Assembly: GCA_965204505.1 (NCBI GenBank)
Contig: CBDBFB010000004.1
Coordinates: 107,449 to 171,448 of the forward strand
Direction of reading: 5' to 3'
Source of the DNA: an uncultured Candidatus Binatia bacterium
GTDB lineage: Bacteria > Desulfobacterota > Binatia > UBA9968 > JAJDTQ01
Length of the DNA: 64,000 nt
The notes under the pieces were generated by a model. It searched no databases. It saw nothing but the letters and a program-made list of their open reading frames with translations, and was not told where the DNA came from. The position numbers were made by a program, and so were the translations under genes. Below, in pieces: positions 1 to 64,000 of this stretch; the stretch's first letter is position 1; each line of letters begins with the position of its first letter.

Positions 1-1
1 A

Positions 2-625
2 GCCCGGCTCGACATCGACTTCGCGGCCCAGGTGCGCCCGACCGCGGACATGCTGTGGTCGCGCATCGCCAAGGCCCGCATCCTGGACATCGCCAGGGAG
101 ACCCTGGGACCGGCCTGGGCCTCGGCGCGGGCCAAGAGCAAGAAGCCGGCGATCGCCAAGGCGATGGAAGAGGCCTTCGCCGCCGGCAGCCCTCCGCTGG
201 GCGTCACCGCAGACGCCCACGCGGCCGCTCTCGCCTGGACGCCTCCCGGCTTCGCGGCGTTCGACGCGGGCCGCGCCGGCGTTGAGGACGGCGGTGCGGA
301 AACGGGGGCGGACGCCGAGGCGCCGGGCTCCGCGGCCGGTCCGGAACCGTCGCCGGAACCGGAAGGCGCCAACGCCGCCGCGTCCACGGGCGACGGGATC
401 GATCCCGCGGCCGGCGACGGCAGCCAAACCGGCGAAGCCGACGGCCCGGACGCCGAGGCTCCGGGCGTCCCGACGCCCCCGGAGATCGTCGACGACATCG
501 AGACGCCGGACGCGGTCCCCACCGCCAACGGCAGCCCGGAGGCGATCGCCAGCCATGCCGGCAGGGTCAACGGCCACGACGACGGCGAAGGGCTCGGTCT
601 CCCCGAGTTCCTGCGCAACGCCTGA
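2..625 (+). CDS. ParB/sulfiredoxin-like leading-region protein, C-terminal part (5' end outside window)
   Basis: Frame is open from the window start and stops at 625. There is a conserved-looking ...KKPAIAKAMEEAFAAG... segment, then an acidic, Pro/Ala-rich low-complexity tail. It lies upstream of the RadC/methylase-helicase/SSB module typical of ICE leading regions. Confidence 0.4.
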   Translation, partial: ARLDIDFAAQVRPTADMLWSRIAKARILDIARETLGPAWASARAKSKKPAIAKAMEEAFAAGSPPLGVTADAHAAALAWTPPGFAAFDAGRAGVEDGGAETGADAEAPGSAAGPEPSPEPEGANAAASTGDGIDPAAGDGSQTGEADGPDAEAPGVPTPPEIVDDIETPDAVPTANGSPEAIASHAGRVNGHDDGEGLGLPEFLRNA

Positions 626-711
626 TACCGCCCTCCGGCCACGGAAACGCCCCGCCCCGCACACAGCCGGGCGGGGCGTTTCCGTTTCTCTCATCCCAAT
701 GGAGGTTCCGC

Positions 712-2468
712 ATGACACACGCCGAGATTCCGCCCGGCGCGACCATCCGCGCCCGGGTCCACGACAGCGCGCTCAAGCGCGTCACGAGGTTCTTTGCATC
801 CACTCTCTACGATATCTTCACCGAGACTCTGCAGAACTCACGCAGGGCCGGCGCCACCCGCGTCCGCGTCACTGTCGCCGCCCCCCTGGCCAGCCCGCCG
901 ACTGCGCGCCCGAGCCGTCCGAAACACGCCTGACCGTGACCGTCACCGACGACGGCGCCGGCATCGAGGACCCCGCGGTCCTGCTGAGCTTCGGCGAGAA
1001 CGGCTGGAGCGACGAACTGGTGGCCCGCGAAGACGCCGCGGGCATGGGAATTCTCAGCCTCGCGCACCGCGGTTGCCGGATCGCCTCGCGGGCATGCATG
1101 CCGGACGGCCATGTCGGACATGGCTGGTCGGTCGATCTTGAGCCCGAACACTTCATGGGCCGGAGCGACGCCCAGGTCCGCTACGACGACAGCGCCCCCT
1201 ATCCATACGGCACCGCCGTGCAGTTCGAGGCCACCGAGTCCGCCGACATGATCCGCGCCGCGATCGCCAGTGCGGCGCGCCACTACCCGCTGCCGGTCAC
1301 GTTCGAAGGCGAGACGCTGGAAAGCAAGGCCTTCCTCGACGGCGCCATCCACGCGGAGGACTGGAAGGGTCTGACCTTCGGCGTCTACCGGGACCGCAGG
1401 CGCGGCTACCTCGAGCCCGACCTCAACTTCTTCGGCCTGACCGTGCCCGTCCAGCTGCCGATGGTCGAGACCGTTCACCGCGGCATCTGGTCCGTCCGCG
1501 CCGACGTCGTGGACTGCCCCGGCCTCGAACTGCTGCTGCCGGCGCGCCGGGAAGCCGTCGAGAACGCGTTTCTGGCCGAGGTGCGCGAGGCGGCGCGCCT
1601 GGCGGTCTACCGCGCCATGGCCGCCGACTCCGACCCGCGTCCCGCCTTTGCCGACTGGAGCCGGGCCCGCGACGCAGGCATCGACCTCGCGCCGCCGCCG
1701 CAGGTCCTCCGTCCCTGGCGGCCCGCCATCGCCGACATAGACGACTGGCGGGACCCGCCCAAGCTGACGCTGGCCGGCCCCGATGCGCTGGTCATGACCT
1801 GCGACCCCGAGCCGCCCGAGGCGCAGGCGCTGTCGCGCGCCGCCGAGCGCGCAGGCTTGGCGGAGGGGCTTTTCGAGGCCGACAAGCGCCTCAACGGCTA
1901 CGGCTGGTACGACCGGCTCGACCGCGTCACGGGCATCGACACCGAAGTCACCGACGGCGACGGCAAGACGTGGCGGCTTCACGAGTTCCCCGTGCCCGAG
2001 CGGACGGCGGCCGCCGCCGCCCCGCTGGCGCCACGTCCCGCCGCCATTCGGATGGCCCTTGCCGTCAAGACCGCCCGCGCCCGGAGCATCACGATCGTTC
2101 TCCCCGCCGACCTCGCCTTCGCGGGCGAAGCCTGGGAGTGGGTCTGCAACGCGCTGCCGCTGGTCACCGCGGACAGCGCCCTGGAACCGCACCGGCTCGC
2201 GGAACTGCTGCACGCCGCCTTCTTCTCGTTTTCCGACGATGTCGACGCCGACAGCCGCGAGACCCAGGCCGCGCGGTTCGACGAAGAGGCGCTCCACATC
2301 GCCACCAGGCTCCTGTGCAGCGAGGATTCAGCGCTGGAACTCTCCATCGCCGAGACCGTCCGGCGGGAGCTCTTCTGGCTCGTTCCACGCAACCGCACGG
2401 TGGAGATTTCCATCGCCCGCCCGGACATCCGGGTAGTCCTGGGCGATCCCGCCGACGCCGCAACCTGA
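712..2468 (+). CDS. GHKL (HATPase_c-like) ATPase-domain protein, apparent frameshift at a C6 run near 886-891
   Basis: ATG at 712 follows a GGAGG RBS. The N-box-like TLQNSRRAGATRVRVTV (frame 1) and G1-box-like LTVTVTDDGAGIEDP (frame 3) are separated by a frame switch at cgccgcccccctggcc. The downstream 1.5 kb is continuous in frame 3. Confidence 0.5.
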
Positions 2469-2843
2469 GCCGGACGGCCGCCGCTGCGCGTTTGCGGGCG
2501 GCCGGCATTCCACCCCTCCCGACAGAATCGCCCGGCGCCACCCGGAGCCCCGTCAACGATCACACACCGCCGTCAGATTTCCGACTCCGCCGGGACGGAA
2601 ACCCGGCTCATCACGGTCGCCGGTCTTGAGGACGCCGGGATCGTCCTTGCATCGGCCGACCCCGGCCCGGGCGCCCCGGAACCGGGGTCTGCCGATGCCC
2701 CGATGCCTGAACCGCCCCCACAGCCACGACCCCGCTGCGACACCTGCGCCGGGAAGCGATTCCCCGGCACTCATTTTGCACTACCCGATCCCCGATGGGG
2801 CCAGAGGCCGGATCGGACGGCTCCGGCCGGGAAAGAGGACGCC

Positions 2844-3425
2844 ATGGAACTCCAGAACCCGATGGAAGCACTGATCGGCACGAACGGGACAGTCAAGGTC
2901 ACAGGTCTTTCCCTGCTCGACCTCGACTCCATGACCGTCCGGGAACTGCGGCGCCACGGACTCACCGCGGCGCAGGCCGGGAGAATCAAGGCGGCGTTCG
3001 AGCTGGGCCGGCAACTGCTCGAAGCCGAGTCCCGAGTGCACGAGAACGCTCCGATGGTCAGCAGTCCCGAGGGGGCCTACCGCTACATGAGGCCGCGCTA
3101 CCTCAACGAATACCGCGAACACTTCGACGTGCTGATGATGGACACCCGGAACAGGCTGATCCGCCGCCATCGGGTGTCCACGGGCAGCCTTACGGCTTCC
3201 GTTGTTCACCCCCGTGAGTGCTTCAACCCCATCATCCGGGAGAGCGCCGCTTCGGTCATCTTCACACACAACCACCCCAGCGGGGACCCCACACCCTCGC
3301 GCGAGGACATAGACATCACCCACCGGCTCCGGCAGGTGGGCGAAGTCCTGGGAGTGCGTGTCCACGACCACGTCGTCTGCGGGCACGACCGCTTCTTCAG
3401 CTTCAACCGGGAGGGCTTGCTATGA
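2844..3425 (+). CDS. radC: RadC-family JAB/MPN domain protein
   Basis: RBS GAAAGAGGA precedes ATG 2844. The JAB metal-binding motif HNHPSGDPTPS and the RadC-like core are present. The longer ORF starting at 2703 is probably not used. Confidence 0.85.
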   Translation: MELQNPMEALIGTNGTVKVTGLSLLDLDSMTVRELRRHGLTAAQAGRIKAAFELGRQLLEAESRVHENAPMVSSPEGAYRYMRPRYLNEYREHFDVLMMDTRNRLIRRHRVSTGSLTASVVHPRECFNPIIRESAASVIFTHNHPSGDPTPSREDIDITHRLRQVGEVLGVRVHDHVVCGHDRFFSFNREGLL

Positions 3426-3742
3426 CCAGTCAGCATTCCGCCGGCCCGCCGCCGGCCACGCATCCGATGGACCCGCGCCGCGGCCGGGACCTCTCGCCCA
3501 TGTTCAGCGCATTCCTTTGCTGGCTTCTGGATATCGAACCCATGACCAGCCCGGCCATCACTAACATCGCCGTCTCCGGCAACTGCGTGCTGGCCGCGAC
3601 CGACCAAAACCCGCTGTTCGACCAGCATCTCGGGTCCCTGGACGACTTCGAGGCGAACGTCCGCGGCTGGGGCGAAGCCTGCGGCGCCGATGCCGGCATG
3701 GTCGAAAGGCTCGTCGCCCGCATGAGGAGGACAGACCGATGA
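3422..3742 (+). CDS. hypothetical protein, ATGA-overlapped with radC stop
   Basis: ATG at 3422 overlaps the radC TGA. 106 aa in GC-biased codon usage, translationally coupled. Confidence 0.45.
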   Translation: MTSQHSAGPPPATHPMDPRRGRDLSPMFSAFLCWLLDIEPMTSPAITNIAVSGNCVLAATDQNPLFDQHLGSLDDFEANVRGWGEACGADAGMVERLVARMRRTDR

Positions 3743-4047
3743 GCTTCCCCGAGCTTCCCGAAGACTACGACCGCCACAAGGACGCACTTGCCATCGTCGA
3801 TCCCGGCGCGGCGAACCCGTCCGGCGTGGCCCGCGCCATCCACCAGGCATGTACGCAGGTGATCCACGAGGGCGGCAACCAGCGGGAGGACCCCGCCGTC
3901 CGCCTCATGACCACGCAATTGGCTTTCCTCGTCCAGGGCAATTCCGATCTCGACCTCGATGAGTACCGCCGGCTGATGGACGCCTGCCGAGCCCGTGCGG
4001 CCGAACGAAGGGACGCCCCCAGCCACAACGCCACCGCCCCCGCCTGA
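3739..4047 (+). CDS. hypothetical small protein (leading-region module)
   Basis: ATGA overlap with the previous ORF. 102 aa with no recognisable motif. Confidence 0.45.
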   Translation: MSFPELPEDYDRHKDALAIVDPGAANPSGVARAIHQACTQVIHEGGNQREDPAVRLMTTQLAFLVQGNSDLDLDEYRRLMDACRARAAERRDAPSHNATAPA

Positions 4048-4188
4048 TCCTCCGCACATCTGCTCCACGCCGCGAGGAGCCCGGGCAGCCGGTCGAAGTC
4101 AGGCCGCGGGCGCGGCGCGGGAGGTTTTCCTTCATCCCACGCCGCGTCCCGGCACTCTCACGCAATTCGATCCAGGAGGGAGAGATCC

Positions 4189-7100
4189 ATGCTCGACGCC
4201 CATACGGCGGCGGATGCGTCCGCGCGCCTTCCCGTTCCCCGCACCCTTCCTTCCGTCCCCGCCGCCCCGGGCCCCGAGCCTTCCGCCCATGACGCGCTGT
4301 TCACCGCCGCCACAACCCTGTTGCCGGTCCTGGAGGCCGGCCGGGCGCTCGACGCCCCGACCCTGCGGGACGCCATGACACGCGCCTTCGGCGCAAGCGA
4401 TGCCCAAGGCGCCTGGGTCTGGAAAGACGCCTACGAGGCCGCCGAGGCCGCGGTCGTGCTGTTCATCCGCCGCCATGGCCGGGCCATGCGCCGCCACGCC
4501 GGAGCCGGTCCGGAAGGACCCCTCGCCATGCTCAGGATGCTGGAGGCCGTGGCCGCGCTGGAGCCGTCCCACACGAAGCGCTCGGAAGAGCAGGTGCGCC
4601 TGCAGCAGTTCTCGACGCCCCTGCCGCTGGCCTATGCGGCGTTGCAGGCCGCGGCGATCCGGCCGGGAGACGTCGTGCTGGAGCCGTCGGCGGGCACCGG
4701 CATGCTGGCGGTGATGGCGGAATGCGCACTCGGGAGCCGGGCTGCGGGGAACCTCCATCTGAACGAGATCGCGGACGTCCGCCGCGCCCTCCTGTGCCGC
4801 CTGTTCCCCGAGACCCTGGTCACCAGCGTGAACGCGGAGAACGTCGCCGACCGCTTGCCCGGCGCCCGGCCCACCGTTGTCATCATGAACCCGCCGTTCT
4901 CCGCGACGCCGGGCGTCCACCGCATCCGCCACGACGCCGACCTCCGGCACCTGCGCTCCGCTTTCTCCATGCTGCCGCCGGGCGGCCGGCTCGTGGCCGT
5001 CACCTCGGCCAACTGCATTCCGGGCGATTCCGACTGGGATGCCGCCTTCGGACTCCTCGATCCGCCCGCCCGCGTCGTCTTCACCATGGCCGTGGACGGC
5101 CGCGTCTACGCGCGCCGGGGCACCGGCTTCGACACCAGGCTCACCGTGCTCGACCGCACGGACCAGGCCGGCGTCGACGTCGATCCCGGCGCCCGCGCCG
5201 AGAACGCCGCCGAGCTGCTCGACGCCGTCATCGCCGGGGTTCCGCCCCGGATGCCGGTGGAAGTACGAACCATCGGGGCAGCGCCCGACCGGGACCTCTT
5301 CGGCCACGCGGCCATGCCGCGCCCGTCGAAGCAAAAGACCGCGTCCACCGTATCCGCGCCAGCGCATGACTGGGGATCGGTGTCCGAGCTGATCGTGGAG
5401 ACCGGCACGGCGGAGGTTGCCGCAGACGCCGGCAACTCCGTCTCCGGACCCTACGAACCCTGGCGGCCGGGCGCCTTCCGGATTCCGGGCGCAACCGCGC
5501 ATCCGACGCCCCTGGTGCAGTCCGCGGCAATGGCCGCCGTCCCGCATCCGGCGCCATCCTACCGCCCCTTGCTGCCGGAACGCGTCGTGGCGGACGGCCT
5601 CCTGTCCGACGCCCAGCTCGAAAGCGTCGTGCTGGCGGGCCAGGCCCACGAGGGCCATCTCGCGGCGAGCTACCGCATCGGCTCCGGCTGGGAGACCGTC
5701 CAGCGCTGCGGCGACGAGGACCAGGACGAGGCCGCCCTCACCGACGAAGGCGAGACCCTGTCGGTGCCGGTCCGCTTCCGCCGCGGCTGGATGCTGGGCG
5801 ACGGCACCGGCTGCGGCAAGGGACGCCAGGTGGCGGCGATCATCCTCGACGGCTGGCTCCGCGGCCGGAAGCGCGCGCTTTGGCTGAGCCAGTCCGACAA
5901 GCTCCTGGAAGACGCGCGCCGCGACTGGACCGCCCTGGGCGGACGCGAGGACGACGTGGTCCCCCTCGGCAACTTCCGCCAGGGGGACGAGATCCCCCTC
6001 TCCACCGGCATCCTGTTCACGACCTACGCCACGCTGCGCTCGCCGTCCCGCCAGGGGCGGGCCTCACGGCTTGACCAGATCGTAAGCTGGCTCGCCGGAG
6101 GACCCGACGAGGACGACCGCCATGCCTTCGACGGCGCCATCGTCTTCGACGAGGCCCACGCCATGGCCAACGCCGCCGGCGGCAAGGGCGCGCGCGGCGA
6201 CGTGAAGCCGTCCGCCCAGGGACGCGCAGGGCTGCGTTTGCAGAACGCGCTACCCGACGCCCGGATCACCTACGTGTCGGCCACCGGCGCCACCACCGTG
6301 CCCGGACTGGCCTACGCCGGCCGTCTGGGGCTGTGGGCAGCCGGCGAAACGCCGTTCGAGACGCGGATCGACTTCGTGTCGGCCATGGAAGCCGGCGGCG
6401 TCGCCGCCATGGAGGTGGTCGCAAGGGACCTGAAGGCGCTCGGCCTGTATCAGGCCCGCGCACTGGCCTACCACGGCGTCGAGGTGGACATCCTCGTCCA
6501 CGAGCTCTCCGAGGAACAGCGGCGTATCTACGATTCCTATGCAGGCGCGTTCAAGGTCATCCACGCCAACATCGAAGCAGCGCTGGAGGCCACGGGCATC
6601 ATGCAGGAGGGTTCCACTCTCAACAAGAACGCCAAGTCCGCCGCGCTGAGCGCCTTCGAGAGCACCAAGCAGCGCTTCTTCGGCCATCTCCTGACGGCCA
6701 TGAAGTGCCCTTCGCTGATCCGCGCCATCCAGGCAGATCTCGACTCCGGCCGGTCCGCCGTCATCCAGCTCGTATCCACGGGCGAGGCGCTGATGGAGCG
6801 GCGCATCGCCGAGATACCGGCGTCGGAATGGGACGATCTCGGCATCGACCTGACGCCCCGCGAGGCCGTCCTCGACTTCCTGGCCCACGCCTTTCCCGTG
6901 CAGTTGCAGGAACCCTACACCGACGGCGACGGGAACCTGATGAGCCGTCCCGCGGTCGACGCCGAGGGCCATCCGGTCCTCTGCCAGGAAGCGCTCGCGC
7001 AGCGCGACGCGCTCCTGGAGCAACTCGCGTCCCTGCCGCCGGTGCCCTCGGCCCTGGACCAGGTGGTCCAGCACTTCGGCCACGAGGCCGTGGCGGAGGT

Positions 7101-8661
7101 GACAGGCCGCTCCCGCAGGGTACTCCGCATTTCGGACGCGGGCGGCGAACGCCTGGCGCTCCGCAGCCGGCCGGCATCCGCCAATCTCGCCGAGACGGCC
7201 GCGTTCATGGAGAAGAGCAAGCGCATCCTCGTGTTCTCCATGGCCGGGGGCACCGGGCGGAGCTATCACTCGGACCTCTCGTGCCCGAACACCGAGCGCC
7301 GGGTCCACTACCTGCTGGAGCCGGGCTGGCGCGCCGATCAGGCCATCCAGGGACTGGGCCGCACCCACCGCACGCACCAGGCCTCGGCGCCGCTCTTCCG
7401 GCCGGTCACCACGGACGTGAAGGGCGAGCGGCGGTTCATCGCCACCATAGCCCGGAGGCTGGACAGCCTGGGCGCCATCACCCGCGGGCAGCGCGATTCC
7501 CAGACCGCCATGGGCGGCAGCGACGCCACGCTGTTCCGCGAGAGCGACAACCTGGAGAGCCTCTACGCGAAGGCGGCCCTGAGACGGTTCTACCTGGCGC
7601 TCTGGCGCGGAGACATCGCCGGCTGGCCCCTGCAACGCTTCGAGGAGGCCACCGGCCTGAAGCTCACCTGGGAAGGCTCGCTCAAGGAGGACCTGCCGCC
7701 CATGCCGCGCTTCCTGAACAGGCTCCTGGCCCTCCCCATCGACGAGCAGAACCAACTCTTCGCGGAACTGGAGGACCGCATCGCCGCCGGCATCGAGCAG
7801 GCCATGGAGGCCGGGACCTACGAGGTCGGCGTCGAGACCGTGCGGGCCGACTCCCTGGCAGCCGCCGGCCGGGAGACGCTGTACACGCATCCGGGCAGCG
7901 GAGCGGCAACCGAGCTTGTAGAGATCGTGCGCCGGGACAGGTTGGAGCCGACGTCGGCGGACGCAGCGCTCGAAATCGGCAAGGAGACGAACGGCGGTCC
8001 GCATCTGGTGGTCAATGCCAAGTCGAACCGCGCCGCGGTCGTGCTTCCGGCGCCGTCCGGCCTGTTCGACGACGGCGGGGTGCAGGAGCGCGTCCGGCTG
8101 CTGCGTCCCGCCGGGCAGGATACCATGGCGAAGGCCGAGCTCGACGCCTCCAACTGGCGGAACGCGGCCGAAGCCGAATGGAGGACGCTCTGGGAGGACG
8201 AGATCGCCGGCCTGCCGTCGCATCGCGAATCGCGGTTCTGGCTCGCGGCCGGTCTGTTGCTGCCGGTCTGGGACCGTCTGCCGGCCGAGAACATGCGGGT
8301 GCGGCGTCTCAGGACCGACGACGGCGAAGCGCTTATCGGCCGCGTGCTCGATTTCGAGCAGGTCCGCGCCGTGCGTTCCGCATTCGGGCTCGCGGGCGGT
8401 CCCGCCATGACCGGCGCCGAAGCCTTCGAGGCGGTCATGGGACGCGGCGCGGCCCTCGCGCTTGCCAACGGCTGGCGGCTCGCACGCCGCCGCATCATGG
8501 GCGCCGACCGGGTCGAGATCGAGGGACCGGTCGATACCGACACCGCGGTCCTCAAGCGAATGGGCTGCACGGTCGAGATCGTCTCGTGGCGCACGCGCGT
8601 CTTCGCTCCGGGCCCTGATCTCCTCGAACGCGTCATCCAACGCTGGCCCCTCGCCGCCTGA
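4189..8661 (+). CDS. N6-adenine DNA methyltransferase / SNF2 (strawberry-notch-like) helicase fusion protein
   Basis: GGAGGGAGAG RBS. MTase motif I LEPSAGTGMLA and motif IV NPPF. Helicase Walker A DGTGCGKGRQ and DEAH box VFDEAHAM, plus a long C-terminal helicase region. 1490 aa. Confidence 0.85.
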   Translation: MLDAHTAADASARLPVPRTLPSVPAAPGPEPSAHDALFTAATTLLPVLEAGRALDAPTLRDAMTRAFGASDAQGAWVWKDAYEAAEAAVVLFIRRHGRAMRRHAGAGPEGPLAMLRMLEAVAALEPSHTKRSEEQVRLQQFSTPLPLAYAALQAAAIRPGDVVLEPSAGTGMLAVMAECALGSRAAGNLHLNEIADVRRALLCRLFPETLVTSVNAENVADRLPGARPTVVIMNPPFSATPGVHRIRHDADLRHLRSAFSMLPPGGRLVAVTSANCIPGDSDWDAAFGLLDPPARVVFTMAVDGRVYARRGTGFDTRLTVLDRTDQAGVDVDPGARAENAAELLDAVIAGVPPRMPVEVRTIGAAPDRDLFGHAAMPRPSKQKTASTVSAPAHDWGSVSELIVETGTAEVAADAGNSVSGPYEPWRPGAFRIPGATAHPTPLVQSAAMAAVPHPAPSYRPLLPERVVADGLLSDAQLESVVLAGQAHEGHLAASYRIGSGWETVQRCGDEDQDEAALTDEGETLSVPVRFRRGWMLGDGTGCGKGRQVAAIILDGWLRGRKRALWLSQSDKLLEDARRDWTALGGREDDVVPLGNFRQGDEIPLSTGILFTTYATLRSPSRQGRASRLDQIVSWLAGGPDEDDRHAFDGAIVFDEAHAMANAAGGKGARGDVKPSAQGRAGLRLQNALPDARITYVSATGATTVPGLAYAGRLGLWAAGETPFETRIDFVSAMEAGGVAAMEVVARDLKALGLYQARALAYHGVEVDILVHELSEEQRRIYDSYAGAFKVIHANIEAALEATGIMQEGSTLNKNAKSAALSAFESTKQRFFGHLLTAMKCPSLIRAIQADLDSGRSAVIQLVSTGEALMERRIAEIPASEWDDLGIDLTPREAVLDFLAHAFPVQLQEPYTDGDGNLMSRPAVDAEGHPVLCQEALAQRDALLEQLASLPPVPSALDQVVQHFGHEAVAEVTGRSRRVLRISDAGGERLALRSRPASANLAETAAFMEKSKRILVFSMAGGTGRSYHSDLSCPNTERRVHYLLEPGWRADQAIQGLGRTHRTHQASAPLFRPVTTDVKGERRFIATIARRLDSLGAITRGQRDSQTAMGGSDATLFRESDNLESLYAKAALRRFYLALWRGDIAGWPLQRFEEATGLKLTWEGSLKEDLPPMPRFLNRLLALPIDEQNQLFAELEDRIAAGIEQAMEAGTYEVGVETVRADSLAAAGRETLYTHPGSGAATELVEIVRRDRLEPTSADAALEIGKETNGGPHLVVNAKSNRAAVVLPAPSGLFDDGGVQERVRLLRPAGQDTMAKAELDASNWRNAAEAEWRTLWEDEIAGLPSHRESRFWLAAGLLLPVWDRLPAENMRVRRLRTDDGEALIGRVLDFEQVRAVRSAFGLAGGPAMTGAEAFEAVMGRGAALALANGWRLARRRIMGADRVEIEGPVDTDTAVLKRMGCTVEIVSWRTRVFAPGPDLLERVIQRWPLAA

Positions 8662-8819
8662 GCCCGTCGCGTATCCGTATCGCCGTCGGCCGTCCAGCCG
8701 GCAGCCCGTCATCCACGCCCGCGCCAGCCCGCCAGGGGGTCCGTACAGCCGGAGTGCCGCCGGCCGCAACCTCCTGCGGCCACGGGGGCGGGGCGTTTCA
8801 CTCACTGGAGGGAGCATTC

Positions 8820-9089
8820 ATGGCTGCACAGACCCTGCCGGAGGAACCGAACTACGCGTTCTGTCCAAGCTACGAGCTGGGCGACGAGCCCCAACAGATC
8901 CGCATCGTCTTCGAGGGCATGCCGGGCTACGTACCAACCTGCCTCATTGCCCTGTCCCTGGCCGATGCAGAGCGGCTGTGCGACCGCCTGAACGCCAGGC
9001 TCGGACACTCAAGAGAAGATTGGACCGCGCTCGCAGCCCGCTCCATGGCCCCCGGGGGCCCGGAGACCGGCAACGGCACCCGGCACTGA
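8820..9089 (+). CDS. hypothetical protein
   Basis: GGAGGG RBS precedes ATG 8820. 89 aa. Confidence 0.4.
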   Translation: MAAQTLPEEPNYAFCPSYELGDEPQQIRIVFEGMPGYVPTCLIALSLADAERLCDRLNARLGHSREDWTALAARSMAPGGPETGNGTRH

Positions 9090-9260
9090 ACCGGCCGCTC
9101 CACGATCGATCCCCCTTTCCAACTCCCCCCCCGACTCGAATCCCGGCGCCGTCTCAAGCCCGCCCGGACGGACCGCCCGCGTTCGAGGACAGCCGGGGGC
9201 GGGCGAGAGAGACGCGCAGAGAGAGGCGCGGCTCCGAACCGTCACAGGGAGGACCGGGAC

Positions 9261-9794
9261 ATGATCACTTTTACGTACGCCGGCATCGGAGCCCGCGCCA
9301 CGCCGCCCTCCGTTCTGACCGCCATGACCGTGATGGCCGGCTGGCTCGCGCGGCAGGGCTGGCATCTCAACACAGGCGGTGCGGCCGGGGCCGACAGTGC
9401 TTTCTCCCACGGTGCGCCGGCCGGCCGACGGACCCTGTACCTCCCCTGGCCCGGCTACAACGGGTGCGCGGGGCCGGACTGCCGGGTGCCGTCGCCGTCC
9501 GAGCTCCAATCCTGCCTTGCCATCGCCGCCCGCCTCCATCCCGCCTGGGACCGCTGCTCGCCCGCCGTCCGCAAGCTCCACGCCAGGAACGCGGCCATCC
9601 TGGGCGTTGGTGTCGGCCGTCCCGTGGATGCCGTGGTGGCCTGGACGCCGGGCGGAACGGTCACGGGCGGAACCGGAATGGCCATCCGCATTGCCACCGA
9701 CGCCGGCATACCCGTGCTGAACCTGGGCTCGATGCCTCCGCGTGCTGTCTGCGAGCGTCTCCTGGCCATCCGCCGGTCCCGATTCTCTCCCTAG
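9261..9794 (+). CDS. DprA/Smf-like Rossmann-fold (SLOG) protein
   Basis: AGGGAGG RBS. The GGAAGADSAFSHGA glycine-rich loop resembles the DprA GGAxGIDxxAH motif. Small stand-alone version common in ICE leading regions. Confidence 0.55.
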   Translation: MITFTYAGIGARATPPSVLTAMTVMAGWLARQGWHLNTGGAAGADSAFSHGAPAGRRTLYLPWPGYNGCAGPDCRVPSPSELQSCLAIAARLHPAWDRCSPAVRKLHARNAAILGVGVGRPVDAVVAWTPGGTVTGGTGMAIRIATDAGIPVLNLGSMPPRAVCERLLAIRRSRFSP

Positions 9795-9893
9795 AGCCGG
9801 AGAAAGGCGTCCACCGGGCGAAGGCCCGGTAGGAGAGGGAGACGGTCTCCCTCACGCAGTCCGGGCAAGGCACGCAGCAAAGGAGGCACGGCC

Positions 9894-10085
9894 ATGTTCG
9901 GTAACAATTTCGACCTTGAGGACACCCTGACCGGCAGCGACCTGCTGGCCGAGATCGGGCTCCACCCCGGCGCCATCCAGGACGTCATCGACGAGAACCA
10001 CGCCATACGCTGTCCCGACCCGCGGGATGCGGCCGGCGGAGATCCTCTCACCGTCACCGCCGCGCTGACCGCCGGAAGGGAGTGA
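9894..10085 (+). CDS. hypothetical small protein
   Basis: AAAGGAGG RBS. 63 aa. Confidence 0.35.
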   Translation: MFGNNFDLEDTLTGSDLLAEIGLHPGAIQDVIDENHAIRCPDPRDAAGGDPLTVTAALTAGRE

Positions 10086-10186
10086 AAGGAGGGCCTGAGA
10101 GAAGTGAACGGAAGGGGCCGGGGAGGGAGGACTCCGGCCTCTCGACGCTCGTCAACCATCGTCACTAACCAGGAAGGAGAATTACC

Positions 10187-10648
10187 ATGAGCTTTGGACT
10201 GAACCGCGTAGAACTGATCGGCCGCCTCGGCGCCGACGTCACCGTCAACCACCTGACCAGCGGCGGCCGCGTCGCCAACATGAGCATCGCGACCGACGAG
10301 TCGTACATCAGCAAGCAGACCGGCGAGCGGGTCGACAAGACCGAATGGCACCGCGTGGTGACCTTCCAGGAGGGTCTCGTCAACATGCTCGAGAAGCACG
10401 CCCGCAAGGGCCGGCTGGTCTACGTCGACGGCAAGCTCCAGACCCGGCAGTGGTCGAAGCCCGACGAGAGCAGCCCCCGCTACGCGACCGAGATCCTGCT
10501 GGTCCCGGGCGGCGGGGTGAAGTTCCTGGACAAGCCCAACGGCAACGGCGCGCCGGCTGCGGCGAACCCGTCGATGGCGGCGGGCGACGCGGCCATGCAG
10601 GACGCCGGCGCCTCGTCCCAGCCCGTGGACGACGACATCCCGTTCTGA
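10187..10648 (+). CDS. ssb: single-stranded DNA-binding protein
   Basis: OB-fold N-terminus (RVELIGRLGADV...TEWHRVV), a Gly/Ala-rich linker and the canonical acidic tail DDDIPF. Confidence 0.95.
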   Translation: MSFGLNRVELIGRLGADVTVNHLTSGGRVANMSIATDESYISKQTGERVDKTEWHRVVTFQEGLVNMLEKHARKGRLVYVDGKLQTRQWSKPDESSPRYATEILLVPGGGVKFLDKPNGNGAPAAANPSMAAGDAAMQDAGASSQPVDDDIPF

Positions 10649-10650
10649 TA

Positions 10651-12155
10651 TGGATTGACCCTGTCAAGTTGCTACAGGGTAGTTGAGATCCTCCCCCCTG
10701 GAAGTGTCGGGGTTGGGGCGCGGCCGACGTTCGCGACGGTGGATCACTCTGATATCCGTGGGTTGGTTACCACCTGACTTCACTTCGTCGCGGAGCTGCC
10801 TCACTCTGAAAACGTGGGTTCACCAGTCCTTTTGGGACCGGCCCCTCACAGAACGGCCGAGGGTTCTCCTCACCGGCCGACCACGCCCCGATCCCGACAC
10901 TCCTCTTGCTTCATGTACTCACCGGACCGATACGCGAGCTCAAGCCGCGGCGCGGGACGCGTGCGGCAGGCCGTTGACCTCGCGTGCGATGGCCCAGATG
11001 AATCCGACCAACTCGCGCGCCACCGCCGTGGTGACGTAGCACTTGTTCTTGCCGACCTGATACAGATGCAGGTAGCGACCGCACAGCCGCTTTTGCGCTG
11101 CCCAGGCCAGCGCCTGCACCGCCTCCGGCGCCACGGACGCCTTCTGCCTCATGTACTTGGTCTTGCGTGCCGGGAAGCGATAGCCCCAGGCCGACTCCAC
11201 CAGCAGCCGGCGTACATGGCCGTTGCCGGCCTTGGTGATCGCACCCGGGCGCCGCCGGTCTCCCGAAGAGCGTTCGCTCGGCACTAGGCCGAGGAAACTC
11301 ATCAACTGCCGCGGCGAGTCGAAGCGGGTGAGATCGCCCAGTTCGGCCAGCACCGTGATCGCCGTGATCCGGTTCACGCCCCGCAGACTGATCAACGCCT
11401 CGACCGTCGGACGTAGCGACCACGAAGCCGCCGCCTCAAGCATCTGCTGCTCCACACCATCCAGGCGAGCCTGCGCCTGCTGCACCGTGTCGACGTATTC
11501 CTGGAACACCACCTGCTGAACCGGTTGCTCAAACGCCTGCTGCTCCAACCAGCCAAAATACGGCTTCGTCCAACGGCAACGCCCCGGGAACACCCGCTCG
11601 TGGCGCAACAAGAAAGCGCTCAGCCGCTGCCGGGCCTTCTGCTGTATCGCCAGCATGTCCTCGCGTGCGCGCGTCAGATCCCGCATCGCCTCCTGATCCT
11701 CGTCCGGCACCCACACTGGCGTCAGATCGCCCGAACGGTGCAGGCGCGCCAACGCCACGGCGTCGCGGCGATCCGTCTTCACCCGATCGCCCGGCTTGCG
11801 CGGAATCAGGCTCGGCGCCACCACCGCGCAGGCGTGACCGCTTTCCACGATCTCCCGGTACACCCCGTATCCGCATGGCCCGGCCTCGTAACAGAAGCTC
11901 AGCAGCTTCCCATCCGGGCTCAGCCGGCCGATCAAACGCCGGAGCGACCCGCGTTGATTGCGAATCTCGCCCCGGTACACCGGATCCTGGCGGCCCGGTT
12001 CCGCGATCGCAACCGCAATGGAGTCCTTGTGAACGTCCAGTCCTACGTACGCGCTATACTCCGTCATGGCCTGCCCTCCTCAATAGTGGCTCTTTCTCAC
12101 GGTTCCAGCGTCGAGCATAAACCACCTCGCCCGAGTCGAGGACCAGGTCAATCCA
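10651..12155 (-). mobile_element. IS110-family insertion sequence (~1.5 kb) with short terminal inverted repeats
   Basis: tggattgaccctg at 10651-10663 is the near-perfect reverse complement of caggtcaatcca at 12144-12155. The pair flanks the transposase ORF. The element sits between the ssb stop and a terminator hairpin. Confidence 0.55.
10940..12067 (-). CDS. IS110-family (DEDD) transposase
   Basis: N-terminus MTEYSAYVGLDVHKDSIAVAI is the IS110 RuvC-like DEDD_Tnp signature. 375 aa. Confidence 0.9.
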   Translation of the reverse strand: MTEYSAYVGLDVHKDSIAVAIAEPGRQDPVYRGEIRNQRGSLRRLIGRLSPDGKLLSFCYEAGPCGYGVYREIVESGHACAVVAPSLIPRKPGDRVKTDRRDAVALARLHRSGDLTPVWVPDEDQEAMRDLTRAREDMLAIQQKARQRLSAFLLRHERVFPGRCRWTKPYFGWLEQQAFEQPVQQVVFQEYVDTVQQAQARLDGVEQQMLEAAASWSLRPTVEALISLRGVNRITAITVLAELGDLTRFDSPRQLMSFLGLVPSERSSGDRRRPGAITKAGNGHVRRLLVESAWGYRFPARKTKYMRQKASVAPEAVQALAWAAQKRLCGRYLHLYQVGKNKCYVTTAVARELVGFIWAIAREVNGLPHASRAAA

Positions 12156-12194
12156 TGATGTCTGATACTCCTCCGCTTCGTTTCCTCCCACCCT

Positions 12195-12229
12195 GGGGAC
12201 CGGCGCCTCGTGTGCCGGTCCCTTTTTTT
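12195..12229 (+). terminator. rho-independent terminator-like hairpin plus T-run, probably the displaced ssb operon terminator
   Basis: gggaccggcgcctcgtgtgccggtccc followed by ttttttt, immediately right of the IS110 right end. Confidence 0.5.
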
Positions 12230-12335
12230 GCAGCCTGTCCCGAGCAAGGACCCTCCGGGCATCGCGTCCTCGCGTCGCTCGGCCCGCTCGCCCTCCGGGG
12301 CAGCCGGGTGTCCCGTCCCGTGAAGGAGAACCGCC

Positions 12336-13251
12336 ATGCACTACGGTCCGTCCCCAGCCTCCGCGGTCGCCGCGGCGCTTGCAGCGCGCGCCGAAGAGGT
12401 CTGCCAGCGCTACCTCCCCCACGGCCGCCGCCAGGGCCGCTACTGGGTCGCGGGCGACATCGACGGCGCCCGCGGCCGCTCCCTCTTCGTCCGCCTCCAC
12501 GGCCCGGGCGCGCCCGGGAAGTGGACCGACGCGGCCGTGGGCAGCCACGGCGACCTGCTCGACATCATCCGCCACCGCACGGGCGCGCCGACGCTCCGCG
12601 CGGCGCTTGCCGAAGCGCGCGCCTTCCTCGCCCTGCCGGCTTCGCCGGCCAAGGGCGATGCAGGCGACTACGACGCCGCCGAAGCGGCGCGGCGCCTGTG
12701 GCGGGGATGCCGCGCCATCGACGGCACCCACGCGGAGAAGTACCTGCTCGCCCGGGGGCTCGCGCGCTGCCGGTTCCCGGCGCTGCGCTTCCACCCCGAG
12801 CTTCGCTACCGCGAAGGCTCCTCCGTCATCCGCCTCCCGGCGCTAGTCGCCGCCGTGACCGGCGACGACGGCGCCGTCTTCGGCGTGCACCGCACCTGGC
12901 TCGATCCCCGCCGTCCGGCCAAGGCCGGCGTCGCCTCGCCCCGAAAGGCCCTCGGCGACATCCGCGGCCGTGCCGTGCGCTTCGGCATGCCCGCCGGCGA
13001 TGTCGCTACGCTCCTCGTCGGCGAGGGCATCGAGACCGTGCTGTCGCTGGTCACCGCCGTGCCCGACATCTCCGCGGCCGCAGCCCTCTCCGCCGGCAGT
13101 CTCGGCTCCTTCTCGCCCCCGCCCGCCTGCCGCCGCCTCGTCATCGCCCGCGACAACGACTTCGAGGGCGCATGGGCCGCCGAACGCCTCGCCCGGCGCT
13201 GCGCGCGGGCGGGCGTCGAGGCCGCGGTCATCGTCCCCCAGGGCGGAGACT
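12336..13251 (+). CDS. toprim-domain DNA primase, exon 1 (interrupted by an antisense group II intron)
   Basis: Toprim-like body ...LLVGEGIETVLS...ARDNDFEGAWAAE... The frame runs to ...VIVPQGGD, after which the sequence becomes intron. Confidence 0.7.
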
Positions 13252-13308
13252 ACTGCGGTAGGAACGCCGGTTGCCCGGCGCCCCCCCGCTCAGATCCGGA
13301 CGTGCCCG

Positions 13309-16300
13309 CTAAGGCATCCGGCTCCTCCCTTGGGTACCGCCCCGCATGGCGCTGACGGCAAATCGTTTGTCCGGCCACGGGTGTCGGATTTCCAGCCTGG
13401 GCCAGTGAGCCACCACATGGCGTGCGATGTCGGCCCAGTTCGAGCGGTCCTTCTGCGACCGTCGGCGTAGCGTTCGCAGCCACAGCCGCTTCAGGCGGGT
13501 GGCAAAACGGTAGAGGTATCGGTAGCTGGTCGGGACCGCATAGTAGTTGAGCCATCCGTCGAGCACCTTCCCCAGCCATCTCGCCATTGCTTTGGGTTTG
13601 CAATGCATCCGTCTGCGTAACCCCTCCTTGATCCGCTTCAGTGTCCGGCTCATCCGTTTCGCAACCGGCTTGCGCCCCACCTGAAAGCGCCCCAGTCTGT
13701 TCTCCGTGCAGTAGTGCGTGAAGCCCAGGAAGTCCAAGGTCTCCGGTCTGCCCTGCCCTCGTTGCCGATGGCTTTTGACGGCAAACCGCCCGAACTCAAT
13801 GAGTCGGGTCTTGTCGGGGTGCATTGCCAGTTCAAAACTCTCGAACCGCTCCTTTACGGCACTCAGGAAGCGCTCCGCGTCCCGCTTGTGCTGAAAACCC
13901 ACCACGAGTCGAGTAGCCGAGGGGAATTTCACCCCTCGGCCCTCCCAGAACCGGACGTGAGACTCTCGCCTCATCCGGCTCCTACCCTCCAGCCTCAGAC
14001 ACCGGCTCCTCCCATCTCTGGTTGGCCTCCATCCTTGGCCAGAGGGTCGGGTCCCTTCGCTCCGCCCGCATTGCCGGGCTTCATCGCTAATACGGACCCG
14101 TCCGTCCCTGTGCTCCGCTTCGGTACTCGGCTCCTTGCGGTTCTTCCGCTTGGAGGTCTCCCTTGGCATCGGAGCTCCAGGTTCCCACGTTCCGCACAAG
14201 AGCCTCTCGCTGGTCTCACGCCGCCTTCATGCCGGTCGCCGCTCGGCCAGTCAGCAGGCACCCTCCGAGCTCCATCCCAGACCAACGACTGGAGCCTGGT
14301 TTCGGCGACATCTTTACGCTTTCGACACGTCATCAACGGTTCACTTTCGTTCGTCTTACCAGCGCACACCTGACGGGTGATTCCCGCCTTTTCCGCAACG
14401 CTCACCACCCCGGTCGTTGAACCGGAGCAGCTTGCGGTGGTTTGGACCCTGGTCCTGCAACCCGAGTCCGAGGGGCCTTCCCTCATCTCCTGTGCAGCAA
14501 GGCGCTTCAACTCGGCTCTGCTACGTCATCAGAACCTCCTCTCGTCGCCGTCGTGGCGCACCGTCATCGGCGTACCGCACGATGACGGTGTCGCCTCTGA
14601 CCTCGCGGCTGCGCCATTTCTTCTGGAACCACAGGTCGAGGACGTAGTGCAGGTAGACGTTCGCCAATACCGGCGAAACCACCGAGCCTTGAGGCGTTCC
14701 CCGCAGATCGTCCCGCCACTCTCCAGCTTCGTCGGGTAGGACGCTGGCGCGCGCATCCTTAGGTGGAGGCTTGTCCGCTCCCGCTCTTTCGATCGCGGGT
14801 GGGTGCGCAGTTCCACCATAGACCACGTTTCCAGCATCCCCCCTGAAATTCCGTACGTCCGGTTTTCCCGGGTACGGCTTCAAGCACCAGGCACCCCTTC
14901 AGGAGTTCGGTACGGCGTCTTCCGCGATACCCGCCACGGTTAAGGCTGACCCGGCCATGCCCGTGCAGACACCCGCGTTTACGCCGTCCTTCGACCGTGC
15001 CGCATATCGCCGTGGAGGCCGGTTTCTGTGCACCGGCAGACCAGCCATACGCCACACGGTCACCTAGGCCCAGAGGTCCTCGCTCAGGGCCGGTTATGTT
15101 GTCCAGCCCGTCAACGCTTAATCGACCTCATCCGCCAGTCAGGAGGACTCCGCGTCCTTTCCCGTTATCCGGTTATGGACGCGGTCCTTGACATTCAAGG
15201 GTCACAACATCCTGTCTGTCCTCCTCACCTTCCGGACTTTCACCGCTGAACTTTCCCGGATTGCCGCCGTCTGTACGCCGGGGGACCCGATGCGTGCATT
15301 CCTCAGTTCCTTCCGCATCGGTTCTAGCCATCGGGACGTCATGAATCCCTTGGCATCCACCAATTACCCCCACAAGTCAGCTTCGATGCGGGGAACGCCG
15401 TTTTCGACGCTTCGGACGACTGTTCGCTTTCGCTACGGCCCTCCGGTTTGCTCGCCCTCCAACTGACCTGGACCAGAAGTGAACAATCTCTCACCCGGCC
15501 CACAAGGGCTTTTACTTCCCTGCTTTACAGGCAGCAGGTCGCCCTGTTGCCTGCGGGATATGACTACGACGCCAAACTGAGAATTGCGCCGGCGGGACTT
15601 TCGCCCGCGAGTTCAGCAGCTAGTCTCGCTGCACCATGACGCCGGCGCTCAACCACTTGATGATGAGCCTGATGACCCGCTTGTCCCCGATGCGGTGCTC
15701 CAGGAACCGGATCAGCCAGTCCCTTGACACGTTGTCGAAGAATGCGCGGATGTCACAATCCACCACCCAGTTGATCTTGCGCCGTTTTAACCCGACCGTG
15801 AGCGCATCGAGCGCATTGTGCGGTCCACGCCCTGGCCGGAACCCGTAGCTGAACCCCAGGAACTCCGCCTCATAGATCGGCGTCAGGATTATCTCCGTCA
15901 CCGCCTTCTGGACTATCTTGTCCTCGATGGCCGCGACGCCGAGCGGTCGTGTGCCGCCATCAGGCTTCGGTATGTTCACCCGCCTTGATGGCGTCGCCCG
16001 GTACGCTCCCGAGTGCACGCGGTCGTGAAGGTCGGCCAATCGGCCTTCCAGCCCTTCCTCGTACTCCCGCCACGTCACGCCGTCCGCGCCTGCCGCAGCG
16101 TCTTTCTTCAGTTCGAAGAATGCCCAGCGCAGCGCATCAACCGTGACATGGTGAAGAAGCGCCGTCAGACGCTCCCGTGGTTCCCGTTGAACGAATTGCC
16201 GTATCCGGTCAGCCGCCTGTGTCACGCTTTCCCGGTCCTGCGCCCGGCGCGTGCTTTGGCTTCCCGGATTCCCCTTGGGCTCGGTCCTTCGCTCCATCGA

Positions 16301-16381
16301 CTCCGCCGGGACCACGGCCCCTTTGTTCGCCGACTTCTCAGCTAATATGACCGAGTCTGACTTCTCCATGCCGTGCATCAT
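13309..16381 (-). CDS. group II intron-encoded reverse transcriptase/maturase (RT0-7 plus X, no En domain), in three segments split by nested introns
   Basis: Segments: 16381..15635 (RT0-3, ending ...IKWLSAGVM), 14730..14562 (EAGEWRDDLRGTPQGSVVSPVLANVYLH...RYADD), 13907..13309 (VVVGFQHKRDAERF...ETLDFLGFTHY...LNYYAVP...RHPW). The joins are in frame once introns C and B are removed. Confidence 0.8.
13908..14561 (-). mobile_element. nested ORF-less group II intron B (~654 nt) between RT-motif YADD and VVGF of the intron A RT gene
   Basis: 5' GUGCGCCACGACGG follows ...UACGCCGAUGACG. A canonical 34-nt domain V, GAGCCGGAUGAGGCGAGAGUCUCACGUCCGGUUC, with AGC triad, GAGA tetraloop and AC bulge, is at complement 13948-13981. 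Domain VI GGGCCGAGGGGUGAAAUUCCCCUCGGCUACUCGAC ends at 13908. Confidence 0.7.
14731..15634 (-). mobile_element. nested ORF-less group II intron C (~904 nt) inside the intron A RT gene
   Basis: Starts GUGCAGCGAGACUAGCUG right after ...GGCGUCAUG. It ends ...CGUCCUACCCGAC. The exon join gives AGVM|EAGEW. A domain V-like hairpin CCGUAC-CCGG-GAAAA-CCGG-AC-GUACGG is at complement ~14847-14882. Confidence 0.6.
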
Positions 16382-16735
16382 CGGTTACGGATTCCTCCTT
16401 TCTTCAGCGACCCCGCCACGACAGCGGGATGGCATGGAGACCTCCCAGGTCCCGGTGCTGTGCGTACGTACGTGCCTGGGTTCTTAGACACCGCGGGATT
16501 CCAGCCCCCCTCGCCATATCGGTGAGCTGGATGCTGCCTTCGGCCCATTGAAAAGCCTCGGCATCCCGGACACGTCTCTTTCGGTGCTCAATAGCCCCGC
16601 CCGCACGCGCCCCTGTCAACGCTTAACCCCCATCCTCACGGATGACGGCCCATGACTCGGGGTGGAAGTGGTGGCTTGCCTTTCTTTCCCGCCGGACTTT
16701 CACCGGCTGCACTGGCACCAGTTTGCCTGGCGCAC

Positions 16736-16830
16736 TCAACGACGACCTCGCTTCGCTCGGCGCCGATGTCCTCGCCGCAAGGTTCGCTCCGCTCTTCCGC
16801 TCCGCTGGAGCCGGAGAGGAGCGGGCCTGA
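16736..16830 (+). CDS. toprim primase, displaced 3' segment (restores ...GGDFNDDLASLGADVLAARF...)
   Basis: Joining 13251 to 16736 gives gga gac ttc aac gac gac ctc. This is the canonical toprim C-terminal DFNDxL motif, in frame to the stop at 16830. Confidence 0.65.
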
Positions 16831-16863
16831 GCAGGCGAAGTCTTGACGAGAGGAGGGAGAGTA

Positions 16864-17198
16864 TGGACGCCGTCATCAACCTCAGGCGCGAACCCGCGCT
16901 CCGCGACATATTCGAGCACGCGGACGTGCACAACAACACCGTCCTCATCGACCGCCGCACCAAGTGGGGCAACATGTTCCGCATCGGGCCCGACGGGACC
17001 CGCAGGCAGGTCGTCGCGCTCTACCGCGCCGACCTCTGGGAGCGCATCCGCTCGGGCGAGATCACGTTCGAAGAACTCGCCGAACTGGACGGCATGTGGC
17101 TGGCCTGCTGGTGCGATCCCCAGCCTTGTCACGGACACGTGCTCGCCCGCGCCGCGGCGTGGGCCGCAGCCGCACTGGCCGAAAGGAGGGGCGGGTGA
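16864..17198 (+). CDS. DUF4326-family protein
   Basis: GAGGGAGAG RBS. ...NVHNNTVLIDRRTKWGNMFRIGPDGTRRQVVALYRADLW...LACWCDPQPCHGHVL matches the DUF4326 pattern (WGNPF...C.C....CH). Confidence 0.7.
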
Positions 17199-17200
17199 TG

Positions 17201-17425
17201 GGCAGCGTGACCTTCAAGCGGATCACCCCGCACGAGTCCCGCATCTACGACGACGACGGCGACCATGTCGGCGATGTCTACCGCCACGACGACATCCTCG
17301 CACCCGGCCGCGCCTACTACGTCGTAGTTCTGTTTGAAGATCCCCGCGGACCCAGGCGCGTCCACGACCGCGGCCGCATCCGCGACGTCGCACAATCCCT
17401 CCTCGATTCCCACCCTCTGTTCTGA
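17201..17425 (+). CDS. hypothetical small protein (TGATG overlap with previous)
   Basis: 74 aa, translationally coupled to DUF4326. Confidence 0.35.
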   Translation, partial: GSVTFKRITPHESRIYDDDGDHVGDVYRHDDILAPGRAYYVVVLFEDPRGPRRVHDRGRIRDVAQSLLDSHPLF

Positions 17426-17872
17426 ACGCTTCCGCTGCAACTCCCGGATTATTGGGGCCAGCTTCGGCCTACACCTTCGTTCCGGCCTCTCCTGATTCCT
17501 CCCTTCGCTTCGCCCCCTCCGCCCAGGCCACAGGACCCCTCTCCTCTCCCCAGGCCCGATCCCCGGTCTCCCTGCCGAGCGAGAACCATCTGTGGCCCGC
17601 CAAGCCCTCGGCACCTCCCGGCCTGTTCCTGCCGGGCTCCGCCCGGTTGGATGCCTCGTCCACCGCACCCGGAGATACTCCACAGTAGGCCCTCCCTCCG
17701 TCTCGTCCCATCGTAGCACGCCGTCAACCCCCTCCTTCGTCGGGGGTCCTCCGCTTCGCTCCGGCGCAACCCCGCCCCAGGGCCCCTCCGCCCCGCGTGA
17801 CTGGCCGTGCTCCAACGGGACGAGACGGAGGGAGTTCCTCCACTGGCGGGCGATACGGGAAAGGAGAAGGCG

Positions 17873-18871
17873 ATGGAAGCAACGAACAGGGTAGTCAACG
17901 CCGGCGCAGAAACCGTAGTTCCGAAACACCAGGAGGACAGCATGGAAAGAAACGAAGTCGACAACATTGCAGACCAGGGCGTTTCCAGCATGGCCGCATC
18001 CTGCGAAAACGCTCAGCTCTTCGGCGCTGCCCCGGGACCCGACGAGTTCGATTCCAGGGACGTCTGGGACGAGGAAGACGCACTCGACGCGGTCCACGCG
18101 GCCTTCGAGATCCTCGCGGGCGGCATCGGCCCCGACGGCACCCAGCTCGCGGACGAGCGCGAGAGCCTGCTCTGGGGCTTCGTCAACATGCTCGACGCTC
18201 AGACCCAGCGCCTCGACCGCTCAGCCGACCGCCTCATGCCCGGCCTCCGCGACCTCCAGCACGAGCAGGACGGCTCCGAGATCAAGTCCCGCGAACTCGA
18301 ACTCATCACCGACCGCGCACAGAACCTCGCAGCGCGACGCGACGCCTTCGAGCGGATGCGCGACGTTGCGGCCGAGGACTACCTGGCAGCCACCGGCCAG
18401 ACATGGCGGCCCCGCTCAGGCTCTCACACCAGTCAGACCGGCAAGCTCACCTCCGCAGCCATCGACGCCCGTGACTTCATGCGCGCCCGCAAGGACCGCA
18501 AGACCCAGGCCCACCTGCCCGAGGGAACCCTGGTGGCGGTCACCGGAGGCAAGGACGTGAGCGAGCCCGCCGCGGTCTTCAACAGGCTCGACAAGGTCCG
18601 CGAGAAGTACACCGACATGGTGCTGGTACACGGCGGTGGCCCCGGCGTCGAGCGCATCGCGGCGAGTTGGGCCGAGCAGCGCGGCGTCCACCAGGTCGTC
18701 TGCAAGCCCGACTGGGACCGCCACGGACGGGCCGCTCCCTTCCGCCGCAACGACGACCTCCTCAACCTCCTGCCCAAGGGCGTCATCGCCTTCCCCGGCA
18801 GCGGCATCACCGACAACCTCGTCGACAAGGCGAAGCAGCTCGGCATCCCGGTCCAGAAGGTGGCGGCATAG
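17873..18871 (+). CDS. DUF2493 (SLOG-fold) domain protein
   Basis: AAGGAGAAGG RBS. C-terminal ...MVLVHGGGPGVERIAASWAEQRGVHQVV...FPGSGITDNLVDKAKQLGIPV is a Rossmann/SLOG module typical of DUF2493 proteins of conjugative elements. Confidence 0.65.
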   Translation: MEATNRVVNAGAETVVPKHQEDSMERNEVDNIADQGVSSMAASCENAQLFGAAPGPDEFDSRDVWDEEDALDAVHAAFEILAGGIGPDGTQLADERESLLWGFVNMLDAQTQRLDRSADRLMPGLRDLQHEQDGSEIKSRELELITDRAQNLAARRDAFERMRDVAAEDYLAATGQTWRPRSGSHTSQTGKLTSAAIDARDFMRARKDRKTQAHLPEGTLVAVTGGKDVSEPAAVFNRLDKVREKYTDMVLVHGGGPGVERIAASWAEQRGVHQVVCKPDWDRHGRAAPFRRNDDLLNLLPKGVIAFPGSGITDNLVDKAKQLGIPVQKVAA

Positions 18872-18883
18872 GCCGTACACCGA

Positions 18884-18921
18884 GGGGGCGCGTCGCTTCG
18901 GCGGCGTGCCCCCCTTTTTTT
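18884..18921 (+). terminator. rho-independent terminator
   Basis: gggggcgcgtcgcttcggcggcgtgccccc followed by ttttttt. Confidence 0.75.
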
Positions 18922-19071
18922 GGAGAACCGTATACAATCGCAACCAGAGACCTGTTCCCGTTCGGGGAATGTTGTCTGCCGCCGGCCGGGATACCCGACA
19001 CGGAGGCAGTCACCGACCGCTACCTGGACGTGACGGCATGCATGCTCGAAAGGAAGGACGGAGGGCAACTC

Positions 19072-19338
19072 ATGGAACACGCTGTGGAACTGAATCTTGG
19101 TCCTGACGACAGGAATCGACTGCTTCGTCTACTGGAGGACTGGGGTTGCACAGAACAGGACTTCGTGACCGCGGCCGTGGTGTCGCGGTTGGATCTGTGG
19201 GATTTCGAGAGGTTCATGTCGCGGCATCCGATCTTTGGCAAGGGGGCGCCTGTGGGGCGCGAGCTGGAGCCCGAAGAAGTCGACAGGATCAAGGAAAAGA
19301 TTCGGTTGGCCATGCATCAGTCTTCGCTGCCCGGCTAG
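19072..19338 (+). CDS. hypothetical protein
   Basis: AAGGACGGAGGG RBS precedes ATG 19072. 88 aa. Confidence 0.4.
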   Translation: MEHAVELNLGPDDRNRLLRLLEDWGCTEQDFVTAAVVSRLDLWDFERFMSRHPIFGKGAPVGRELEPEEVDRIKEKIRLAMHQSSLPG

Positions 19339-19339
19339 T

Positions 19340-20580
19340 TCTCAGCGTCCTCCTTGAACTGAAACGTCCTGCCGCACACACGGCTCGCCGCCTTCGGCGA
19401 CATCGCCGCACTCGCGCCGCCCGCCTCGCTCCGCTCGTCGTCGGCGCGCCCCTCCGCATCCGCGTCGCCGGTGCGGGCTTCGCCCCACACCGGCTCCCGC
19501 ACCACCGCTGACGCCGCTGCCTGCGTTTCCGGCAACGTGCTCCGCACGTCTGCCGTCACCGCCAGGCACAACCTTCGCGCCGCCGCTCGCTGACGCTCCC
19601 GGCGCGCTTCGCACGTCTCAACCCCGCATCGTACACTTGCCGCGCTTCAATGTCGTTCACCTCATTGCGCTCGCCATCGGCACAGACCCCCCTCCACGGC
19701 CCATGTCGCCGAGGACCCGCTTCGCGCCTCCCCTACGCCACTCGGCGACGCGGGCCTTCCCCCCTCCGTCGGACCGGTCCGTCCTTCCTGCGGCGCGCCG
19801 CCGGTGCACGCTTCCCCCGTCACCAGCTTCCACTCCCCGCCGTCCTCGGTGTCTGCACCACTGCGGACGCCCCGGCCGGTGCTTCCGGCAACGTGCTTCG
19901 CACGTGTGCCATCAGCGCCGTCCGCAGTGACCACTACTCAATCGCCATTGCCCGTTGACGGATTCTGTCGAGCCCGCTGCGCGGTCTCGCCTCTCCCGCC
20001 CGGCATCCCTCGCGCCGCCGCTCGCTGACGCTCCCGGCGCGCTTCCCACGCATCAACCCCGCATCGTACACTTGCCGCGCTTCAATGCCGTTCACCTCAT
20101 TGCACTCGCCATCGGCACGGACCCCCCGCCGCGGCCCATGTCGCCGAGGACCCGCTTCGCGCCTCCCCTGCGCCACTCGGCGACATGGGCCTTCCCCCCT
20201 CCGTCGGTCCGGTCCGCTCTTCCTGCTTCGCGCCGCCAGCACGGGCACCGCCGTCACCAGCTTCCGCATCATGTCCTGCTCCGGTGTCCGCGCCTCCGTC
20301 ACCGTGCTCCGCACGCATCCCGTCAGTTCCTTCAGCGCAGCTCGCCGCACTCGCGCCTTCCGCCTCGCTACGCTCGTCGGCACCCGCTTCCGCACCACGT
20401 CCTGCACTCGTGTCCGCACTACTGCGGACGCCTCTGCCGTCGCCTCCCGCAGCGTGCTTCGCACGACTGCCCTCAGCTCCTCCGCACGGACCCCCACTCA
20501 GTCGCCGTGGCGGCTCCCCTCCGCCGGGTCCGCCGGCGCCCATCCCCCCGTCGCTTGAACCCCTGGTTTCTTCGTTCCTG
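19340..20580. repeat. about 2.5 copies of a ~433-bp degenerate tandem direct repeat, non-coding
   Basis: The unit boundary core cgccgccgctcgctgacgctcccggcgcgcttc(g/c)cacg...ccccgcatcgtacacttgccgcgcttcaatg(t/c)cgttcacctcattgc recurs at 19578 and 20011. A partial copy spans 19340-19577. The 433-bp period is not a multiple of 3. Confidence 0.8.
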
Positions 20581-21074
20581 ACCGCTTGCGCGGGCTCTGG
20601 TTCTCACACCGGACGCAGCTAGCTGCCGGTGTAGCCGGGCGTGCGCCTGTCGTGCATTCCCGTGCGCTCTCGACGACACGGGACGCCGGGCACATGCCGG
20701 ACCGAGTGTATTCTCCAGAGCATACACGCCGTCTTCGCACCCCTGCCGCCCTAGGGCTGCGCATGTCGCGCAGCGATCCCACGATGTATTCTCTTGCGTC
20801 GCAGAATGTGTTACGGCGTATTACGTGTGTAACCTTATTGTAGTCGCCTGAAACACGGCCCGAACACGCCCTGCCGAGGCTCGCCGCCGGCAAGCGGTCG
20901 CCCCACCAAGGCGCTCGGCGACAGTCCTGGCGGGAAGGTTGCGAAGGGTCTCAACGACCTCGCCGGCTTCCCGGTTTCTACCGCAACCGGGACACCGACG
21001 GCCTGTTTCAGAGCACGGAATGGACACGGAGTGGGCCGTGGGTCGGCCTGGAGAGGGCAGAAAAGGATAAGAGG

Positions 21075-21464
21075 ATGGCGCAAAACGATCGCGGAAATCC
21101 GGGAACGGGGAGCAATCCGGCCGGAAAACGGAGCGATGCGCGGCAGCCCCGCTCGATCCGCTTCTCCGATTCCGAGTGGCGGCTGATCGAGAAGGTCGCC
21201 ACTCGGCACGGCGTTCCGGTTGGAGAGCTGGTCCGCGCCGGGGCGCTCGCCATCGCCGAGGACCGGCTCGGCGAGGATACTCCGGCCACGTTGACGCCCG
21301 GACACCTGGCGCTCATCGAGGCCACCTACCGCTCGGTCTACATGATGGCCACGCTCAAGCGAGACGAATTGCTCGACGCCGAACGGCATGAGGAACTCCA
21401 TCGCTTGGTCGCAGCGGCCCGCAAAACGATGGCGGAGACCATGGACGAAGGGCCCGGAAGTTAG
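21075..21464 (+). CDS. MobC-like ribbon-helix-helix relaxosome accessory protein
   Basis: AGAGGA RBS. ...RSIRFSDSEWRLIEKVATRHGVPVGELVRAGAL... is the MobC/RHH pattern (R..vRlt..E...l...A...G.s.s.l.R). Confidence 0.65.
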   Translation: MAQNDRGNPGTGSNPAGKRSDARQPRSIRFSDSEWRLIEKVATRHGVPVGELVRAGALAIAEDRLGEDTPATLTPGHLALIEATYRSVYMMATLKRDELLDAERHEELHRLVAAARKTMAETMDEGPGS

Positions 21465-21593
21465 TTTGCGTAGATTCGACGATCCGTCCCTGGGTACGGC
21501 AAGCGGACTGACCGCTTTGCACTAATTCACCACGATGTTACCTTAAACGCTGTTCTGCTGCAGGCTAGCGCAATCCGGCGAAAGGGGGTTCCG

Positions 21594-22595
21594 GTGGACC
21601 GCGTCGACTATCAGCCTTTACTGATTCAGGATTTGGTAACTTGGAACAGAAACGGGGAACTTGATCTCGCCCCGTGGTACCAACGCCGCGCCGTCTGGAC
21701 CACCGCACAAAAGGCTTACCTCGTAAACACTTTGTTCGAGCGAAAGCCCGTGCCAACCCTGTATTTCCGTCACGCTATAGATCTCGACGCCGACAAGACT
21801 GTCCGCGAGGTGGTCGACGGCCAACAACGGATCCGCGCTGTACTCGAGTATCTCGCCAATGAGTACGCGGCACGCCACCCTCAACATCCCCGTCGACTGG
21901 TTTATTCGAAACTTACCCGCCCACAACAGGAAGCTTTCCGCGAGACTGCTCTCTCCGGCGGTTGGTTACTTGGCGCTACAGACCAGGACGTAATTGAAGT
22001 CTTCGGCCGCCTGAACTCCGTATCCAAGACCCTAAACGCATCTGAGAGTCGCAACGCGAAGTATGGCGGCGAGTTCAAACAATTCTGCTTGCGGCACGCC
22101 GCCAATCGCGTCGCCATGTGGCGTGACCTCAACATTTTCACCGCGAATGACATCGCCCGAATGTTGGAGGTCCAATTCCTCGCTGACTTGTGCCTCAATC
22201 TCATGCATGGCCTAAGCGACTACAGCGCCGCCAGACTCAACAACCTCTATAAAGATAACGATGACGAATTCGAAGAAGCGGACTACATTGAGCGCCGTTT
22301 AGAGCGTTGCTTCGCACGCGTGGCCGAACTCCCCAAGGACGCCATTTTTGACACGATATTCCGCCGGCAACCAGTTTTCTTCTCACTAATTGTCGTTCTC
22401 GACAGCCGTAAGAGCCTTCCCGCCAGCAACCGACTTGCCACCGTCCTTCGTGAGGTCGACGCCCGATACAACTCTGACGTCCCGCTGCCTGATCGGCCAC
22501 CTAGCGACGCAGCGTTCTACGAAGCCTGCCGAGCTAGCACACAACGCTTGAAAAACCGCCGTACGCGTCACGACTATATCGCGTCTTTTCTGTAG
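21594..22595 (+). CDS. DUF262 (ParB/Srx-fold, GmrSD N-terminal-like) domain protein
   Basis: DGQQR motif (VVDGQQRIRAV). About 333 aa. The local GC is markedly lower than in the surroundings. Confidence 0.8.
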   Translation: MDRVDYQPLLIQDLVTWNRNGELDLAPWYQRRAVWTTAQKAYLVNTLFERKPVPTLYFRHAIDLDADKTVREVVDGQQRIRAVLEYLANEYAARHPQHPRRLVYSKLTRPQQEAFRETALSGGWLLGATDQDVIEVFGRLNSVSKTLNASESRNAKYGGEFKQFCLRHAANRVAMWRDLNIFTANDIARMLEVQFLADLCLNLMHGLSDYSAARLNNLYKDNDDEFEEADYIERRLERCFARVAELPKDAIFDTIFRRQPVFFSLIVVLDSRKSLPASNRLATVLREVDARYNSDVPLPDRPPSDAAFYEACRASTQRLKNRRTRHDYIASFL

Positions 22596-22603
22596 GTCCC
22601 GGC

Positions 22604-23218
22604 ATGTCACCTAGCCTGCGCCCACAGCTTCGGCGCACTCTCACCGCCACGACCGCGGCTCTGGAACTGACAGACCAATTGGACCAGCCTGTCAATTTTC
22701 CCAAGCACTACATTGCCGAACTAATTCTCCTCCGGATTTTTGCATTTTTCGAATCGGTCGTGGAGGAAATAGCCTGCCGACTTGTCTGCGGTGCCTCATA
22801 CTGCGACGGAAGCAAACCTACTTTGTTGCGAAATCGGCCAACGCGGAGCAACGAGAAGGCGCTTCAGGCGATGCAGAGTTACAACAGGTCGGAGCCACGG
22901 TACCGATTGCGATGGAACCAAGCCAAGGAAATTGCGGACAACCTAGAAACCCTGTTTCCAGAAAACGAACATTTCGTAGCGACGATCCGCAACCACGGGC
23001 AATTGATATCGGACCTGCGAAAGGTCCGAAATCACATCGCACACCGGAACCAGGGCACTTATAAGAAGTTCCAGGAAGTTGTCCTTCGGAGGTATGGAGC
23101 AAGGATTCCAAGTATGACGCCAGGGCGCATGTTGGTTTCGCATCGCTTTTCCCCCAACTTGGTGGAAGAATGGAGTAGAGCTGTTCAGATACTGACTAAG
23201 GCCGCTATTCGAGGTTGA
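22604..23218 (+). CDS. HEPN-like protein (Rx4H motif RNHIAH), partner of DUF262
   Basis: Begins 9 nt after the DUF262 stop. ...LRKVRNHIAHRNQG... fits the HEPN Rx4-6H motif. Low GC. Confidence 0.45.
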   Translation: MSPSLRPQLRRTLTATTAALELTDQLDQPVNFPKHYIAELILLRIFAFFESVVEEIACRLVCGASYCDGSKPTLLRNRPTRSNEKALQAMQSYNRSEPRYRLRWNQAKEIADNLETLFPENEHFVATIRNHGQLISDLRKVRNHIAHRNQGTYKKFQEVVLRRYGARIPSMTPGRMLVSHRFSPNLVEEWSRAVQILTKAAIRG

Positions 23219-23710
23219 CACACCCGGTCGCCGTAGAAGGAATGGTGTCCGAGAGGATGGTTGTAAGGCTTCAGACGGCGACGGAATGCCCTTGGTCACT
23301 GCTCGGTTTGGCACACCACGCCCACTTCCGTTCTATACGAGCTACACCGGCGTCAAGAAGAAAGCTGTCGTGAAGCGGCGGCTCTCACGGCGGCGGCGGG
23401 CTGTTCTTCCCGCATCCGGTCAGTTCGACCCGACTCTGTCCGATCCGCTCCCCTTCCCGTCCTCCACCCGGACAGAGCCGTCCAGGCAGATTCGGGAAGA
23501 GCGGGAGATCGCCCAAAACGGAACAAGACGGTGCCTTCGTGGACGAATGGAAACTCGAGACGGTTTGCCGTAGCTCTCTTTGCAGAAACGACAAACCTCC
23601 TCAACAATTCGAAAGGGGTCGCACCGCAGCTAGCCTGAGAACTCGCAAGCCCTCATCTGGAAGCGCATAGCGCCCGGAAATGGAGGAATGGAGACGGCGA
23701 CAGGCCTCGC

Positions 23711-26656
23711 TTAGAGTTCGAGGTCCATCTCGATGCGCTTGCCGCGGGCGGGCGGCTCGGGTTCCGACGCCCTGTCCCGGGACGTTGCCGGCTCGGTTTC
23801 CCTCTCCAGGGAAGGCGGCGCGGATTCCTCCGGGCTCTGCCATTCCCTTTCGGGCAACGCTTTGTCGTCCTTTTCGCGCTCGCGTTGGATCGCCTCGCGG
23901 ATGCCTTCGAGCGCGGAGATGCGTTCGCCGGTGACCGATTCGAGACGTTCCCTGAGCGCCTGCGCATCGTCGGTGACGAGTTCCGCGCGGTCGCGCGCCC
24001 GCGAGACCTCCACGTAGAACGACTTGGCTGTGGTCAAGCGGGGGTGTTTGGCCTCCATGGCGGCGATCACGTTGTCCACCGTGCGCCCCTGGAAAGCGTG
24101 CACGGTCGAGGCCCAGGCGTGATCGAGATGGCGCAGTTCCGGATCGCCCGGGGTGAGGGTGAGCTTGCGGCCCTCCTCCAGCATGAACGTCACCCGCCCG
24201 TTCCCAACGCCCAGAACGTCGGCCGTGCCGCTGTTGACCAGTCCGAGTCCCTTGTCGTTGCGGGTCCAGCGGATGCGGTCGCCGGCGCGAAGCTCGATGG
24301 TCTCCGCTGTATAGACTTCGGCGCCGCCCCGCCGCCCGCCGATCTCCGATGGCTTCCAGGCAACGGTCGAGCCGTTGGGACCCTCGAGATGTACGATTCT
24401 TTTCTCGTGATCGACGCTTTGGACGCGCCGCTCGTCGCCCTTCTCAACGCCGAGACGCTTGTACGGGCGGTGGAAGGCGACCACGTCGCCGGGCGTGTAG
24501 TTGGAACTGAGCGCCTTCTCCGCGTTGGTGTAGCCTTTCGAAACCAGCCGCTGGGTCTGCAGGGCCGGCCCGGCGATGCGTCCCTCGCGGGCTAGGCGCT
24601 CGCGGATATGGGCGTTGATTCCCTCGCGCAGCTCGTGGCTCGGGGCCATCACCCCGGTGCGCTCGCGCATCTCCGGCGAGAGCCTGAGCCAGCGCGCCGC
24701 CACCGCGCCCGCGATGTTGTCCGGGTTCACTTCCGCTACATTGCCGCCCAGCTTGTCGAAAGCCTTGCCGATCTCGCCCGCAAGGCTCGCCTCGACGGCG
24801 GCCCTGAGATCGGGGTCGCGCTGGCGCAGGATCTCGTCCATGACCGCGGTCTTCATGCCCGCCTGCTGCAACTGCGCGAAGGGTTTGCCCGCGTCGACCG
24901 CGTCCAGTTGCTTCGCGTCGCCCACCAGCACGAGCTTCGGCACGCGCAGTTCGCTCGCGATCCGGAGCAGGTCGCGGGCCTGGACCGTGGACGCAAGCGA
25001 CCCCTCGTCCACCACTAGCACGGTCTTCGCGAAGGCGGCGCGCATATCCTTCGCGCCCTTCTTCGTGAGTCTGCCTTCGGCCACGCCCGCGTTCCTTGCA
25101 AGGAACCGTTGCAGGGTCTCGCTCTCGATCCCCGACTCCGCCGCCAGCGTCCGCACCGCCGACGCCGATGGCGCAAGCCCGACCATGCGCCAACCCTTCT
25201 TCTCCGCCAGCGCCCGTGCGCGGTCGAGCATCCGTGTCTTCCCGGTTCCGGCATACCCCTGAACGCCCACCGTGCGGTCCTCCCCCGAGAGGATCAGCTT
25301 CACGGCTTGCTTCTGTCCGGCCGTGAGCGGTCCCTTGCGGAGGTGCCGGTCCACCGTCCAGCCGCGCATGGGCGCCTTGCCCCGGCGCTCGCCGCTTCGC
25401 ATCAGCGCGATCGCCTCCCGTTCCCGGGCCACCGCCTTGTCCGTGGTGAGACCGCCGCCCCGCCCGAGGGCCGGCGCATCGTGCAGGCGGCCCTCGCGTC
25501 CGAGTGCGTCCACCGCCTGCTCGATGGCCTCGATCGACGCCGCGCCCGGACTGTACGCGAGCGCGGCCGAGAGCAGATCGTTCTTCGTGAACACCGCGCT
25601 GCGCTCGGAGAGATGGGCAAGAGCCCAGTCCACGGCCTCGCGCGCGGGGCCGGACCTCGCGGTGAACTCGAAAAGGTCCGCTTGGGGCGCCGCCCCGGAA
25701 GGGCCGTCCCTGCCGCCCGGGTCGAGCCCCTGTTCCATGGCCGCATCGACCAGCGCCTTGGCGTCGAAGCCCAAGTGAGTTGCCTGTCCGGCCCAAGTCT
25801 CGCGCAAAGCACCCCGATCCACATCGCGCTTGCCCGCACGGGTCATCAGCGCCGCGCGCCTGGCAAGGTGCTGGTTCTCCGCCGTCCTGCCAAGGCCCCG
25901 CTCCTCCATCGCCGCCTCGATCTCGGCACGGCGTGTCGAAAATGCCTCCACGGTCTCGCGCGAGACCCCTGCGATCTCGAATCGGCCGTCCGAATGGGTT
26001 CTCTCGATCCCGTATCCGAGCTTCGTGAGTTCGCCCGCGAGCTCGCTCCGGTAGAGCGCCCCCAGAAGCATCTTCGAGGCGTACAGGCTCTCGTTCGCCA
26101 TGGTGTGCCATTTGTCGTCCCGACCGAGCACCATGTTGGCGATCACCGAGTGTGTATGCAGAGCGGGATCGAGGTTCCGTGAGGTCTCGTGCCTGAAGGT
26201 GGCGACTACAGTCTTCTGATCGCGTACGCGGACCATGCGGCCGCTCCCTGTGTCCTGCAACCTGGTCTCGGCCGCGTTCCTCTCGAACCAGTCGAGCGCG
26301 CGCCCAACCGCACGGCCGTGGGCCTCCACGATGCGCTCGTCGCCGCCGATGAGCGCGGCCAGGGAGACGGACTTGGGCGCGGAGAACGTCAGGTCACGGC
26401 CGGGACGGTGGTGGATCGCGCCGTCCCCCATCCTGCGGCCGAGCCGTTGCCCGGAGCCGTCCGGCACCTCGCCCTCCAGCACCGCCTTGAACGTGTCGGG
26501 ATCGACCGGCCCTTCGAGGCCCAACTCGGCCGCTCCCCGGCCCGCCCAGGCGCTCGCCGCCCGGTGCTCGGGAGAGTCCTTCGCGTAGTATCCGTCCCTC
26601 TCGTAGTAGCCGGCGCCCTGGGACGGGCTCGCCACCGCTCCGATCGACGCGACCAT
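23711..26656 (-). CDS. traI: MobF/TrwC-type conjugative relaxase with C-terminal TraA-like helicase
   Basis: N-terminal relaxase domain (...YYAKDSPE...HHRPGRDLTFSAPKSVS...HTHSVIANM...). Helicase Walker A GYAGTGKT. 981 aa. Confidence 0.9.
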   Translation of the reverse strand: MVASIGAVASPSQGAGYYERDGYYAKDSPEHRAASAWAGRGAAELGLEGPVDPDTFKAVLEGEVPDGSGQRLGRRMGDGAIHHRPGRDLTFSAPKSVSLAALIGGDERIVEAHGRAVGRALDWFERNAAETRLQDTGSGRMVRVRDQKTVVATFRHETSRNLDPALHTHSVIANMVLGRDDKWHTMANESLYASKMLLGALYRSELAGELTKLGYGIERTHSDGRFEIAGVSRETVEAFSTRRAEIEAAMEERGLGRTAENQHLARRAALMTRAGKRDVDRGALRETWAGQATHLGFDAKALVDAAMEQGLDPGGRDGPSGAAPQADLFEFTARSGPAREAVDWALAHLSERSAVFTKNDLLSAALAYSPGAASIEAIEQAVDALGREGRLHDAPALGRGGGLTTDKAVAREREAIALMRSGERRGKAPMRGWTVDRHLRKGPLTAGQKQAVKLILSGEDRTVGVQGYAGTGKTRMLDRARALAEKKGWRMVGLAPSASAVRTLAAESGIESETLQRFLARNAGVAEGRLTKKGAKDMRAAFAKTVLVVDEGSLASTVQARDLLRIASELRVPKLVLVGDAKQLDAVDAGKPFAQLQQAGMKTAVMDEILRQRDPDLRAAVEASLAGEIGKAFDKLGGNVAEVNPDNIAGAVAARWLRLSPEMRERTGVMAPSHELREGINAHIRERLAREGRIAGPALQTQRLVSKGYTNAEKALSSNYTPGDVVAFHRPYKRLGVEKGDERRVQSVDHEKRIVHLEGPNGSTVAWKPSEIGGRRGGAEVYTAETIELRAGDRIRWTRNDKGLGLVNSGTADVLGVGNGRVTFMLEEGRKLTLTPGDPELRHLDHAWASTVHAFQGRTVDNVIAAMEAKHPRLTTAKSFYVEVSRARDRAELVTDDAQALRERLESVTGERISALEGIREAIQREREKDDKALPEREWQSPEESAPPSLERETEPATSRDRASEPEPPARGKRIEMDLEL

Positions 26657-27483
26657 CAGATCCAGCGCCCGTAGTCGCCCTTGAGCCGCCCGCGGCCAGC
26701 GGACTCCGCAGAGCTCTCCTCCCCGGTGACTGTCTCCGCACGACGTTCCCTGGCCGCTTCCGACCCTGTCGGCCGTTGGCCTTTCGAACCGGACGGATGG
26801 TCCGCCGATGGGCGCGGCGCGGCATCCGCCGGCGGCAGGGCGGGCGCGCGCGCGGCGGGCAAGGCATCCGGCCGTGCCGGCCCTTTCGTCTCGCTCCGGG
26901 GAGCCCGCAGGTCACCCGCGGGATTGATCCCACTCCGCTCCAGCAATGACTCAAGTTCCGTCTCTGGCGCCACCAGGAATGCCATCCGCGCCCGGTCGGC
27001 GCCGCTCCCGCGCCAGCCGGCGACGGGTCCGTCTCCGCCCGGGAACCCCACGGGGTGGTACGGCCCTGGCATCTGCTCAGGCCGCGCCAGGGAACTGGAC
27101 CGGCCCGGCGGCGAAGGCCGCGCCGCCTTGGGCGCGCGAAGCCACAAAAACCCGACGACAAGACCCGTACAGGCGCCCAGAAGGGCGCGGTCCGCGGCCA
27201 TCGACAGGAGCCGGTGCCGCACCACCCAGGCCTCGCCTATGGTCAGGCCGTAACGCGACCGCCGCACGGTCCGGCCGTCCGCCGTCCAGTATTCGGTCCG
27301 CGCGGACTGGTCGAACCCCGTCGCGATCATCGCCTCCGCGAGCGTGACCTTGCCAGTGGCATACCAGTCGTGGGCCGTGGTCTCGATCACGAACGCGATG
27401 GCGGTCACCAGCACGGTCATTATGGCCGCGGTGGTCGCCACGGCCCGTACCGCCGTCCACAGTCTGGCGAAAGAGTCATTCAT
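26656..27483 (-). CDS. hypothetical membrane protein, translationally coupled upstream of the relaxase
   Basis: ATG MNDSFARLW follows a GGAGCAAG RBS. Two hydrophobic segments (AIMTVLVTAIAFVI, LLGACTGLVVGFLWL). The stop overlaps the relaxase start. Confidence 0.45.
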   Translation of the reverse strand: MNDSFARLWTAVRAVATTAAIMTVLVTAIAFVIETTAHDWYATGKVTLAEAMIATGFDQSARTEYWTADGRTVRRSRYGLTIGEAWVVRHRLLSMAADRALLGACTGLVVGFLWLRAPKAARPSPPGRSSSLARPEQMPGPYHPVGFPGGDGPVAGWRGSGADRARMAFLVAPETELESLLERSGINPAGDLRAPRSETKGPARPDALPAARAPALPPADAAPRPSADHPSGSKGQRPTGSEAARERRAETVTGEESSAESAGRGRLKGDYGRWI

Positions 27484-27676
27484 GCGTCTTGCTCCGGCGC
27501 CCGTCGCCGTCCGTGGCGGAAACGGGTTCAAGGTTTTACTGGTGCATCACAAGGTTAAACCTGAAGCAAGGTTACGGAAACCACTTTCGGTCGCGGGTTT
27601 CCTTCACTTTCCCGCACCAGCCGCGCAGGCGCGCGCCTGCGCGCGCGACGGTGCGAAATACAATTTCGGAGGTGTG

Positions 27677-28297
27677 TCAGTTCGGAGGGGTGTCCGCCGT
27701 CACATGGTCGATAAGTCCCGTGAAGGCCGAGATGTCGTCGAGATAGTAACGCCACTTTTTCTTCTCAACATCTTCCCACGCATAACGTTTCTCCCATAAA
27801 CGGGCCTTGTCGTCGAAGTCCCGGAAGAAGTTCATCAGACTTGAACTGTCTGTACGTTTCGGACGTTGCTTCAGGGACGTAAACGGATCATTCGGTCTGG
27901 GCGCAGTTTTTTCCTGGGTGATGACGGCCACCCAACTCATGGGTTTCGTTTTGAAGATTTCATCGAATGTAGAATCGAGCTTCTTCCGCTCCTTTCCAGG
28001 CAGCTCATCATGTAATGCGGCAAGGTGGTGAACTTTCTTGTGGGTGAGCTTTTCGCGCAAAAGAACCATCTTGAGCATCAATTCAAGGGCCGTCCCAAGA
28101 TTGAAGTGCGAGACCTCCTTCATCGACGCCCACATGTCGCGATTCATGCGCCATTCCATCCCAGGGACAGGGGCTTTGCTGTCTCTGCATAGACCATAGC
28201 TCCTGATTTCCGATTCGACATGCACAGCGGCGGTCTTGAAATCGTGGATCATGTTGTGGAGATGGCGAAGTTCGGCGGTCTTCATGTTCGTTGGCAT
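27677..28297 (-). CDS. hypothetical protein in a low-GC pocket
   Basis: AAAGGAGG RBS precedes MPTNMKTAELRHL. 206 aa with Lys-rich AT-biased codons, unlike the flanking genes. Confidence 0.45.
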   Translation of the reverse strand: MPTNMKTAELRHLHNMIHDFKTAAVHVESEIRSYGLCRDSKAPVPGMEWRMNRDMWASMKEVSHFNLGTALELMLKMVLLREKLTHKKVHHLAALHDELPGKERKKLDSTFDEIFKTKPMSWVAVITQEKTAPRPNDPFTSLKQRPKRTDSSSLMNFFRDFDDKARLWEKRYAWEDVEKKKWRYYLDDISAFTGLIDHVTADTPPN

Positions 28298-28751
28298 TGC
28301 TTGCCTCCTTTCTGTCATCGTCAGTTTGGGATTGAGAAGGGGATAGTGCTAATCTCAGAGCAAATCCTCTTTGTTTCAACTTGCCGCCGGAACCAACTGG
28401 ACCTGCAGAGGCAGCCGCCCTGCGGGCATGGCACACAATTTCTCACTCGCGAACTTGGATTGTGCCATATCCGCAGTCTGGAGGCCGACACCTTAGTCAT
28501 TACCTGCCGGTGATTCGCCCGACAATACCGGCACGACTTCGGAGATATTCCGGCTGATTCCCTCGGTTTCGAGAGATAGCGCCGTAGATCCCCGAGCTAC
28601 CAGATTGGCAGGACTTTCTCCGGGGGAGTTGACCCGTTTAGGTGTCCACTAAACGGATCAACTCCAGTTTGGAGGATTTGCTCCTCTACGCCGGATGGTG
28701 CCACACTGTTCAAGTCGTGCAGTCCCCAGGCAGGTGGAACGGGAGTGACCT

Positions 28752-31700
28752 GTGCCGCGGTTCGCGGCAACGGAGATGATGGATCACGTGGCGGGAACGA
28801 ACAAGAAGCTGACAGCCGCAATCGAGGCGTATCTCACCGACCTCGGACGGGTACGCGCATCGGGCGGCGCGACCGGGGAGCGATCAATCTATGGGCCGCT
28901 TGCCAATCTCCTTAACGCTGTCGGAGGCGCGCTCAAGCCGTCGGTGTTCTGTGTGGGCGAGTTGGCCGATCAGGGCGCAGGGCATCCCGACTTCGGCCTT
29001 TACGCGGTGAGCCAGGTGCAGAAGGGTCGACCAAAGGGCGGCCAGGTTCCAGAGCGTGGCGTAGTCGAGGTGAAGGCCCCCGATGACGACGCTTGGCTCA
29101 CGGCGGCGGGCGATCAAGTCAGCCGGTACTGGAAGCGCTACCGTTCGGTGCTGGTGACGAATACGCGGGACTTCGTGTTGGTGGGCGAAGACGGGGCAGG
29201 CCGTCTCGAGAAGCTGGAAACGTTCCGGCTGGCGGATAGCTTGGAGGACTTCTACCGCCAGTTGGAGAAGCCGCGTATCTTCGCTCGTAATGTTGGCCTG
29301 GGCCTCGGCGAATATCTTTGCCGCGCACTCTCATATCAAGCCGCTCTTTCGGAGCCCAAGGACTTGGCTTGGCTGCTCGCTTCCTATGCGCGCGACGGGC
29401 TGGGGCGCGTCGAGGCGACGGGTGATTCGCCATCGCTCAGGGTGGTGCGCTCGGCCCTGGAGGAAGCCTTAGGCGTTCACTTCGAGGGCGAGAAGGGCAA
29501 GCGCTTCTTCCATTCAACGCTGGTGCAGACACTTTTCTATGGCGTCTTTTCTGCCTGGGTCCTGTGGTCGCGCAGTTTCAAGTCCGACAGCGGGGCGCAT
29601 TTCGAGGGCGGCTACCGCCCCAAGCAGTTCAGTTGGCGCGAGGCGGGCTGGCATCTTCGAGCGCCGGTTCTGCGGGTGCTGTTCCAGCAGATATCCGATC
29701 CGGTGCAACTGCAATCCCTCGGTCTCGTCGAGGTATTGGACTGGACCGCCGGAGCGCTTGACCGTGTGGATCGAACGGCCTTCTTCTCCCGATTCAACGA
29801 AGGCGAGGCGGTGCCGTACTTCTATGAACCGTTTCTCGAAGCCTTCGACCCCGATCTCAGGAAACAATTGGGTGTCTGGTATACCCCGACGGATGTGGTG
29901 CGTTACATGGTCACCCGCGTAGACAGGGCGCTTAAGGACGACCTCGGTATCGCAGGGGGATTGGCCGCGGAGAACGTCTACGTCCTCGATCCTTGCTGCG
30001 GTACCGGCGCCTATCTGGCCGAAGTACTGCGACGCATCGCGGCTAATCTTGACGGACAGGGATTTGGGGCCCTGGCGGGTGCTCGGCTGAAGCAGGCGGC
30101 ATTGGGCCGTGTGTTCGGCTTCGAGATCATGCCGGCTCCGTTCGTCGTTGCCCATTTGCAGGTCGGGCTGACCATGCAAGACCTTGACGCGCCGATGGCG
30201 GACGATGGGACCGAACGGGCAGGGGTGTTCCTCACAAATGCGCTGACGGGGTGGGAGCCGAGGACGACCAAGCCCTTGCCATTCCCGGAACTCGAAGAAG
30301 AACGCGACCGGGCGGACCGCGTGAAGCGGGAGACGCCGATCCTCGTGATCCTCGGCAATCCGCCCTACAATGGCTTCGCAGGCATGGCGGTAGACGAAGA
30401 AAGGGAATTGTCGGAGTCGTACCGGTCGACAAACCAGGTCAGAAAACCAGAGGGGCAAGGGCTGAATGATCCCTATGTCCGCTTCTTCCGCATGGCGGAA
30501 CGGCGTATCACGGAAAAGACCGGTCGGGGCGTGCTCTGCTTCATTTCCAACTACTCATGGCTCGACGGCCTGTCCTTCACGGGGATGCGAGAGCGCTATC
30601 TGGAGGCGTTTGACTCGATCCGCATCGACTGCCTGAACGGTGACAAGTACAAAACCGGCAAGGTCGCACCGGACGGCTCACCCGACCCAAGCATCTTCTC
30701 GACGGAGGGCGATCCGGTCGGCATCCAGGTCGGAACCGCCATCACGACTCTGGTGCGCAAAGCGGACCACAAACCCGCCGATACGGTGGGCCTCCGGAAC
30801 CTCTGGGGCCAGGCGAAACCGGCGGAGCTGAACGAGACAGCCGAAGCGGAAGCGGATAGCCTGTACGAGCAGATCGAGCCTGTCCTGCCGCTTGGTCTTC
30901 CCTTCGTGCCAACCACGGTGAGCGGCGACTGGTTCGACTGGCCCACGTTGCCGGATCTGTTCTTGAAGTCGTTTCCTGGCGTCAAGACTAGTCGTGACGG
31001 GTTCCTCGTAGATGTGGACCTCGACCGACTGCGGGCACGCGTCGCCGATTATTTCGACGCGGCGTTGAGCCATGAGGAGATTGCGTCACGCTATCCGACA
31101 GTGATGAAGACTTCGGCGCGATTCGACGCCCGCTCTGTGCGTGACGCGTTGTTGAAACGTGGCGGGCCGGACGAAGGCGGGTTCATCCGCTTCACGTATC
31201 GGCCGTTCGACAACCGCTGGCTCTATTGGGAGGAAGATAGTCGACTACTTGACCGGCCACGACCCGACTACAGGCCGCATGTCTTCGAGGAGAATTTGTG
31301 GCTGTCAGCCGCGCAGCATCTCCGGAAGGGGGAAGAGGACCCGCAAGCGTGTTCTACGACGCACATGAGTTGTCTGCATCTGATCGAGCGTACTGCATTG
31401 ATGTTCCCGGCATGGCTCTGCGCCGACGCTCTGGATACGACGGGGGTCAAGGGCCGCCCAAATCTGTCTGATCCGGCTCAGTTCTACCTGCAGCGTATCG
31501 GCGCGAGCGTCGAGGATTTGTTCCATCATGTTCTTGCCACGTTGCACGACCCGGTCTACCGAGCGACTAACGCAGGCGCCTTGAGGATGGAATGGCCCCG
31601 GATACCCCTTCCGGGCTGGCGCAATGGCGGCACCGTGAAAGGGGCGGCAAATATGCTCGCAGAAACCGCGACACGGGGTCGCGACTTGGCACAGATGCTG

Positions 31701-32171
31701 GACCCGATGCGCCCCGTTCCGGGCGTCACAGAGGCTCCGCTACGGCCGGAGATCGCCTCCCTTGCAGTTCCCGCCACGATCAACGGGCAAAACATGAAGC
31801 CAGTTGACTTCTCAGTGACGGCTGGCTGGGGACATTTCGGAACGGGCCAAGCCATCATGCCCGGCCAGGGCCAAGCTGTTGAGCGTGCCTTGGCGCCCGA
31901 GGAACGCGCGGCAATGTCAGACAGCTTGTCCGTTCTGGGCAATACGACCTTCGACGTGTACCTGAACGGCAACGCCTTCTGGCGCAATGTTCCCGCCGCC
32001 GTCTGGAACTACAAGCTCGGTGGCTACCAAGTGCTTAAGAAATGGCTCTCCTACCGCGAGCACCCCATCCTCGACCGGCCGCTCGACCATGAAGAAGTTC
32101 GCCACTTCACGGATACCGCCCGACGTATCGGGGCGATCATATTGGAGACCGCGCCGAAGAAGCGGCCTTAA
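28752..32171 (+). CDS. single-chain Type IIL/IIG (MmeI-like) restriction-modification enzyme: PD-ExK nuclease plus gamma-class N6-adenine MTase plus TRD
   Basis: N-terminal PD...EVK (HPDFGLY...VVEVKAPDD). MTase motifs VWYTPTDVVRYMV, LDPCCGTGAYL and GNPPYNGF. C-terminal WNYKLGGYQVLKKWLSYRE signature. Confidence 0.85.
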   Translation: MPRFAATEMMDHVAGTNKKLTAAIEAYLTDLGRVRASGGATGERSIYGPLANLLNAVGGALKPSVFCVGELADQGAGHPDFGLYAVSQVQKGRPKGGQVPERGVVEVKAPDDDAWLTAAGDQVSRYWKRYRSVLVTNTRDFVLVGEDGAGRLEKLETFRLADSLEDFYRQLEKPRIFARNVGLGLGEYLCRALSYQAALSEPKDLAWLLASYARDGLGRVEATGDSPSLRVVRSALEEALGVHFEGEKGKRFFHSTLVQTLFYGVFSAWVLWSRSFKSDSGAHFEGGYRPKQFSWREAGWHLRAPVLRVLFQQISDPVQLQSLGLVEVLDWTAGALDRVDRTAFFSRFNEGEAVPYFYEPFLEAFDPDLRKQLGVWYTPTDVVRYMVTRVDRALKDDLGIAGGLAAENVYVLDPCCGTGAYLAEVLRRIAANLDGQGFGALAGARLKQAALGRVFGFEIMPAPFVVAHLQVGLTMQDLDAPMADDGTERAGVFLTNALTGWEPRTTKPLPFPELEEERDRADRVKRETPILVILGNPPYNGFAGMAVDEERELSESYRSTNQVRKPEGQGLNDPYVRFFRMAERRITEKTGRGVLCFISNYSWLDGLSFTGMRERYLEAFDSIRIDCLNGDKYKTGKVAPDGSPDPSIFSTEGDPVGIQVGTAITTLVRKADHKPADTVGLRNLWGQAKPAELNETAEAEADSLYEQIEPVLPLGLPFVPTTVSGDWFDWPTLPDLFLKSFPGVKTSRDGFLVDVDLDRLRARVADYFDAALSHEEIASRYPTVMKTSARFDARSVRDALLKRGGPDEGGFIRFTYRPFDNRWLYWEEDSRLLDRPRPDYRPHVFEENLWLSAAQHLRKGEEDPQACSTTHMSCLHLIERTALMFPAWLCADALDTTGVKGRPNLSDPAQFYLQRIGASVEDLFHHVLATLHDPVYRATNAGALRMEWPRIPLPGWRNGGTVKGAANMLAETATRGRDLAQMLDPMRPVPGVTEAPLRPEIASLAVPATINGQNMKPVDFSVTAGWGHFGTGQAIMPGQGQAVERALAPEERAAMSDSLSVLGNTTFDVYLNGNAFWRNVPAAVWNYKLGGYQVLKKWLSYREHPILDRPLDHEEVRHFTDTARRIGAIILETAPKKRP

Positions 32172-32174
32172 CGC

Positions 32175-32999
32175 TTGCCAGCGGAAGCGCTCGACTGGCT
32201 TGTACCGTCCATGCTTGCTCAAGAATCGTACGCAACCAGTAGGCTCGATCGGCTGTTCATCGCCGAACTGCGGGCGTTTCACTCCAACTTCGACGTGGCC
32301 CCAGTGCCTGTCGAGCAGGAATTGAGGGCTGGAGCGATTGGCTGGATCGCGACCTTCGCACCGAAGGCGATCAGCCTCCGCGGGAAGGAAGAGCTTCGGA
32401 AAGTTTCAACCGCGGCCCGAGACCGAGCCGACTTCAGGCATTTCGGCTGGTACCGAGTTCCCTATCTGGATGTGGCCCAGTATTCTTTGGACGGTGACAA
32501 CTCGAACTTGTCGACCGTGATCGACAATATAGATCACCACAACAGTTCCTTGCGCTCCTCCCTACATGGACCATTGGCATTGATTGCCCCGAGGCTCAGC
32601 CTTGACGACAATAACCTTTCCGGCCGGATGGAAAGCTGCTTCAAATCCAGTTCCATGTATAACGATAGCCTAATGTGCATATTTGTGGCCCTCAACGATA
32701 ACCAAGAACGAAAGCTGGCCTTGATTAGGAAATGGCGGACGATGAACAGCCTCAGCCCACAAGACATCAAGCTTCTGGATCTCATCCTTACCGGCGGACT
32801 CATATCGAACGCGTTGATTGCGGACGGGTTTTCTGCGGTTCTTCGATACATTTTTTGCCGTTTTCTGGATCCCGAAGTATCCAAAGCCCTGCCCGGACAG
32901 CAACTCGATTTACTCCCCGACAGCGAGGAGTGCCCAGTTTGGCAAGAAATGGCAGCTCACCCCTTGGTAGGCTCGTTGGTTTCGGCGAAAAGGACGTGA
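32175..32999 (+). CDS. hypothetical protein immediately downstream of the RM enzyme (candidate accessory or partner)
   Basis: Starts 4 nt after the RM stop. 274 aa at ~50% GC. It ends within a 21-bp tandem duplication tttcggcgaaaaggacgtgac x2 at 32980-33021. Confidence 0.5.
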   Translation: MPAEALDWLVPSMLAQESYATSRLDRLFIAELRAFHSNFDVAPVPVEQELRAGAIGWIATFAPKAISLRGKEELRKVSTAARDRADFRHFGWYRVPYLDVAQYSLDGDNSNLSTVIDNIDHHNSSLRSSLHGPLALIAPRLSLDDNNLSGRMESCFKSSSMYNDSLMCIFVALNDNQERKLALIRKWRTMNSLSPQDIKLLDLILTGGLISNALIADGFSAVLRYIFCRFLDPEVSKALPGQQLDLLPDSEECPVWQEMAAHPLVGSLVSAKRT

Positions 33000-33281
33000 C
33001 TTTCGGCGAAAAGGACGTGACAAGGGCAGGTTTTACAGTACATACCGATCCCTTTGGAGTCACGGAGACGCTGTCCGCCTCAAGCCTTGCGGCAATGTCA
33101 GGAAGGGGCGAGTGTCAAAGTGTTGACCTTTGCGTTGGTTGCTGAAGTCGGCGACCAGCATTAACGTTCGCCCACGCGATTGGACCGTTGGGCAGTCTGA
33201 AGGAATTGGCCTGAACCCTCCGACCAAAGGTTTCTGCGGCTGACTGGCCACCGCCGACCCTCCGGCATGCCGTTGATTCAA

Positions 33282-34586
33282 TCAATAGCTGAATCTGTAC
33301 TGACGCGGCAGAACAATCCTGTGACCGGAACGTATCTCGGCGGACGGTCTCTTCTGGCCGCCACTCGGCGTCAACACCTCGATTCCCCGTTCCGTTTCTA
33401 ACGCCTTAAGGACAGTAGTGAACTGTGCCTGCGTCGCGGCCATGTCATCGGCCAACAAAGCAAGGAGCGCGTCCACTGTAGGTTCCGAACCTGGATCGAA
33501 CTGTGTCAACCGACAAGGCAAGTCCGCCATCAGGGCGTTGTGAATTCGCCCTTCGTCCGACTCGTCGAAGCCGAAATCAATAGGAATCTGATTCTCCCAG
33601 TTTGGCCTGAAACCAAGCATGTCCAGTCCCGCCTCACCTTGGGTCACGGATGCGTTCTTTATCGCCCAGTGTGCCTCGTTCATCACCAACCGGGACCGTG
33701 GAAGCTTGGAGTAGTGAACCAACCACATATCACGGCCCGCGTCCTCGGAACGGAGAAAGAACCGAGACGCAAATTTCGACCCCACATTCTCTTTGAACAA
33801 TTTGCCCAAGAGCCGGCCCGCAAAATATCGGCCGGCCTGGGCGTCCCGTTCCTTCAGAAGCGCCTGAAGGTGATCGGCGGTGAGTTCCGAAGGAGCCATC
33901 GCCGCCAGAAAGCGGGCGCTATCATTCATGTAGTCGTAAATTGCACCGAAATTGTAAGTTACAATAACCTCGGATCTGGGCAGGGATTGATAGATCAAGC
34001 GGACATCACGGTTGGGCGCATCGGTGTAGCCGCACTGATCCAAGAGGAAGATCGATCGGCCGGCAGAACTCCACGCCGAAATCTGCCGAATGATTGTTGG
34101 AAGTGCGTCCGAGGAAGCGGACTGCTGGATGGTAATGGAGTCGCGCAGGTGTTGACGGAGCTGGGCTGCACCGATGGTAGCCCTTAGGTAGTCGATTGCA
34201 TTCGAGTCATTGTCGACGAAAAAGAACTTGGCCTCGATTCTGAGTGGCTTACGACGGCCGGCATTCACCCGTGCTTCGGCGCGTCTTACAGCATCGATCA
34301 TGACCAACGGCGAGCCGGGTCGGAAGGCCCCCTCACCACGAAACAAGCCGCCGCCTGCGAAGGAATCGACCAGCGCAATACGAAGGACGTCCATTTGCGG
34401 GACAGCGCAGACCACATCGAAATAGCGGTCAAGATAGGCCTCCAGCAGACGCAACTTAGCGTCCGTATGGGATTGGATGGTTGGCGGCTCAGCGCCGGGC
34501 CGCCAAATAAATTGGCTGTTCGCAGGCGCCATCTTCCTGGCCTTTTTCGAAACCGTATGGGAAACCGTCGTGCAGTTCGCCATCAA
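33282..34586 (-). CDS. TcmP-like (three-Cys-motif partner) protein, paired with a Gp37/Gp68 protein
   Basis: 434 aa. Lies immediately downstream of, and overlapping, a DUF5131 gene, which is the arrangement described for TcmP. The family call is from context and size, and the start is possibly at Met 34532. Confidence 0.45.
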   Translation of the reverse strand: MMANCTTVSHTVSKKARKMAPANSQFIWRPGAEPPTIQSHTDAKLRLLEAYLDRYFDVVCAVPQMDVLRIALVDSFAGGGLFRGEGAFRPGSPLVMIDAVRRAEARVNAGRRKPLRIEAKFFFVDNDSNAIDYLRATIGAAQLRQHLRDSITIQQSASSDALPTIIRQISAWSSAGRSIFLLDQCGYTDAPNRDVRLIYQSLPRSEVIVTYNFGAIYDYMNDSARFLAAMAPSELTADHLQALLKERDAQAGRYFAGRLLGKLFKENVGSKFASRFFLRSEDAGRDMWLVHYSKLPRSRLVMNEAHWAIKNASVTQGEAGLDMLGFRPNWENQIPIDFGFDESDEGRIHNALMADLPCRLTQFDPGSEPTVDALLALLADDMAATQAQFTTVLKALETERGIEVLTPSGGQKRPSAEIRSGHRIVLPRQYRFSY

Positions 34587-35271
34587 GGATACGTCCTCCC
34601 GCTTTCGATGTTCTCCCTCCCCACTGCTTAAAGAAGAACTCTACTCCCTGATGTGCACACTGGTCGCGTACCTCGCGGGCCCAGTTCACATCCATTGGGC
34701 GGGCACCAGGCCCGCTCTCGCCGCCAACGATCACCCAAGCAATACCAGACAGGTCTATGGGGCCGATCTTCCCGAGAAGCGGCTCGACCGATAGAAACCG
34801 TATGGTTGCATTGGCGCGTTTGAGGTGTGCTACGCGTCCGAGCCTATGTGAATCCTCAACGGAGACTCCAATCCAGATGTGCCGCGGTACTGGGTTGTCT
34901 GGGTACCGTCGGTTGATGTAGTTGGCCAGCCTGGAACTGCGCTTGGTAAGGACCTGAAAGATATGCTGGTTGGCCCTCTCCATCACATCGAAGACCTGAT
35001 CAAGGTACGCGTTGGGAACTCTCTTGTGGAATACATCGCTCATGGAGTTGACGAAGATCATCCGGGAACGCCGCCAGTGCACCGGTTGCAATAGCCGTTC
35101 TGGTCGCAAGGTCAGGTCGAACCCGCGCTCATAGGGATGGCCCGGGACTCCACGGAAGCGCTCAGCGAAACGCTCGGCATAGCAATGATCGCAGCCAGGG
35201 CCAATTTTGGTGCAACCGGTTACAGGATTCCACGTAGCATCAGCCCACTCTATTGCAGTCTTGTCAGCCAT
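34489..35271 (-). CDS. phage Gp37/Gp68-family (DUF5131) protein
   Basis: N-terminus ...TAIEWADATWNPVTGCTKIGPGCDHCYAERFAERF is the family signature (IeWtd.TWNp..GC...S.GC..CYA). Confidence 0.8.
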   Translation of the reverse strand: MADKTAIEWADATWNPVTGCTKIGPGCDHCYAERFAERFRGVPGHPYERGFDLTLRPERLLQPVHWRRSRMIFVNSMSDVFHKRVPNAYLDQVFDVMERANQHIFQVLTKRSSRLANYINRRYPDNPVPRHIWIGVSVEDSHRLGRVAHLKRANATIRFLSVEPLLGKIGPIDLSGIAWVIVGGESGPGARPMDVNWAREVRDQCAHQGVEFFFKQWGGRTSKAGGRILDGELHDGFPYGFEKGQEDGACEQPIYLAARR

Positions 35272-35404
35272 GGCCCCTCGAAAATCGAAGCTGCTACAGT
35301 GCCGTCCGCCACGTAGTCTGTAGGTTGTCCTCTCTGGGTAGAGAAAAGCCTGAGTTCGGGCGTGATCGACGGAGCAACGGTATTTGACGAACAGCGATGA
35401 AGGT

Positions 35405-35692
35405 CTACGCGGCAGCGATTCTTCCTACCTTGATTGTCTGTTCCAGGTGCCGCGACCGTGCAAGGTCGAAGGCCAACTGCATGCCAAGCCAAGTCTCGGG
35501 CGTGGAGCCAAACGCCTTCGACAGGCGGTAGGCCATTTCGATCGAAACGGAAGCCTTCTCGTTGACCAGATTGGAAAGAGTCTGACGTCCGATACCGAGC
35601 CGCTTTGCGCCTTCGGTCACGGACAAACCCAGCGGTTTCAGGCAGTCTTCACGCACGATGGCGCCGGGATGTACGGGATTATTCATTGTCAC
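35405..35692 (-). CDS. higA: HigA-family antitoxin (XRE HTH)
   Basis: ...HPGAIVREDCLKPLGLSVTEGAKRLGIGRQTLSNLVNEKASVS... is the HigA/VapI pattern. Confidence 0.85.
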   Translation of the reverse strand: MTMNNPVHPGAIVREDCLKPLGLSVTEGAKRLGIGRQTLSNLVNEKASVSIEMAYRLSKAFGSTPETWLGMQLAFDLARSRHLEQTIKVGRIAAA

Positions 35693-35703
35693 GGGGGCAC
35701 CTC

Positions 35704-35982
35704 CTAGTGGTAGTCCAGATAATCGACGTCCACGGCGTGGCCATCTTCGAACCGAAATGTTACCCGCCAGTTGCCTGAGACGGACACCGCATGGTGTCTC
35801 CGCATGCGGCCCTTGAGGGGGTGCAGTCGAAAGCCTGGAATATCCATTCCCTCCGGACCAGTGGAGCGGTCTAGGGCCGTCAGGATGCGCAAGAGTTTTT
35901 GCACATGCTCCTGAGCCAACTTCGGCGAACGGCCCTGCTCATAGAGCTCTCTCAAGCCACGATGCCGCAATTTCCTGATCAC
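35704..35982 (-). CDS. higB: HigB-family toxin (RelE/ParE superfamily), GTG start
   Basis: VIRKLRHRGLRELYEQGRSPKL...IPGFRLHPLKGRMRRHHAVSVSGNWRVTFRFEDGHAVDVDYLDYH. A TTGACG-15-TATACA promoter-like sequence lies just upstream. Confidence 0.8.
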   Translation of the reverse strand: MIRKLRHRGLRELYEQGRSPKLAQEHVQKLLRILTALDRSTGPEGMDIPGFRLHPLKGRMRRHHAVSVSGNWRVTFRFEDGHAVDVDYLDYH

Positions 35983-36181
35983 TTGTCTAGTGTATAGTGT
36001 CGATTGACATCCGTCAATAATCAGGAAGAGGAAGATGTACGATGGAACGGTTTGTGTCGCTATCGGCAACCCGTGGATCAGGCAGGGCATCAAGGGCCGG
36101 CGCGTACGCCGTGAGTACAGCGTGCGCGTCCATGACCACGCGCGGGCACGCGGCGCAGCCATGATTGATGAGATGTCGGGA

Positions 36182-37320
36182 TCAACGTTCCGTCAGTTCG
36201 TCGATGCGGTCTGCGATCCGCTGAGCGGGCTCGCGAAGCTTCTCCACGGTCCAGTCAGCGGCGTACCCCTCGGTCACGTCATTGGGCCGGGCGTGGTTCA
36301 CCAGCCGCTTCGTCAGCGACCGCGGTAGCATCAGCTCACGCTCCGCCACGGTGATGAAGGCGTTCCGCAACCCATGGAACCAGAACTTCTCGCCGCCCGT
36401 TCGCCCAATGTCCTCGTAGTGCGCCTGAAGCTCCTCCAAGTGCCCCGACCTGCTCGACCGCGAAGGGAACACCCACCCGCGTAGCTCCTCTGGAACGGCC
36501 TCCCTCGCGGCCAGCCGCCGCGCCAGGATCTCACCAAGCTGGCGCGTCACCGGCAGCTCCAATGGAACACCGGTCTTGGTCTCCTCCACACGAAACAGCT
36601 CCTTCCCCAGGTCCACGTCCTCCCAACGGAGCGCCAGCACCTCTCCCAGCCGCATCCCCGTGTAGAGCCCGAACAGGAACGCGTCCCGGCGCACCGGGTC
36701 TCCCACTGCCGCCTCGATCCCTCTTCGCCAGCACGGCAGCACCTCGGCCGGAGACGAGATCCGCTTCCTCCTCTTGCGGTGGTACCGTCCCCCGCCTGCA
36801 AGCCACTGCTCCACAGGGTTCCGGAGACCCTCGTGGTCCACACAGGGCCTTCGGTACACCGAGCGCAGGAACGACAGGCACTGGTTGGCGGGCATCTCGC
36901 CGTGGCGCTCGGTCAGGACCCGGAAGCGGCCCTCCACGTCCCGGCGGTTGATGTTGTCCAGACGCCGCGAGAGCCAGTCGCCGAGATACAGGGCCGCGTA
37001 CCGCCGATAGCCCCGCTCCGTGCTGGCCGCGCGGCCGTGGCCGGACTCCATGTAGTCCTTGCACGCCTCCCTCAGCGTAGGCACCGAACGCGCCTCCGCC
37101 CGCTCGTCCGCGGGATCTCGCCTGCGGCCACGCGCCCCAGCAGCTCCTGCGCCTGGCGCCGGGCCTGGTCCGGGGCGACACGGCCGAAACGGCCCACCAC
37201 CACGCGCTTGTTGGGCGCCTTGCGCCCGCCGTTGCCAGAGCGGTAGTTTACAACAAAAGCCTTGGCGCCCGAGGGATGGACACGCACACCGAAGCCCGAA
37301 AGCTCACGGTTCCAGAACAC
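36182..37320 (-). pseudogene. tyrosine integrase, frameshifted (arm-binding N-domain and catalytic domain in different frames)
   Basis: The DUF4102-like N-piece (FWNRELSGFGVRVHPSGAKAFVV...) ends at 37072. The catalytic piece (...HGLRNAF...) starts in another frame at about 37084. The upstream N-terminus is also out of frame. Confidence 0.7.
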
Positions 37321-37404
37321 CGCCTCCCGGTCTCCCGCCGGGAGCGCTTCGACTGTTCGCCTGGAGATCGCTCATCTCCCTTTCCCTTCGCTACTTCGGC
37401 AGGA

Positions 37405-37820
37405 TGTCCGCTCCGATGCTCTCCACAACTCTGGCCGTCGAGGCCTGCACAGAGTCCCACCCCAAGTGTGCGTACCGGGCCGTCGTCTGCACCTACAAGC
37501 CATTTCGAATCGATCAGAAAGAGCACAACAGGAAGATAGACGACGAAATCGTTGCCGAGATCAGGCGCTCTCGTCTCGTCGTAGCCGATTTCACTCAAGG
37601 AGACGACGGAGCGCGCGGAGGTGTGTACTACGAGGCCGGTTTTGCACACGGACTCAACATTCCGGTGATCTTTACTTGCCGAAAGGACGTATTGAACAAG
37701 ATCCATTTCGACACTCGCCAGTACAACCATATTGTCTGGGAAACACCAGTCGAATTGAGACAACGCCTTGCAGCGCGTATTTCGGCTGAAATCGGAGATG
37801 GACCCGGCAAAGAGACGTAA
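37405..37820 (+). CDS. TIR-like / nucleoside 2-deoxyribosyltransferase-like domain protein
   Basis: ...RSRLVVADFTQGDDGARGGVYYEAGFAHGLNIPVIFTCRKDV...IHFDTRQYNHIVW... is the characteristic Rossmann-like signature of this fold. The start codon is uncertain. Confidence 0.45.
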
Positions 37821-37904
37821 TGGCGTACGTCGGGCTGATCCCCACTTGACGGGCGGCGGCAGTCTTCAAGAAAGGTACGCCGGCTCTTGGGCGTATCGGC
37901 TCGG

Positions 37905-38718
37905 CTATTCGACGTCGGAATGCCCTCGCGGCACCACCACGAGATTCGCGGTAACTTCCGCCACGCCGGGGACGGCCTTGACGATTGCCACCACGCCTTC
38001 CACTGTAACCGACGAGGAAACCATGCCGGACACCGTCACCGTGCCGTTGTGCGCCTTCACGTCGACGGGCAGTTCACGGTACGGGTCGGACTGAAGCAGG
38101 GCCGCCTGGGTCTTCCTGGCCAGCGCGAGGTCTTCGAAGGCTTGCTTGGAGGCCTCTGTCTCGGCAAACGCCGCGAGCCGGGCGGTGGCGCCGATGATCT
38201 CGCTGGCCGCGTCCACGCCCATGCCGAGATTGAGCACCAGGTGGTACCGGGTCGGGTCCTGCCAGTCGTGGCCGAACAGGGACATGAGCCGCCGGCTGCG
38301 GGCACGGTCGGCGTGCTCGAGCTGTCTGCGGATGGCGCCTTCGTCCTGCGCGGGGCGCAACCGGAGCAGGTCGATGCGCAGGTCCATGGAGCCGGTCAGG
38401 AAGACCTTGAGCACATGGGAGACTCCGGGAAGGAGCTCGTGTCCCACGTGGCCGTGGTAGACCATCGGGCCGGCCTGAGCCATCTCGCACATGGCGGCCT
38501 GGAGCGCGATGCGGTAGGGCCGCAAGTCCTGCAGCCACTGCTCCCACCAGTGCGGCGCCTTCTCCGTGATGTCGTCGAGCTTGGCGCGCGGCACCCCGTA
38601 ATGCGGCAGCGTGGCCGCCAGGTCCTGCCGTCCCACGCACTTGTAGCCGAGGGACCGCGCGACCCGGTTGGCAACTTCCTCCGCCCCGTGGATTCCTTCG
38701 TAGATCATGATGATCGCC
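37905..38718 (-). CDS. cytidylate-kinase-like domain plus BON-domain protein
   Basis: N-terminal MAIIMIYEGIHGAEEVANRVARSLGY is P-loop-kinase-like. The C-terminal ...VDVKAHNGTVTVSGMVSSSVTVEGVVAIVKAVPGVAEVTANLVV is a BON domain. Confidence 0.55.
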
Positions 38719-38948
38719 ATGACGAATCCTCCTTCCCAAGAGGGACGCGACACCAGACCATGCTTGACCTCGCACATTCAGCATACTGCTGGGACGGCGA
38801 ATGGGCAATGAAGAGAGTTTCCAATGAGACATGAGGCTGACGGAGGAGGCGGAATCCAACGAGAGAATGAGCCCGAAGTCTGTGGGTGGGGGAGAACGGG
38901 AGGATGATCGTGGCAATGAGTCTTGAGAGGGTTACGCACGGTCCGGCG

Positions 38949-40116
38949 TCAGGCCGCCGTGGTAGCCGGGGCTTCGTCCCCGCCGTCCACCTGGTATCCC
39001 TTGAGGATGTCGGCTGCGATGCTGTCGGATATACGGACGGCGGACTCGCGCACCGACTCCCGGGCAAGGTGGGCGTACCGCGCGGTGGTCTCCACCTTCG
39101 AGTGACCGAGGAGCTTCCCGATCATGGTCAGCCCCTCGCCGAGCGCCAACGCCCGCGACGCGAACGAGTGGCGGCAGTCATGAAGCCGCACGTCCTCGAG
39201 CTTTGCGCTCCTGCGGACCCGGTCCCAGGGGTCGTTCAGGTTCCGCAGGTGCGTGCCCGGCTTCTTCCCCGGAATCACGTGCGGGTTCCCCTCCACCCGC
39301 GGGATGCCGGCGAGCACCCGGGCCGCTTCCGGCGAAAGCGGCGCCACCCGCGCGCCGGTCTTGGAGTCCTCGAGCTTGAGCTCGCGCGCATCGAGGTCCA
39401 CGTCCCGCCAGCGGAGCGTCAGCACCTCGTTCCGCCGCAACCCCGTGAGCAACAGCAGCCGGATCGCCGCCACCGCGTGGACCGACAATCCCTTCCCGGC
39501 CTCTGCCTCCGCCAGCGCCCGCCCCAGGCGCCGGAACTCCTCCTCGCCAAGAAAACGCTCGCGCCCGCGCTCGCGGTTCTTCACCAACAGCCGGCACGGG
39601 TTGCTCGCCTCCGGCAGCTCCCCCCGGTCCTCCGCCGAGTTCCAGATGCGCGACAGCGCCTCCACCGTCCGGTTCGCCATCGACGGCGTCCCGCGCATCG
39701 AGTGGTGCAGTTCGCTCACCCGCCCGTGATCCACCGCCAGAGCCGGAACCCTGCCGAGCGCGGGCAGCAGGTGCTTGCGGACGATCAGCGTGTACATCTC
39801 CACGGTCCTGGGCTTGCACCGCACCCCGACATGCTCCTCAAGCCACCGGCGCGCAATCTCCCCCACCGTGGGGCCCTCGGCCAGGGCCGCCGCCGGCTCC
39901 GCCAGTGGCTCCTCCCCCGCCTTGATCCGCGCGATGATCAGTGCCGCCCGCCTGCGCGCTTCCTCCGCCGTCACGATCCCGTGCCGGCCCACCGTCACCC
40001 GCTTCGCCGCCTTGCCGTTCGCGCGGGTCTGCACCACGTAGTACTTGCTCCCCGACGGATAGGCGCGGACCCCGAACCCCAGAAGATCACGATCCTAGAA
40101 GACGGCGTCCTTGCCG
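38949..40116 (-). CDS. tyrosine integrase with an in-frame TAG at codon 27 of the arm-binding domain (possible pseudogene)
   Basis: MSAKSDQKLTKRTIGALAATGKDAVF-TAG-DRDLLGFGVRAYPSGSKYYVVQ..., where W (TGG) is expected. The catalytic domain is intact (...HDCRHSFAS...LGHSKVETTARY). Confidence 0.7.
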
Positions 40117-40315
40117 GTTGCCGCCAAGGCGCCGATAGTTCGTTTGGTGAGTTTCTGATCGCTCTTCGCCGACATCGCGGGACTCCGTTTTTTCCGCTAC
40201 CAGGCTGGCATTCGTCCCGGTCATGCGGCGATCTCGCGATCGGGGCAGCGGCGTTTACACGTTTTCCCATGCCAGGCACTGACGGGCTCGGTGTTTCCTT
40301 CAGCGCCACCTGGAG

Positions 40316-41092
40316 GTGTCACTGCTGGACGAGGCGCCGCCGGGCCGGACGCCAGTGCGCACGGTGGTGGTGCAGGAGAGGCAACGGCAAGAGGTCTACG
40401 AGCGGGTCCGCGCCACGGTAACGGATATACGCCAAGCCTACCTCGTGTATCCACTGGTGGAGGAGTCCGAGAAAATGCCGATGGCGGCGGCCGAGACCAT
40501 GGCGCGGGAACTGTCCCGGAGCGCCATGCAGGGACTTCGCCTGGGCTTGGTCCATGGTCAGATGCCCGCTGCCGAGCGAGACCAGGTGATGCGGTGCTTC
40601 CGGCAGGGCGAGGTCCAGGTGCTGGTGGCCACCACCGTCATCGAGGTCGGCATCGACGTCCCAGGTGCCACCCTCATGGTCGTTGAGGACGCCGAGCGTT
40701 TCGGGCTTGCACAGTTGCGCCAGCTCCGGGGCAGGGTAGGGCGGGCCAGCGACGAATCCCACTGCGTCCTGATCCACTACGGCACCCGGGACGGCGACTC
40801 CCGCTGCCGGCTGGAGTCACTGGAGCGGTCGGCCGACGGGTTCGAGGTGGCCGAGGCCGACCTGCGGTTCCGCGGCGCGGGAGAGATCCTCGGCCCCCGC
40901 CAAGCCGGCTTCCAGGGATTCCGTGTCGCGCACCTCGTGCACGACCACGAGGTCCTTCAGGCGGCGCGCCGCGAGGCCCGTGACTGGCTCTCACATGATC
41001 GGCGACTCCGGACCGAGACGTCCCGGCGAATCCGGGAAGTGCGGTGGCAGCGCTGGGACGACGGCCTGCAGTTGGGGGCGTGGGCCGACTGA
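40316..41092 (+). pseudogene. recG: recG 3' fragment (helicase motifs IV-VI and C-terminal domain), 5'-truncated at the element junction
   Basis: ...SLLDEAPPGRTPVRT...LVATTVIEVGIDVP...AQLRQLRGRVGR... with an upstream in-frame TGA at 40280. Motifs I-III are absent. Confidence 0.7.
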
Positions 41093-41102
41093 GCGGGATA
41101 GT

Positions 41103-43046
41103 TCAAATCCCTGTTCCTGCGCGGCCACCAAGGTGTGTGGCGAGGAAGGTTTCCAGACGCCGTGCGAACTCGACGCGGTTCTCCTCCCGACGTATGAGGT
41201 GCCCGTCGTCCGGGAACACCAGATATTCGACCGGGATGTCCTTCTCGCGAAGCTTCGCAACGAATCGGTCCGAGTGTTCCTTGGAAATCGTCCTGTCCTC
41301 GGTGCCGTGGACAATCAACAAAGGCCGTTCGACGCGGTGGGCATAGGTGATGGGGGATCGATCCGTGAGCTCCTCTTTCGCGCCAGTGGCGTCCAGAGCG
41401 TTGGCGAAGCGGTTCCACCAAGCCCCCAATCTCCCACCGCGGGAAAGGGTACTAGCCAGAGCAGCCATATCGGAAAAACCCGCCACGCTGACGCCGGCAG
41501 CGAACTTCCTTGGCGTCCTGGTCATCGCGACGAGTGTTGCGTAACCGCCGTAACTGTGGCCGAGAATGGCGATTTTCACGGGATCCGCATATCCCTCCGC
41601 GATGGCCCAATCCACCGCGTCGATCAAGTCATCTTGCATCTTCCCTCCCAACTCCCCGTACCCTTTCTCCATGAAGGATTTTCCGAAACCGCGCGATCCC
41701 CTGTAGTTGACCTCGAGCACGGCGTAGCCTCGGTTGGCCAGGAATTGGGTTTCCCGATCGAATCTCCAATCGTCCCGCATCCAGGGACCGCCGTGGACCT
41801 TGACGACCAACGGCAAGCGTTTGCCGTCGGCGCCCTTCGGAAGAGTCAGATAACCGCTGATTGAGAGCCCGTCCCGCGCATGGAAGCCGATGGGACGAGT
41901 GGGCGACAGAATATTCTCGTATCCCCTTAGCGGATGGCGGGCGAGGAGTTCCTTCGTTCCAGACCGTCGATCGACGAGGTAGGTGGATGGGCCGGACCGG
42001 TCCGTTTCCGTGCGGATCGCGAGGCGTGTCTGGTCCATACTGCCGTTCACGATGACATTGGCCATCGGTCCCGATCCCAATATCTTCTCCAGATCGTCCC
42101 GTAGCCTGCGGTCAAGGTAATGTTGGCGGGGGAGGGCATCGTGATATCGGATTACCACGGGTTTGTACGCCAGGATGTCCATAAAGTAGCCGGATATATC
42201 CACATTCGGCCTTTCGAAGAGCACTTCCTGTTCGCCCGTGTCCAGATCCAGCATCATGAGCACGGTTTTGTCCAGCCCCCCATTCGTCAGCATGTAGATT
42301 TTGGAACTCTCGTGGGGGATGTACTGGGCGATGTCGATGATGTCTGTGTATTCGCCGGTCAACAGCGGTGACCGGCCGGCCTCGACGCCCTTTCGGACAC
42401 TCCATGCCCCAGCGGTACCACGTTGGAGCAGGCCCAAGATGTCGCCTCTGTCGCTTACAATCCAACGTGAAGTGTCTCCGTGGTTGATTGCCCGCAACGT
42501 GTGCATACCAGTCCTCAGGTCGATTTCGTATAGGTCGTAGACCTCGCGGGTGCGTAGATTCGCCTCCACCAACACTGAATCGGGTTTGGCTGGCGGGAGC
42601 AGAATGGACCGGATGTTTACCCCTTCGAAGGGCAGGAGGTCGCGGGGCTGCTTCTGGGGGGAGTTCGTGTCGGACAAAAACGGGTGGATGTTTATTCGGG
42701 GCCTAACGATGGCGGACAATAGCAGGTGCCTGCTGTCGAGTGCCCACTGGAACGTGAGGATCCGCACGCGATGATTCATCGTGACCGTATGACCGTTTTC
42801 CAGCATCCGAACGCGGAGCGTGGGTCTGCCTTTAATGCGTTCTGTCCAGGCTAGCCTTGTTCCGTCGGGAGAAAGCCGGTGTCCCCGGCTCTCGTTGCCG
42901 CCGGCATAGAACTCGCTTGCGGGAATCAAAGGAGGCAAGTCCGCCTCGCGAAGAGACGGATGAGTAGCCGAGATTTCCCCTGCGTCACCCTTGGAAGAGG
43001 TTGTGATACACAGAGTCAGGAGCAAGACAGCCGCGAGTTGCTTCAT
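41103..43046 (-). CDS. secreted S9-family serine peptidase (prolyl oligopeptidase / DPP-like)
   Basis: Signal peptide MKQLAAVLLLTLCITTSS. Beta-propeller N-domain. GHSYGGYAT nucleophile elbow and a C-terminal hydrolase domain. Confidence 0.85.
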   Translation of the reverse strand: MKQLAAVLLLTLCITTSSKGDAGEISATHPSLREADLPPLIPASEFYAGGNESRGHRLSPDGTRLAWTERIKGRPTLRVRMLENGHTVTMNHRVRILTFQWALDSRHLLLSAIVRPRINIHPFLSDTNSPQKQPRDLLPFEGVNIRSILLPPAKPDSVLVEANLRTREVYDLYEIDLRTGMHTLRAINHGDTSRWIVSDRGDILGLLQRGTAGAWSVRKGVEAGRSPLLTGEYTDIIDIAQYIPHESSKIYMLTNGGLDKTVLMMLDLDTGEQEVLFERPNVDISGYFMDILAYKPVVIRYHDALPRQHYLDRRLRDDLEKILGSGPMANVIVNGSMDQTRLAIRTETDRSGPSTYLVDRRSGTKELLARHPLRGYENILSPTRPIGFHARDGLSISGYLTLPKGADGKRLPLVVKVHGGPWMRDDWRFDRETQFLANRGYAVLEVNYRGSRGFGKSFMEKGYGELGGKMQDDLIDAVDWAIAEGYADPVKIAILGHSYGGYATLVAMTRTPRKFAAGVSVAGFSDMAALASTLSRGGRLGAWWNRFANALDATGAKEELTDRSPITYAHRVERPLLIVHGTEDRTISKEHSDRFVAKLREKDIPVEYLVFPDDGHLIRREENRVEFARRLETFLATHLGGRAGTGI

Positions 43047-43053
43047 GGTCGAC

Positions 43054-43830
43054 CTACACTTTTGGCTTGGTCGGGGTCGCATTGCGTGTTCCGCTGAGAA
43101 AAATCGTACTTCCGAATACGCCCCCGGCGAGATCGCTGAGCAGGAAAGTCGCGGTCGCGGCCACGTTGCGCGTGGGAAGAGTCTGGTCGGCGCGCGACTG
43201 CGTGGAGCTCCCTAGAGCCTCCTGGTTTCCGGAAGTAGCGTGGGATCCGGTGTTCCTTGAAATCGGGGCCGGCCGCAGGATGTTCGCGGTAACGTTGTCC
43301 TTGGCAACGTTCACTGCGATGGACTCTAACCATGCGGACAGCGCGGCAGTCGTGACGGAGTGAAGTTCTCGTTCTAAACGGGTTCCAGCGGCAGGCCACG
43401 GGATCAGCCAGAGAATTCGGCCCCATTGCCGGTCCCGCATGCCGGGCTGAAGCGTTTCGGTCACCACCTTGAAGCGAAGGAACCCCCTGTCGAGTAGGGT
43501 TTGCCAACCCCCCGGCGGCAATACGTTCCTGTCCTCCAATACCGGACGCCGAGAGACCCCGAACAATATGTCGATTGCTCCGAAATCGTCGACGATGCGC
43601 TTGATGAGGACGTTGGTCGATTGCGCGTCCCAGGCGTCGATCCTGTAGCCCTTGGCCCTCACGCCGCTGTTCTCCGCCGCCTCTGAAGCAACCTTCTGCG
43701 CCGCCCACTTCTTGCGGGCGCAGACCGCTACCTCCGTCCCCTCGGCCGCCAGTGCCCCTGCCACGGCGCGGCCAATGCCCCTGGAGCCCCCGAATACCAG
43801 CGCCCGCCTGCCCTTGATGCCGAGATCCAT
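43054..43830 (-). CDS. SDR-family oxidoreductase
   Basis: TGGSRGIG Rossmann motif. Confidence 0.8.
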   Translation of the reverse strand: MDLGIKGRRALVFGGSRGIGRAVAGALAAEGTEVAVCARKKWAAQKVASEAAENSGVRAKGYRIDAWDAQSTNVLIKRIVDDFGAIDILFGVSRRPVLEDRNVLPPGGWQTLLDRGFLRFKVVTETLQPGMRDRQWGRILWLIPWPAAGTRLERELHSVTTAALSAWLESIAVNVAKDNVTANILRPAPISRNTGSHATSGNQEALGSSTQSRADQTLPTRNVAATATFLLSDLAGGVFGSTIFLSGTRNATPTKPKV

Positions 43831-43878
43831 GACAACTTGAGAGTTTAGCTTCGGGCTTGAGAAGCGTCCAAAGCTTGA

Positions 43879-44853
43879 CTACGCGTTCCGTTCGTCACGC
43901 TGCACCATGGCCCTCAGGCTGATGGGGTGTTCCGGGTTCAACTCCCTGAAGCCGGACATGGAAAGCCACACCCTCAAGAGGTGGCGACCCGGTCCATTGC
44001 CGTCCGCGGAGAACTGTGTCCGGGTATGCAAGACCACGTGGTTGTTGAAGTACTCGATGTCGCCCGGTTTGAGGTCTACTCTTAGGGAAACACGGTCGGC
44101 CACATCGTTGAATGCCGCCAGCGCATTGTTCTGAGCCGGAGTCAGCTCCGGAACTCCGGGAAGGCCACGGGCCCGCTTGATGTGGACTCTGTAGGCGCAG
44201 GCATTGAAGAGACCGTTCGTGACGTTCAGGAAGGGCAGGCGGGTCCACTGGCCACCGTGGTCGGGATGCGTTCTGTGCAGCGCCATGTGGAAGGGTTGGG
44301 TGAGGACTCGCAACTGGTCGGGGCATTCCTCTCTCATGACATTGTAGACGGTGACGGCGCTGGCGAACTTGCGGGTTCCGCCCTCGGAGGCGGTATTAAC
44401 GCACAGGAAGCCGATGACGTCTTCGAGGTCGGCGTGGAAGGGGAGCTCTGCGGTGGCGCGAAAACCGTAGCGTCCTTTGCCCTTTCCCTGGGACTCAGCG
44501 CGCACATGGGCGAGCTTGACGCCTCCGGGCTGGTCCATGGGGGTGCCGAGTTGGCGGCTCAGGGCCATGAAGGCCGGCGCCACGCCTTCCTTGCCGAGTT
44601 CCTTGACGGGCAGGCCCCGCAGGATGCGGAAGCCTAAACCCGATTTGAGCTCGCGCACGGTCTTCTCGATCTCGGGCGTGAGAACGGGCAGAGGAGGCGT
44701 CTCCCGTGGTTCTTCGGTCCCTCTGGTTTCCCTCACCACAGCCAGCAACTCCGCCAACTCCCGTCCGGTGAAAGTGTGGCGCCAGGCTTCGGTACCGGCG
44801 AGGTCGTCGGGCTTCCATGCCGCGGGGTCCAGTGCTTTGGGCAGTTGTTCCAT
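43879..44853 (-). CDS. TauD/TfdA-family Fe(II)/2-oxoglutarate dioxygenase
   Basis: HADLED-type facial triad context (...LPFHADLEDVIGF...) and the overall TauD-like pattern. Confidence 0.7.
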   Translation of the reverse strand: MEQLPKALDPAAWKPDDLAGTEAWRHTFTGRELAELLAVVRETRGTEEPRETPPLPVLTPEIEKTVRELKSGLGFRILRGLPVKELGKEGVAPAFMALSRQLGTPMDQPGGVKLAHVRAESQGKGKGRYGFRATAELPFHADLEDVIGFLCVNTASEGGTRKFASAVTVYNVMREECPDQLRVLTQPFHMALHRTHPDHGGQWTRLPFLNVTNGLFNACAYRVHIKRARGLPGVPELTPAQNNALAAFNDVADRVSLRVDLKPGDIEYFNNHVVLHTRTQFSADGNGPGRHLLRVWLSMSGFRELNPEHPISLRAMVQRDERNA

Positions 44854-44895
44854 AATACCGCTCCTGTAGGGACAGCCTCGATTGGTTCGGTCGTT

Positions 44896-46203
44896 TTACT
44901 TCTCCCGGAATGCATCCTGCCTATAACCTCGTAGCGGCTGCAACACGTACTCGATGAGGCGCTGCTTGCCGAGTATGACCGCAGCTTCGGCGGACATGCC
45001 GGGCAGGAGCTCGATCTTTCGGCCCTCGATTTCCATGTAGGTCTGGTCAAGATCGATGAGGGCCTTGAACATGGGGCCGGCCGCTACGCCGGGGGGCGGA
45101 GCCCCTGGACCGCCGGTCTGTGCGCCAGCGTTCACCGCGTCCCTGCCGATGTGGCTGACGGTGCCCTCAATGGCGCCATAGCGTCGGAAGTCGAAGGTGG
45201 CGACCTTGAGGGTGACCCTCTGGCCGGGCTTGATGAACCCGATGTCGGCGTTGGCAACAAGAGCCTCCACCCGAAGACCGGCATCCCTTGGCACGATGAC
45301 CATGAGGCGGGCGCCGGGCTCCACCATGCCGGCTTCGGTGTGGACGGCCAAGTCCTGAACCACCCCGTCCACCGGCGAAAGCAACGTGTGCCGGGTGCGG
45401 TGCTCCCGGGCCTGGCGGATGTCCTGGCGCAGGACGATCATCCTCTCCCGGACGGTGGCGAGGGTGGAGCGGCGCTCCCGGTAGAACTCCGAGACGGTTC
45501 CTTCCTGCTGGGCCTTGAGCGCGGCCAGGGAGGCCCTGGCCTGTACCAGCTCCTGCTTTCGGAGCGCCATGTTGCCTTCGAGCTCCACCAGTCGCTCCTG
45601 CTCGTCGAACAGGTCGAGCCTGGAGCTGTGGTTCTTGCGGTAGAGCTTCTCCTGCATGGCGGTGCGCTCGCGCAGGATGGGCAGGAGCTTCTCGTACTTG
45701 GCAATGCCCGCCCCCAGGGTGCGAAGCTGAGCCCGGCGTTCCCGGAGCAGGCCGTCCAGCTCATGGAGCCGTGCGCGGTGAGCAGCGATCTGGTCCTTCA
45801 GGAGCTTCCGGTTGATGGCCACCATCTCCTTCGGGGCTTCCCGAGGGGCTCGGAAAGGCTTGTCCCCTCGCCATCCCAGGAGGGCTTCGAGCCGGGCGGC
45901 CTCCACCGCCTTGATGCCCAGCTCCGAGGTGTGCTTGGCGATCTCGGCCTCCACCAGGGTGGTGTCGAACTCGATCAGCACCTGCCCCTTCCTGACCGCG
46001 CTCCCTTCCTCCACGGCAATACGCTTGATCTTCCCCTGCTCGAACGACCGGATGGTCTTCACCTGCCCCTTGGGGACGATGCGTCCCGGGGCCACCGCGG
46101 AGAGCTCCACCGCGGCCATGGAAGCCCACGTGAGGGTCGCCGCCAGGAAGACGCAAAGCGCCACCAGCAGCAGGATATCCGCACGACGCCTCGGTCTATC
46201 CAT
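44896..46203 (-). CDS. HlyD-family membrane fusion (type I secretion adaptor) protein
   Basis: N-terminal TM anchor, biotinyl-lipoyl-like KGQVLIEFD, a long coiled-coil, and C-terminal beta-barrel motifs. Confidence 0.85.
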   Translation of the reverse strand: MDRPRRRADILLLVALCVFLAATLTWASMAAVELSAVAPGRIVPKGQVKTIRSFEQGKIKRIAVEEGSAVRKGQVLIEFDTTLVEAEIAKHTSELGIKAVEAARLEALLGWRGDKPFRAPREAPKEMVAINRKLLKDQIAAHRARLHELDGLLRERRAQLRTLGAGIAKYEKLLPILRERTAMQEKLYRKNHSSRLDLFDEQERLVELEGNMALRKQELVQARASLAALKAQQEGTVSEFYRERRSTLATVRERMIVLRQDIRQAREHRTRHTLLSPVDGVVQDLAVHTEAGMVEPGARLMVIVPRDAGLRVEALVANADIGFIKPGQRVTLKVATFDFRRYGAIEGTVSHIGRDAVNAGAQTGGPGAPPPGVAAGPMFKALIDLDQTYMEIEGRKIELLPGMSAEAAVILGKQRLIEYVLQPLRGYRQDAFREK

Positions 46204-48517
46204 CCTGTGCCTTCAGAGGGGTCTGAGCGGCCGCCGCGCCCTCCGTCTCCTCGGGCAGGGCGATGAGGCTCTTGATGTTCTCGGTCTCCCGGTACACGAG
46301 CCGGGCAAAGTACCCGCTGCCCTGGACCAGCTCCGCGGGGGTGCCCTGCTCTACGATCCTGCCCTGGTCGAGACAGATGATGCGATCCGCGTTGCGCAGA
46401 GCGGAGAGGCGGTGGGCGATGACGATGACCGTGTGGTCCCGGCCCAGGGCGCGGATGTTCTCGTGGATCTGCGCCTCATACTCCTTGTCCACCGAGCTCG
46501 TGGCCTCGTCCAGGATCAGCACGCTCCGGAAGTGGAACAGCGCTCGGGCCAGGGCGATGCGCTGGCGCTCTCCCCCGGAGAGAAGCGCGCCCCGGGCGCC
46601 GATGCGGGTGGCGTACCCCTTGGCCGTCCGCGAGATGAACTCATGGGCGCAGGCCGCACGGGCCGCTCCGATCACTTGCGCTATGTGGCGTTTGCCGGGC
46701 TCCAGGGCGATGTTCTCCGCGATGCTCCGCCGGAAGATCGGATAGTCCTGCTCCGCATAGCCGATGTGGCTCCGGAGCCACGCCGGGTCGAGGATGACGG
46801 CATCCGCCCCGTCCAGCAGCACACGCCCCTCGGTGGCTAGATGGAGCCTCTGTATAAGCCGGGTGACGGTGCTCTTGCCCGAGCCCGAGGGACCCACGAT
46901 ACCCAGTGTCTCTCCGGGCTTCACCTCGAAGCTCACCCCGTCCAGGGCGTAGCGCTCATTGTCCGGATACTGGAACCGCACGTTGTCGAAACGGATGTTT
47001 CCCTTGAAGGCCGAGAGCTTCACCAGGTGGCCGCCCTCGCGCTCGGTGGCCTCGTTCAATACCGTTCCAACTTCCTTGATCAAGCCCCGGAGCCGGGAGA
47101 AGTCGTAGGTGAATATGCAGAGCCGCATCATGGGCTGGGAGAAGCGCATGTTCACCAGGTTGACGGCCACCAACTGGCCCAGCGTGAGCTGCCCGTCCAA
47201 CACCATGGACGCTCCGAACCACAGGAGACCGGCGTTGGCGAAACGGTTCACGAACTGGTTGTACTGGGTGGTGGACTCCCGAAGGGTCTGGGTGTCCTCC
47301 TCGGAGGATACGGCCGCGTCCACCCGCTCGGTGAGAAAAGCTTCCTGGGCCTGTTCCTCGTGCATCCCTTTCACGGTCTCGATGCCCCCTACGGTGTCGA
47401 GCACGGCCTCGTTGCTCTCCCGGCGGCTGCCCTTGGTCTGTTTGGTCCACTTGCGCAACGTGGGCAGGACCGCGAAAGCCGGGGCGATGTAGAAGGGCAG
47501 GGATGCCAGGAGGATCAGCGAGAGGGTGAGGCTGAAGTTCAGCATCAGGGCAAGGAACACCAGCACGAAGATCACGTCGACGAACACGAACACCACGGCG
47601 TTGGTGAGGAACCGGCGCAAGTGCTGCAACTCCTCGATCCTCGACAGGGTCTCCACCGGGGTGTTCCGGAGGTAGAAGGAGGCGGGCAGTTCCAGGGAGT
47701 GGCGGATGAGCCTGGAGAGAAGCGAGCGGTCCATGTCCCGAACCGCGTGACGAAGCGCCCTGTGCCGCGCGGCCCGCAGGACCGCCTCGAAGGCGAGGAA
47801 CAGGAGCAGGCTGACGATGATGACGTCGAGGGTGGCCGCGCCCCGGTTGGATATGACCTTGTCGATAATGATGAGGAAGGCGAACGGGTAGAGGTAGCCC
47901 AGGAGGTTCACGAAGAACGAGGTGGCGATGAGCGGGCCGAACACCGCCTTGTTGTCGAACATGTGCTCGGCAATTGAGCGGAGCGTGAAGGCCCGGTCTT
48001 CGGAGTCCGGCGTCTTGGCCTGCAGCGCGACCTCCTCGCCCCACTCCTCCATGAACACCGAGCGCCGGATCGTTCGCGTATTGCCGGTGCGGTGCTCGAC
48101 CAGGTAGACGTGGTCGTCGTCCGCGGCCGCCACGAGCCCGAAGCGGCCGTCCCGGCGTTGCACCAAGGCGAGTCCGGTCAGGTGGCGCCAATCCTCGGGC
48201 GCCATGGACTTGATCTCCAGAGACAGGCCGGCGTGTTCGGCGCAGCGCACGGCGGTCCGGAGGTCGAGGGAGGATTCCTGGCCGAGATCGGCCAGGATTA
48301 CGTCGCGGCTCGCGCGGAGGCTCTCTTCTCTGCAGAGGTACAGAAGGCAGGCTGCTGCCGATGCCGGCGGGTCGACGACCGCCTCCACTGGCGGTCCGGG
48401 TCCGCTGGAACCGCCTGACGGCTTTGCCGATGGACCTGCGTGACCGCCGCCGCGCTCACCGGTGGGTTCGTTCGTGGGCGTCATGGGTGCGCACCAGCAC
48501 GAGACCCTGCTCCTCAA
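46196..48517 (-). CDS. ABC transporter ATPase/permease with N-terminal C39-like peptidase domain (bacteriocin/RiPP exporter type)
   Basis: Cys-containing C39-like N-domain. Six TM helices. Walker A GPSGSGKST, signature LSGGERQR, Walker B ILILDEATS. An 8-nt overlap with hlyD suggests an operon. The true start is possibly at M 48484. Confidence 0.85.
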   Translation of the reverse strand: MRSRVSCWCAPMTPTNEPTGERGGGHAGPSAKPSGGSSGPGPPVEAVVDPPASAAACLLYLCREESLRASRDVILADLGQESSLDLRTAVRCAEHAGLSLEIKSMAPEDWRHLTGLALVQRRDGRFGLVAAADDDHVYLVEHRTGNTRTIRRSVFMEEWGEEVALQAKTPDSEDRAFTLRSIAEHMFDNKAVFGPLIATSFFVNLLGYLYPFAFLIIIDKVISNRGAATLDVIIVSLLLFLAFEAVLRAARHRALRHAVRDMDRSLLSRLIRHSLELPASFYLRNTPVETLSRIEELQHLRRFLTNAVVFVFVDVIFVLVFLALMLNFSLTLSLILLASLPFYIAPAFAVLPTLRKWTKQTKGSRRESNEAVLDTVGGIETVKGMHEEQAQEAFLTERVDAAVSSEEDTQTLRESTTQYNQFVNRFANAGLLWFGASMVLDGQLTLGQLVAVNLVNMRFSQPMMRLCIFTYDFSRLRGLIKEVGTVLNEATEREGGHLVKLSAFKGNIRFDNVRFQYPDNERYALDGVSFEVKPGETLGIVGPSGSGKSTVTRLIQRLHLATEGRVLLDGADAVILDPAWLRSHIGYAEQDYPIFRRSIAENIALEPGKRHIAQVIGAARAACAHEFISRTAKGYATRIGARGALLSGGERQRIALARALFHFRSVLILDEATSSVDKEYEAQIHENIRALGRDHTVIVIAHRLSALRNADRIICLDQGRIVEQGTPAELVQGSGYFARLVYRETENIKSLIALPEETEGAAAAQTPLKAQDG

Positions 48518-49244
48518 GGTGGTTGATCAAGGCCTTGTGCGCTGCTGCTGGAGTGTTCGGAACTATTTTCGGGTCGAGCCGGGTCCACTCAGCAGATCCT
48601 TCCATCAGCGTAAAAGCTTCCGGCGCCACCACCATCACTAGGGGACGGCGGCGTCGGCGCGCTGCCAGCACGGCAACATGCACCTGCCTCCGCTCCACCG
48701 CTTCTCCGCTCCGGGCGGGCTCGAACAGGGGCCGCACGTCGTGCGTGCAGCTTACCAGCAACGCGCACGGGTGGGCGCGGTACCATGAAGACCCAGGCTC
48801 TTCTGGACATCCGGCCTGCGCCTCGTCCTCCATCGCCGCGGGTCGCAGCGTCCGGGATCGGGCCAGCGCCAGCTCTACCGCGGCCACGTCTGCCGCCCAT
48901 GCCGGCATGGTCGGTCTGTGAGCCCAGTTCTCAAGGAAATACTCGAAGAAGCTCTTGGCGTCCGGATACCGCTGGTAGGTCTCGGGCGGGTGCGCCGACG
49001 CGTACTCACGTGTGATCGTCGAAAACCCTTGACCCAAGAGCCCGGCCGTCCGCTCGAAAGATTGGCGGAGTTTGCCCATCCGCTTCTTGTAGGAGAACTC
49101 CGCCTCTAGCCGAAGACGCCCGAGGTCCATGCCGGCAAGCTCCGGGTCCTGAGTTGCGGACTCCAACTCCTCGGTCCCGAAGATGAATGCTGCGCTCGTC
49201 ATGTGGCGCAGCAGCATCGTCTGCCTGTCAATGAGTCGTTGCAT
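48456..49244 (-). CDS. DUF2063-like partner protein (MbnC/TglI/HvfC-like) of the DUF692 enzyme
   Basis: 262 aa, immediately downstream of DUF692 with a 17-nt overlap. Size and position match the conserved DUF692-DUF2063 pairing. Confidence 0.55.
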   Translation of the reverse strand: MQRLIDRQTMLLRHMTSAAFIFGTEELESATQDPELAGMDLGRLRLEAEFSYKKRMGKLRQSFERTAGLLGQGFSTITREYASAHPPETYQRYPDAKSFFEYFLENWAHRPTMPAWAADVAAVELALARSRTLRPAAMEDEAQAGCPEEPGSSWYRAHPCALLVSCTHDVRPLFEPARSGEAVERRQVHVAVLAARRRRRPLVMVVAPEAFTLMEGSAEWTRLDPKIVPNTPAAAHKALINHLEEQGLVLVRTHDAHERTHR

Positions 49245-50115
49245 GGGTTACCGTCGAGGCTCTCGTGGCGGCGGCCCTTGCCACCTGCTCCCGCAGGCGC
49301 GCTACGTCCGCCAGAAGCTCGTCGCCCTTCTCGTAGTCGTTGTCCCGCTCCAGGATGATGGTCCGCGGCTGCTGCCGCCGGAGCGCGTAGCCCAGGATGT
49401 CCAGCGCCTGCTCCGGCACCTGCCGGCTGTGGTTGTCCGCGTAGAACGGCGTATCCAGATACGGCCGGCGAACCAACGGTCCGCCGGCCGCGTGCACTCC
49501 CGTAACTACCCCCTCCGGCATCGCGTCTAGAAACCCACGCGGGTCAACCCCGTGGTTGTGGGAGTTCACGAACAGGTTCTCCACGTCCAGCAGCATCTCC
49601 ATCCCTGTCTCTCGGAACAGCAGGTTGAAAAACTCCGAGTCGTCCATCTCGCTGTCCGGGAAGTCGAACACGTAGGAGATGTTCTCCAGCGAGAACGGCA
49701 CCGGCAGGCGGGACTGCACCTGCTCGATCTTCGGGATCAGTATGTCCGCGACGGCGCGAGTCTTGGGCACCGGTAGCAGGTTGGCCAAGTCGATGTCCGG
49801 AACCTTGGTCCAGGCCAGATGCTCGCTGTAGGACGGTACCTTAAGGTCCTCCACGGCCTCGCACACGCCGTCCAGGTACTCGTCGTCCAGAGGCACGTCG
49901 GTGCCGATGGAAAGACCCACCCCATGCAGCACCAGCGGTATCCTGTCCACCAGGTTCCGGATCGCCCGACGGGTATAGTCGCCGCCCCGGATGTAGTGGT
50001 CGACGGTCACCTCCAGCACGTCGAAACGGTGCAGGTTGGCCAGCGTCCACCTAGCGATGGGAACCCGGAAGCCGATCCCGATAAGGGGTGTTGCATTTGA
50101 GGACGAAAGGCTCAT
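49228..50115 (-). CDS. DUF692 (UPF0276; MbnB/TglH/HvfB-family) TIM-barrel non-heme iron enzyme
   Basis: ...IGIGFRVP...LEVTVDHY...PLVLHGVGLSIGTDVPLDDEYL...SEHLAW...LLPVP...LENISYVFDF...MLLDVENLFVNSHNHGVDP...VHAAGG matches the DUF692 consensus throughout. Confidence 0.85.
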   Translation of the reverse strand: MSLSSSNATPLIGIGFRVPIARWTLANLHRFDVLEVTVDHYIRGGDYTRRAIRNLVDRIPLVLHGVGLSIGTDVPLDDEYLDGVCEAVEDLKVPSYSEHLAWTKVPDIDLANLLPVPKTRAVADILIPKIEQVQSRLPVPFSLENISYVFDFPDSEMDDSEFFNLLFRETGMEMLLDVENLFVNSHNHGVDPRGFLDAMPEGVVTGVHAAGGPLVRRPYLDTPFYADNHSRQVPEQALDILGYALRRQQPRTIILERDNDYEKGDELLADVARLREQVARAAATRASTVTHATTH

Positions 50116-50121
50116 TTTTGT

Positions 50122-50658
50122 TTAGTTCGCGTTTAGTTCTTCTCTAAGCTCGTCCATGGTCTTGCATTCCTCACTCTCATCACGACGGTCCTTTCCATCC
50201 AATATTGCTTGAATGATAGTGACTTCCGGAGGGGCACCGCTAAAGAAACCACCTAGGACAGTCCCACTAGCAGTACCGTAAACTTGCGCTTCGCAGGTTG
50301 CTGTTGCTTCGCTCAAGGCCATAGCGTCGCCACGTTTTCCATCCTCTGTGTCGATGTGATTTTCTGCGGTATCCGCTGCTGCTTGGTTATCGGCGATGGT
50401 CTCGGCGATTGCATCGTTGAGTCCTTCGTCCTGGGTATCCTCAGCGTCGTCGCATCCACAAGACTCGCAAGCGTCACAGCTATCACATCCGCAGTCACAC
50501 CCGCACCCGCACCCGCACCCATGGACCTCCAGGTCAAGGTCGTCGTTTCGAGGGTCGAGCACCCATGGTATGACTATGGAACCGCGCTGAAGGGCGTCAC
50601 GCTGAAGGGCGTCACGCTGAAGGGCGTCACGCTGAAGGGCGTCATTATCCAACTGCAT
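50122..50658 (-). CDS. Cys-Gly-repeat precursor-peptide candidate (RiPP substrate)
   Basis: GGAAAGGGG RBS. Leader with 4x DALQR. Core HGCGCGCGCDCGCDSCDACESCGCDD with 10 Cys, then an acidic ~100-aa tail. It lies directly upstream of the DUF692/DUF2063 genes. Confidence 0.6.
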   Translation of the reverse strand: MQLDNDALQRDALQRDALQRDALQRGSIVIPWVLDPRNDDLDLEVHGCGCGCGCDCGCDSCDACESCGCDDAEDTQDEGLNDAIAETIADNQAAADTAENHIDTEDGKRGDAMALSEATATCEAQVYGTASGTVLGGFFSGAPPEVTIIQAILDGKDRRDESEECKTMDELREELNAN

Positions 50659-50709
50659 CTTGGCACCCCTTTCCTGGGTACCAAATAAAAAAAGGTACCC
50701 ATGTCAATT

Positions 50710-50814
50710 GGGTACCCGCTTCTTGGGTACCCGCTTCTTGGGTACCCGCTTCTTGGGTACCCGCTTCTTGGGTACCCGCTTCTTGGGTACCCGCTTCTTG
50801 GGTACCCGCTTCTT
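50710..50814. promoter_or_regulatory. 7 perfect tandem copies of the 15-bp unit gggtacccgcttctt (palindromic GGGTACCC core), 50-160 bp upstream of the precursor gene
   Basis: Exact repeats at 50710, 50725, 50740, 50755, 50770, 50785 and 50800. Two more GGTACC sites lie at 50677 and 50694. Confidence 0.75.
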
Positions 50815-50823
50815 GCAAGACTA

Positions 50824-51110
50824 TCATGCACAATTCAGGGCTGTCGTCAAGGGCACGATCATCATGGTGCAGGGCGGTTTGATTCTTCGAGGTTTTTTGA
50901 ACAATCCCTTGCGCACTTTCAGAACAAATTCGCCTTGTGGCAGAGGGGCGGGCGAGGTCTGAGGCCCGGTCCTCTGGAGTTGTCGTTCGTAAGCCTCCTG
51001 TGGGGTGGAGCCTGCAAGGGCGGAGTGAGGCCGTTGGGCATTGTACAACTCAAGCCTTTAACATCCTCAAAACCGGCAAGAACAAGATCCAGTACGAGTT
51101 TCATCCTGGT
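50824..51110 (-). pseudogene. rve-family (IS3/IS481-like) transposase C-terminal remnant
   Basis: ...MYNAQRPHSALAGSTPQEAYERQ is the conserved integrase-core tail. The upstream part is frameshifted and truncated. Confidence 0.6.
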
Positions 51111-51563
51111 TCGGTCGCGAACTCAGTGTCCACGGGGTGGTGGAGAAGGGGCTGGGGGTTGTGCGATGGACGTGGCGAGGGGACTTGCAGGAGCGAGCTC
51201 TGGAAGTGCCGCTATGGATGTTCGACCATCTGACCTGTCTGTCTGTGCGTCTTCGGAAGCGTCCGCAAGTCGATCTGGCAGCGCTTGATGCACCGAAGCG
51301 GAAACCCGTGCGCGACGCGGGGGCTTAGTCGCGAAAGTAACCGGAGATTGCACGCGGGGTAGCGATGCGGTGAAGTGACGGTGGCTGGGGGAGTCGAGGC
51401 CGGTTGCTCCCACTGGTGTGCACAGGCACCCGTACTGAAGCATGGCCCGAACCACGATCGGCTTCAGTCACTGATGGCGCGGCTTGGCCGCGACCTCGTT
51501 CGAGAGATTGAGATTTTGCCGTGTGGTTCCTCCCCGGCACACCACAAGGCGGGAGGACTTGGC

Positions 51564-52976
51564 ATGCCACGGAAGAGCAAGAGGACGGAGCGTCTCAGGG
51601 TGGTGAATCCGAACTGCGCGGGGATCGACATCGGCAAGGACCGTCACTACGTGGCGGTGGATCCGGAGCGCTGTGCAGAGCCGGTCCGGTCGTTTGATGG
51701 CTTCACACGGGATCTGAAAGCGATGGCGGCATGGCTGAGATCGTGTGGGGTGAAGAAGGTGGCGATGGAATCGACCTCGGTGTACTGGATCCCGGTGTAC
51801 GAGGTGCTGGAGCGCGCGGGCTTCGAGGTGATGCTGGTGCCGCCGCGGATGACGAAGCAAATTGCCGGGCGCAAGAGCGACGTACTCGATTGCCAGTGGA
51901 TCTGGCAGTTGCTGTCCTACGGCCTTCTGCGGGGCGCGTTCCGGCCCGGGGATGCGATCTGCCCGCTCCGCTCCTACGTGCGCCAGACGAAGCGGCTGAT
52001 CGAGGACCGCGCGCGTTGCGTGCAGCACATGCAGAAGGCTCTGACCGAGATGAACATCCGGCTGGACTCGGTGCTCGCCGAGATCATGGGACAGACCGGA
52101 CAGAAGATCCTGCGGGCGATCATAGGCGGCGAGCGCGACGCGCAACGTCTGGCGTCGTTCCGGGACCGGCGGGTCAAGGCCAGCGGTGACACGATCGCCG
52201 CAAGCCTGGAGGGCACCTGGCGCGAGGAGCACCTGTTCGCGCTGGAGCAGGCCATGCAGCGCTACGACTTCCTCGAACAGCAGATCGAGGACTGCCAGGC
52301 GCAGATCGCGGCGCAGATCGAGGGCCTGACGCCGCCAGGCGGCAGCCCATCCGGGGACGAAGGCGCTGGTGGCGGATCGGCCGGCGAAGGCTGGAAGACG
52401 CTGTCGGGCTCCAGCGGCAGGAAGCCCGCGGCCGGCGACAGGGCCTTGACCATGGCGCTGCACCAGATGATGGGCGTCAACCTCACTGCGATCCCGGCCG
52501 TCGGCATCGGAACCGTCCTGACCATCGCCTCGGAGATCGGTCCGGACTTCTCCGCCTTCCCTTCCGCCAAGCACTTCTGCTCCTGGATGGGGGTGGCGCC
52601 GGGGACCCGGATCAGCGGCGGCAAGCCATTGCCGGGCCGAGCGCCCAAGGTAGTCAACCCGGTAGGGCAGGCGCTTCGGATGGCTGCCGTGGCAGCGCGA
52701 AGGAGCCAGACCTTCATCGGCGCCAAACACCGCGCCCGTCTCGCCCGCAAGGACGCGGCCGTCGCCATCACCGCAACCGCGCGCGAGCTCGCCTGCCTCA
52801 TCTACCTGATGGTGACGCGGGGCGAGGAATACGTCGAGAAGGGCATGGACGCCTATGAGAAGCGGCGCATCGATCGCACCTTCGCCAACCTCAACCGAAA
52901 GGCCCGTACTCTCGGATACCGGCTCGTCCAGGCCGTCGTCCAAGAAGTACCCAACGGCGCTCCAGAAGCAGCCTAG
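51564..52976 (+). CDS. IS110-family transposase (IS1111-like subgroup, 470 aa)
   Basis: GGGAGGA RBS. ...NCAGIDIGKDRHYVAV...VAMESTSVYW... DEDD_Tnp N-domain. C-terminal ...GVAPGTRISGGK... transposase_20-like domain. Confidence 0.85.
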   Translation: MPRKSKRTERLRVVNPNCAGIDIGKDRHYVAVDPERCAEPVRSFDGFTRDLKAMAAWLRSCGVKKVAMESTSVYWIPVYEVLERAGFEVMLVPPRMTKQIAGRKSDVLDCQWIWQLLSYGLLRGAFRPGDAICPLRSYVRQTKRLIEDRARCVQHMQKALTEMNIRLDSVLAEIMGQTGQKILRAIIGGERDAQRLASFRDRRVKASGDTIAASLEGTWREEHLFALEQAMQRYDFLEQQIEDCQAQIAAQIEGLTPPGGSPSGDEGAGGGSAGEGWKTLSGSSGRKPAAGDRALTMALHQMMGVNLTAIPAVGIGTVLTIASEIGPDFSAFPSAKHFCSWMGVAPGTRISGGKPLPGRAPKVVNPVGQALRMAAVAARRSQTFIGAKHRARLARKDAAVAITATARELACLIYLMVTRGEEYVEKGMDAYEKRRIDRTFANLNRKARTLGYRLVQAVVQEVPNGAPEAA

Positions 52977-52984
52977 TTACTCGA

Positions 52985-54965
52985 GTGCGCCGTGCAAGGC
53001 GCCATCCCTTAGCGGGTTGCGAGACCCGCCCGGCAACTGTCGCTCCAGCCGGTAGCAGTCGGAGCGGACGATGGAGGTAACGACATGGTTTGAAGCACTC
53101 CGATGAAACGGGCCGCCTTGGGCGGCTCAGCGACCATGCGGGCCGCAACGCGAGTGAACGCCGAGCAGGCCTCGAAACTGGCAACGCGGAAGCCGACCCG
53201 CCTCGAGTACGGGAAAGGCTGCCATCGGCCGGGAAGCGAGCGACACACGCACCGGCCGGTTCCGCCGGGGTATTGGCGGCGGCACGCATGGAAGAAGGGG
53301 ATGGACGCAACACGGGAAGCCCCGGCGGTGGCGTAGCACGCGCCAACCGACAACCCGCGAGGGATGGGTCGGGCCGTTCGGGGTGGCGGAGAGGTCCGTA
53401 GTACCGCGGAAGCCGGGTAATGCCGGTGGAGGGAAGGGGCCTTGGTTCGAGAGCAGCGTTTGGAAGGAGGAAGGGACATGGGGACTGGCGAGAGCCTATC
53501 CGACCCGGAAAAGGTCCGGAGACTCCAGACGGCGCTACATGCGAAAGCGAAGGAGGCCCCGGGCTTTCGGTTCTACTCACTGAGCGACAAGGTGTGGCGC
53601 GCCGACGTGATGGCGGTCGCCTGGCAGGAGGTCCGCCGCAATGGCGGAGCCGCCGGGGTGGACGGTCAGACGGTAGCGGACATCGAGGCGCAAGGCGTGG
53701 AGCGGTGGCTTGGGGAACTGAGGCGGGACCTGAAGGCGGGAACCTATCGGCCCGAGGCGGTCCGGCAGGTTCTCATACCAAAGAAGCAGCGTGGGAAGTT
53801 GCGGCCCCTGGGCATTCCCTGCATACGGGACAGGGTGGCGCAGACGGCGGCGATGCTAGTGCTGTCGCCGATCTTCGAGGCCGACCTGCAACCGGAACAG
53901 TATGCCTACAGGCTGGGCCGGAGCGCGAATGATGCTGTCAGGCGCGTACACCGGCTGTTGAACACGGGCCACCGCGAGGTGGTGGACGCGGATCTAACGG
54001 ACTACTTCGGCCAGATTCCGCACGCCGAACTGCTCAAGTCCGTCGCCCGGCGCGTGAGCGACGGGCGGATGCTGGGCTGGGTTAAGGCGTGGCTTGAGAT
54101 GGCGGTCGAAGAAGACGACGGCAAGGGCGGCAAACGCCGTACGAACCGGGCGCGTCGCGAGAGGAAGGGAACCCCTCAAGGTTCTCCGATCTCCCCGTTG
54201 CTCTCCAACATCTACATGCGCCGCTTCATACTGGGCTGGAAGGTGCTGGGCCATGCCCGGCGCTTCAAGGCGGAAGTCGTCAACTATGCCGACGACCTGG
54301 TTGTGCTCGGCAAATCGTCGTCAGCGGAAATGCTGGCGGTGGTCGAGAACCTGATGGAACGGCTGAAACTGACGGTCAATGCCGAGAAGACCCGATGCTG
54401 CCGGGCGCCGGAGGACTCGTTTGAGTTCCTTGGCTATCGGATTGGACGCAACTACCGCCCGCACGGGAAGGGGAGCTACATCGGCACCCGGCCCAGCAAG
54501 GCGAGCGTCCAGAGCATCTGCCGCAGGATTAGCGAACTAACGGAACCCCGCTATGGGCTCCTGGACCAGGAGGTCGTGGCCGAACGGCTCAATCGACTGA
54601 TGCTCGGGTGGTCAAAGTACTTCATCCTGGGCCAGGTCGAGCCGGCCTATGCCGCGATCGACAGGCACGCTATCAAGCGGCTGCTCCAGTGGCGGCGTCG
54701 CAAGCACAAGGTGAGAGCCCGTAATTATGTGCAATACGGGTACGAGCAGCTCTGGACTGAGCACGGTCTCATCCGCCTTGCACCGCGAGCGACACGCTTT
54801 CCGTGGGCGAAGGCATGATCTCGTCCGAGAGCCGTGTGCGGGAAAACCGCACGCACGGTTCGATGAGCGGGGACTGGAAACGCGGCCAAGGGAGCCGGAC
54901 TGAGGCCCGGAGCGAAAGCGACGGACAAGCCACCGGACCCTAAAGCTGGCGCGCCAGTCCTCGAC
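52985..54965 (+). mobile_element. group II intron D (~2 kb) inserted 8 nt after the IS110-family transposase stop
   Basis: 5' GUGCGCCGUGCAAGG at 52985. Canonical domain V GAGCCGUGUGCGGGAAAACCGCACGCACGGUUC at 54828-54860. Putative 3' end ...GCGCGCCAGUCCUCGAC at about 54965. The 3'-end coordinate is uncertain by about 5 nt. Confidence 0.75.
53478..54818 (+). CDS. group II intron reverse transcriptase/maturase (no En domain)
   Basis: GGAGGA RBS. RT motifs ...LIPKKQRGKLRPLGIPCIRDRVAQ..., ...GTPQGSPISPLLSNIYM..., ...VVNYADDLVVLG..., X domain ...LMLGWSKYF... The stop lies just before domain V. Confidence 0.85.
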   Translation: MGTGESLSDPEKVRRLQTALHAKAKEAPGFRFYSLSDKVWRADVMAVAWQEVRRNGGAAGVDGQTVADIEAQGVERWLGELRRDLKAGTYRPEAVRQVLIPKKQRGKLRPLGIPCIRDRVAQTAAMLVLSPIFEADLQPEQYAYRLGRSANDAVRRVHRLLNTGHREVVDADLTDYFGQIPHAELLKSVARRVSDGRMLGWVKAWLEMAVEEDDGKGGKRRTNRARRERKGTPQGSPISPLLSNIYMRRFILGWKVLGHARRFKAEVVNYADDLVVLGKSSSAEMLAVVENLMERLKLTVNAEKTRCCRAPEDSFEFLGYRIGRNYRPHGKGSYIGTRPSKASVQSICRRISELTEPRYGLLDQEVVAERLNRLMLGWSKYFILGQVEPAYAAIDRHAIKRLLQWRRRKHKVRARNYVQYGYEQLWTEHGLIRLAPRATRFPWAKA

Positions 54966-55296
54966 TCTACGAGAGGGTTTGCTGGATGAGATTCCGAGGC
55001 CTGAGGGCACCTGCCGGTTCTTTGATCGCGCCCGATTCGGTTACAGACGTACCATCTGTCAACCAGGATCAGGGAGGCGATCATGGGTTCATCTCACAAG
55101 GAACCAAGGCAACTGGTATTGTTCGGTTCCGCGAGGCGGGACGGTTCCGGGAACACGCCGCCATGGCGGAGTCTCCCGGCTCAGACACGGCAGAAGGCCG
55201 TCGGTCTGCTGGCAAGGTTGTTCATCGAACATTGCCGGACGCCAGCGACGGACGTGACCGCACAGACCGCCGGTCCTCGACCAAGGGAGGACAGTG

Positions 55297-55580
55297 ATGT
55301 CTGAGAAGATCGAACGCCATCATCTGGAGCGTAAGGCCATCGTGTACGTGCGCAGTCCTCCGCCCATCAAGTAACGCACAACCGGGAGAGCCGAACGCTG
55401 CAATACGCCATGCGAGAACGGCTGAGGCAACTCGGCTGGCCGCGGATCGAGATCATAGACGACGATCTGGGTCGTTCCGCTTCGGGTAGCGCGGAACGGG
55501 AGGGGTTCAACCGGATGGTGGCGGAGGTGTGTCTTGGCTAGGTGGGCGCTGTGCTGTCGGTAGGGCGTGTCGCACCTGGT
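55297..55580 (+). pseudogene. serine recombinase (resolvase-domain) N-terminal fragment with internal stops
   Basis: MSEKIERHHLERKAIVYVRSPPPIK* ... LQYAMRERLRQLGWPRIEIIDDDLGRSASGSAEREGFNRMVAEV... then a frameshift. Recognisable resolvase N-domain but disrupted. Confidence 0.55.
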
Positions 55581-55840
55581 GCCCATTGGCAACCGTTCCG
55601 AGATGCCGTGCAGCCGAGCGGCTCGCCGTTGCGCTTGGCGCCTGAAATGGCGGATCTCTGCGTTTCTCAGCCGTCCGCCATCCCTGGTTATCCGGATCGG
55701 CACGGCCTCTCGGGGCGCTTACCCGACATGCATGCGCTGATTGACGCCCTTGTTGCATTCAAGCCGCTTGCGTTTCGCTTACGGTAGGAGCGAAATCCTA
55801 AAGACATCTCAGCATTTCCAGTCAGTTAGAGGGGGCTTGC

Positions 55841-56074
55841 TCATTCGCGTCCAAAACGGTCGGAGAGCGGGCCGAAAACGATCTGACCGAGGGCGAGCCC
55901 GAGGAGCATGGCCGTGATGACGAACTGGACGTCGTTCCGGCGCGGCGCACCGAGGTCGTGACCTATGGCCGGCAACGCCGGCAGCATCGCGTCGGTAGTG
56001 AGCGCGGGGAGCGACATCAACAGGGCGACGAGGGCCAGGAACTCGCCGGCACGAAGCGGGGTCGTGCGACTCAA
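55841..56074 (-). pseudogene. MFS (Bcr/CflA-type) transporter N-terminal fragment
   Basis: ...LPALPAIGHDLGA...QFVITAMLLGLALGQIVFGPLSDRFGRE is MFS TM1-TM2 including the GxLSDRxGRR-like motif. Only 77 aa remain. Confidence 0.55.
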
Positions 56075-56099
56075 TCTTCCTCCCCCGGCGTCACGAACG

Positions 56100-57083
56100 C
56101 TACTCCTTCCCCAGAAACCACGTCGCCAGGTTGTTGAAGTCCTCCGGCTGGTCCAGCCATATGAAGTGGCTGGCCTTGTCGAAGATGTGCATCTGGGCGT
56201 TGGGGATGCTCTTGTAGAGGTCGTAGCCGGGGTCGATGCCCTTGTTGGAGTTGCGCCCCCACATGACCAGGGTCGGGACGCCGATCTTGTGCACGTGGTC
56301 GCGGATGTGGGCGCCGTCGAAGTAGTACATCTCGCTGGCGCCCCGCATGCCGTTCTTCTCCCAGTACTCCTTCCCCTTGTGCTTCATGTAGAGGTCGTTC
56401 CAGCGGGCCGACAGTTCCATCAGGTGGTCCAGGTACTCCTCGGTGACCATGTCCTTGTTGTAGACGAAGGCTCCGACGTACTTGCGGAGGCCCTCCCGGG
56501 TGTTGGTGAGCCCCTCCTTGGGCATCATGGTGCCGGGCTCGAACACGTCCTTGAAGTAGGGCAGGTCGCCGCTGCCGTCCACCTCCACCTGCTGGCCGTC
56601 CACCTCGATGACCTGCCGTCCCTCGCCCGGCTTGCGGATGCCCGACCCCGCGGTGCTGCCGCTGTCGACGAGGATGAGCTTCTTCACCAGGTCCGGCCGC
56701 TTGATGGTGATGTAGGTGACGATCCAGCCCCCCTGGGACTGGCCGATGAGGTTCACCGGCGCCAGGTCCAGGGCCTCGATGAAGCTGATGACGTGGTCCG
56801 CGCGCACGCGCACGTGGCCCAGGTCGTCCAGGTTGCGCGGCGGGTCGGTTTGTCCGTGCCCCAACTCGTCGATGGCATAGACGTGAAGGTGCTCGCCCAG
56901 CGGAACGATGTTCGGGTACCAGCGGTAGTTGCCCATGCCGATCTCGTTGGCCCCGCCGTGGCACATGACGACACGCTCCGGGTTGGATTCGCCGGCCTCG
57001 ATGTAGTGGGTCCTGTAGCCGTCCGCGGTGACGAAGCGGCTATTCCACTTGTCCGGGCTGTTGAAGATGGTTTTCCGTTCCAT
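56100..57083 (-). CDS. alpha/beta-hydrolase fold enzyme (MhpC/BphD-like), paralog 1 of 3
   Basis: Nucleophile elbow GQSQGGW. Lid and C-terminal His region. 327 aa. Confidence 0.8.
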   Translation of the reverse strand: MERKTIFNSPDKWNSRFVTADGYRTHYIEAGESNPERVVMCHGGANEIGMGNYRWYPNIVPLGEHLHVYAIDELGHGQTDPPRNLDDLGHVRVRADHVISFIEALDLAPVNLIGQSQGGWIVTYITIKRPDLVKKLILVDSGSTAGSGIRKPGEGRQVIEVDGQQVEVDGSGDLPYFKDVFEPGTMMPKEGLTNTREGLRKYVGAFVYNKDMVTEEYLDHLMELSARWNDLYMKHKGKEYWEKNGMRGASEMYYFDGAHIRDHVHKIGVPTLVMWGRNSNKGIDPGYDLYKSIPNAQMHIFDKASHFIWLDQPEDFNNLATWFLGKE

Positions 57084-57086
57084 TGA

Positions 57087-58073
57087 CTAATCCTCCCCCT
57101 TGGTAACGAACCAGAGCACCAGGTCGTTGAAGTCCCGGACCTGGTCCCACCAGCAGAAGTGGCTGGCCTTGTCCAGGATGTGCATCTGCGCGTTGGGCAT
57201 GCGCTTGTAAAGCTCGTATTGCGGATCGATGCCCTTCACCGAGTTCTTGCCGGCGATGAACAGCGTCGGGTTCTTGATGCGGTGCACGTGGTCGCGGATG
57301 TGCTTGCCTTCGAAGAAGTACATGTCGTGGTGGCCCTTGACGTCCTGCCTGTCCCAGAACTGCTTGCCCCGGTGCTCCAGGTAGAAGGCGGTCCAGCGTT
57401 TGGAGGTCTCCTCCAGGTAGTCCACGTACTCGTCGGTGACCATGGAGTGGTCGTAGGCGAAGGTTTCCGTGTACATACGGATACCCTCGCGGGTGTCCAG
57501 CAGCCCTTCCTTGGGCAGCATGGTGCCGGGCTCGAAGATCTTCTTGAAATACGGCAGCTCGCCGCCTCCCGTCCGGATCTTCTCCCCGTCGATCTCCTGG
57601 ACGTCGCCGACATCGTTCTCTGCGCCGGTCTTGAAGCCCGACCCGGCGGTGCTGCCGCTGTCCACCAGCACGAGCCTCTTCACCAGGTCCGGACGGGTGA
57701 TGGTGATGTAGGTGACGATCCAGCCGCCCTGGGACTGCCCGCACAGGTTGATGGGCCCCAGCCCCTTTTCCTCGATGAAGCGGATGACGTGCTCGGCGCG
57801 AACGCGCACATGCCCCAGGTCGGCGATGTCCCGCGGCGGGTCGGTGAAGCCGTGCCCCAGTTCGTCGACGGCGAAGACGTGGAGCTTTTCCGCCAGCGGG
57901 AGCACCGTGGGGTACCACCGGTAGAGCCCCGCACCCAGCGCCGCGCTGCCGCCGTGCACCAGCAGCAGCCGGTCGTTGGCCGGGTCCCCGGCCTCGATGA
58001 AGTGGGTCTTGTAGCCGTCGATGGCCTCGTCGTGCTTCTTGTACTTGTCGGGGCTGTTGAACAATGTCTCCAC
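57087..58073 (-). CDS. alpha/beta-hydrolase fold enzyme, paralog 2 of 3
   Basis: GQSQGGW. Shares the METLFNSPDKY N-terminus with paralog 3 and the PVNL..QSQGGWIVTYITI core with paralog 1. Confidence 0.8.
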   Translation of the reverse strand: METLFNSPDKYKKHDEAIDGYKTHFIEAGDPANDRLLLVHGGSAALGAGLYRWYPTVLPLAEKLHVFAVDELGHGFTDPPRDIADLGHVRVRAEHVIRFIEEKGLGPINLCGQSQGGWIVTYITITRPDLVKRLVLVDSGSTAGSGFKTGAENDVGDVQEIDGEKIRTGGGELPYFKKIFEPGTMLPKEGLLDTREGIRMYTETFAYDHSMVTDEYVDYLEETSKRWTAFYLEHRGKQFWDRQDVKGHHDMYFFEGKHIRDHVHRIKNPTLFIAGKNSVKGIDPQYELYKRMPNAQMHILDKASHFCWWDQVRDFNDLVLWFVTKGED

Positions 58074-58136
58074 TTCGTTACCTCCTCCGGGTTCCGGGTC
58101 GTGCCGATGGGAGCCTGTGTTGCGGTGGTCCCCACG

Positions 58137-58385
58137 GGGGGCGACCGCCGGTCGCCCCTACAAAGCCGGTTTCCCTCACGTGCTTCTAGTGTCGTGTCCC
58201 ACGTAAATGTAGACAAATCTGCTGGTCTTTTTCGTCGTCGGCTGCGTTGCTCTTCCTCGCGTGGTAATGGCCACTGCTCGTCATCGCGCCTTGCCGACAA
58301 CGAAAAATCCTGCGCATCTTTGTCAACATTTACGTGGGACACGACACTAGTTCCGCAGACCCTCCGGTAGGGGCGACCGGCGGTC
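58137..58385. repeat. MITE/REP-like composite palindromic element between hydrolase paralogs 2 and 3
   Basis: Outer palindromes ggggcgaccgccggtcgcccc at 58137 and its complement at 58365. Inner 32-bp inverted repeats ctagtgtcgtgtcccacgtaaatgtagacaaa at 58186 and tttgtcaacatttacgtgggacacgacactag at 58321 flank a ~100-bp core. Confidence 0.7.
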
Positions 58386-58398
58386 GCCCCTGTTCGCG

Positions 58399-59373
58399 TT
58401 ACTCCTTCTCGATGAACCACTCCATCAGCGCATTGAAGTCCTGCCACTGGTCCAGCCACAGGAAGTGGTTGGCCTTGTCGAGGATGTGCATCTGGGCGTT
58501 GGGGAATAGCTTGTAGAGCAGGAACCCCATGTCGAGCCCCTTGTTGGAGTTCTTGCCCCACACCACCAGCGTCGGCGTCCGGATCTTGTGCACGTGCTCG
58601 CGGATGTGCTTGCCGTCGATCTCCAGTTGGCGGCGCTGGCCGGCCAGGGTCTGCTTGGCCCAGTACTTCTCGCCCCTGTGTTCGTCGTAGAGCCGGCTCC
58701 ACCTGCCCGACAGCTCCATCAGGTGGTCGAGGAACTCCTCGCTGACCATGGACTTGTCGTAGAAGAACGCGCTGGCGTACTGGCGCACGCCTTCCCGGGT
58801 GTCGGTCAGTCCCTTCTTCGGGCGCATGGTGCCGGGCTCGAACAGCACCTTCTGGTAGGGCAGCTCCTGGGTGTCGCCGGACACCGCGACACCGTCCACC
58901 TCGGTGGTGGTGGTCTGCAATGACTGCACCTCCGCGGGCCGTCCCGCGGTGCTGCCGCTGTCGATGAGGATCAGCTTGCGGACCAGGTCCGGCCGCAGGA
59001 GCGTGATGTAGGTGACGATCCAGCCGCCCTGGGACTGGCCTGCGAGGTTGACCGGGCCGAGGTCGAGGGTCTCGATGAAGTTCAGCACGTGGTCCGCGCG
59101 CACCCGGATGTGGCTCAGCTCGTCGAGGTTCCGGGGCGGGTCGGTGTAGCCGCTGCCCAACTCGTCGATGGCGAACACATGGAACTTTTTTGCCAGCGGG
59201 ATGATGTTGGCGTACCAGCGGTAGCAGCCCATGCCCACCTCGATGGCGCCGCCGTGCACCAGCACCAGCTTTCGGGGGTTTCCTTCCCCGGCCTCGATGT
59301 AGTGGGTCTTGTAGCCGTCAACCGTGGCGAACTGGCTCTTGAACTTGTCGGGACTGTTGAACAGGGTTTCCAT
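58399..59373 (-). CDS. alpha/beta-hydrolase fold enzyme, paralog 3 of 3
   Basis: GQSQGGW. N-terminus METLFNSPDKF. The start is taken at the conserved Met 59373 rather than at 59406. Confidence 0.75.
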   Translation of the reverse strand: METLFNSPDKFKSQFATVDGYKTHYIEAGEGNPRKLVLVHGGAIEVGMGCYRWYANIIPLAKKFHVFAIDELGSGYTDPPRNLDELSHIRVRADHVLNFIETLDLGPVNLAGQSQGGWIVTYITLLRPDLVRKLILIDSGSTAGRPAEVQSLQTTTTEVDGVAVSGDTQELPYQKVLFEPGTMRPKKGLTDTREGVRQYASAFFYDKSMVSEEFLDHLMELSGRWSRLYDEHRGEKYWAKQTLAGQRRQLEIDGKHIREHVHKIRTPTLVVWGKNSNKGLDMGFLLYKLFPNAQMHILDKANHFLWLDQWQDFNALMEWFIEKE

Positions 59374-59481
59374 GGAGATGCCTCCTCGGGTGAGTTGCAT
59401 CCCCATGCATATTATTTCGGTAGGGTCGAGGCAACCGGTCGGGTTTCGGCGGATGCGCCGAAGCCGGTCAGGAGAAAAGGG

Positions 59482-59946
59482 TCAAGGGAAGAAGACCAGC
59501 TTCACGAGCAAGGCAAGAACGGCAGGGGCGAAAGCCAGCTTCAGAACCGCCATATCGCGCTTCAGCACGTTGACGTCTTCCTTCAAGCTGACGATGTCTC
59601 CCTTCATCTCCGCCTTGAACTCGGCGACGTCCTGCTTCGTCTCCGCCTTGAACTCCGCGACGTCCTGCTTCATCTCCGTCCTGAATTCGGCGAAGTCCTG
59701 CTTCATCTCCGTCCTGAATTCGGTGAAGTCCTGCCTGATCTCGGCTTTGAACTCGGCGAAGTCTTGTTGGCTGGCGGCCCTGAACTCGGCGAAGTCCTGT
59801 TGGCTGGCGGCCTTGAATTCCGCTAGGTCTTGCCTTGTAGCGAGGTTTTCGGTCATCGGGATCACGCCCGCGGCGGCCCTGGCCTTCTCATCAGGAGCAC
59901 CGGCTGCAACCAGGGCATCGTAGACTTCCGTAACAATCAAGCTCAT
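59482..59946 (-). CDS. DUF1640-like coiled-coil membrane-anchored protein with 7 tandem 11-aa repeats
   Basis: N-terminus MSLIVTEVYDALVAAGAPDEKARAAAG. Repeats QQDFAEFRAAS / KQDVAEFKAET. C-terminal hydrophobic anchor LAFAPAVLALLVKLVFF. Confidence 0.6.
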   Translation of the reverse strand: MSLIVTEVYDALVAAGAPDEKARAAAGVIPMTENLATRQDLAEFKAASQQDFAEFRAASQQDFAEFKAEIRQDFTEFRTEMKQDFAEFRTEMKQDVAEFKAETKQDVAEFKAEMKGDIVSLKEDVNVLKRDMAVLKLAFAPAVLALLVKLVFFP

Positions 59947-60237
59947 CAGGTCGCCTCCAGACGTGCCCGGCGCCTGATGCCAATGCACGATCCATAGCAC
60001 CAGGAAACCGCGGCGATGTCAAGGTTTTGTAGCAAACGATCAACTATGGATCCGACTCTCTCCACATAAGACACCTGTCGGCACCCTACGGGGACTCTTT
60101 AGCGTTTCTCACGTGTTTCCCATCCTTCTTCATCGCTACGGCGTCGGCGGCGCATCTTGACACCGCGGGGTCTTTTTGTTGCTCTACGGGCGGAGTCCCC
60201 GCGAGGAAACTCAACGAGTCATGCATCCGCGACTACC

Positions 60238-61515
60238 ATGAGAATGGCCCGCCAATGCCCGAACCCGTCATTCCGGCGGAAGCCGGAATCCAGAGATGGG
60301 GTGACGGCGGCACAGCGGGTCTCCGAAGTGCTATTGGCCGGCTGCTGGCCCAGCCCGGGGAAGGCGCGTGGCTTGCTGGTTGGATTGTTGCTGCTCAGTG
60401 CCTGTGCCGGGAGCGCCGCCGACCGGAACTTCTCGCAGTATCCGGGCTTCGCCGAGTATTTCGCCGCCAACCCCCCGCAGGGAGCCGCCGCGCCGGCCGA
60501 CCAGGCGTTGGCCCGCCGCCACGCGCCCCGCTTCCACCTGCCCGCCGGCCACGAGGGGCCCATTGATTTCTACCGCGACTACATCGCCCACGGTTACCTC
60601 GTGACCGGCGACGGCCTCCGCATCGACAGCCCCACGCCGGCGGACTTGAACCTCCACCGTGACGACGTTCGAGCGGAGTTCACCCACGTGCCGGACGGCT
60701 CCAAGCCGCGCCCGGTGGTCTACGCCGCGGTGGAGCGCACCGACCTGTGGGCGCCGCCGGAACCGGGAAAACCGGCTGAACAGTTCACGGTCGTCACCTA
60801 TCACCTGGTGTTCCGGGTGAGCGGGCTGCCCGCGGCGTTGCCCTTGTACCAGGCCCTGCCGCTCCGGCTGGTGGCGGATCTGGACGACTGGCATCAGCTC
60901 GACCACTACACTGCCGTGTTCGTCGTGCTGGATGCCGGCGAGCGTCCTGTCGCCCTGACCCTGCAGCAGCACAACTACCTGCGCACCTACCTGGTGGGAG
61001 AGTCGGTGGAGCTCGAGCCCGACGGCCGCTTCGACATCGACGTGGCCATCCGCTCGAACGAGCTTTACCCCCACGTTCCCGGGCGGACGGCGCGGCGGGC
61101 CGTGCGGTTTCTGGACCATGACGCCAGGGCCTTCATGATGGGATTCGGCAAGCGGCCGATGATGTCGGCGGACGACATCACCGACCCGGACCGCACCGTC
61201 GACTACGAGCTCGCGTTCCTGCCCGGTGCCGACGCCTTCTACTCCTTCCACGGCTTCCTCGGCGAACGGCGCCGTTTGCCCGGTCGCGACGGCCCGCCCG
61301 GGGCCCGCTACAACACGCTGCCCGGACTCAAGCCCCTGCCCGCGCAAATTCTCGACGGCTACTGGCGCGAGGGCGACAACGGCGATTGGGCGCGGTACCA
61401 GGACGCCCGGGACAACGGCTCCGGCCCTGCGGGTTTCGCCCGTGCGCAGGCGGAGGTATTCCATCACAACCTTGCCTGTCTGCGCCGTGAGCGCCGAGGG
61501 TGCACTTTGGAGTAG
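60238..61515 (+). CDS. hypothetical lipoprotein (lipobox LLSAC)
   Basis: ...GLLVGLLLLSACAGSA lipoprotein signal. Long body with no recognised domain. The start codon is uncertain and may lie downstream of 60238. Confidence 0.5.
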   Translation: MRMARQCPNPSFRRKPESRDGVTAAQRVSEVLLAGCWPSPGKARGLLVGLLLLSACAGSAADRNFSQYPGFAEYFAANPPQGAAAPADQALARRHAPRFHLPAGHEGPIDFYRDYIAHGYLVTGDGLRIDSPTPADLNLHRDDVRAEFTHVPDGSKPRPVVYAAVERTDLWAPPEPGKPAEQFTVVTYHLVFRVSGLPAALPLYQALPLRLVADLDDWHQLDHYTAVFVVLDAGERPVALTLQQHNYLRTYLVGESVELEPDGRFDIDVAIRSNELYPHVPGRTARRAVRFLDHDARAFMMGFGKRPMMSADDITDPDRTVDYELAFLPGADAFYSFHGFLGERRRLPGRDGPPGARYNTLPGLKPLPAQILDGYWREGDNGDWARYQDARDNGSGPAGFARAQAEVFHHNLACLRRERRGCTLE

Positions 61516-61627
61516 CGTATGGCGAAGGAGACGTGAACAGCGTCGCGGGCGCGCCCCAGGCTCTCACCCGGCCTTCGGCCACCCTCTCCCAGAGGGAGAG
61601 GGGTTGTGTTTGACTACTCGGACAGAC

Positions 61628-61688
61628 TCCTGGTGTCGTGTCCCGTAAATTCCTGCGCAACTTATCGCAGGAATTTACGGGACACGAC
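61628..61688. terminator. perfect 25-bp-stem hairpin between convergent genes, a likely bidirectional terminator, sharing the GTGTCGTGTCCC..TAAAT motif with the 58.2-kb element
   Basis: gtgtcgtgtcccgtaaattcctgcg caacttatc gcaggaatttacgggacacgacac. Confidence 0.65.
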
Positions 61689-61689
61689 A

Positions 61690-63114
61690 CTACGCCTGAA
61701 ACGCCGTCGCCACCACCAGGTACAGCGTCGTCCCCAACAGGTCGTTGAAAGCGGTCACCAGGGGGCCGGCGGCGACGGCCGGGTCGCGGTTGAGCTTGTA
61801 GAAGATGATGGGCTGCACGGTGCCGATGCAGGCGGCGGCGGTGACGGAGATGACCATGCCGATGAGGACGGCGACCGACAGGTTGAGGATGTCCGGAGTG
61901 CCCATGTTGATGAGGTAGCTGGCGGCGGCGGTGATCAGGCCGCAGCTTGCGCCCAGGGCGAGGCCGGTGGCGGCTTCGCGGGCGATGACGGACATGATGC
62001 GCTGGAAGGACAGGGTGCCGAGGGCGATGGCCCGCACCACCAGGGTGGACGACTGCAGGCCGACGGCGCCGGCGGTGGCGATGATGACCGGCAGGAACGC
62101 CGCCAGCAGAGCCATCTTCTCGAAGGTGGCCACGAAGACCTTGGAGATCACCAGCGCCACCACCAGCCCCAGGAGCACCGTCGTCGCCACCCACGAGAAG
62201 CGTTCGCCGACGCGCTTGAGCACGGAGTCGTGGGTCAGGTTGATGGACTCGGTCTCCACGCCGGCGATGGCGTAGATGTCCTTGCTTGCTTCCTCCTCGA
62301 TGACGTCCACCACGTCGTCGATGGTGACGCGGCCGACGAGCCGTTCCTGACCGTCCACCACGGGGACGGAGACGAAATCGTACTTCTGCAGGATCCGGGC
62401 GACCTCGTCCTGGGGCATCTCCAGCGGCACCGAGATCACCGGTCGGTCCATGATGTCGGCCACGGCTTCGTCCGGACTTGCCAGCACCAGGTAGCTCAGG
62501 GGCAGAATGCCGGTGACGTGCCTTTCCACGTTGACCACGAATACGTCGTGGACCTCGGGCACGTCGTCATGGGCGCGCCGGATGATGCCGATGGCCTGCT
62601 CCACGGTGGCGTACTGCGGCACGGACACGTACTCCGTCTGCATGATGCCGCCGGCGGTGTCCGAGGGATGATCGAGCAGGTCGCCGATCTCTTCCGCCAA
62701 CTCCGACGGCATTTCCGCCAGGACGCTGGGGGTGCGCCCATCCGGCAGGGCTTCGAGCAGGTCGGTGGCGTCATCGGTATCGAGCTCCTCCACCAGCCCG
62801 GCGAGTTCCCGGTCCGAGAGGTCCTCCACCAGCTCGTCGCGCACCGCCGGCGTGACGAGGCTCAAGACCGCTGAGGCCGCTTCCTGGGGGAGCAGGCGGA
62901 ACACCCGCTGCTGCACCCCGGGCTCATCAAGCTGGTCCAGGAGCTCGGCGACGTCGGCGGGGTGAAAATCGGCCAGGAGTTGGCGCACGTCGTCGTAGCG
63001 GCCCAGCCCGGTCATCATGACGATGTTCTCGAGCGCCACGTCGCGCGGCAACAGGCCCGGCGATGCTTGCTCGGGTTGGTCCCGCGAGGGTGTATCCGGA
63101 GTTGGATGCTGCAT
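61690..63114 (-). CDS. mgtE: magnesium transporter MgtE
   Basis: N-terminal MgtE_N domain, tandem CBS domains and a C-terminal five-TM MgtE transmembrane domain. 474 aa. Confidence 0.9.
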   Translation of the reverse strand: MQHPTPDTPSRDQPEQASPGLLPRDVALENIVMMTGLGRYDDVRQLLADFHPADVAELLDQLDEPGVQQRVFRLLPQEAASAVLSLVTPAVRDELVEDLSDRELAGLVEELDTDDATDLLEALPDGRTPSVLAEMPSELAEEIGDLLDHPSDTAGGIMQTEYVSVPQYATVEQAIGIIRRAHDDVPEVHDVFVVNVERHVTGILPLSYLVLASPDEAVADIMDRPVISVPLEMPQDEVARILQKYDFVSVPVVDGQERLVGRVTIDDVVDVIEEEASKDIYAIAGVETESINLTHDSVLKRVGERFSWVATTVLLGLVVALVISKVFVATFEKMALLAAFLPVIIATAGAVGLQSSTLVVRAIALGTLSFQRIMSVIAREAATGLALGASCGLITAAASYLINMGTPDILNLSVAVLIGMVISVTAAACIGTVQPIIFYKLNRDPAVAAGPLVTAFNDLLGTTLYLVVATAFQA

Positions 63115-63322
63115 CTCGGTTCAGTGGACCGGGACGGCCAGTTTCGGGTGCCGGAGCACCTTGCGGGGCCTCCCGCACAGTGTCAGGTATAGCCGCAACA
63201 CGTTAAGATCGCGTTAAAATTCTTCCTATCGCCGGGGCAAAAGCAAGGGAAGGAAATTTACTTGAAACCTCGTTTGGCTATAATGGTCGGCGTTCCGCAG
63301 TTGGTGGAGGGGGAAACGGACG

Positions 63323-64000
63323 ATGGCGAGTTACGACTACGACCTGGTTTGCATCGGCAGCGGACCCGCGGGCCAGCGCGCCGCCGTGCAGGCGGCCAAG
63401 GTGGGGAAGAGGGTGGCGGTGGTGGAGAAGCAGCGCTTCGTCGGAGGCATCTGCATCGACAACGGCACCATCCCCTCCAAGACCTTTCGCGAGGCGGTGC
63501 GCCGGGTCTACTCGCGGCCCGGGCTTGAAGTGATGGATCCGTTCGCCGCCAGCGGCAGGAGCCGGCCCACCATGCAGCAGTTGGTGGGCCACGTGCACCG
63601 GGTGATCCAGCGGGAGATCGCGGTGGTGGACGACGCCCTCACCCGGAACGACGTCAAGATCCTTCACGCACGCGGCGAGTTCGTCGACCCGCATACGATC
63701 CGCCTGGAGGCCGAGGGGGAACGTCGCGTCATCACCGCGGACAACGTGCTGATCGCGGTGGGCACCCAGCCGGGAGAGCCCCGCGGCATGACCCCCGACG
63801 GCCGGACGGTGATCACCTCCGACGACATTCTCGGCATCGAGGACCTGCCGCAGACCATGGCGGTGGTGGGGGCGGGCGTCATCGGCATCGAGTACGCTTC
63901 CATGTTCGCGGCCCTGGGCGTGCGTGTCACGGTCATCGACGCGCGCGAGCGCCCGCTGGAGTTCATGGACTACGAGATCGTCGACGAACTGATGCACCAG
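63323..64000 (+). CDS. sthA: soluble pyridine nucleotide transhydrogenase / FAD-dependent disulfide-oxidoreductase family, 3' end outside window
   Basis: GGAGGGGGAAACGGA RBS. YDYDLVCIGSGPAGQRAA FAD-binding GxGxxG. GGICIDNGTIPSKTFREAV resembles the SthA/UdhA redox-centre region. Confidence 0.7.
   Translation, partial: MASYDYDLVCIGSGPAGQRAAVQAAKVGKRVAVVEKQRFVGGICIDNGTIPSKTFREAVRRVYSRPGLEVMDPFAASGRSRPTMQQLVGHVHRVIQREIAVVDDALTRNDVKILHARGEFVDPHTIRLEAEGERRVITADNVLIAVGTQPGEPRGMTPDGRTVITSDDILGIEDLPQTMAVVGAGVIGIEYASMFAALGVRVTVIDARERPLEFMDYEIVDELMHQ

What the first reader, a model, noticed from the sequence alone, without database searches (positions are those of the whole stretch)
50676..50814. Array of seven identical 15-bp repeats with a palindromic GGGTACCC core directly upstream of the precursor gene
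gggtacccgcttctt occurs 7 times head-to-tail (50710-50814), plus two extra GGTACC sites at 50677 and 50694. All lie between the precursor start codon (50658) and a transposase remnant. The 15-bp phasing (1.5 helical turns) places successive palindromes on alternating DNA faces. This looks like a multimeric regulator-binding array, possibly metal-responsive, or an amplified operator. No regulator gene is visible inside the cluster, so control may come from a trans-acting factor. The repeat copy number may also be phase-variable.
Basis: seen in the sequence. Interest (0 to 1): 0.6.

Follow-up and report, generated by a model that had tools for sequence, protein, structure and literature searches.

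The report
Amplified hairpin repeats in mRNA leader
The seven identical 15-bp repeats are real, but they most likely lie in the transcribed leader of a peptide-precursor gene, as a recent tandem amplification of a conserved hairpin-and-terminator module, and are probably not a DNA docking array for a regulator.

Summary
GGGTACCCGCTTCTT occurs seven times, perfectly and head to tail, at 50710-50814. Further GGTACC sites lie at 50677 and 50694, and a degenerate GGCACC lies at 50662.

Three orthologous loci carry the same motif chain in front of the same Cys-rich precursor of an MNIO (MbnB/TglH-type) RiPP cluster, but with only 3-4 octamers. Two are Candidatus Binatia genomes and one is a TARA scaffold.

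Window and TARA scaffold share a sigma-70-like promoter (TTGACR-N16-CATSAT) that ends 8-9 bp upstream of the array. The array would therefore be about +1 to +105 of the mRNA.

The conserved plan has two parts. Octamers 1 and 2 form a 9-bp hairpin followed by a U-run, which looks like an intrinsic terminator. Octamers 3 and 4 form a hairpin that encloses the Shine-Dalgarno sequence.

Sequence variants (GGGTGCCC; TGGTACCC paired with GGGTGCCA; a G-C to A-U closing pair) keep RNA pairing on the sense strand but break the DNA palindromes.

The window amplified the loop-plus-arm unit from 2 to 8 copies upstream of the U-run, giving four tandem hairpins. No Rfam family matches, and no regulator gene or second motif site was found.

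Verdict: a new variant of a leader attenuator, of moderate interest. The function is inferred, not shown.

The parts
50823..50850 (-). Sigma-70-like promoter: -35 TTGACG (50850-50845), 16-nt spacer, -10 CATGAT (50828-50823). The predicted transcription start is about 50817-50815, at the first base of the array.
   Evidence: It is the only promoter-like site in 50400-51400. L018 has the equivalent TTGACA-16-CATCAT at 435-462, ending 16 nt before its first octamer. BLAST homology between window and L018 starts inside this spacer, at 50836. This is a consensus match only; no transcription start data exist.
50710..50814 (-). Seven perfect 15-nt units. They read AAGAAGCGGGTACCC on the sense (-) strand: a 7-nt purine-rich loop plus the self-complementary octamer GGGUACCC.
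   Evidence: The RNA minimum-free-energy fold pairs neighbouring octamers into consecutive 8-bp hairpins (z = -8.7). Each hairpin is about -14.4 kcal/mol.
50693..50717 (-). Terminator-like hairpin. The last array octamer pairs with the eighth octamer (GGGTACC, 50700-50694): 9 pairs with a 7-nt loop, AATTGAC.
   Evidence: The terminator scan calls it, with tail TTTTTTATTT. The same element is called in L018 (478-500 plus T10) and in L013 (770-791 plus T8).
50683..50693 (-). U-tract (TTTTTTTATTT on the sense strand) directly after the hairpin.
   Evidence: T10 in L018 and T8 in L013 occupy the same position. It is absent in L004.
50660..50684 (-). Shine-Dalgarno hairpin. The ninth octamer (UGGUACCC) pairs with the tenth (GGGUGCCA), enclosing AGGAAAG. 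The 3' arm GGGGU is the likely SD, 6 nt before the AUG.
   Evidence: fold; -13.6 kcal/mol on the sense strand, -8.3 on the antisense strand. It is conserved in L013, L018 and L004. The outermost pair is U-A here and G-C in L013, a compensatory change.
50122..50658 (-). Precursor gene (178 aa): leader ...PWVLDPRNDDLDLEVHG followed by CGCGCGCDCGCDSCDACESCGCD.
   Evidence: It is directly followed by an MbnB/TglH/ChrH-family enzyme gene, 49228-50115 (E 3.4e-71).
50585..50644 (-). A second perfect 15-bp x4 tandem repeat, inside the precursor gene, encoding (DALQR)x4. It shows the same kind of recent 15-bp duplication at this locus.
   Evidence: 100% matches, score 120. The insertion is absent from all orthologs.
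50824..51048 (-). Mechanical ORF whose first 16 residues weakly match the C-terminus of an rve_3 integrase core (IS remnant). Its 3' part overlaps the promoter and is probably not coding.
   Evidence: (E 0.0012, below the cut-off).

Best explanation
The array is a recent, lineage-specific tandem amplification of one module of a conserved cis-acting RNA leader. The amplification most likely arose by replication slippage.

Transcription of the precursor gene is predicted to start 8-9 bp upstream of the array, so the seven units are the first ~105 nt of the mRNA. Each unit is a 7-nt purine-rich loop plus the self-complementary octamer GGGUACCC, and neighbouring octamers pair.

In the ancestral four-octamer form (L018, L013), octamers 1:2 make a 9-bp GC-rich hairpin followed by U8-U10, which is an intrinsic-terminator signature. 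Octamers 3:4 make a hairpin that holds the Shine-Dalgarno sequence. In the window, eight octamers precede the U-run and fold as four tandem hairpins. The last of these is the terminator, and the SD hairpin follows.

The leader is therefore expected to lower or gate precursor expression by early termination and SD occlusion. Its 5'-terminal hairpins may also protect read-through mRNA.

What is shown: the repeats, their conservation and variable number in orthologs, the hairpin plus U-run signature, and the sense-strand-specific pairing. What is inferred: the transcription start, actual termination, any antitermination signal, and any effect of the six extra units.
For: Orthologous leaders upstream of homologous precursors carry the same motif chain:
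- L004: aGGTACCCcgggagcgGGGTACCCcaggacggaGGTACCaagATG.
- L013: AAGCGGGTGCCCGGAAGCGGGTGCCC-T8-GGGTACCCAGGAAAAGGGGGTACCCAGATG.
- L018: GGAGCGGGTACCCGAGGAGCGGGTACCC-T10-GGGTACCCTAGGAAAAGGGGGTACAGAGATG.

The promoter-like site is called independently at the equivalent place in the window and in L018, and DNA homology begins there.

A terminator-like hairpin plus T-run is called at the same position in the window, L018 and L013.

The minimum-free-energy fold of the window leader is five hairpins at -85.7 kcal/mol, z = -8.7, with 0 of 200 shuffles as good. L018 gives z = -4.05.

RNAalifold on the three 4-octamer leaders recovers both hairpins. Two pairs show compensatory changes: the closing pair G-C to A-U, and the outer SD-hairpin pair G-C to U-A.

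The TGCC variants fold well only on the sense strand: L013 terminator -16.9 against -9.7 kcal/mol antisense, and window SD hairpin -13.6 against -8.3.

The motif chain is confined to these four loci within 1.08 Mb of fetched DNA. The more distant precursor homologs have unrelated upstream regions.

A second perfect 15-bp x4 repeat lies 65 bp away in the coding region and is absent from orthologs, which shows ongoing tandem duplication at this locus.
Against: - There are no transcription start, termination or expression data, and the organism is an uncultured Binatia MAG.
- The promoter is only a consensus match. L013 and L004 do not give the same promoter call.
- Only four lineages are available, so covariation rests on 2 pairs plus G.U-compatible changes, which is not statistically strong. 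The folds of L013 (z = -2.19) and L004 (z = -1.25) are not exceptional.
- A strong terminator directly after the promoter needs an antitermination mechanism. None was identified, and the alternative 2:3 pairing has low equilibrium probability (0.004-0.06).
- L004 lacks the U-run, so termination is not universal.
- Perfect palindromes fit DNA recognition equally well.
- The six extra units are not conserved, so they may add nothing.
Confidence: 0.55

Rival explanations
1. DNA operator array. Each GGGTACCC palindrome binds a dimeric trans-acting regulator. The chain of sites from +10 to the start codon acts as a cooperative roadblock or repressor platform, and the window has an amplified operator.
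For: There are perfect 8-bp palindromes in 9-10 copies. Sites are conserved in orthologs. L004 has a divergent HTH_3 (XRE-type) gene 258 bp upstream of its precursor. A precedent from general knowledge is the MetJ tandem 8-bp palindromic met-boxes.
Against: - The sites lie downstream of the predicted promoter rather than over it.
- Spacing varies from 14 to 18 bp between lineages.
- The variants GGGTGCCC (two in L013), TGGTACCC and GGGTGCCA are not palindromes but still pair as RNA.
- Covariation occurs outside the octamer, at the closing pair G-C to A-U.
- The orientation-specific T-run is unexplained by this model.
- No HTH_3 homolog or other regulator is present in the window, or next to the L013 and L018 precursors.
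- No second motif site occurs elsewhere.
Confidence: 0.15
2. Copy-number switch. Slippage changes the number of 15-nt units. Nascent octamers pair with their nearest free neighbour, so the parity of the copies upstream of the U-run decides the outcome. With an even number the terminator and SD hairpins form (OFF). With an odd number the last octamer is left to pair across the U-run, which frees the SD (ON).
For: The units are perfect, as expected for a slippage-prone array. Copy number differs among relatives. In equilibrium modelling with 3 or more upstream copies, the SD-hairpin probability alternates between 0.99 (even) and 0.52-0.67 (odd), and the terminator probability between about 0.6-0.7 and about 0.41-0.47. 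Each hairpin is about -14 kcal/mol, so re-pairing should be slow relative to transcription (inference).
Against: This is purely a model. There are no population data on copy number. The predicted equilibrium effect is modest. 15-nt units are far longer than those of known contingency repeats. The orthologs have a fixed even number (2) upstream of the U-run.
Confidence: 0.1
3. The extra copies are an assembly artefact or a neutral, functionless VNTR, and the control region works as the 2-copy form does.
For: The extra units are not conserved. A second perfect 15-bp repeat lies nearby. The source reads could not be inspected.
Against: Collapse, not expansion, is the usual short-read artefact (general knowledge). 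Relatives come from long-read assemblies with chromosome-size contigs. Both repeats keep the reading frame or the hairpin register. Neutrality of the extra copies is compatible with the best explanation and is partly included in it.
Confidence: 0.12
4. The promoter-proximal terminated transcript is itself a small RNA: about 50 nt in orthologs and about 135 nt here, with purine-rich ARN-like loops, a terminator hairpin and a U-tail, as in Hfq-type sRNAs. The precursor would be expressed only by read-through.
For: The element has a promoter, a hairpin and a U-run. AAGAAG and AGGAGC loops resemble (ARN)n motifs (sequence; general knowledge). There is a weak sub-threshold Rfam hit to an Hfq-binding sRNA in L018 (E 0.61).
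Against: The Rfam hit is below threshold and is driven by the terminator. There is no independent conservation away from the precursor gene. L004 lacks the terminator.
Confidence: 0.05

Closest known systems
Intrinsic-terminator leader attenuators (expression platforms of the trp, pyrBI, bgl/sac and riboswitch type)
   Same: The element sits between the promoter and the start codon. It has a GC-rich hairpin directly followed by a U-run, a second hairpin over the SD, and four segments that can in principle pair 1:2 and 3:4, or 2:3.
   Different: All four segments are the same self-complementary octamer, so any copy can pair with any other. The terminator is the 1:2 pair, not the 3:4 pair. No leader peptide, aptamer or known protein-binding motif was recognised, and there is no Rfam match. 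The first module is tandemly amplified to eight copies.
Tandem operator arrays and iterons (for example MetJ met-boxes, plasmid iterons)
   Same: Short palindromic or direct repeats occur in several adjacent copies near a gene start, and copy number differs between loci.
   Different: The position is downstream of the predicted promoter. Spacing is variable. Natural variants break the palindrome. No cognate regulator and no regulon-wide motif were found.
Phase-variable simple sequence repeats in promoters or 5' regions (contingency loci of Neisseria and Haemophilus)
   Same: Perfect head-to-tail repeats lie in a control region, and copy number differs between related genomes.
   Different: The unit is 15 nt rather than 1-7 nt. 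No within-population variation has been shown. The proposed effect would act through RNA hairpin register, not promoter spacing or reading frame.
5'-terminal stem-loop mRNA stabilisers (ompA-type)
   Same: Stable hairpins begin within about 10 nt of the predicted 5' end.
   Different: That function needs only one hairpin. Here the last hairpin carries a terminator U-run.
Multi-hairpin protein-sponge RNAs (CsrB/RsmZ)
   Same: A series of similar short hairpins with purine-rich loops.
   Different: The array loops read AAGAAGC and lack the GGA core. Only the SD-hairpin loop has AGGA. The element is a leader, not a separate gene.

Membership tests
Intrinsic (Rho-independent) terminator | GC-rich stem-loop immediately followed by a U-rich tract on the transcribed strand | tested here: met
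   Window 50717-50693 (-): 9 pairs, tail TTTTTTATTT. L018 478-500 plus T10. L013 770-791 plus T8. Not present in L004.
Intrinsic (Rho-independent) terminator | RNA polymerase actually releases the transcript at the U-tract | not testable with these tools
   This needs in vitro transcription or Term-seq.
Transcription attenuator / leader riboregulator | The terminator lies between the promoter and the regulated gene's start codon | tested here: inconclusive
   A promoter-like site is called upstream of the array in the window and at the equivalent place in L018, with homology starting there. L013 and L004 give no equivalent call. There are no transcription start data.
Transcription attenuator / leader riboregulator | A mutually exclusive antiterminator structure and a signal that selects it | tested here: inconclusive
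   The 2:3 pairing across the U-run is possible, at -11 to -15.5 kcal/mol. It has an equilibrium probability of 0.004-0.06. No effector was identified.
Conserved structured RNA (covariation-supported) | Base pairs are kept through compensatory or wobble changes across homologs | tested here: inconclusive
   Of 21 pairs, 2 show double changes, and several G.U-compatible single changes occur, in 3 aligned sequences. There is a sense/antisense energy asymmetry. The sequences are too few for statistics.
Known Rfam family | Score at or above a family's gathering threshold | tested here: not met
   The best hit is a miRNA hairpin model at 34 bits against a 70-bit threshold. Nothing is relevant.
DNA operator / iteron array | Sites overlap or flank the promoter hexamers, or show fixed helical phasing | tested here: not met
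   All octamers are downstream of the -10. Centre-to-centre spacing is 14, 15, 16, 17 or 18 bp in different lineages.
DNA operator / iteron array | The palindrome is conserved as a palindrome in orthologs | tested here: not met
   GGGTGCCC occurs twice in L013. TGGTACCC and GGGTGCCA occur in the window. GGTACCCC and GGGGTACC form the arms in L004.
DNA operator / iteron array | A cognate regulator gene nearby, or the same motif at other operons | tested here: not met
   No regulator domain is present in the cluster or flanks. The L004 HTH_3 gene has no homolog in the window. No other motif chain occurs in 64 kb plus about 1 Mb of loci. The whole source genome was not available.
Phase-variable repeat (contingency locus) | Perfect tandem repeats in a control region | tested here: met
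   7.2 copies at 100% identity.
Phase-variable repeat (contingency locus) | Copy number heterogeneous within a population and linked to ON/OFF expression | not testable with these tools
   Only between-species differences were seen. No reads are available.
CsrA/RsmA-binding hairpin array | GGA motif in the loops of the repeated hairpins | tested here: not met
   The array loops are AAGAAGC. GGA is present only in the SD-hairpin loop.

The most novel reading that the evidence does not exclude
The leader is a register or parity switch. All pairing segments are the same self-complementary octamer, and the nascent RNA pairs them in order of synthesis. Gaining or losing one 15-nt unit by slippage would then flip the leader between two states. 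In one, the terminator and the occluded-SD hairpin form. In the other, there is read-through with a free SD. This would be a heritable, reversible ON/OFF switch for a RiPP precursor that works through RNA folding register, not through promoter spacing or reading frame.
Probability: 0.1. Interest if true: 0.75.

Novelty: new variant of a known kind. Interest (0 to 1): 0.4.

Why it matters
If the reading is right, expression of a Cys-rich precursor of an uncharacterised MNIO (MbnB/TglH-type) peptide pathway in the uncultured class Binatia is gated by a promoter-proximal terminator and an SD hairpin. Both are built from one repeated self-complementary octamer. That design can be amplified or deleted by simple slippage or recombination between copies, and 3, 4 and 10 copies are seen in relatives.

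This gives a concrete, testable cis-element for heterologous expression of these clusters: removing the leader should raise precursor yield. It is also a natural example of how tandem duplication remodels an attenuator.

Searching for a DNA-binding regulator would probably be the wrong experiment to do first.

Tried and rejected
- An exact search for GGGTACCCGCTTCTTGGGTACCC in genome contigs found nothing. The source genome is not among the species representatives.
- Exact-protein look-ups of the window's precursor, its MNIO enzyme and P0001 found no contig. The cluster listing gave no accession. The source assembly and its reads therefore could not be examined.
- The metagenome scan with GGTRCCMAGATGCAGYT was too unspecific.
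- A viral-contig scan for AGCGGGTRCCC-N(4-12)-GGGTRCCC gave 13 unrelated hits: ordinary terminators, coding repeats and phage palindromes.
- BLAST of the leader against plasmids found no match.
- Rfam on the window leader and on L018 gave only sub-threshold hairpin hits.
- A covariance model of the leader, searched over the window plus 22 loci, found no further instance apart from the training sequences, a weak match in L004 and the array itself.
- Eight further loci with more distant precursor homologs (after MFS genes) have unrelated upstream regions. Other MNIO loci of Binatia have different upstream genes and no such leader.
- A literature search for GGGTACCC returned only KpnI cloning primers. 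The MNIO landscape paper does not mention this precursor type.
- The mechanical ORFs running through the array, (GYPLL)x7 and others, have no real family match. One sub-threshold Pentapeptide hit is a by-product of the 5-residue periodicity. They were rejected as genes.
- The TTGACA inside the window's terminator loop (50709-50704) was considered as a -35 element and rejected. No acceptable -10 follows it, it was not called by the promoter scan, and it is absent from the loops of L018 and L013.

Full report
**Observation.** GGGTACCCGCTTCTT occurs seven times without a mismatch, head to tail, at 50710-50814. Tandem Repeats Finder reports 50708-50815, period 15, 7.2 copies, 100% matches and score 216. 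None of 100 dinucleotide-preserving shuffles gives as many near-matches. GGTACC is three-fold over-represented in the window (24 against 8.09 +/- 2.96), and 9 of the 24 sites lie in 50677-50806. These include the extra sites at 50677 and 50694. A degenerate tenth copy, GGCACC, lies at 50662-50667, just before the start codon at 50658.

**Context.** The downstream gene on the - strand (50122-50658) encodes a 178-aa protein with the motif DLDLEVHGCGCGCGCDCGCD.... It is followed by:
- an MbnB/TglH/ChrH-family (MNIO) enzyme (E 3.4e-71);
- a partner protein;
- an ABC exporter;
- an HlyD-type protein;
- a TauD-type oxygenase;
- a short-chain dehydrogenase;
- an S9 peptidase.

No regulator gene is present. 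Upstream lie three mobile-element features: a weak rve_3 remnant (only the first 16 residues of ORF 50824-51048, below Pfam's cut-off), an IS110 transposase and a group II intron reverse transcriptase. The closest relatives of the enzyme come from Candidatus Binatia MAGs, so the window is very probably from that class.

**Orthologs.** Homologous precursors were found in three other lineages:
- L004/L007, Binatia chromosome OX638375.1;
- L013, Binatia chromosome OZ243984.1;
- L018, a TARA scaffold reached through the precursor protein search.

All three carry the same motif chain directly upstream of the start codon. On the sense strand they read:
- window: (AAGAAGC-GGGTACCC)x7 AATTGACAT GGGTACC T7AT3 GGTACCC AGGAAAGG GGTGCC AAG ATG
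- L018: AAGGAGC GGGTACCC GAGGAGC GGGTACCC T10 GGGTACCC TAGGAAAAGG GGGTACA GAG ATG
- L013: TTTAAGC GGGTGCCC GGAAGC GGGTGCCC T8 GGGTACCC AGGAAAAGG GGGTACCC AG ATG
- L004: A GGTACCC CGGGAGCG GGGTACCC CAGGACGGA GGTACC AAG ATG

The unit RRGMRGC-GGGTRCCC is therefore ancestral. It is present twice in L018 and L013, and in each of them as a perfect tandem duplicate. The window has it seven times plus an eighth, diverged copy. L004 looks like a deletion between octamers 2 and 3 that removed the T-run. Octamer counts are 10, 4, 4 and 3.

More distant members of the precursor family were also examined. Twenty-seven were found and eight loci were inspected. They have unrelated upstream regions. A covariance model of the leader finds no further copy.

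**Position relative to the promoter.** The consensus scan finds a single sigma-70-like site in 50400-51400: TTGACG, 16 nt, CATGAT at 50850-50823 on the - strand. The same scan on L018 finds a single site, TTGACA-16-CATCAT at 435-462, at the equivalent position. DNA homology between the two loci begins inside this spacer (GAATTGTGCATSATAGTCT) and not before it. The -10 hexamer ends 8-9 bp before the first unit. The array is therefore predicted to be about +1 to +105 of the transcript, not an upstream or promoter-overlapping element. This is a consensus-based inference. L013 and L004 do not give the same call.

**RNA features.**
- The terminator scan calls a 9-pair hairpin followed by TTTTTTATTT at 50717-50693 (-). 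It calls the equivalent element in L018 (T10) and in L013 (T8). The T-run exists only on the sense strand.
- The predicted fold of the window leader is five consecutive hairpins: octamers 1:2, 3:4, 5:6, 7:8 followed by the U-run, and 9:10. Its energy is -85.7 kcal/mol against -52.8 +/- 3.8 for shuffles, z = -8.7.
- The last hairpin encloses AGGAAAG, and its 3' arm GGGGU sits 6 nt before the AUG, where L004 has a canonical GGAGGU. It therefore occludes the likely Shine-Dalgarno sequence.

**RNA or DNA?** Several variants separate the two readings.
- L013 has GGGTGCCC twice, and the window's tenth copy is GGGTGCC. As DNA these are no longer palindromes. As sense-strand RNA they pair through G.U.
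- The L013 terminator folds at -16.9 kcal/mol on the sense strand and -9.7 on the antisense strand. The window SD hairpin gives -13.6 against -8.3.
- RNAalifold on the three four-octamer leaders recovers both hairpins and shows two compensatory pairs. The closing pair of hairpin 1 is A-U in the window and G-C in L018 and L013. The outer pair of the SD hairpin is U-A (TGGTACCC with GGGTGCCA) in the window and G-C in L013.
- In L004 the arms are GGTACCCCG and CGGGGTACC. They are shifted relative to the palindrome centre but still complementary.
- Spacing between octamers ranges from 14 to 18 bp.

These points favour selection on inter-octamer RNA pairing over selection on each octamer as a protein-binding palindrome. 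With four lineages the support is suggestive, not statistical.

**Mechanism, inferred.** The ancestral leader resembles an attenuator. Hairpin 1:2 plus the U-run would terminate early, and hairpin 3:4 would mask the SD. The alternative 2:3 pairing across the U-run (-11 to -15.5 kcal/mol) would relieve both, but it has low equilibrium probability. An unidentified signal would therefore be required, or the terminator is simply leaky. The 5'-terminal hairpins could also stabilise read-through mRNA; this rests on general knowledge of 5' stem-loops and was not tested here.

**The amplification.** The window's six extra units are identical and are not conserved in relatives. A second perfect 15-bp x4 repeat lies 65 bp away inside the gene, encodes (DALQR)x4, and is absent from all orthologs. 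Recent slippage-type duplication at this locus is therefore the simplest origin. The extra hairpins may be neutral.

**A more novel possibility.** Modelling leaders with 0-9 units shows an effect of parity. With 3 or more upstream copies, even numbers give SD-hairpin probabilities of about 0.99 and odd numbers give 0.52-0.67. Terminator probabilities run at about 0.6-0.7 for even numbers and about 0.41-0.47 for odd numbers. Each hairpin is worth about -14 kcal/mol, so co-transcriptional pairing order could make this difference larger in vivo. That would make the array a copy-number (parity) switch. I rate this at about 0.1, because no population data exist.

It is not excluded. The palindromes are perfect, and L004 has a divergent HTH_3 gene. 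Against it:
- that gene has no homolog in the window;
- L013 and L018 have no regulator upstream;
- the sites are downstream of the predicted promoter;
- the non-palindromic variants and the T-run are unexplained by the model.

**Comparison with known systems.** The element works most like an intrinsic-terminator leader attenuator, and it meets the terminator's sequence definition in three of four lineages. It matches no Rfam family. It differs from described attenuators in that all its pairing segments are copies of one self-complementary octamer, and in its tandem amplification. It fails the tested defining features of operator arrays and of CsrA-type hairpin arrays. It shares only the perfect-repeat feature with contingency loci.

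**Verdict.** The element is a new variant of a known kind, of moderate interest (0.4).

Noticed in passing
window 50585-50644 (- strand coding): A second perfect 15-bp x4 tandem repeat lies inside the precursor gene. It encodes (DALQR)x4 in the leader peptide. The insertion is absent from all orthologs.
   Followed up: partly
window 50122-50658; L140-L147, L018, L019: The precursor family (PW.LD....DLDLE[VI]HGCGCGC..., acidic C-terminal part) has no Pfam match, and 27 homologs were found. Many homologs are not next to an MNIO gene. Instead they follow two MFS transporter genes and precede a ~150-aa membrane protein with a WW(N/D)...WWR motif. L001/L005 has that membrane protein in the place of the precursor.
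   Followed up: partly
L014 1175-1210: A distant homologous precursor, in an Alphaproteobacteria MAG, is preceded by a different tandem self-complementary repeat (CTTCACGGGGCC x2). It folds as an 8-bp hairpin about 30 nt before the start codon and has no U-run. The design is analogous but the sequence differs.
   Followed up: partly
window 50824-54818: Mobile elements are stacked just upstream of the promoter: a weak rve_3 remnant, an IS110-family transposase (51375-52976) and a group II intron RT/maturase (53442-54818). The L013 precursor is likewise preceded by an IS transposase C-terminus (L013 53-454). L001 and L004 have a GpA_ATPase (terminase-like) gene upstream.
   Followed up: no
L149 ~2830-2930, L154 ~12540-12640, L158 ~12270-12420 (viral contigs): Several copies of the 12-14-bp palindrome (A)GCGGGTACCCGC(T) are scattered at irregular spacing in high-GC viral contigs. 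The context is unrelated; they may be repressor sites or terminators.
   Followed up: no
window 59602-59835 and 32980-33021: There is a 33-bp x6 repeat (83% matches; also read as 99-bp x2.4) and a perfect 21-bp x2 repeat. Neither was examined.
   Followed up: no
L004 4195-4290; L013 ~990-1060: The (GC)n-encoding core of the precursor is itself a 6/12-bp tandem repeat of very different length in each ortholog: 4 Cys-Gly pairs in the window and about 10-12 in L004 and L013. The core evolves by repeat expansion too.
   Followed up: no
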